A DNA stretch of 32,000 nt from positions 1-32,000 of the forward strand of contig BAAFSQ010000089.1 of the NCBI GenBank assembly GCA_054661495.1, written 5' to 3'. The notes under the pieces were generated by a model. That model was given only the letters and a program-made list of their open reading frames with translations, did not search any database and had not been told where the DNA came from. Source of the DNA: Zygophlyctis sp. KS116. Its lineage: Eukaryota; Fungi; Chytridiomycota. Each line of letters starts with the position of its first letter. Position 1 is the first letter of the stretch. Position numbers and translations under genes: made by a program. This document shows, in pieces, positions 1-32,000 of the stretch.

Positions 1-257
1 GTGATTGGATTGTTGAATCTTTCCTTGATTTTGTTTTCATCACTGTTAGCGACCCATTTGACATATGCAAGAGTTGTTAAGTAACCTCCACTTCCGACTA
101 ATGCAATCCCTGCCAGGATAGTTTTGAAAGTGACTGCTCGTTTTACAAATCTCCAAGAAGCCTGATTAGGAAAAGGTTGCTGATTGGATTTATCACTAGA
201 ATAAGTTGCCAAGTTTACCTATAGAAGCCAGCTCGCTTGGTTCGGTTCCCTGACCAT
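1..257 (-). CDS. 5' part of a hypothetical single-pass membrane protein, running off the window's left edge
   Basis: Open frame from 218 to 1 (VNLATYSSDKSNQQPFPNQASWRFVKRAVTFKTILAGIALVGSGGYLTTLAYVKWVANSDENKIKERFNNPI) with one hydrophobic stretch. It is preceded by a TAG acceptor. A possible ATG at 257-255 followed by an atypical GC-rich 36-nt GT-AG intron (254-219) would complete the 5' end. Confidence 0.4.
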
Positions 258-507
258 CGCCTATGAAAAGGACGCCAGAATCGGTTCATTTTTGGCTGAG
301 AAAAGAATAAAATGCAAAATTGCCCAGAATTTGAGGGATGAGGTGTGTGTGTAAGATTTTTCCTGTGGGACCATTGGCCCTCATTTTCTGAAAATCTAAA
401 TTTTTTTTTTACTAAAATGGGGTGTACGATTTTCGCGCGTTTTAACCTTGGAGATATCGCCTAAACGCGCACACGCGGCACACACGCGAAACGCCATAAT
501 TGCTGTG

Positions 508-1885
508 ATGAAGCATCCGCCGCCAAATGCAGAGTTAATTCAAGTAAAGGAATTCAAAGACTTTTTGCCATTAGTCTTTAGTCTCGGCGATGAAAGACAT
601 GTAAGGTTTACAAAGAATACTTTTGAAGAGCATTACCCATTTGCAAACCACATTTGGGTCCAGGAAAGAGGCTGTTCAGATCGACAAGTTCCAAAATATG
701 GTACTTATCAGCAATATATATGCCGATGGTCAAATCAAAAGAGACGCGAATACAAAAAGAAGACGAATAACATAACCAAATGTACAAGGAGGGTGTTTGT
801 GATGCGAGGTTGACCATAAAGTATTATGAAGCAGAACAAGAGTATGAAATTTATCATACAAAGGGAAAGCATCAACATTCACACTCGATTGAGGAGTCTC
901 ATGCACGGAAAGTCTGTACTGGAATTTTGCAACAGGTACATGATCAATCTGCATTGGGTTACAAATCTGAACAAGTTCATAAAGTGGTCTTAAGAATGAA
1001 TGAGAATACTTATGGTGATCAATGTAAGTATTTAAATATAAACCATGCCCTTTCATCGAGACAGAGAAACTTTACCTCTATGCAGGAGTCCGACCGACCT
1101 AAAGATGATATACAACATGATATCGGAGATGCTTTAAGATATCTTGATACTATTGTGGTGGATGAAAACAAAGAAAATACATATTCTTATCGTTATTATG
1201 TCAGAGCAAATATTTTTGTCTTTGCAAATACCATTCAGTTGGGGTTATTAGCTAAACAGGGCAATATATTCTTGATGGATTCCACGCATGACCTGAATCA
1301 TTGGAAATGGTATTTCTTTACAATATACATCCGAGATAAATCCGGTCAATGGTTTCCTGGTGGTCATTTTTTTACTACAGAACAGAGTGCAAATGTTATT
1401 GCTGAAGGCTTGACGAAATTGAAAGACTTTGTTAAGGAACAATGTAAAGAGAGGCCATGGGAACCACGCTATTGTGTTATCGATCAAAGTTCAGCAGAAG
1501 AACGTGCATTAAATATCGCATTCCCAGGTATGAATACTTCAGATCATATTCATAGGTCTTAAAAAAGGAGAACAAGAATTATCGATATTGTATTGTAGAT
1601 TACATGTTTGCCGCACATTACTCAAAGCTCCTGTTAATAAATGTGTTCAAAGCCTCATGATTAATGCATACTATGCAAAAACTAAATTGACATTCGATGA
1701 TTTTATAAAGAAAGCTTACAAAGAGGCCAAAAATAACCAAGAAAGATCATATGTTAAAAAGTATATGCGCAATAGTGAAAAATGGGGATTATATAGACGA
1801 ACTCATTCACCTCTTCTTTTGCAAATCAAAACCACAAATGCTATTGAGTCTTATCATGCACAGATAAAGATGAGGTGTGAAAAAA
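508..1885 (+). mobile_element. MULE (Mutator-like) DDE transposase, frameshifted and 3'-truncated
   Basis: FAR1/WRKY-like finger (YICRW...CDARLTIK...HQHSH) split by a frameshift at ~771-790. Catalytic motifs FLMDSTH, CVIDQSSAE, CRLH (CxxH) and TTNAIESYH are present. A 28-nt intron at 1528-1555 joins ORFs 780 and 1588 (FPG|LKKGEQELSILYCRLH). Similarity ends shortly after the catalytic E. Confidence 0.8.
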
Positions 1886-1889
1886 CGGA

Positions 1890-2740
1890 TAGTTTTCAAT
1901 ACAGTATCTCAAAGTTCAAGATCAGTATATCTACTTGCCAATTGCAGATTTCTGCTATGGATCTGGATGAATAAATCCCATCTCTTGACCGATGAATTTC
2001 ATCGACACGCTGCTTTATTAAATGATCCCTCTGACAAAGAAAAAATCAGTTTTATTAAAGAATTTATTGCCAATGCACCTCATAATCCACCCCTTCGCTT
2101 TGAATCATTAACAGCGATTGATTTCATGGCGTGGATTGTTTCTTTGCGCAAGAAAGATGGCTCAACACTCGGTTATAATGCCCAAAATACAAATAGATCG
2201 GCTTTGTTTAATCTATTTCGTGACTACAGAAAGACTATGTCCGAGGAATTGTCGCGTGAAATAAAAAATACTTTTATTGGCTTAAAGAGGAAAATTGCCA
2301 TTAATCAACAAAATGGGAATGGATCTATTAAAGTGGGCAAATCACCATTGGCTTTAACCCTTTCCTGATTGTACTGTAGTTGAAATTTGGAAATTATGGA
2401 ATTGTGGAGACCCTTCTAATAATATCACATCATACAAGTATTTACAGCCAATTGATATGCCTTCTTCTAATTGTAAAAAGCGGCTCAGCGATTTAAAATT
2501 CTTAATGGAGAAAATTATTTCAAAGGCAAGATATCTCAATATATATTCTGATCGTCTTGATGAATTGGGGCAACAAGGGTATTTACTCAATGTCAAGACG
2601 TGATCGAGATTGAATTGTTGTTAGGAAATCAACGCAGAAGACGCTGTGCCCAACTTTCTTGGAGAACAGTTGTGAACGAGTTAAGAAACGAGGTTCTCGG
2701 ACATGAAATACTCAGGAAAGTGAACAATAAAATTTTTTAA
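1890..2740 (+). mobile_element. Internally deleted Crypton-like (tyrosine-recombinase transposon) remnant
   Basis: N-terminal core-binding-like segment (SRSVY...RFLLWIW...DFMAWIVSLRKKDG...RSALFNLFRDY...FIGLKR...KVGKSPL). It is joined at ~2355 directly to a C-terminal segment missed by the ORF track (FPDCTVVEIWKLWNCGDPSNNITSYKYLQPIDMPSSNCKKRLSDLKFLM...; then in another frame RRRRCAQLSWRTVVNELR). The R-H-R-Y catalytic domain is absent. Confidence 0.6.
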
Positions 2741-2793
2741 AATTTTATCCCACGTACGTCCCACAAATTCCGCCTAAGAATAATTTTCCTCAT

Positions 2794-4332
2794 TTTGGGA
2801 ATGCTGGCGTTGTAGAAACACTTTTTCGAACTGCACTAAGTAAGGCGGCAATTAGACCAGGTTCTAAAGAAGAAAACGGGTCAATATTAATTCTGCCAGA
2901 GGATTTAGATATTAATCTAGGGGATTATGTTGATAATAGTGATCCTTTTGAACCTTTAACGCAACTTTATCGCATGGATTCTGTGCGCACTAGCTTAGAA
3001 AGACTAAAGAATTCTTTTGAAATCGCTCTTCTGGAAGGATCGGAAATACCTAATATTGGTCATTTTATTTTCCGTGGTTCTCCTGGTACTGGAAAAACTA
3101 CAGTTGCGCGGGTAATGGCACAAATTCTTTTCCAGCTAAAACTGATTGGCTCTAAAAAAGTTGTCGAGACGACTGCCTTAGATATGACTGCTGAGTATGT
3201 CGGCCATTCAAAAGTCAAAGTCCATGAAAGATTGAAGGAGGCACAGGGCGGTATTCTGTTCATTGACGAAGCATATGCTTTAGGGAAAAATGTTTTTGGC
3301 CAAGAGGTGGTTGAAACGCTAGTAGCTGCATTGACCAGTAATGATTATAAAAGCATTGTTGTAATTTTGGCTGGATATCCAGGTGATATGAATAAGATGC
3401 TTGATTCGAATGGGGGTCTTAAAAGCCGCTTCACGAGGTTTATTGATTTTGAAGATTGGCTTGTTTCTGATTGCTTGCAGTATATTACTGATAATTCTAT
3501 CCAAGAAAACTTCTTATTTGAGGACGGGGTCTGTGATATTTTAAAGACAGAGTTCGAAAAGCTAATAAAACTCCCTGGATGGGGTAACGGTCGGGACGCT
3601 CGAAAAGTTTGGGAAGAACTTCTTGCCAACCGTAGTACTCGGATTCGCGATCAAAAGTTTGATGGTTTAAAGAAAATATCATTACTTGATGCAAAAGCTG
3701 CAATGGATTTATTCATTCAAGCAAGAATACCGCCAAACTCAAAGTGCTTATCTCAAACTGATTATATGTTTCAGCAACCGGTAATGGAAGATAACCCACC
3801 CGATAAACTTGCGGCTGATTATGATGTAAGTTTTTCATAAAGTAACATATTTAGTTCACGATCGATTCTAAACACAAAATGACGTGATTTTACTAAATGA
3901 TGATTTTGAAGAAGAATCTGATCATTCATCAGATGATACTGATGTTGATGCGCTAGAGAAATTCTTTTCAGAATGCATTGTATTTTTTATATTTATAACT
4001 GATAGACCGCTGTGGACCGTGATACCACTGTTAGCGATGAAATCTGGGATGAACTCCAAAATAAGAAGCGCATTTACCAGGCTGAAATAAAGCAAATTAA
4101 GCAAACTACTGATCAGCAGGGCGACCAGAAAGTAAAGAAAGGGGAAAAGGATGTTTTAAAAACTAAAACATCCAAAACGATTAAAAAAATGGTCAATATT
4201 CAGGATAAAATCAAAAAAATTGGAAAATGCAGCCAGGGATATATTTGGTTACAGGTAGGCGGTGGTTGGAGATGTGCAGGAGGTAGTCATTTTGTCTCTG
4301 ATGCTGAACTAAGAGATCGCTATTCAGAATAA
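2794..4332 (+). pseudogene. 5'-truncated CbxX/CfxQ-type AAA+ ATPase (C-terminal part of the fungal NFX1-type/multi-AAA family)
   Basis: Walker A GSPGTGKT, Walker B ILFIDEAY, GLKSRF and WGNGRD. Upstream of the ORF-track ATG the frame reads FGNAGVVE...ILPEDL, the tail of a preceding AAA module, with no start codon. Family C-terminal motifs RDTTVSDEIWDELQ and GKCSQGYIWLQVGGGWRCAGGSHFVSD are present. Introns at 3826-3854 and 3980-4005; apparent 1-nt frameshift at ~3876-3883. Confidence 0.7.
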
Positions 4333-4426
4333 ATATATTTTTCTTGAACGAATTAAATTTATAAACTCCCAAAAAACAGAAAATACAATAAAAAAGCCTG
4401 ATAAAATCTTGTATTAATCAGCAAAA

Positions 4427-5576
4427 TTAATTATCAAGAGTAAGGCCAGAATCAGATTTCTCCATTTTCTCTGGTTTAGCAGTCAAAATCCCTTTTCTGC
4501 CAGATTTATGAGCCTCATAAGTTCTTCCTAGTCGAGACTGAGGGCCTAATTGAGGATTCAGAATAAAGTCAAACAAAAGTTTAGTCCATGAAGAATGAAA
4601 AGCTAGAGGATCATAGTATTCTGAAGCAATCTCCTTTACTTTTTGAATTCTTGACCAAGGTACCTATAAAATCAAAATTTAATGAATTATACTTTTGTAA
4701 AATCATGATGTTCATTATGAAGTCCAATATTCAAATAAAGGTAATTCATTTTTCCATAATATGAGTAAGTCTCTTGACCATCTGTAATCGTAAAATGTTC
4801 CTGAATAAAATGCATTGCTGACGGATGTAATCCATAACCAAACCATAATGAACAAAAAACATATAAAAGTCCTCTTGGACCACAAACATTATAGATTAGT
4901 ACATCACAAACAATAGTAAAAACTAAATTAATAATTTCCCAGGTAGAAGGAACCTATTTTTTAGAATTTTCTTCATTTTCTCTACCTTTTGCATAGCAAG
5001 ACCCCGAACAACATACATCAATGGATAAAAGAACAAAAAGAGTAATTTTTTAAAAGAAGATCCCTTTACCATTTCAATTTCCCATTTTAAAGGAAGATCA
5101 GGATCTTTCCCTTCAACACCTTGAAACGCATGATGCTCCAAGTGATAACGACGAAAAGAACAAGCAATAGGAAATGGAATACAGATATTAGCGACAAGCC
5201 CAATTATTCTATTTACTAGTTGTGAGGAATGTACTAGACCATGAGCAGCCTCGTGAATTAAAACGCCATAAAGTTGAGTTATTGTTCCACCAAAAACGTA
5301 TGAAGTTAACAAAAGCCAAAATAAAGAGTCCGACACTCTACCAAAATAGTAAGCAACCGCCAACTGGACAATAGTAGACACAATAGTTATCGGAATAGAT
5401 TTTGTTTCAACGCCATACAATTCCTTAATTTCTGGATGTTTCTCCAAGATATTGAGTCGACGCTTAACATGGGGTTCATCCAGATCATCTTGAGCAATGT
5501 CATTGTGAATTCCAGGGATGGACCTCTTCCATGTCCCTAGATACTGAGGAAATCGACCGTCAAATTTTGAAATCAT
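4427..5576 (-). CDS. DES1: Sphingolipid (dihydroceramide) delta-4 desaturase
   Basis: EPHVKRRLNILEKHPEIKELYG N-terminal motif; His boxes HEAAH, HLEHH and HNEHHDF; HPSAMHFIQEH and QETYSYYG. Introns 4985-4954 (32 nt) and 4692-4664 (29 nt); stop TAA at 4429-4427. Confidence 0.92.
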
Positions 5577-5717
5577 TTTTGCGATTTCTCCTTGACCTGG
5601 CCACTGACTCGCGCTTTTGGATCTGAAAGGGGATTTCGATCAGACACATTCCAGGACATCAAGTTTTATTTTACAAATTTTACAAATGCTAAACTTAAAA
5701 ACGTAAACAAACAAAAC

Positions 5718-7001
5718 ATGAACAGACTCGTCAAGAGATTCATATCTCAGTCATTTCTTACTTTAGAATCAAAAAGACTGATCAATGTCAAATTCAATTC
5801 TCAAAGTGATTCAGTGGTAAAGGTTAGGTTTGACGATGGAAGCGAATCTAGTTTTCATGGAATTTGGTTAAGAGATCATTGCAAATGCATTCATTGTCAT
5901 CATCCAGCTACTAAACAGAGGCTTTTAGATACATCAAATATTCCAGTCGATATAAAACCAATATCTGCCAAAATTCATGATAACACCCTGAAATTAAGTT
6001 GGTCGGACGGACATGAATCAAATTTTGATTCGTTATGGTTGCATCATAATTCATATTATCCTAGGATCTATAAAGAAGAGAAAAAGTATTTTTATTATTG
6101 TTAAAATTTATAGATTATTAAAGTTTTGGGGAAAAGATCTTGTCTTACCGATCGTGTCTTACTCTGATGTTATGGATGAAAACGATACTGGTCTTGCGAA
6201 ATGGCTTAATAATATTGTAAAATAAATTATATTTAATTAAAAGGAAACTGTAGGGATTGGTGCTGTTGATGGTGTTCCTCTTCATCCTGCAGTATAATTT
6301 TATAAAAACTGACAAAATAGGAGACTGAAAGGCTGGCAAGAAGGATCGCATTCATAAAAGAAACTCATTATGGAGGATTTTATGATTTTACTTCAAATTT
6401 AGAGCATGGAGACACTGCTTATACAAATTTATCTTTATCAGCACATACAGACACCACATATTATACTGAACCAATGGGACTACAAGGATTTCATCTTCTT
6501 CATCATCATGGAGAAGGAGGAGAAAGTTTATTTGTAGATGGATTTAATGCTGCTAAACGGCTATTAGATGAATATCCTTGGGCGTATCAAATCCTTTCTA
6601 CTCAAAGAATTTCAGCTCATTCAATTGGTGATTCAAAAGTTTATATGAAACATACACCATCATCTGGTTTTCCTATATTGAATCTTGATCCACTAAGCAA
6701 GGAACTTTATCAGATTAGATTTAATAACAATGATCGTTCTCCTCTACTTCCCCAGTCTCCAAAGAGTGTAATTTTATTTTACAAGGCACTAGGAGAATGG
6801 ATTAAACTCTTGAAATCTCCAGAATTTGAACTTAAAACTAAACTTTTTCCTGGACGATTTGTAATGTTTAACAATTGGAGAGTGTTACATGGACGGTCTG
6901 CCTTTACAGGAAGTAGAAGATTGATTGGATGTTATATCGGAATGGATGACTTCAAAAGTCGACTCAGAATACTAAATAACACATCAAAGTCCAACATTTA
7001 G
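5718..7001 (+). CDS. TMLHE: Trimethyllysine dioxygenase (Fe/2OG, carnitine biosynthesis), with a mitochondrial-presequence-like N-terminus
   Basis: N-terminal WLRDHCKC..C.HP.TKQR and WSDGHES motifs; IKETHYG, DTAYTN, HTDTTYY (HxD), RFNNNDR and NWRVLHGRSAF. Introns 6086-6113, 6217-6243 and 6292-6320. Confidence 0.85.
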
Positions 7002-7027
7002 AAAAGATTTTAGATTGAATCGAATAT

Positions 7028-7356
7028 TTAAGCCTCTGTCAATTCTCGTACTAACATTAAATAAAGTAAATTACATCTTCGCACAGCAGATCTCACAGTA
7101 GCAGCGGCAGTAGTGCCAACAGTCCATGCACCACCAGCCATTGTCTTTCTGCATCCACGACATTTCCAGATCCCTACGGCAGATCTCTTGACTGAATCTT
7201 TTCCACAAAAAGTGCAAGTGTAAGTGGCATGCTGGGTGATTTCCATTTTTTTAACTTGTTTACGGAGAGATGCACCATATCTTGTACCATATTTACCAGT
7301 CACTCCAACCTTCTTTGTTCGTTTCTAATCATTATCATCACTACACTTACAGCCAT
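7028..7356 (-). CDS. RPL43: 60S ribosomal protein eL43 (L37a)
   Basis: MA|[40 protein letters not shown]...GIWKC..C...AGGAW. Introns 7350-7325 (26 nt) and 7074-7051 (24 nt). Confidence 0.97.
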
Positions 7357-7457
7357 ATATTTTTTTTCTTAACCTATAAAGAGATTTTGGTTCAGGAATA
7401 TAGCGCCACAGCGCAAACTCTTGCCCATGACATAGGCCCTGTGCCGCTAAAGATCCA

Positions 7458-10400
7458 ATGCCTCCAAAGAGTCGGATATCCAATCTGCTCAACAATTTTG
7501 ATTTTACAGTCGATGATGATCCAAACGAATCATTTGAAAACAGTCAGGGAGAGAATGCATTAAATGCCTTACTGTCGAGATCTAAAAAGAAGGATCAAGT
7601 AAGACTCCAAGAATTAACAGCCAGCGCAATTTAGAAAGTATAGCATCATCAAGTCAATCAATATCATCCCCTTCTCTAGATCAATCATCAAACTATCCAC
7701 ATGAACGACCAGCCATTGCTCCTAGGTCCACTTCCCAACGTCAAATCAATACTTCATCAGCATCTCCAAAAGAGCAAAAGTCTACAAGTCCAGGCCTTAT
7801 TCTTAGAAATATTCTTAATCCAGGCTCTAGAAAATCCAAACAATCACAACAAAGGTCGGCAGATGAAGAGTCTCTGCCTTCGTCCCAATCTCCAATTTCT
7901 CAAAGAGGGCCTTCAGCATTTGAAAAGCGGTCAGAAGAGAATGAAAAGTTGGAATTTAATCCAAATTTATCAAGTCGGAGGCCATCTGAAGAACAAGGGC
8001 AAAGATCTCGATCGGTTGGTAGACGGACATTTGATTATTCTAATCTCACTGCAAGTCTAAGAAAAATGTCTTTTTTTCCATTGTTTGCTCCTTCATCAGG
8101 AACAGATCAGAAATGGCTACCTGAACATGATTGGTATGCTTATGATATAATGCTCGAAGATTGTTTGCAAGATTCTAAAGCTTTTAGCATGCTTGCTTGG
8201 AATACATACGAAGAAAAGAAAGATTCTGTTATAAAAGTTAGATCGCAAGTTCAAAAAATTCAAAATACCCTCATTTCAACTCCTACTGAAGAGGGTATGG
8301 TTTTAATGATTCAGACTTTGTATTATTATAGGGATTTGGAATTGATTATTGTAAAGAATTTGGCCTCGGTTTTAGCATATAAAGTCATATCATATGAATC
8401 AAGTCTTAAGAATCTTGATTCTGAATTATCTTCTATAAAGTTCTTACTAAAAGATAAAGAAAATTTAATAGGAAAAATGGAAAAAAGGGCTCGTGAAAAA
8501 GAGTCAATCATATTAGATCTTGAAAAAAAGATTCATTCAACGAAAAAAGCTGCTTCAGACTCGGACACTGATGTTGAAGAAGATGTATCATGGAAAAAGA
8601 AGGCTAATAATGGATTCGTAATTTCAGACAGAGATGTACTGACATTGGCATCTATTCTACAGTCTCTAGATCCTAGTTTACCACATCCCACACCTTCAAA
8701 CTTGATTTCTTCTCTGTCTAAATTACAATCAGGCAATTCTTCGACATATTCAAATGTCGAAAAAGATAAATATAAGGATAAATACGAAGCCCTTGAGGCA
8801 AAATATAGTTCTAAGCAAGGGGAAGTAGAAAAATATCGGGAAGAAGCTAAAAAATGGAAGCATCGTTTTGAACGAAAACACTCTCATAATAATGAAACGA
8901 ATGGCGACAAAATTAATTATAATGAGAAATACCAAGCTCTTGAGGCAAAGTATACTTCAAAAACAGAAGAATTAGAAAAATATCAAGAGGAAGCAAAACA
9001 ATGGAAACGACGTTATGAAGAATCTGACGCAAAGAACTCTCAAATCAATGACCTAAGTCAAAATCAGTCAAATGATCTCAAAGAATTAAAAGCAACTCTT
9101 CGTCGTGAAGCGGAGCAAGAAATAAGCGCAATATCAGAGCAGGCAGATCGGGAAATGAAAGACATGCAAGAATCATTTAATCTTAGACTGCGTGAGACAG
9201 AAACTGGCTCTAGAAAACAAATCGATGATCTGAAAAAGAAGCTCGACACACAAGAGCGAGAGATACGGACATTGAAACTTGAAAGTACTGAATCTTTGAG
9301 AAAAAATCAATCTGTTGCGAACTCTCAAATGGACAAACTTCAAATAGAACTTGAGAGAGAATATCAAGAACAAATTGACGAATTAGAAAATAGACTGGAG
9401 CAGTCGGGATTAGAAGCTTCTAAAACACTTGAAAAAGAATTGGAGAAGCTGAGGGAAGCACATGAGATGGAGCTATCTTCACTTTCAAGACGCCATAAGA
9501 AAGATCTTGAGAAAGCTCAACATGATGGAATTATAGCCAAGATTGATACCCAGAATCTGTTAGATGAAGCACAAGCCACAATCGAAAGAATCAAAGAGGA
9601 AGCGTTTAAAGAAAAGGAAGAGAATGATCGTGAATTTGAATCTCTTACCAAAAAAATTAACCATCTGACAGATGAGAATCATAATTTATCACTAAGCGTT
9701 CAACAAGTCGATACTAAATATATTAGGCAGATTGAACAATTAGAGTCTCAGGTATCAATTTTAGAGTCTGAAAATTCAAATTTAAGAGGAATGGTCGATA
9801 TTGAGAAAGGAAGTTCAGATACTTTGAAGCAAGACATTAGAGACAAGGAAACATATATTTCAGAATTAGGAAAATCTGTTTTGGAATATCAAAAATTGAT
9901 GAAAGAATTTGAAGAAGTTGAAAATCGCTATAAAGCAGAACTCCAGAAAAAAAATGAACATATTGCCAGTCTAGAGGGAACAATTCAGAAAGAAAAAGAA
10001 TCATCAAACCAAGGATTACTGGCTCAATTAGAGGCTAAAGACGAAGCATTAGATCAATTGGATAGGATAAAGAGAAGGCTTGAGGCTACTGAACAAGATT
10101 TAAAGCGTTCTAAATCCTTTACAGATGAGAAGGAAACAGAGATTATTGATTTGAAAAAACTAGTTAGATCTCAAAACAAGCAATTGGAAACAGCACTTGG
10201 AGGCCCTGTAGCCAGTACTCCTAAACATAGTAAAGATGATTTGGAATCCAAGGTTGAAGTGTTGACTTCTCAAATATCTAGTCTAAAACGCCAGCTCGAG
10301 TATAAAGAAAAGGAAAGTTTTGAAGTTCGAATGGAAGCAGCAGAAGCATTTCAAAAAGCTTCAGATTTGGATAAAGCCAAGGAAGAAATCAATCGACTAA

Positions 10401-10552
10401 ACTCTGAAATGGACAAGATTTCATTGATGTTAATTGAGCTCAAATCTGCCAAAGTACAACTCTTAGAGAGAGTAGATAATGCCGAACATCGTGAAAACCT
10501 TCTCAAAAATGAGTTATCTCTATTAAAAGCAGAACTTGAAAGAAAACGTTAA
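7458..10552 (+). CDS. ~1,022-aa coiled-coil protein with a Uds1 (up-regulated during septation)-like domain
   Basis: ATG 7458 plus a 26-nt intron (7599-7624) joins in frame to the 867-aa ORF. Ser-rich N-terminus; YDIMLEDCLQDSKAFSMLAWNTYEEKK resembles the Uds1 'LLxETAxxDSxxFEILSxEEVEELKK' motif; long heptad region follows. Confidence 0.6.
8770..9020 (+). repeat. Internal coding duplication, 147-nt (49-aa) period
   Basis: aatacgaagcccttgaggcaaaatat (8781) vs aataccaagctcttgaggcaaagtat (8928). Protein: KYEALEAKYSSKQGEVEKYREEAKKWKHRFE vs KYQALEAKYTSKTEELEKYQEEAKQWKRRYE. Confidence 0.85.
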
Positions 10553-10555
10553 CTA

Positions 10556-11052
10556 TTATTTTCTAATTAATAAATAAAGAGAATCACCAACATTCATCTC
10601 TTGTAAATGTCGATGATCACCCGCAATACACATGAGCAAACCCCCAAAAGAGGCATAAACAGCACTAATTTTTTAAAAAAATGAAAACATACACTAGTGA
10701 TCCCTTTGAATCATCGTATTTGTACACTTTGCCATACATTACGTAATCATAACTAGACTTTATAAATGTAAACTTACTCATCAGCCAATGACTTGACACC
10801 GGGCAGATCCCTCCATGGTTCATTCATAAGGCTCTCTGAGACTGAAGCCTCTGTTGATAACGATGATGCAAGGACTAGAGTGAATTTTTCAGTGACAGTC
10901 ATGGGGAAGATTTCAGTATTAATATCAAGAGTTAATTCCATGGCCATGTTTTCTGAATTTCCTAACACCCGCGATACTTTATCAAACTTTTTCCCATATG
11001 GATCTATATCAGAGACTTCAAAAATATCTTGGAACAAAATGTTTTTCTTCAT
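10556..11052 (-). CDS. RPB8: RNA polymerase I/II/III shared subunit RPABC3
   Basis: ILFQDIFEV...GKKFDKVSR...LTLDINTEIFP...SLADDYDYVMYGKVYK...VYASFGGLLM. Introns 10777-10753 and 10692-10665; stop at 10558-10556. Confidence 0.96.
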
Positions 11053-11147
11053 TTTTTCAAGTGCAAGTAGGAGGTCTAGGCCTCTTTCATCTCTTTCATC
11101 TGTAATCTTTAGCTTTGTAGATCTCTAAATATAAATAAAATTCATCT

Positions 11148-12229
11148 TCAACTGTTTTTACTACAAAATCCTCGCTCTTCATCCTTTATAGGAAAAGTCT
11201 TGAGTGATTCCAAATGCTTAAACCAACTGTAAAATACACCTCCAGAGACTGTTAATAAGATTCCTAGCCATCTCATATATGACACAACTTCATTTAAAAC
11301 TAAAATAGCAATCATTGTCTGTAAAACACCTCGCAAGGCTGATGAGACCATATGCGTCACTGGAGATGTGATCTTTATTTGTAAAAATCCAGCAAGATTT
11401 ATAAGGAATCCAAATATCCCCTTGATTTAAAAGTAAACAATTTACAGTTGATAAAATTCCAAAAACAAGACTCTTTGAGTCCAATGCGTGAAATGTTTGC
11501 AATTCTCCTACTGATTAGATTCAATTTTATACCAGACACAATCAACCAAACTGATAATAAAATTGCAGATAATAAATTATTATAATACACTAGATCCATT
11601 GTATTATTTTCTACAATTCTAAAATTTAAGATTATAATCATACTCTAAAGACTGTTTAATTACTATTGAATGTAGAGCAGTTGTAAATGAAGATAAAATC
11701 CCATAAAAAAATCCTTTAGATTCAAATTCCATTTTATCTAGAGTAGTTCCCTTGATTAAGAATTACTAGTAAATACCGATAAGAATCCAACAAAAATAAT
11801 TACACAAGACATTATAATACTCGGACTAATTTTTGCATTCAAGTAAATCAATGATAAAAACACTGTAAATGGCAATGTTAGAGATCTTGCAACCTTGAAA
11901 TTTATAATATAGTAAATTACTTGATATAAACTTGCATCAACATGCTGTAAACAAAATGTATTTGCACTTAGTCCGAAAGCATTTACAAATATTAACGGCA
12001 TTAACCTTTTAGACTCTTGAAACCTTATATGAGGTATTTGTACAACATTAAAGGCTGCCATGATATGCATTAGTAGGATTGCAATTATTAATTGTCCCCA
12101 GAGTAATAGTAATGGCGTATCATTTGAATTTAGAACATACTTGTTCAACATTACCATTGATATTGAAGTTGTCATGTAAAACAGGACAGTCAGAACAACT
12201 TGAAGATCTTTATTAAGCAATTGTCTCAT
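11148..12229 (-). CDS. Nucleotide-sugar transporter, SLC35C1/GDP-fucose-transporter-like (TPT/DMT superfamily)
   Basis: FYMTTSISMVMLNKYVL, NTFCLQHVDASLYQ|VARSLTLPFTV, YYNNLLS and QIKITSPVTHMVSSALRGVLQT. Introns 11920-11894, 11776-11751, 11643-11619, 11532-11508 and 11445-11421. Confidence 0.82.
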
Positions 12230-12247
12230 TTAAAAATTCGGAATTTA

Positions 12248-13252
12248 TTAATCTCTTTTTTTAGTGCCCGATATACCAATTAAATCAGGTATATCAGGTA
12301 TATCTGGAGTTGTGGCAGGTGTGGCAAGTGTGGCAGCCAGGGCAGGGTAAGGAGATGAATTATAGAGAAATGTTGCTAAGGTTTAGAAATTTAAAATCAC
12401 CAATCAACACAAGACTAGACCCCAACACAAACATCCCAGTAATTTCGGAATTAAAAATAAAACTTGCCGCAATACTAGATATAATAATTGAAATTGATGT
12501 TGCAAATCCTTTAAGTATATTATCAGCATACTTTACAACCATTGCAACTATTAATCCTGCAAAAGCCTGATTTAATATAGTAATCCATCCTAAAAAATCA
12601 TGATTTTCTAAAAATTCTTGTCCATTTCCCTGTAAAAATCTTTGTAAAAGTCCAAAAATTATTCCAAAAAGTGATAATTGAATATTTCCAAGATAAATAC
12701 ACGATTTTCTAGTTTTTAGAACCTTTTCAAACCTGTTTTGAGTCTTTTATTAAATTACCAGACTCCAGAAATCCCTGATAATACACAAATTACAATAATA
12801 TAATAAAATCCTAATATCTGATTATCTCCTTTAGATTTTAAATTTGAGATTTGAACAATTCCAATTCCAATCATTAATATTAACAATGATATCCATTGTC
12901 TTTTAGTAATTCTTTTATCTAATAAAACTATTGAAAAGACTGCTGTAGTCAGTATCTTGAGTTGATTTAGAACTTGAAACGTTCCTGGTTCTAACAGTCC
13001 AACAGCTAGAAATTGTAAATTATTCTGAATTAGATACAATACTGCAGGAAGACTCATTGATATTGCATTTATTCTCAAGTCTTTTAGTATTTGTAGAGGA
13101 TTTTTAGAAATTAGAATACAAGATACTAGTAGTTTTACAATTTCAGCATGCAAGACTATAGAAGAAGATGTTTGTTTGGAATACTTTATTAAAAGTACTA
13201 GACTGGAATTTTGTAAAACTAGAATACAAAGAGAAAGTAGTTTTAAATTCAT
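12248..13252 (-). CDS. Nucleotide-sugar transporter, SLC35A (UDP-Gal/UDP-GlcNAc/CMP-Sia) family
   Basis: LVLQNSSLVL, PAVLYLIQNNLQF, TFQVLNQLKILTTAVFS, SGISGVWFEK and VVKYADNILKGFATSISII. Introns 12758-12733 and 12400-12376; stop at 12250-12248. Confidence 0.9.
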
Positions 13253-13642
13253 GTCGGATTTATTAGAGAGTATAAACTATATATAGAATAAATAATGTCC
13301 AGGATGAGATTACAATAAATAAAATACTCTAGTATTATATTGTAAATTTACCTTTGTTATTAAACAGCCATTGTTACGGAAAAAGGTTGATTCAATCTGA
13401 TAAGTCTGAGGGGATTTCAGAGGCATTTAGATAATATTGTATTAATAATGCTGATAAGTATAAAGCTGATAAGTAGGTTAGCTCAATATTGTATGGTATG
13501 GTTTTTTGAGATGATAACTAATAGGATGAGATTGACTGATGCGGATTCTAGTTTCACCGCATGAATCTAATGATCTATGATGATCTAATGATGCAGTCAT
13601 GCGTAAAGATGGAATGACGTACTTTAAATTCCGTAGTTTAGA
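13253..13642. promoter_or_regulatory. Divergent promoter region with repeated CTGATAAGT (GATA-like) and AGGATGAGATT elements
   Basis: CTGATAAGT at 13397, 13451 and 13466; AGGATGAGATT at 13301 and 13523; TGATCTA at 13571 and 13581. Confidence 0.4.
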
Positions 13643-16600
13643 ATGGAACAAGATAGATCATCAAATTCAAATTTACAAGAGTCTAAAAAGAAGCAAGGGG
13701 ATTCAAATATTGATGCTACGATTGATGAGGATTTAAAGTTTTATCTTTCCGGACTTTTTAATATTGAAACTTCACCGGTTTATAGGAATTTAGAGCAATT
13801 AAAAGGGAAAAAGGATGCTCCGAATGAAAGGTATATAGTGATTTTTAAACAAGTTAGATTAGATTTTTTGAAAGATTGTATAAAAAGTCTTCATGCAAGT
13901 TTATTAGCTGCTGCAGAGTATGAAAAATTATTAGGGAAAAAAGTTAAACAGATCTTTCAAGATGTTTCTAATCAGAGAATGGAAAGTGATAAGGCAATGT
14001 CAAAACAATTCTCTCAAAATGCAGAAATTGGGGAATTAAAGAGAGAACTTTTAAAGGTTTGATAAAGGTTGATTTATATTAGGCTAAAAATGAAATGACT
14101 CTCTCAATTGAAAGAGAACGTAAACTTAAAAAACAGTTGGAAGACGATCTAAAGCAGAAAAATGAATTAATAAAGGATATTGAAGAAATAAGAAAGCACA
14201 AGGTTGATATGTTAGAACCTGCTCTGATTTCTTCTACAAAAGAACTAAAGGTAAAATATAGCATTAAAAATAAAGGTTGAATTGGCTCAAAGAAGGCATC
14301 AAGTGGAAAATCTTGAAAAGGATCTTGAGGAAAAAGTATCGACGTTTGATGCTGCACAAGCAGAAATTGAAATTTTAGATTCTGAAAGAGATAAACTTGC
14401 AGCTGCTTATAGTAAATCTGTAGAAATGCCAGGAAAAATTATGTAAATTCTTGTTTTTTAATTACAGGAAACAAACAGAAATCTTACATGATGCAATCAA
14501 TACCCTCAATAATGAAGGTGTGAAACAATCTAATTTGGGTCATCAATTAGACAAAGAATTAGAAAGGCTAGGAAAAGTAAAAAAGGTATATTAATGGTAT
14601 TAAAAGCAGGATCTAGAAGAATATAAAAGTTCTGAAATGCAAGAATATGAAGATAAACGAGGTGAAATTTCATTTATGGAAAAAGAGGTTGATAATATAT
14701 TCAAAGAACATGAATATATGAAAGAACAGCTATCTATTCAAAAGGCTGAACGTGTCCGTGTAGATATAGGACTAAAGAGAATTGGATTAGAGGTATTTAT
14801 CATGACTTATTTGATCAGATTAAAAGGGCTCATGATGCTGTTTTAAAGCTTATTAGAGAAAGGGATATTCATTTAAAATTGTACAGAAGGCTTACTACAA
14901 CCGTCAAAAATATTAAAATGACTGGACCCATTCTAAAAAAGCAACAAGAAGAACTCGAGAGTCAGCTAGAGGAGTCCATCAATGAAGAAAAATATCATAA
15001 GAGTCGCTTGGCTGATCTTAAAAAAGAGATTGATATTGCCTTATTTGATTTTCTCAAAATTGATAAACATGACAGGACTGAAGCGGATAATGTGCGATAT
15101 TTGCAGGAAAGAAATAGGGAAGTAGAAAAAGACATTGAAAAATTAAAGTCGAACGCAAAAGAACTTTTTAGAGAAGCTGAGAGACTGAAAACCGAAAGAG
15201 ATCTAAAGGTAAATAATGGTTTAAAGCTCAATATTTCAGGCCGCAGAAGTACTTCGCTTGCAGAGTAAATATCGCAAAGTTAAAGATGAAATGGGCTTTA
15301 AAGATGTCGCAGTCATGGACACTTCAAAGCGGTTGTCCGAAGCACAGCTTCAATTAAAAGATTCTGCGACACTATACGAAGTTGTTAAAAATGAACGAAA
15401 CAAATATGTATTTTCATGTCTTGAATTAATAATAGCTTAATCAAATTCAGTCGACATCACAGAAAGCAGCAGAGATGAAAGAAAAAATTAGAATCTTGTC
15501 GAATGAAATCGAAATTCTCAATAAAGAGTTGATTGATAGAGAGAAAGAACTGACGGTATTCTAAATAAAGTTTTAATATCAAAAGAAAAGAAAACAAGAA
15601 ACTATATCTGGGTATGCCTCTAGAGATACAGTCAAGAATGAAGCCAATCGCTTACTGGCACAGTATAAAAGTAAAAGAGGTATGACCCAGATTTTATGAT
15701 TTAACATTAGAAATTATTGATCAAAATCTTGGAATGATAGAGTTGCTAAATTCTCAAATCAATTATACTGAAGAGGAAATGCTTATACTTAAAACTCGTT
15801 ATGGATCTGCAGTAAAAGATCGTAATAGTGTGGGAATACATTTGCTTGATAGAAATGATGAACTATGTATACTCTATGAGAGACTTAATATTCAACAATC
15901 TATATTAAGCAAGGGTGAACAGGGTCTTAGAGAGCAAGAGGATGAAGTTAGAAAACTATCTCTTATCAGGGCTGAACTCTTAAGAAAAATAGAGTTGGAA
16001 AAGCAACTTCTACCTCAATCAAATACACTCAAAACAAGAATATCAAAAACCGAAACCGAATTTGAAAATATTCAAAAGGCTGTAAATAAATTGAGCATTG
16101 AAATAGAATCTCCTGGAGACACCAAAAACTGCCGATATTTAGAGGGAAAAGATCCTAATATAAAGGATTCAATACAAAAAATTCAAAAGCTGGAACTTTT
16201 ACTTGCAGAAAAAGAAGTAATTATACCTTGGCTAAATTATAGGAGAAAATCCTTGAAAAAGATTTGATTTTAGAAGAAATCGAGATATTAACTGACCGAT
16301 TGAAAAAACAAACAGTAGATGGAAGACAAGAATCAAATGAAATAACTATAAGACTCAATAACTTGACTAAGAAAATAAAGGAAGTTACAAGATCAATGAT
16401 GGCTAAAGTCTCTGAATTATCAATGCATCAAGCTCTAGCAATGAATTTGTTCCAAGAGAACACTGATAAACAAGATCTTGTTAACTCTATCAACCAGCGT
16501 TTAAGTCAAGGAGATATCCCTGTAGAATTGATTGAACGCGATCTAATCCGTTCAGAGAAGATGAGAATCTGGAGAGAAGAACAAGTCTTGGAAGGAAAAC

Positions 16601-16870
16601 AAAAGAGTACGAAAACTGGATTGGACAACTTTGTGAAAATGTAATCTTATTAATCTGACAGTCTATAGTGAAGAAGATGGATTTTACATGTATAATGGAA
16701 TCCGAACCATGGCTGAGCCACGTCCGAATGCATACATTCCCAATTCGATTGGCGTCAATGAACTTCCGATACCAAAACCATATGGCAACTTTGCACCTTA
16801 CAGATCTCAAGAGCTTGGGCCGCAGCTCCGCCATTACAAAAGGCCGGAAGTTAAGCCTGTGCAATTATAA
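13643..16870 (+). CDS. CCDC146: Coiled-coil domain-containing protein 146 (MBO2-like flagellar/axonemal protein)
   Basis: LYEVVKNERNKY, EMKEKIRILSNEIEIL, LLDRNDELCILYE, TRSMMAKVSELSM and the diagnostic C-terminus AEPRPNAYIP...LPIPKPYG.FAPY...G..LRHY..P. Introns 14057-14082, 14251-14275, 14443-14467, 14586-14609, 14793-14818, 15209-15239, 15408-15435, 15556-15585, 15680-15710, 16217-16242, 16641-16668 and possibly 13831-13857. Confidence 0.9.
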
Positions 16871-16898
16871 ATTTAAGGGCGGAGGTTGAAAAAATATA

Positions 16899-18125
16899 AT
16901 GTTGTCATCTACTTTTTCTAACATGGCTATTTCCGATGAGCCAGTAATGACCTTTGTTCCAACTGGAGTGACTGTTGTCGGTGCAAAGAACGTGCAAGCA
17001 ATGGAAAGAATGTTTATTTCTCAAACTAAAAACTCAGCAATTGAACCAATTCAGGTATATACTTATACACTCAACAATAGGTTCTCTCTCGAATTGCTAA
17101 CGATAACGGTATTGTTGAAGAAGCTATCCTTCGATTAAATCACGAAGAAAACTTGGATTGGTTGCTTCCTGGAGTTAGACCAACAAACAAATCTATTGCT
17201 CTCCCAATTGTAAGTTCAATTATATAAAAATAGGTGATGATATCTCAAATTGATAATGCTGGATCATTGATGAGTAAACGCTTTTATTGGGATCAGGCAT
17301 CTGTTTTAAAGCAATTGGGACTGATTCCTACTTCTGCTTACTGTAAAAGCAACAAGTCTGAAGTTAAACTACCTGTTCTAGATGCTCGAATTGTAAATGG
17401 TTTAAAAGCAATGGAGATGGTTGAAAAGGTTGAACCAGTGACTTCTGATCGTGCAGGTTTAAGTTCTGAAGCTGCCCATTTAGCAACTTTAGGAACTCCG
17501 CGTTCCAGAAAGACCAAGGAAACTTCAGAAATGTCAATGATTATGAATGAATCTCCAGTCTCTTATCGTCCACCTTCTGGTTACAACAGACAGAAGAATG
17601 CAAGTGATGTTTTTTCAACCGAGCCTGTACCTCTAAGAACTAGTGTTGCTATAGATCCACGAAAACATGTATCTTCAATTGATTTTTCTGGTTCTGAAGC
17701 TGCTGATTTCCATTCTTCTAAAAAGTCTTTTCCTAGTATGAACAATCAGTCTCAATTTTCCTTGTCTCAAGAGTCGTTGTATCAAGAAGAAATTTCCCAT
17801 GGTAGAAAGCACTTTCATGATAATAATGAAGAATCATCTAAAGAAGTGCAATACGCTGGTAAGAGAATGTATCAGAATGCTTCTGATGAATCTTCTCATG
17901 ACTTGCCAATTCCTAACAGAGGAAGAAGAATGTATTCAAACCAATCCAGCATTGGGTATGAAACTACTGAAAGACCAGTGAGCGCCAGTTTAAAGCGTCG
18001 GGATCCAAATGCACGATCAGAAGAGCATTTACTTGGAATTGTTCCCTCATCTCGGTATTTTATATTTAATAATATTTAGAGTTTTATCTGCTCCTGGAGG
18101 AAAGACTTCTATAGTTTTTGGATAA
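16899..18125 (+). CDS. NTF2/SnoaL-like domain fused to a disordered repeat tail ending in a Jupiter/HN1/SPIRAL1-type 'RVLxxPGGxxSIxFG' motif
   Basis: Spliced N-terminus ...FVPTGVTVVG...IVEEAILRLNHEENLDWLLPGVRPTNKSIALPIVMI...KRFYWDQASVLKQLGLIP; C-terminus PSSRVLSAPGGKTSIVFG*. Introns 17055-17080, 17210-17233 and 18055-18079. Confidence 0.72.
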
Positions 18126-18187
18126 ACAGAAGATGTGTGTCTGAATTAAATATAACAACAGTTATGTCATTATTAACCCTTTGAGAA

Positions 18188-18670
18188 ATGGCCACTTGGG
18201 AAGAACGCTGGTCAAAGTCCAAACAGCGAATCTACTATTTGAACACAGAGACTAAAGAGTCTTGTTGGGAGAGACCCGATGGCGATATAATCCCTTTTAA
18301 GCCTGATTCATCTCAAGTTCAGGCATCACATTTGCTGGTAAAGCACAGTGGTAGCCGTAGACCATCGTCTTGGAGACAGTCTGAAATTACAAGAAGTAAA
18401 GAAGAAGCTATGGAAATAATCCTTGGATACAGGGAAAATATTGTGTCTAAACAAGTCGATTTGGCGACTTTAGCAAAGACAGAGTCTGATTGCTCATCAG
18501 CAAAGGCAGGAGGAAGGTAATTTATGCTAGTAATTGTTAGTTTAGGAGTCTTTGGCAAAGGACAGATGCAACCTGCTTTTGAAAAGGCTGCATTCGCCCT
18601 TGAGATTGGTGAATTATCAGAGCCAGTAGAGTCTGATTCTGGGATTCATTTGATTTTAAGAACTGGATAA
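18188..18670 (+). CDS. PIN1: Peptidyl-prolyl cis-trans isomerase Pin1/Ess1 (WW plus parvulin)
   Basis: WW domain ([23 protein letters not shown]); [34 protein letters not shown] and SDSGIHLI. Intron 18517-18540 (24 nt). Confidence 0.96.
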
Positions 18671-18810
18671 AATAACTATACCTGTTGATCTGATCTACTA
18701 TGATCTACTATATCGATGTCGGATGAATATCTAGATTGGCAAATATCTAGATCAGAAGATTAGTTTTATCGGGGCAATAAGTTCGTAAAATATTCTACAT
18801 TCTACTATTA

Positions 18811-21043
18811 ATGACTCAAGTTTCTAATCTAGAATTTAAATGTCCAAGTCTTGAGTCGCTTGCATCATCCATACACACAGCAGATGATGTTAAATCTATA
18901 CAGGGACTATTGTTTGATTATATTGAAAATGGGAATATTTTAGAGTTGGCTTCAATGCTCAAGGATGATAATATAAATACTGTAGTACTGCAGATTTTAC
19001 TTATGAAGACTATTCCTAATGATGATGATGCTTATTGCTTAGAACCGGATCCTGCAGTGGATCATTTGTTGGGGAATTCGTAAGTAAACGCGACTCCAAC
19101 TGATAATAGATTTACAAATCTCAATGCTCTTCAGCTAGTATGTATTATGGGCGACGAGGATATGGCATGCTTAATATTCGATTTTATGGTTCAAAGGACT
19201 CTAGAAATGGATTCAAAAATATTATTACTAGAATTCATACATCGGACATTCGGACAAAATAATACAATCTTGCATTTAGCTGCATATCTTGGCCAAAAGA
19301 ATTTAGTCAAGAAATTGATTGAATTTGGAGCAAGTGTTTACGTACGAAATGATAATAACTATAAACGTAATTATTGATTTATTAAATATAGCAATTGATC
19401 TTGTGGATGATCAAGAAACAAGCTTAATATTTACAATGACTCCATCAGGTTTATAAAGAATAATTAATCGTAGCGCCTCCTAGATCAGAATTTAATCACG
19501 ATACTCTCCAAAAAAAGTTGACTAGAAAGAATACACCTGCTAAACAAAACATTTCTTTAACAAAAGGCAATTCAAAAAAAGTACATATTCAAGTTTTAAT
19601 CCAAAGTTTGTGAAATTTGATAGTTCCAGTATGCTGATGGATATATGTAAAAATGGATTATCACAATCAATGACAGTAAATGAATTAAAAGCAATGATTC
19701 ATGGATGTGACTACTTGGAAATTATCTCACCACAGAAAAACATGTCTTTGGTTCATATCGCATGTAGTTACGGTCATTCAGATATACTTGAAGTCCTTTT
19801 AGGATATTCAGCAATGCTCATAAACCATCAAGATGTTGAAGGATGGTCGCCGGCTCACTGTGCGTCGGCTGAAGGGCATGTCAATATATTGCGTTTACTC
19901 GGCAATTATGGCCCAATGGTTGCAAATGATGGGAATGGTTGGGATTTTTATGCTGAATCTCCAATTGATTTAGCGATTAAAAATTATGACGGTGAAAGTA
20001 TTGATGATGTGGCTCTTCCTGAAAAGAGGGATGAGATATTGCAGGTTTTAAGTGGTAATTATACTCCTTGAATTTCTAGATCTACGTTTAATTCAAAAAA
20101 AAAGGAAATTATCAAGTATTTCGGACAAAATCATAGTACATGATGATGTTACGTGTATGATTAATTAATTATCTTTGATCTAATATCTAGGTGTACTGGA
20201 GTCATCAATTGAAAGTTTGCATAATAGTATTTTAGGATCAATCAAGGATGCATTATTTCTTTCAAATGACTCTACTCTTTTTGCTCCAGTTTCAGAAAAT
20301 CAAAAAACTCATGTTTTCACTGGTATTTTATTTTTAAATCATTCCAAGATTATGAAAAGGAATCCGATCCGAAGACATCAATTACGCAACCTAAATTTAC
20401 AAACGGTAAGCAATTTTCAGTGATTTATTTAAAGATATACGCAATCAAATTGAACTTAATTTCAATTCAAATTCTCAGTTTACTGATTTAAACTCAAAGA
20501 TTTGTAATAGTAATGATACATTGAAGTCGCAATCAGAAGCACCTTTTATATTGGATTTAGGAAAAGTCACCAATAACGATTCCGAGTTGACCTCTGTTTA
20601 CGATGAATTATTACAAACCAATCTTGATCTTGTATTAGGCTCTAATGGGACGTTATGTGATGGTAATTATATCTCACAATAAAGACACAGATAAAGACAA
20701 AATTGATTTATCTATAAAAAACAAGCTAGAAAGCTTTCCAGAATCAGATGCTACAGTTTACACAAATCTCATCAATCCAATACGACCAGAATCAAATCAG
20801 AATTTAGAAGCAATCAAATATAATTCCAGAAATCCATTTTTGGAACTTATCTTCAGTTCACAATCAGAGGAGTGGAAACCTTCATCTCCATATATCCATG
20901 GCAAAGAATCTGATAATATGTATTCGATAGACATAAAAGATGCATCACAAAACAATTCTAGAGAATTTCAGAAGCTTAAAAGCTCAAGCGGATTAAGTAT
21001 TCAAGAAAGAATAAGAAGACTGAATCAATTGGGGGTTCAATGA
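18811..21043 (+). CDS. Ankyrin-repeat protein with a low-complexity C-terminus
   Basis: NTILHLAAYLGQKNLVKKLIEFGA, SLVHIACSYGHSDILEVLL and GWSPAHCASAEGHVNIL. About 9 micro-introns (19080-19109, 19367-19391, 19449-19473, 19581-19606, 20055-20079, 20155-20190, ~20323-20348, ~20406-20434, ~20663-20690) give one continuous frame. Confidence 0.75.
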
Positions 21044-21107
21044 CTAAACAATTAAATAAAAATCGTACCTGATATAAATATAGATTGTGCTTGGTCATAG
21101 CACTTGC

Positions 21108-24100
21108 TTATTGTTTTGGTTTTTTACAAGAACTTCGCTTGCAAAAGAGTTCAAAAGATATTTGGTCTAGCGTTCTTTCCAAGCTACTCCCCATGAATAA
21201 ATTTCTAAATCCTCGCTTATCATAGAAAAATCGGGCTCCATCAATAGCATGCTGATTTTGGATCAGTTTATCAGCCAGTTGCTTTTGCGAAATATCACTT
21301 AGATCGGTATGACCGTCAAAGAGCTCAAGAAGAGCGTGTATGGTATCTGGAAAATCTTTAACTTTACTGATGAGTCCAGCATAAACAGAGTCTTCTGGCT
21401 TCCTTTCTAATCCACCTTTCACACAGTTCAGATCGAAAAATATTGGTTCGTTAGGATGTCTCTTTTCATTTTTTCTGGATCTGAAAACATTAGCGATTTG
21501 ATCCGCTTCCCTAGCTGACAATATAATGATTTTTTGATTAGAGGGGAAATAAAGCCCATGTCGCACGGCACGCAGATAATCATCAAGCTTTTGATGTTCC
21601 AAAAGAGGAAATGAAAAGTTTTTTGTGAGATATATATCATTCGATTTCCAATTAATATGCTGCACGTTGGTTTCAGAAATGTGCCTTTTTAAGAATTCCG
21701 AAATTTGCATAGATCGGCCAATGTTAGAAGTTTCCGGGAGCGGATGAGCAAACAGGACGTCATAGTCCCAATCGTCTTCATCAGCAGGAGATAACTTGGG
21801 TAACTGCACTTCTTTTTCCTCCTCGATTTCCTTTTCATGTTCTAATTCCCTTTCCACTTGGTCAATGCAACTATAAGAGCTTTGAAAGACGTCACCTCCA
21901 AAATTATCTAAACTATATTTCAGAGTTTGTGTGATATGAGAGCTTTTCTGAAGGCAAGACGAAGGTATACTGTGGAGCTTGCGTGAACTAAAATTCTGTA
22001 TGGAGTCTGAAATCTTCTCACATTCATACATATCGGTTAAACTTGTTAGCTCTTTCTGTCGTGGTTCAAGCAAAAACTGAATTCCTTGACTACTATAATG
22101 ACCCAGACTTTCACCAATCCATTTTATAGAATTCAAAAAAGTATATAGAATAACATGCTGCATCATAATTGAAACGCCGTTTGTCATACCAATAGAATCT
22201 CTCAGTATCACCTCTACTTCCGTAGTAGTCGTCACAATCATAGTTTGACCATAGTCCAGTTTCCTCAAACGTCCAGCAGCCTGCATCAGGTCTTCTTTCC
22301 TCATTTTGGGGCCGATTGTCAGAATTGCTTTTGCAGTTGTTTTAAGCTTCATATCTGCTCCCCTACATCTGCTTTGATCATAAATAACAAACGCTTCTGA
22401 CTCGTGAATCGGGCTTGTCTCTAATGAGCAAAATCTCCCTTTTCGATCTATAATTGTCCAAGTTTGATTTTCCGTTGAGAAAAAAACAACACCTTTGAAG
22501 TTAGATTTCGCTAAGGCATGCAAAAATTTTACTGCCACCTCCTTATTGGAATAACCGCATAGTAATGCACCAGCATCGATAAAAGCGACTGCACCCCTAC
22601 TGAGAGCCAAATTTATCAGTTGATCCACAATATCTCTTTTTAATAAGGCATCTGGAATTGATTCATAACACGCATTTTTCATTAAATGATCGATCATCTT
22701 ACCATCTGTGGCTGCTAAAGAAATGTTTTTTGCATTTTGAAGATACAGAGGGTTTGGCAGAAACATACATGAATCAACAGTCCCAGAAAACCCACATTGA
22801 AAGTCGGATTTATTGGTGTCTGTTAGGTGCCAAGAATTTGCAGCGAGTTTGCCCGGGAAAATCATTGTCTGGGTGGGGAAAACGACGTAGCCCAGCCAGA
22901 AATTGATAAGAGGCATACTTTTTTCATACATTTCGTATAGCAGATTTCGTTGAACGAGATTTGCCAGGTCAATCTTTTCAACAGAATCAACTTCATGTTT
23001 AGCCCCATGCGATATAACATAAAGATCATATATTTGCTGATAAACGCTTTTTCGGAAATTTGGGCCAGATTGGAGTAGAGCGGAAAAAGCAGAATACAAT
23101 TGCTTCTTATCAAGTCCCCGGCTATAATATGAAATTATAGTAAGTCCAATCGCACAATCAGGCTGGGCGAATTCACTCCTAAGGACCGGTAAATTAGCTG
23201 CTCTGAAAGGTATAGCCATTGGAGTTTTATGTCCATCAACAACTCCGTAGTTAACGTTGTAGCGCAAAATTAAGCAATGTGACAATATACCATGAGCTAG
23301 GAAGCCCCGCAAGGCTAAAATATCGTTATAATGGTCAGCTCGTTCAAACTCTGACTCATGTACAATTGTTGAGACTGCTGTATCTGTGATGAAAGTAATT
23401 ATTCTTCCTATCAGATCTTTATCTGTCAATCTATTCATCCAATCTAATGAGAAATGAAGAATTATATCTGTGGATGAAACTATGGTTTTGCTGAAAAGCG
23501 AACGCGCTAATACATTTGTGAATTCGGGAAGTATCTTTTCCAGTGCACGGCAGGGTAGTAGCTGAAGCATATTATATTCTTGCTGCCCAACTTCTATTTG
23601 CGATGAAACTTCCTTACCTGCCAAGTAGTCTTTCACCTCAATTGAGTGTCGAAGATTATAAAAAATGGAAAACATAACTTCCCATCTTCTCTGACCAGCA
23701 TTTAAGAGCTCTGGGGTTCCTTCAGCATATACGAGCTGTCTAATTGGATTCATTATTTCGTCAGCTTCATCATAAATGTTCACAAAAGGTATAGAGTCTA
23801 TCTGTTCGAGAATCTGACTGACTAAATTGGGTTTCGCTTCATAAGTTTTCAAATACAGAGACAATCGATATTCTGGAGCTAAAATCAATCCACCTCCTAC
23901 ATTTTGGCAGTATTTAATACTAGCAAGAAGAGTTCTGGCATTCGGTTCTGTGAGCTCGACATCACGATTGAAGGGCATCAGGAGTAGCTTTTTATTGAAT
24001 ATTCCAGCAGTTAAAACCCGATGAAAATAGGAAAACCCTTCATTCAGTAAAGCTGAAAGCAGATAAATACTGACTACTTTAGCTTTTTCAGGCCGGGAAA

Positions 24101-27100
24101 ATTCTAGAAATAGGCACGGCAAAATAACTCTGGTTTTGCCGAGGCCCATATTCAACTGAGTAACCGAACCTGGATTTTTCAAAATATCGTTGATAATATC
24201 CATCTGCTCCGGGCGAATCTGAATACCTTGGTCTACTTCAAAAGCAAGCCATTCTGGGTGACTCTTGACATTGTATTTTCTGTATGTTTGAATTTCTCGT
24301 ATCGATTCTTCTACTTTTCGATTTTGAAGCAATTCAATAACTCGCTCTATTCGGTCCTCTAAAACGCAAAGCTGCATCCAATCTAGAATCATATTTCTAA
24401 AGTAATCAAGTTCATCCTTGGTCAGCATTGGGTTAAAACTTGAAAGAATTTCAGGATTGTAAGCTATTTTCGCAATATCCGCTAAAGTAAGATATGGCAA
24501 CTTATTTGAGGCCCTACTGATAATAAAACGGTGATATTCCCATCCTTCACTTCTTGAATGAATATCAGTTTCAGATATAATTTGTTTTTCTAGCTTTTCT
24601 CGCTCATTAACTATCGATTTCAATATTTTTTGAGTTTCTCTCAAAATTTTCTTTAATGATCCTGAAAGAATGGGCTTCCTTATAGACTTATGCGCATGGT
24701 ATGATTTACTTAATCCTGATATCATATTATTTCCTATTTCTGTTGATATCAAATTCTCTGGCAAATCAAATGGTAAACCATTTTTTGGCAAATCCTCGTG
24801 CTCTTCTAGATCGGAGCAACTTGATTCATTTTCTTCATTATTTAAATACCAATTATCAGAAGTTAAATGAAATAGTTCTCGCTCTTTGGCAGAAATATCC
24901 ATGAACTCATAAGTCGCTTTTTTTACTTCATCCTTGTTATGATGCTGCAATCTTCTTGGGAGGTAAACAATTTCGAGCATATTTTGGCATTCTTCTTCCG
25001 TCAATTCAGAGCGAATATTTTTGGGAGGATCTTGAGGGCTGATAGGTAGAACATAATGATTTAATGCACATGAAAATTGATTTTTATCCAAAGCAGCATT
25101 ATCAGGACTTTTGCCTTCATGAGAAAACATGAATTGGAGTTTTTTTGAATTCTCAAACAGAGAATGAGCTATAAGAACTAGCGCTGAAGGCAAATTTCTA
25201 AGTTTAAGCATTGAATTCAGCATATTAAATTCATCAGGATCAAGAGGCCGGTTAACCCAACAACCTCTCAATAATTGAATCGCCATTTCAAAGCCGGTCA
25301 TACCAGTCCACGTTTCTGGAACAGAGCTTCCAGTTGCTGCAAACAAAGAAGCCAGATGGATACGCCCGCAAATATTTGTGGCTTCTAATTGATGAAAGCG
25401 TCGATGCGGTGAGAATGAATTGTAAGGAAATACGATCTGCGTTATCAAATCAAAAACCTGATTCCGATCCCTTTTTAGTGTCACATCATTATTTTCCAGC
25501 TCTACCAGATGGTCAGGTACCAATATTTTGCTAGTTCGAGAATCTTTTTCCAATATAAGATAATTCTGGAATCCATTCCAGATTTCCTTCATAATTTGGC
25601 TCTTTTTAACTTTAAACTGTGCGTGGTCTAAAGAGATGAAGTAACTCGATCCACGAGAAAGTTCAAATGTAAGTCGATACCGCACAAACACTATTTTCAT
25701 GGTCCGTTTTTCAGTGATGTATACATGAATAAACTCTTTCAGATCAAATTTAGACCACATATTCAGAATCAAATTATTTAGGGGTTCATCCAAGTAAATC
25801 ATTCGATCTAGCTGTCCAATATGATTAGCCAAGTCTATGAAGCTTAGTTTGCGATGCTCTTGGGGGATTAAGAAAAGTTTGCCTCCGACGTAAATGTAAT
25901 AAACTTCTCGATTCATAAAAGGAATAGGACGAAAAACTATCAGATTATTATCATCAGATCGCCAATGGGAATATAGCGTTTATAGTCCTATTGGCAGATG
26001 CTGTCCCCATTTATCGATGTTAGCTGAGTCGAGCAGTCTTAACTTGAGTATCATATCTGTAGATGGTTCCTCTTCAAACACTAGTAAATGATTTTGAATA
26101 GATTTAAAGCTATAGTATCGACCTTTAGAAGGATATATAGTCTTTTTAGTTCCGTCATATTCTAATTCAGTGGTAAAGTTCTGATTTTTTCCAAATACTT
26201 TAAGATACAAAGGATGATTTAAAACATCTAAAGGAAGCCGCCCAGGCGGTTCGCCATTTAATAATGTCGTGCCATTCAGAACATTCAAACTTATATAATA
26301 TCCGTCGCTGTTTTTAGTATAATAGCAATATCGGCCATCGAGCTTTGTCCATTTCATATGATTTTCTACCCGGCCAGGAAAAATAATACGAGCGGCTTCT
26401 GTTAATTGATCATCCTCAAAAACCCATGAATGGAAACTCCGTGCAAGGATAAAGTTTACCCTGCAAATCAACTTTTTTGCGCTAGATTTTAGATTTTGCA
26501 CATTATTATCTTTAGTCATAGTGATTTCGTCTAAAATCAACGTGGCATTTATACGAACAATCAGAGAAAGTATTTTCTTCACTTGATCAGGAGTAAACGA
26601 TGGCACCATTTCATAAGCTAAAACTGCATAAAGAAGAAATAAGTGCTGCTTTGCTTGAGTTCCCTGGAGGATTTCAGCATTTGAAGTATTTCTTGATTTC
26701 ATTATCTCCTGGTCCATATTATTTGCCCAATTAGTAGCTATATTTGAGCTAGTATCTGCTAGCGACACAAAATTACCAGGAGCAAACTGTGAAAGAAAAG
26801 AAATTATTTCAATTCCAATTAAGAACTCGTGGTGATTTTTCGGTGCATCTTTCAAACGGTCGATAAATATTTCCAGTACTGATTGAAATCTTGAAATCAC
26901 TTGTTTATCATACAAAGCTTCCTTCCAGGATTTCACCGCCCCCAATTCATCAGAATAATCTAATTTGCCCAAATGATAAAAAACCAACTGAATCAACTGG
27001 TGAGTCTCACAAAACTTCAACGGTAGAGTCATCCGAGCTAAAGAGTCTAACACATTCATGATTTGCAGTAATGGAAATGCACGAATGTTTCCAAAAGTGA

Positions 27101-29594
27101 TAAATTGCTCCCGAGTTAAGTTGTCAGGTTTTTCATACAGTCTAGCAATTGCTAAATTTCCTCGATTTGATGGAGTTTTTCCCCCCCTTTGTTCTGCTGC
27201 CCACTGCAATTTCTCATTTGCGATTTGTTCTGTAAAATATGATACAGCTTGGTTTCTAGAAATAGTAAATGGATTTCCATGTTTCCATATAATTTCAGGC
27301 TGAAAGGCAGCAGGATACCATACTCCATCATCACGGCTAGAGATTATTTCGACATCATAAGATCCGAAATCTTTTGGGAATCGATGGCAATAAAGTAACA
27401 GAGGTGTATGAATACTTTCTTTTTTCTCTCTAAAATCGTAGGGACCATCATAAAATTCATGAAAATTCATCAATTGAGATAAGTCTGAATTTGCACCTTT
27501 CGATAGAAAAATTGCCCTCTGCGCTTCGTAACATTCACTCCAAATATCTCTCAGCAACTGAGGCATATAGCAAAAGAACAATGCTCGTTTTGCGTGGTCA
27601 TCAGGTTTTGGTAGCGACTGTTTTAAGTACGGTGGCGCCCTTTTGATTTTGGCGTGATTCACCCAAGCTGCTCTAATCTGATCTGCAATACGGTTGCATT
27701 GATTATCATATCTTTTCCAGTCCGGATTTGGAAAGTAATATTCATTGTAATCACACCAAATATTTCTTTTATGGCTGTCTCTCGCTGATGTAGCAGCCAC
27801 CAAGTTTTCTTGTAGCAATGCGATCTGTTGTCGAATAGAATCGCATTCTTTTTTCTTTTTCTTGATGGCTGCCCATCTATTATCAATTCGAGATTCTGCA
27901 TATGCTCTTTCTTGAGACAATAATTGGTCATATTGAGAGCGATGATCAGTGTCATTAACGAATTTATCAGCAAAATCAAACGTCCCAGTCACTTCCTCTG
28001 GACGTCCTGAAAAGACAATGGCTCCACTGACCTGGCGTCTTCTTTCCAGGTAATTGCTAATAAGATCTACGCAATCCCAAGCATTCTTATTTCTTAATAC
28101 CAAATGCTCCAAATCCCGAAAATCCAGCGCTGGGGCGTAATTTGATAGTGTTTTGTACGTTTGAACACCAAGCTCAAACAAGATACAGAACTTTAGCCAT
28201 TTCATTAACGCCTATATTTAAGAAAAAGAATAATTACAATATGGGATTTCAGTTCCACGTTCAAGAACGAATTTTGTTTTGAAGAAAAAGCTGCGATTTT
28301 CTCGCAGAGACTTTCCACCACCGATATCAAGGCTGCCGAATCACATTCAATATGAGTATTTGAGTCCTCTTTCAAGTAAGCGCGGGCCAGACCGAACAAA
28401 AATTTCTCCACCTGAACATGTACTATGGAAAAAAAATACGGTTCTAAAGCACTGATGCGATCATCATTCAGAAGATTGCGGCAATCCTATTCAGTTACTA
28501 TAATAAGAGTTTACATTCAAAGTCTTTAAATCATAAAATGGGATCCAATTCAAGTTAATTTTACTTTTTGTGAGTAAAGCTCGCTCATTTCCCTCTTCAT
28601 TCAGATCAGATACTGGAATTTTTTCCACTATAATTTTGGGGCTCGGCAATAACTCCATATCGTTTAAATTTGGGATATATGTCTGATACTGTTCAGAATT
28701 TGAAGCCTTTTCACTTTCCAACCCAACTTCCAAGATTTTTCTAATTTCAACAAATTTGGCTGAAAAAGAATCTGTATCAGGCCAAAAGCGGGAATCAGCC
28801 AAAAGCACACCGTATTTAGAGGCATCTGATAAATGCATCATTGCTTGATCTGCATAATCAGAAATGGGGGACTTATTCGCCACCTCCAAAGCCAACTGAA
28901 GGTGATATTCAGTGCAAAAACGAACAAAGCATCCTTCCGCATTCGTTACACGTGGAACCATTCCTAATTTCAAAACCGTTTTAATCAATGAGAAAGTAAG
29001 TGGCTCTTTTGTCTCTCTTTTAGTGCATCCCGTATGCATCGAAACATCAGTAAATCCACTATTTTGGGGGTGGATTTGGAGCTCTTTGACACTTTTAAGG
29101 CCATTTAACACATCTACACATTTCGAATAAAGAAATCCCGGTGTTTTTTGATGCCCGCCATCCAAGTTACTGGAATGTCTATCATTCCCTTTCTTTCCGG
29201 CCACTTTACTTAACTCTTGATTTACCAAATTTAGAAAATCATTCACTTTATCCATTGAAATAATTCCTGCGTACAAAAATGCAGGATCATCTCCTGCCAA
29301 AGCAGTATGTTCACCAGAGTTTACTGTGAAGGTCCAACCATCCAAGCCCACCAGATAGATGAGCCCATTCACAGGATCGAATGTCCGTGGCTTCAAAAGG
29401 ATACAAGCACCATATTCTTCTTTCCAATCAATTACCATGAGTTTGTCAAAATGAATCATATCATCAGATCCTTTCAAAATCAAAAGAGTTTCAGACAATG
29501 CACGCTGGTACTCTAACATTTTACAATCCAATTCTTCGTTTTCTTTGAGATCATTTACTTTCTTTTCCATAAAGGTCACTATCGCTTGATCCAT
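21108..29594 (-). CDS. Giant (~2,810-codon) DUF3638/DUF3645-family protein with an SF2/SecA-like ATPase core; one in-frame TAA, so possibly a pseudogene
   Basis: Exons 29594-28515, 28486-28238 and 28211-21108 (introns of 28 and 26 nt). Family motifs HPEWLAFEVDQGIQIRPEQ, QLNMGLGKTRVILP, LMPFNRD, LAPEYRLS, DEADE, QLVYAEG, YNVNYG, MAIPFRAANLP..RSEFAQPD, GFSGT, FIDAGA, YDQSRCRGADMKL and QAAGRLRKL. TAA at 25982-25980 is in frame with both flanking ORFs. Confidence 0.8.
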
Positions 29595-29869
29595 CTTCCA
29601 ACTTCTTTTTTTGGCAGGCCCTTGCGTCAATGATCACTCTCTCAACCACACAATACGCTGATCTCTGATGGTCTGTACTATTAATTGCATAATAAATTTA
29701 TACTGAGGACAATCTAGGACAAACGATACTGGGGATGAGGACAATAAACATGATCTTTCGGCAAAATTTACGCTGATTTTGATCAGACAAGAACCTGCAC
29801 AGTCAAAAGTGTATTTTATACAATACTTATGTAATCGTTATTATACGATTGAAATATTAAGACCGTCCA

Positions 29870-32000
29870 TCAGACTAAACCTGCGCTAAATATATACACA
29901 GCATCTCCTCTTTGTAAAAGGGTTTTTTGATCCGGATTAAGTGATAGATAGTATACCCCAACATCACTTCCCTGATCATCTCTTCTATATAAACCAATGC
30001 ATAAATTTCCTTTTAACATCATTTTCATAAAGAAGTCCAAGTAGGTTCGGCCGACCATATCTTGTGGAATCATTTTTTGAGAAATAAATCCATGATTCTT
30101 TGAGAGCTGATCCTTATCATGCAACGATTGGTTTTTATGAATAAGAACCATTCCCTACCAGTTAAAACTTGGTTATCGTACCCGTAAAATTTCCATTAGT
30201 TCATTATTGTAGTAAATCTGACATAGTAATGACTGAAATATTGAATTTGAGAAAACCTGGCCAGAAACAAAAGCAGGTATTAAAAGTTGGGCTTCAAATT
30301 AGCAAAATATTATGTACCTTGCAGATCTGAAAAATATTGAGTGTCTCCCTTGCCAATATATTTCATGTTTTCAACAAAAATAAATTCGACAATTATCGAG
30401 ATTTTTCTTGATTCTGGGCGAGCAGCACATATTGACTGAATATTCAGGACAGAAACTAGAGCAGGTGAGTCCACGGCGCGGTCACTGCAATCATAAATAT
30501 TCAAAAAGTACCTTCTATCTTCATTTCTAGCGAAAACAATTGCCTTTAAAGCAGTTTCTATAAACACTTTTGATAAATCATGAGCTATTATTAAAAGTGA
30601 ATATTTGTACTTGATAAAGCAGAACCTTTAATGAAAAACAGTTTCTTAAACATTTCCAAGCGTTTCCATCTATGAGGATCTGGCTGAGAAGGACAAAGGA
30701 TAACAACGGGTGTATCTGGGTCTCTTGTTCGAAACGTTGCCTTTTATAAGACTAGAAAAATCTTACCATAAAAGAAGAAATTCCTTCAGGAAAGGAAGAA
30801 TCCGAAAAACACAAAACTACGTGATCGTGAAACTCCTCAACTTTGACTTTTCCTTTCTTAACCTTTTGATCCATCTCAAGATCCTCCAATCCTCCAGTTT
30901 GAGCTATTAGTTCACTATTATCAGAGGGGTTAATTGGAATGATATCTTCCTGGCTACCTTGCTCTACAAAGCTTGAAAGTGATGTTTTTTTCTCTTCAAA
31001 GGGTGATGGAGGGAGCTCCAAATCCATTTCACTGTCAGTTTGAGGTCCAAACATTGCTATTTCACTAGCTAGTCTTGCATTTGTGGTAATAAAATAACCC
31101 ATTTCACCCTTTTAATCAATTATTGTGATATATACCCCCTTGAAGACATAACCATGTGGATTCAAGCACAATTTTCGAGATCCAAATGGATTCAGTTTTA
31201 CAGCAAATAAAACAGCATTGTATTTTCTGAAAATGTACGACGATGCTAAAGAAAATTCGTATCCTTGGTAAGCATGGGATAGAGGCATCTTCAATTAGAA
31301 ATCTTCATAAAACTTCTTACCGCATAAATTTCCATTTTAGATCCTTGTAGATATTCTTTCGCCCACTTTGAATCTCGAAATACCTTGGTTTCGCTGATCC
31401 TGCGCACAGTAGAATCGGATATTGAAGTAGTTAGCAAATAAATCAATGTCGAAAACCCAGGACAGATAATACTCTGAGCCATAATGGACATTTTAAATTC
31501 GCTTAAACATACAACTTCCTTTGCAACGTTGAGGAGATGTAATCTGCTATCAGGTTTATGAGTTTCCGCATATATGTCCAAGTCCCTTTTATATTTACGA
31601 AGTGCCTATATTATCAGTTCCTTCAAAATTACCAATGCTTGAGTAACCGTCACTGAGTCACGCATGTCAATTGTGTATGACGAATTATTATTTCTTAGAA
31701 TAAAACATGCTATAGCAGATTCAATTTTAGCTTTTGCCATTGAAGGAAATGCCAATGTATTCCCTTTGATATAAGACACACGACTCTTATAGAAAGGGCT
31801 CTCCAAAAGAGCTTGAACCTGCTCATTTGGATCAAAATTACTAAGTAATGCGACTCTAGTTTGCATAGTAATAGGCCCATGATCCTTAAAATTAGAATTT
31901 CAAGACTTTTACTTTGCAATAGAATTCCTGTAAAAATGCTCTCAGAATTACTGCTTCGAAATCGCCAATAAGAACAATGTGCCCAAACCCCTTGGCTAAA
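29870..32000 (-). CDS. Slo/BK-family potassium channel, C-terminal RCK1/RCK2 gating ring (5' part lies outside the window)
   Basis: HIVLIGD...FLQEFYCK|DHG, VSYIKGN, AKIESAIACFIL, VVCLSEFKMSIMAQSIICPGFSTLIYLL, EYLQGSKMEIY, LNPHGY, IIVEF...NMKY, PAFVSG, LCIGLYR and NPDQKTLLQRGDAVY. Multiple micro-introns (e.g. 31912-31885, 30317-30292). Confidence 0.85.

Follow-up and report, generated by a model that had tools for sequence, protein, structure and literature searches.

The minus strand of the 32,000-nt window analysed here, from contig BAAFSQ010000089.1 of Zygophlyctis sp. KS116, carries a gene for a giant DUF3638/DUF3645 protein whose ATPase core is quite probably related to SecA, the well-studied SF2 ATPase that moves polypeptide on a membrane channel. 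The protein is not a canonical SecA by sequence, but it is built like SecA. Whether it also works on polypeptide in the manner we describe below, as a soluble SecA-related clamp motor with no known channel, we regard as evenly poised.

Gene model and the in-frame stop

The sequence-only reading had joined four open reading frame pieces into one gene through two micro-introns and one in-frame stop, and this model is borne out by P0177, a natural relative of 2,818 aa that is collinear with all four pieces at 36-40% identity and in which the joints between them fall at residues 367/368, 451/453 and 1190/1193. Arithmetic over the exons gives 2,810 codons for the gene (29594-21108, minus strand, with the ATG at 29594), which is single-copy in the 12.7-Mb assembly. 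Homology searches were run exon by exon, never on the joined or read-through protein. The parts of the gene are as follows.

28515-29594, minus strand: exon 1, 360 codons, N-terminal region, 36% identity to P0177 residues 25-367
28487-28514, minus strand: intron 1, 28 nt, GT-AG; P0177 joins the flanking exons directly
28238-28486, minus strand: exon 2, 83 codons, 39% identity to P0177 residues 368-451
28212-28237, minus strand: intron 2, 26 nt, GT-AG
21108-28211, minus strand: exon 3, containing a single in-frame TAA
25980-25982, minus strand: the in-frame TAA, private to the assembly, with no intron across it

Intron 2 is missing from the relative L185, which reads straight through from one flanking part to the other in a single frame and lacks the in-frame stop as well. 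The TAA is a private allele or an assembly error, because contigs X3 (depth 96), X4 and X8, from three other freshwater runs, carry a sense codon at this site with another base at 25982. An alternative genetic code was ruled out, this being the single in-frame stop among 2,810 codons, as was a hidden intron, since the site offers no GT-AG pair and the homologs are contiguous across it. Contamination is unlikely given the micro-introns in the gene and the relatives found in syntenic context.

A syntenic contig, L002, that is 96-97% identical carries a clear null allele, broken by two frameshifts, three stops and three deletions (309, 1,898 and 213 nt). Compared with L002, dN/dS was ~0.3 along the gene and 0.31 in the ATPase, slightly above most of the neighbouring genes (0-0.37). 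This ratio, together with the sense codon in three runs, ruled out a species-level pseudogene. By these sequence comparisons, the gene has been under past purifying selection, yet is dispensable in some strains. The gene was not found in any of the RNA runs searched.

An intact SF2 ATPase core

Both families named in the sequence-only reading scored above their Pfam curated cut-offs in the last open reading frame piece, namely DUF3638 (PF12340; 147.9 bits, cut-off 31, E 3.6e-43) and, after it in order, DUF3645 (PF12359; 37.4 bits, cut-off 25, E 1.6e-9). The six motifs and the acidic run after the motor (from 21854) that the same reading had listed all lie in one minus-strand frame; their presence and positions stand, but their order, which had been taken as that of SecA, is generic for SF2 enzymes. 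The Q motif, Walker A, Walker B and motifs III, V and VI are all intact and conserved, from which we read the C-terminal third of the protein as an intact SF2 ATPase that is probably active. The elements of the motor are listed in the order of the chain.

23736-24347, minus strand: first part of NBD1 (DUF3638), from Pfam, motifs and predicted secondary structure
24204-24218, minus strand: Q motif IRPEQ, in NBD1
24132-24158, minus strand: Walker A QLNMGLGKT, in NBD1
23754-23771, minus strand: Walker B DEADEI (motif II), in NBD1
23721-23735, minus strand: outgoing stem strand after motif II (model strand 205-209), candidate first connecting strand of a SecA-type clamp
22854-23720, minus strand: insert between motifs II and III, ~290 aa, at the position of the SecA PPXD and about twice its size
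23118-23264, minus strand: DUF3645 strand-hairpin-helix, candidate C-loop/PP-loop equivalent
23241-23261, minus strand: YNVNYGV, in the same frame as the other motifs
22839-22853, minus strand: return stem strand before motif III (model strand 499-503)
22779-22793, minus strand: motif III GFSGT, with G, S, G and T invariant in 55 homologs
22188-22778, minus strand: NBD2, which holds motifs V and VI
22344-22370, minus strand: motif V RCRGADMKL, in NBD2
22263-22283, minus strand: motif VI QAAGRLR, in NBD2
22071-22163, minus strand: 31-residue helix after NBD2, putative scaffold-helix equivalent

Predicted structure of the motor

The core model, which begins after the N-terminal 1,730 aa and stops 223 aa short of the C terminus, contains tandem RecA-like domains. 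In the model, the large insert exits NBD1 past motif II and re-enters ahead of motif III via two strands, and these outgoing and return stem strands may pair with each other. Foldseek and structural alignment gave SecA in its closed-clamp state as the best overall superposition, and the model resembles the SecY-bound state of SecA. Against the SecA chains that keep the scaffold, ~70-80 additional residues were aligned, too few for a full wing. The DUF3645 element is the most conserved non-ATPase motif, with G368, P380 and D397 invariant in our alignment A1. SecA, which had been expected as the top structural match, thus holds that place for the whole core, but not for the isolated insert, for which Foldseek returned noise.

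The superpositions also bear on the possibility that the protein is a nucleic-acid translocase or sensor acting like RIG-I, FANCM or DinG, with the insert as a lid and the acidic run as an auto-inhibiting nucleic-acid mimic, which we judge somewhat unlikely. Matches to such helicases were limited to the shared two-domain core of ~345 residues, and the insert of the DUF3638 protein follows motif II. In RIG-I, MDA5 and FANCM-Hef, the helical insertion comes later in the chain, after motif III, and the core alone aligns. The XPD/DinG helicases, present among the Foldseek rows, come closer in that their Arch insert also lies between motifs II and III, but 327-353 residues align and the insert of the DUF3638 protein gave no Arch match and no DinG/XPD row, a missing match being weak evidence in itself. 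Moreover, no invariant or near-invariant cysteine of the XPD/DinG Fe-S type was found in 55 cores.

Compared with SecA (B. subtilis 6itc and 1tf5; E. coli 2fsf and 3bxz), the protein shares the SF2 core, the post-motif-II insert on a two-strand stem, a G-x-S/T-G-T motif III, an RGxDxKL motif V and a long helix after NBD2. Unlike SecA, which has ~10% identity to the DUF3638 core, it has the doubled insert, a 1,730-aa N-terminal scaffold and a period-2 run; it matches no SecA Pfam family, it has no clear C-loop arginine, wing or two-helix finger, and its family is non-essential, patchy and has no known channel.

Sequence comparison with SecA

The SecA-type motor proposed from the motifs is thus upheld in its architecture, by predicted structure, but not by sequence similarity. 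The SecA_DEAD, SecA_PP_bind and SecA_SW models matched neither the protein pieces nor the family, and beyond the DUF families Pfam gave only weak DEAD and ResIII matches on the core. A single-sequence search of the PDB returned no match, while a profile of the 55-member family retrieved no SecA chain, its top match being MDA5, over motif I. The profile-profile link to SecA anticipated earlier was likewise not significant: hhalign gave 3% against a narrow SecA set and 20-23% against a diversified one, though with a path collinear over 479 columns, and 38-58% against divergent SecA-like Legionellales ORFs, in NBD1 only. Head-to-head comparison with single SF2 proteins was not discriminating; its top match, a divergent SecA-like ORF, covered motif I and nothing more.

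In an ungapped block test against SecA, motifs I, II, III and V were in register, and motif VI, the DUF3645 hairpin and the stems were not recovered. A by-eye register of DUF3645 on the SecA C-loop was dropped, as it was not the best offset in this test; hhalign suggested a DUF3645/C-loop register below significance, with no arginine at the matching place. A profile test for the SecA scaffold, wing and finger region was negative.

The period-2 run and the flanking regions

Beyond the motor core, three further regions were delineated.

24348-28211, minus strand: N-terminal scaffold in exon 3, ~1,290 aa, conserved, with a coiled-coil stretch
21804-21866, minus strand: period-2 (E/Q)-x run, candidate tethered clamp ligand
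21108-21803, minus strand: C-terminal domain, ~230 aa, conserved in eukaryotic members, of no known family

The acidic run has a strict period of 2, its alternating glutamates are >90% conserved, and it lies at a conserved distance, ~130-150 residues past motif VI. At least five alternating E/Q residues were present in 51 of 53 eukaryotic members (2.4 expected after shuffling). The same periodicity follows the motor in 14 of 18 full-length Legionellales proteins, with Q for E (EVQVQKQVQ..., ENQSQSQSQ...), and it is present in the L. pneumophila protein too. Because the Legionella runs are Q-rich and not acidic, it is by sequence the periodicity, not the charge, that is conserved, which fits an extended strand and argues against a nucleic-acid mimic. 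The start of the run was modelled as a strand (830-834) at low confidence, and at the end of one structural alignment model residue 831 falls on B. subtilis SecA residue 800, in the C-terminal region that is reported to extend the clamp sheet by one strand (PMC6599042); we take this as a hint only.

A tethered run at fixed distance would also suit a SecA-related ATP switch in which the clamp closes on nothing but the protein's own period-2 segment and thereby moves the large scaffold between open and closed states, with no processive translocation. The lack of clearly present wing and finger regions and of a known channel partner agrees with such a switch; like processive motors, the protein retains its full set of catalytic motifs, and although sequence alone does not separate the two readings, we consider the switch unlikely.

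Family and structure searches of the 1,730-aa N-terminal scaffold gave no family and coiled-coil noise only; within it, exon 1 matched no Pfam or NCBIfam family, and its hydropathy indicated neither a signal nor a membrane segment. Several relatives bear the automatic label 'ubiquitinyl hydrolase 1', and these source names are what speaks for a deubiquitinase. No peptidase or OTU/UCH family was detected by HMM when the pieces of the protein and three relatives at full length were searched, and the DUF3638/DUF3645 domains model as an SF2 ATPase, which makes this function highly improbable, although the N-terminal 1,730 aa could still conceal an enzyme.

Family distribution

Relatives of 1,000-2,800 aa occur in algae, oomycetes, chytrids, ascomycetes and many metagenomes, and structure search identified members in klosneuvirus-type giant viruses (E 1e-25 to 1e-32); scans of viral contigs and a profile search of three bacterial genomes revealed no member. 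Of 201 Legionellales genomes, 85 contained DUF3638 above cut-off, chiefly within ORFs 2,500-5,000 aa long and often with several such ORFs in one genome; it was absent from all 301 genomes sampled across other Pseudomonadota and from 14 controls. Named members come from L. micdadei, L. hackeliae and L. pneumophila (4,603 aa, 219 cluster members). The Legionellales members matched the eukaryotic core profile with E 1e-31 to 1e-62 and an hhalign probability of 100%. A quick, unrooted FastTree tree separates the 18 Legionellales rows from the others by one branch and places the window protein among metagenome and algal-type members, not among ascomycete ones.

No membrane segment was found in the protein pieces by hydropathy, and on this sequence evidence the protein is soluble. 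This weighs against a SecA-like pusher docked on Sec61 or another pore and exporting proteins or itself, as do the canonical SecA that Legionellales keep separately, the patchiness of the family and the null alleles that the lineage tolerates. The resemblance of the core model to the SecY-bound state is in its favour, and self-export has been proposed for giant SecA-domain proteins of Omnitrophota and actinobacteria (10.1101/2023.11.21.568195; PMC8195603); on balance, such an exporter is very unlikely.

In the published passages on DUF3638 that we examined, no fold is assigned. The literature treats it as a large gene family in microsporidia (PMC5423893) and, in Plasmodiophora, as a predicted effector of high polymorphism (10.64898/2026.10.14.759018); for Tetrahymena, in which peptides were detected, the mechanism is described as undefined (PMC12615304). 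Because protist-infecting bacteria and viruses carry members, and given the microsporidian family, the Plasmodiophora effector and the frequent loss of function with null alleles in this lineage, a role in host-parasite conflict may be suggested.

Proposed mechanism and implications

From the predicted architecture, we infer how the motor might work. The stem strands and the DUF3645 hairpin would make up a clamp and, as in SecA, hold an extended polypeptide through strand pairing with its backbone. ATP binding would close the two domains, and cycles of opening and closing would ratchet the polypeptide, the extended chain being handed over between the stem strands and the hairpin as in the hand-switching model of SecA (PMC9926265). 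The period-2 run would probably sit in the clamp, where it could act as an auto-inhibitory plug, as the SecA C-terminal segment does, or as a loading handle at which the motor begins to pull on a bound client or on the C-terminal part of the motor protein itself. The 1,730-aa scaffold may select the client or trigger. Because no SecY/Sec61 partner is known, the likely output would be a protein unfolded, extracted or released in the cytosol.

In a wider proposal, which we offer tentatively as possible rather than probable, DUF3638/DUF3645 proteins would be monomeric SF2 polypeptide motors that need no channel. They would load on a period-2 peptide of their own, unfold or release proteins of the eukaryotic cytosol, and serve hosts, giant viruses and Legionella in their conflicts. 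To our knowledge, protein-remodelling machines of this type have so far been found solely among ring-shaped AAA+ enzymes.

Other giants with SecA domains are already published. Those of eukaryotes and Wolbachia (PMC3639933), the Amoebophilus effectors (PMC3482391) and L. fallonii lfa2470 (PMC4256840) are likewise giant, patchy and common to eukaryotes and intracellular bacteria, but by their descriptions they are set apart, being recognised as SecA by sequence, unlike DUF3638. Giant Omnitrophota proteins (10.1101/2023.11.21.568195) and actinobacterial toxins (PMC8195603) also hold a SecA motor with PPXD inside a giant protein, their SecA-like domains lacking wing and scaffold and occurring alongside canonical SecA; unlike the soluble, eukaryote-centred DUF3638 family, they have many membrane segments and enzyme domains. 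We found no paper tying DUF3638 to SecA, and the link is new as far as our search reached; most subscription journals and ECOD lay outside it and may hold such a link. Also new are the giant members in Legionellales and the (E/Q)-x run kept in eukaryotic and most Legionella members.

A SecA-type reading would give the widespread DUF3638 family its first testable job, with Tetrahymena and Aspergillus as tractable hosts, and would take the place of the 'ubiquitinyl hydrolase' label that this large family carries without support. It would offer a concrete assay for klosneuvirus proteins that have no known function and for the L. pneumophila protein of 4,603 aa, and a divergent, soluble, eukaryote-wide second branch would test the clamp mechanism without SecY.

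Gene disruption and variation among strains

Comparison with a strain 96-97% identical to the window (contig L002, syntenic along its whole length with window 19125-32000) revealed that its DUF3638 gene is null, carrying three deletions, two frameshifts and three stops, and that stops are absent from the adjoining ORFs. One of these deletions starts at the exact position of the window's own stop codon.

Variation was also observed in other freshwater sequencing runs. At window 25063-25188, run X3 holds two alternative contigs with depths of 69 and 49, which suggests heterozygosity or two strains, and run X8 displays an in-frame 48-nt deletion within exon 1 (window 29143-29192). The more distant relative L185 (35-38% identical) contains frame-preserving breaks at 4433-4467 and 7520-7593, at sites that differ from those of the window gene's introns. 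As these breaks are probably different short introns, intron positions are not common to L185 and the window gene.

Elsewhere in the window, two further ORFs were annotated:

771-1559, MULE transposase-like ORF (PF10551, E 5.6e-7)
2731-3837, AAA ATPase with an AAA_lid_6 domain

Relatives in giant viruses and bacteria

DUF3638 proteins are encoded by klosneuvirus-type giant viruses (BFVD entries such as A0A7D3V923 and A0A1V0SG42), and Hokovirus encodes four. L. longbeachae relatives possess, alongside canonical SecA, additional SecA-like ORFs of 960-1,350 aa (L129-L133). Aligned against E. coli SecA, these ORFs showed about 30% identity across NBD1-PPXD-NBD2.

The giant DUF3638 proteins of Legionellales (L164-L181; P0124), which include one L. 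pneumophila protein of 4,603 aa, fall into two clades of about 3,000-4,400 aa and 4,600-4,850 aa. Their C-terminal 1,000-1,600 aa are less conserved, consist in part of internal repeats and gave no convincing Pfam family match. A 3,782-aa protein related to the larger Legionella clade (P0151) bears the source label Simkania negevensis (Chlamydiae); the species name may be a binning label, and the Chlamydiae are another protist-associated group.
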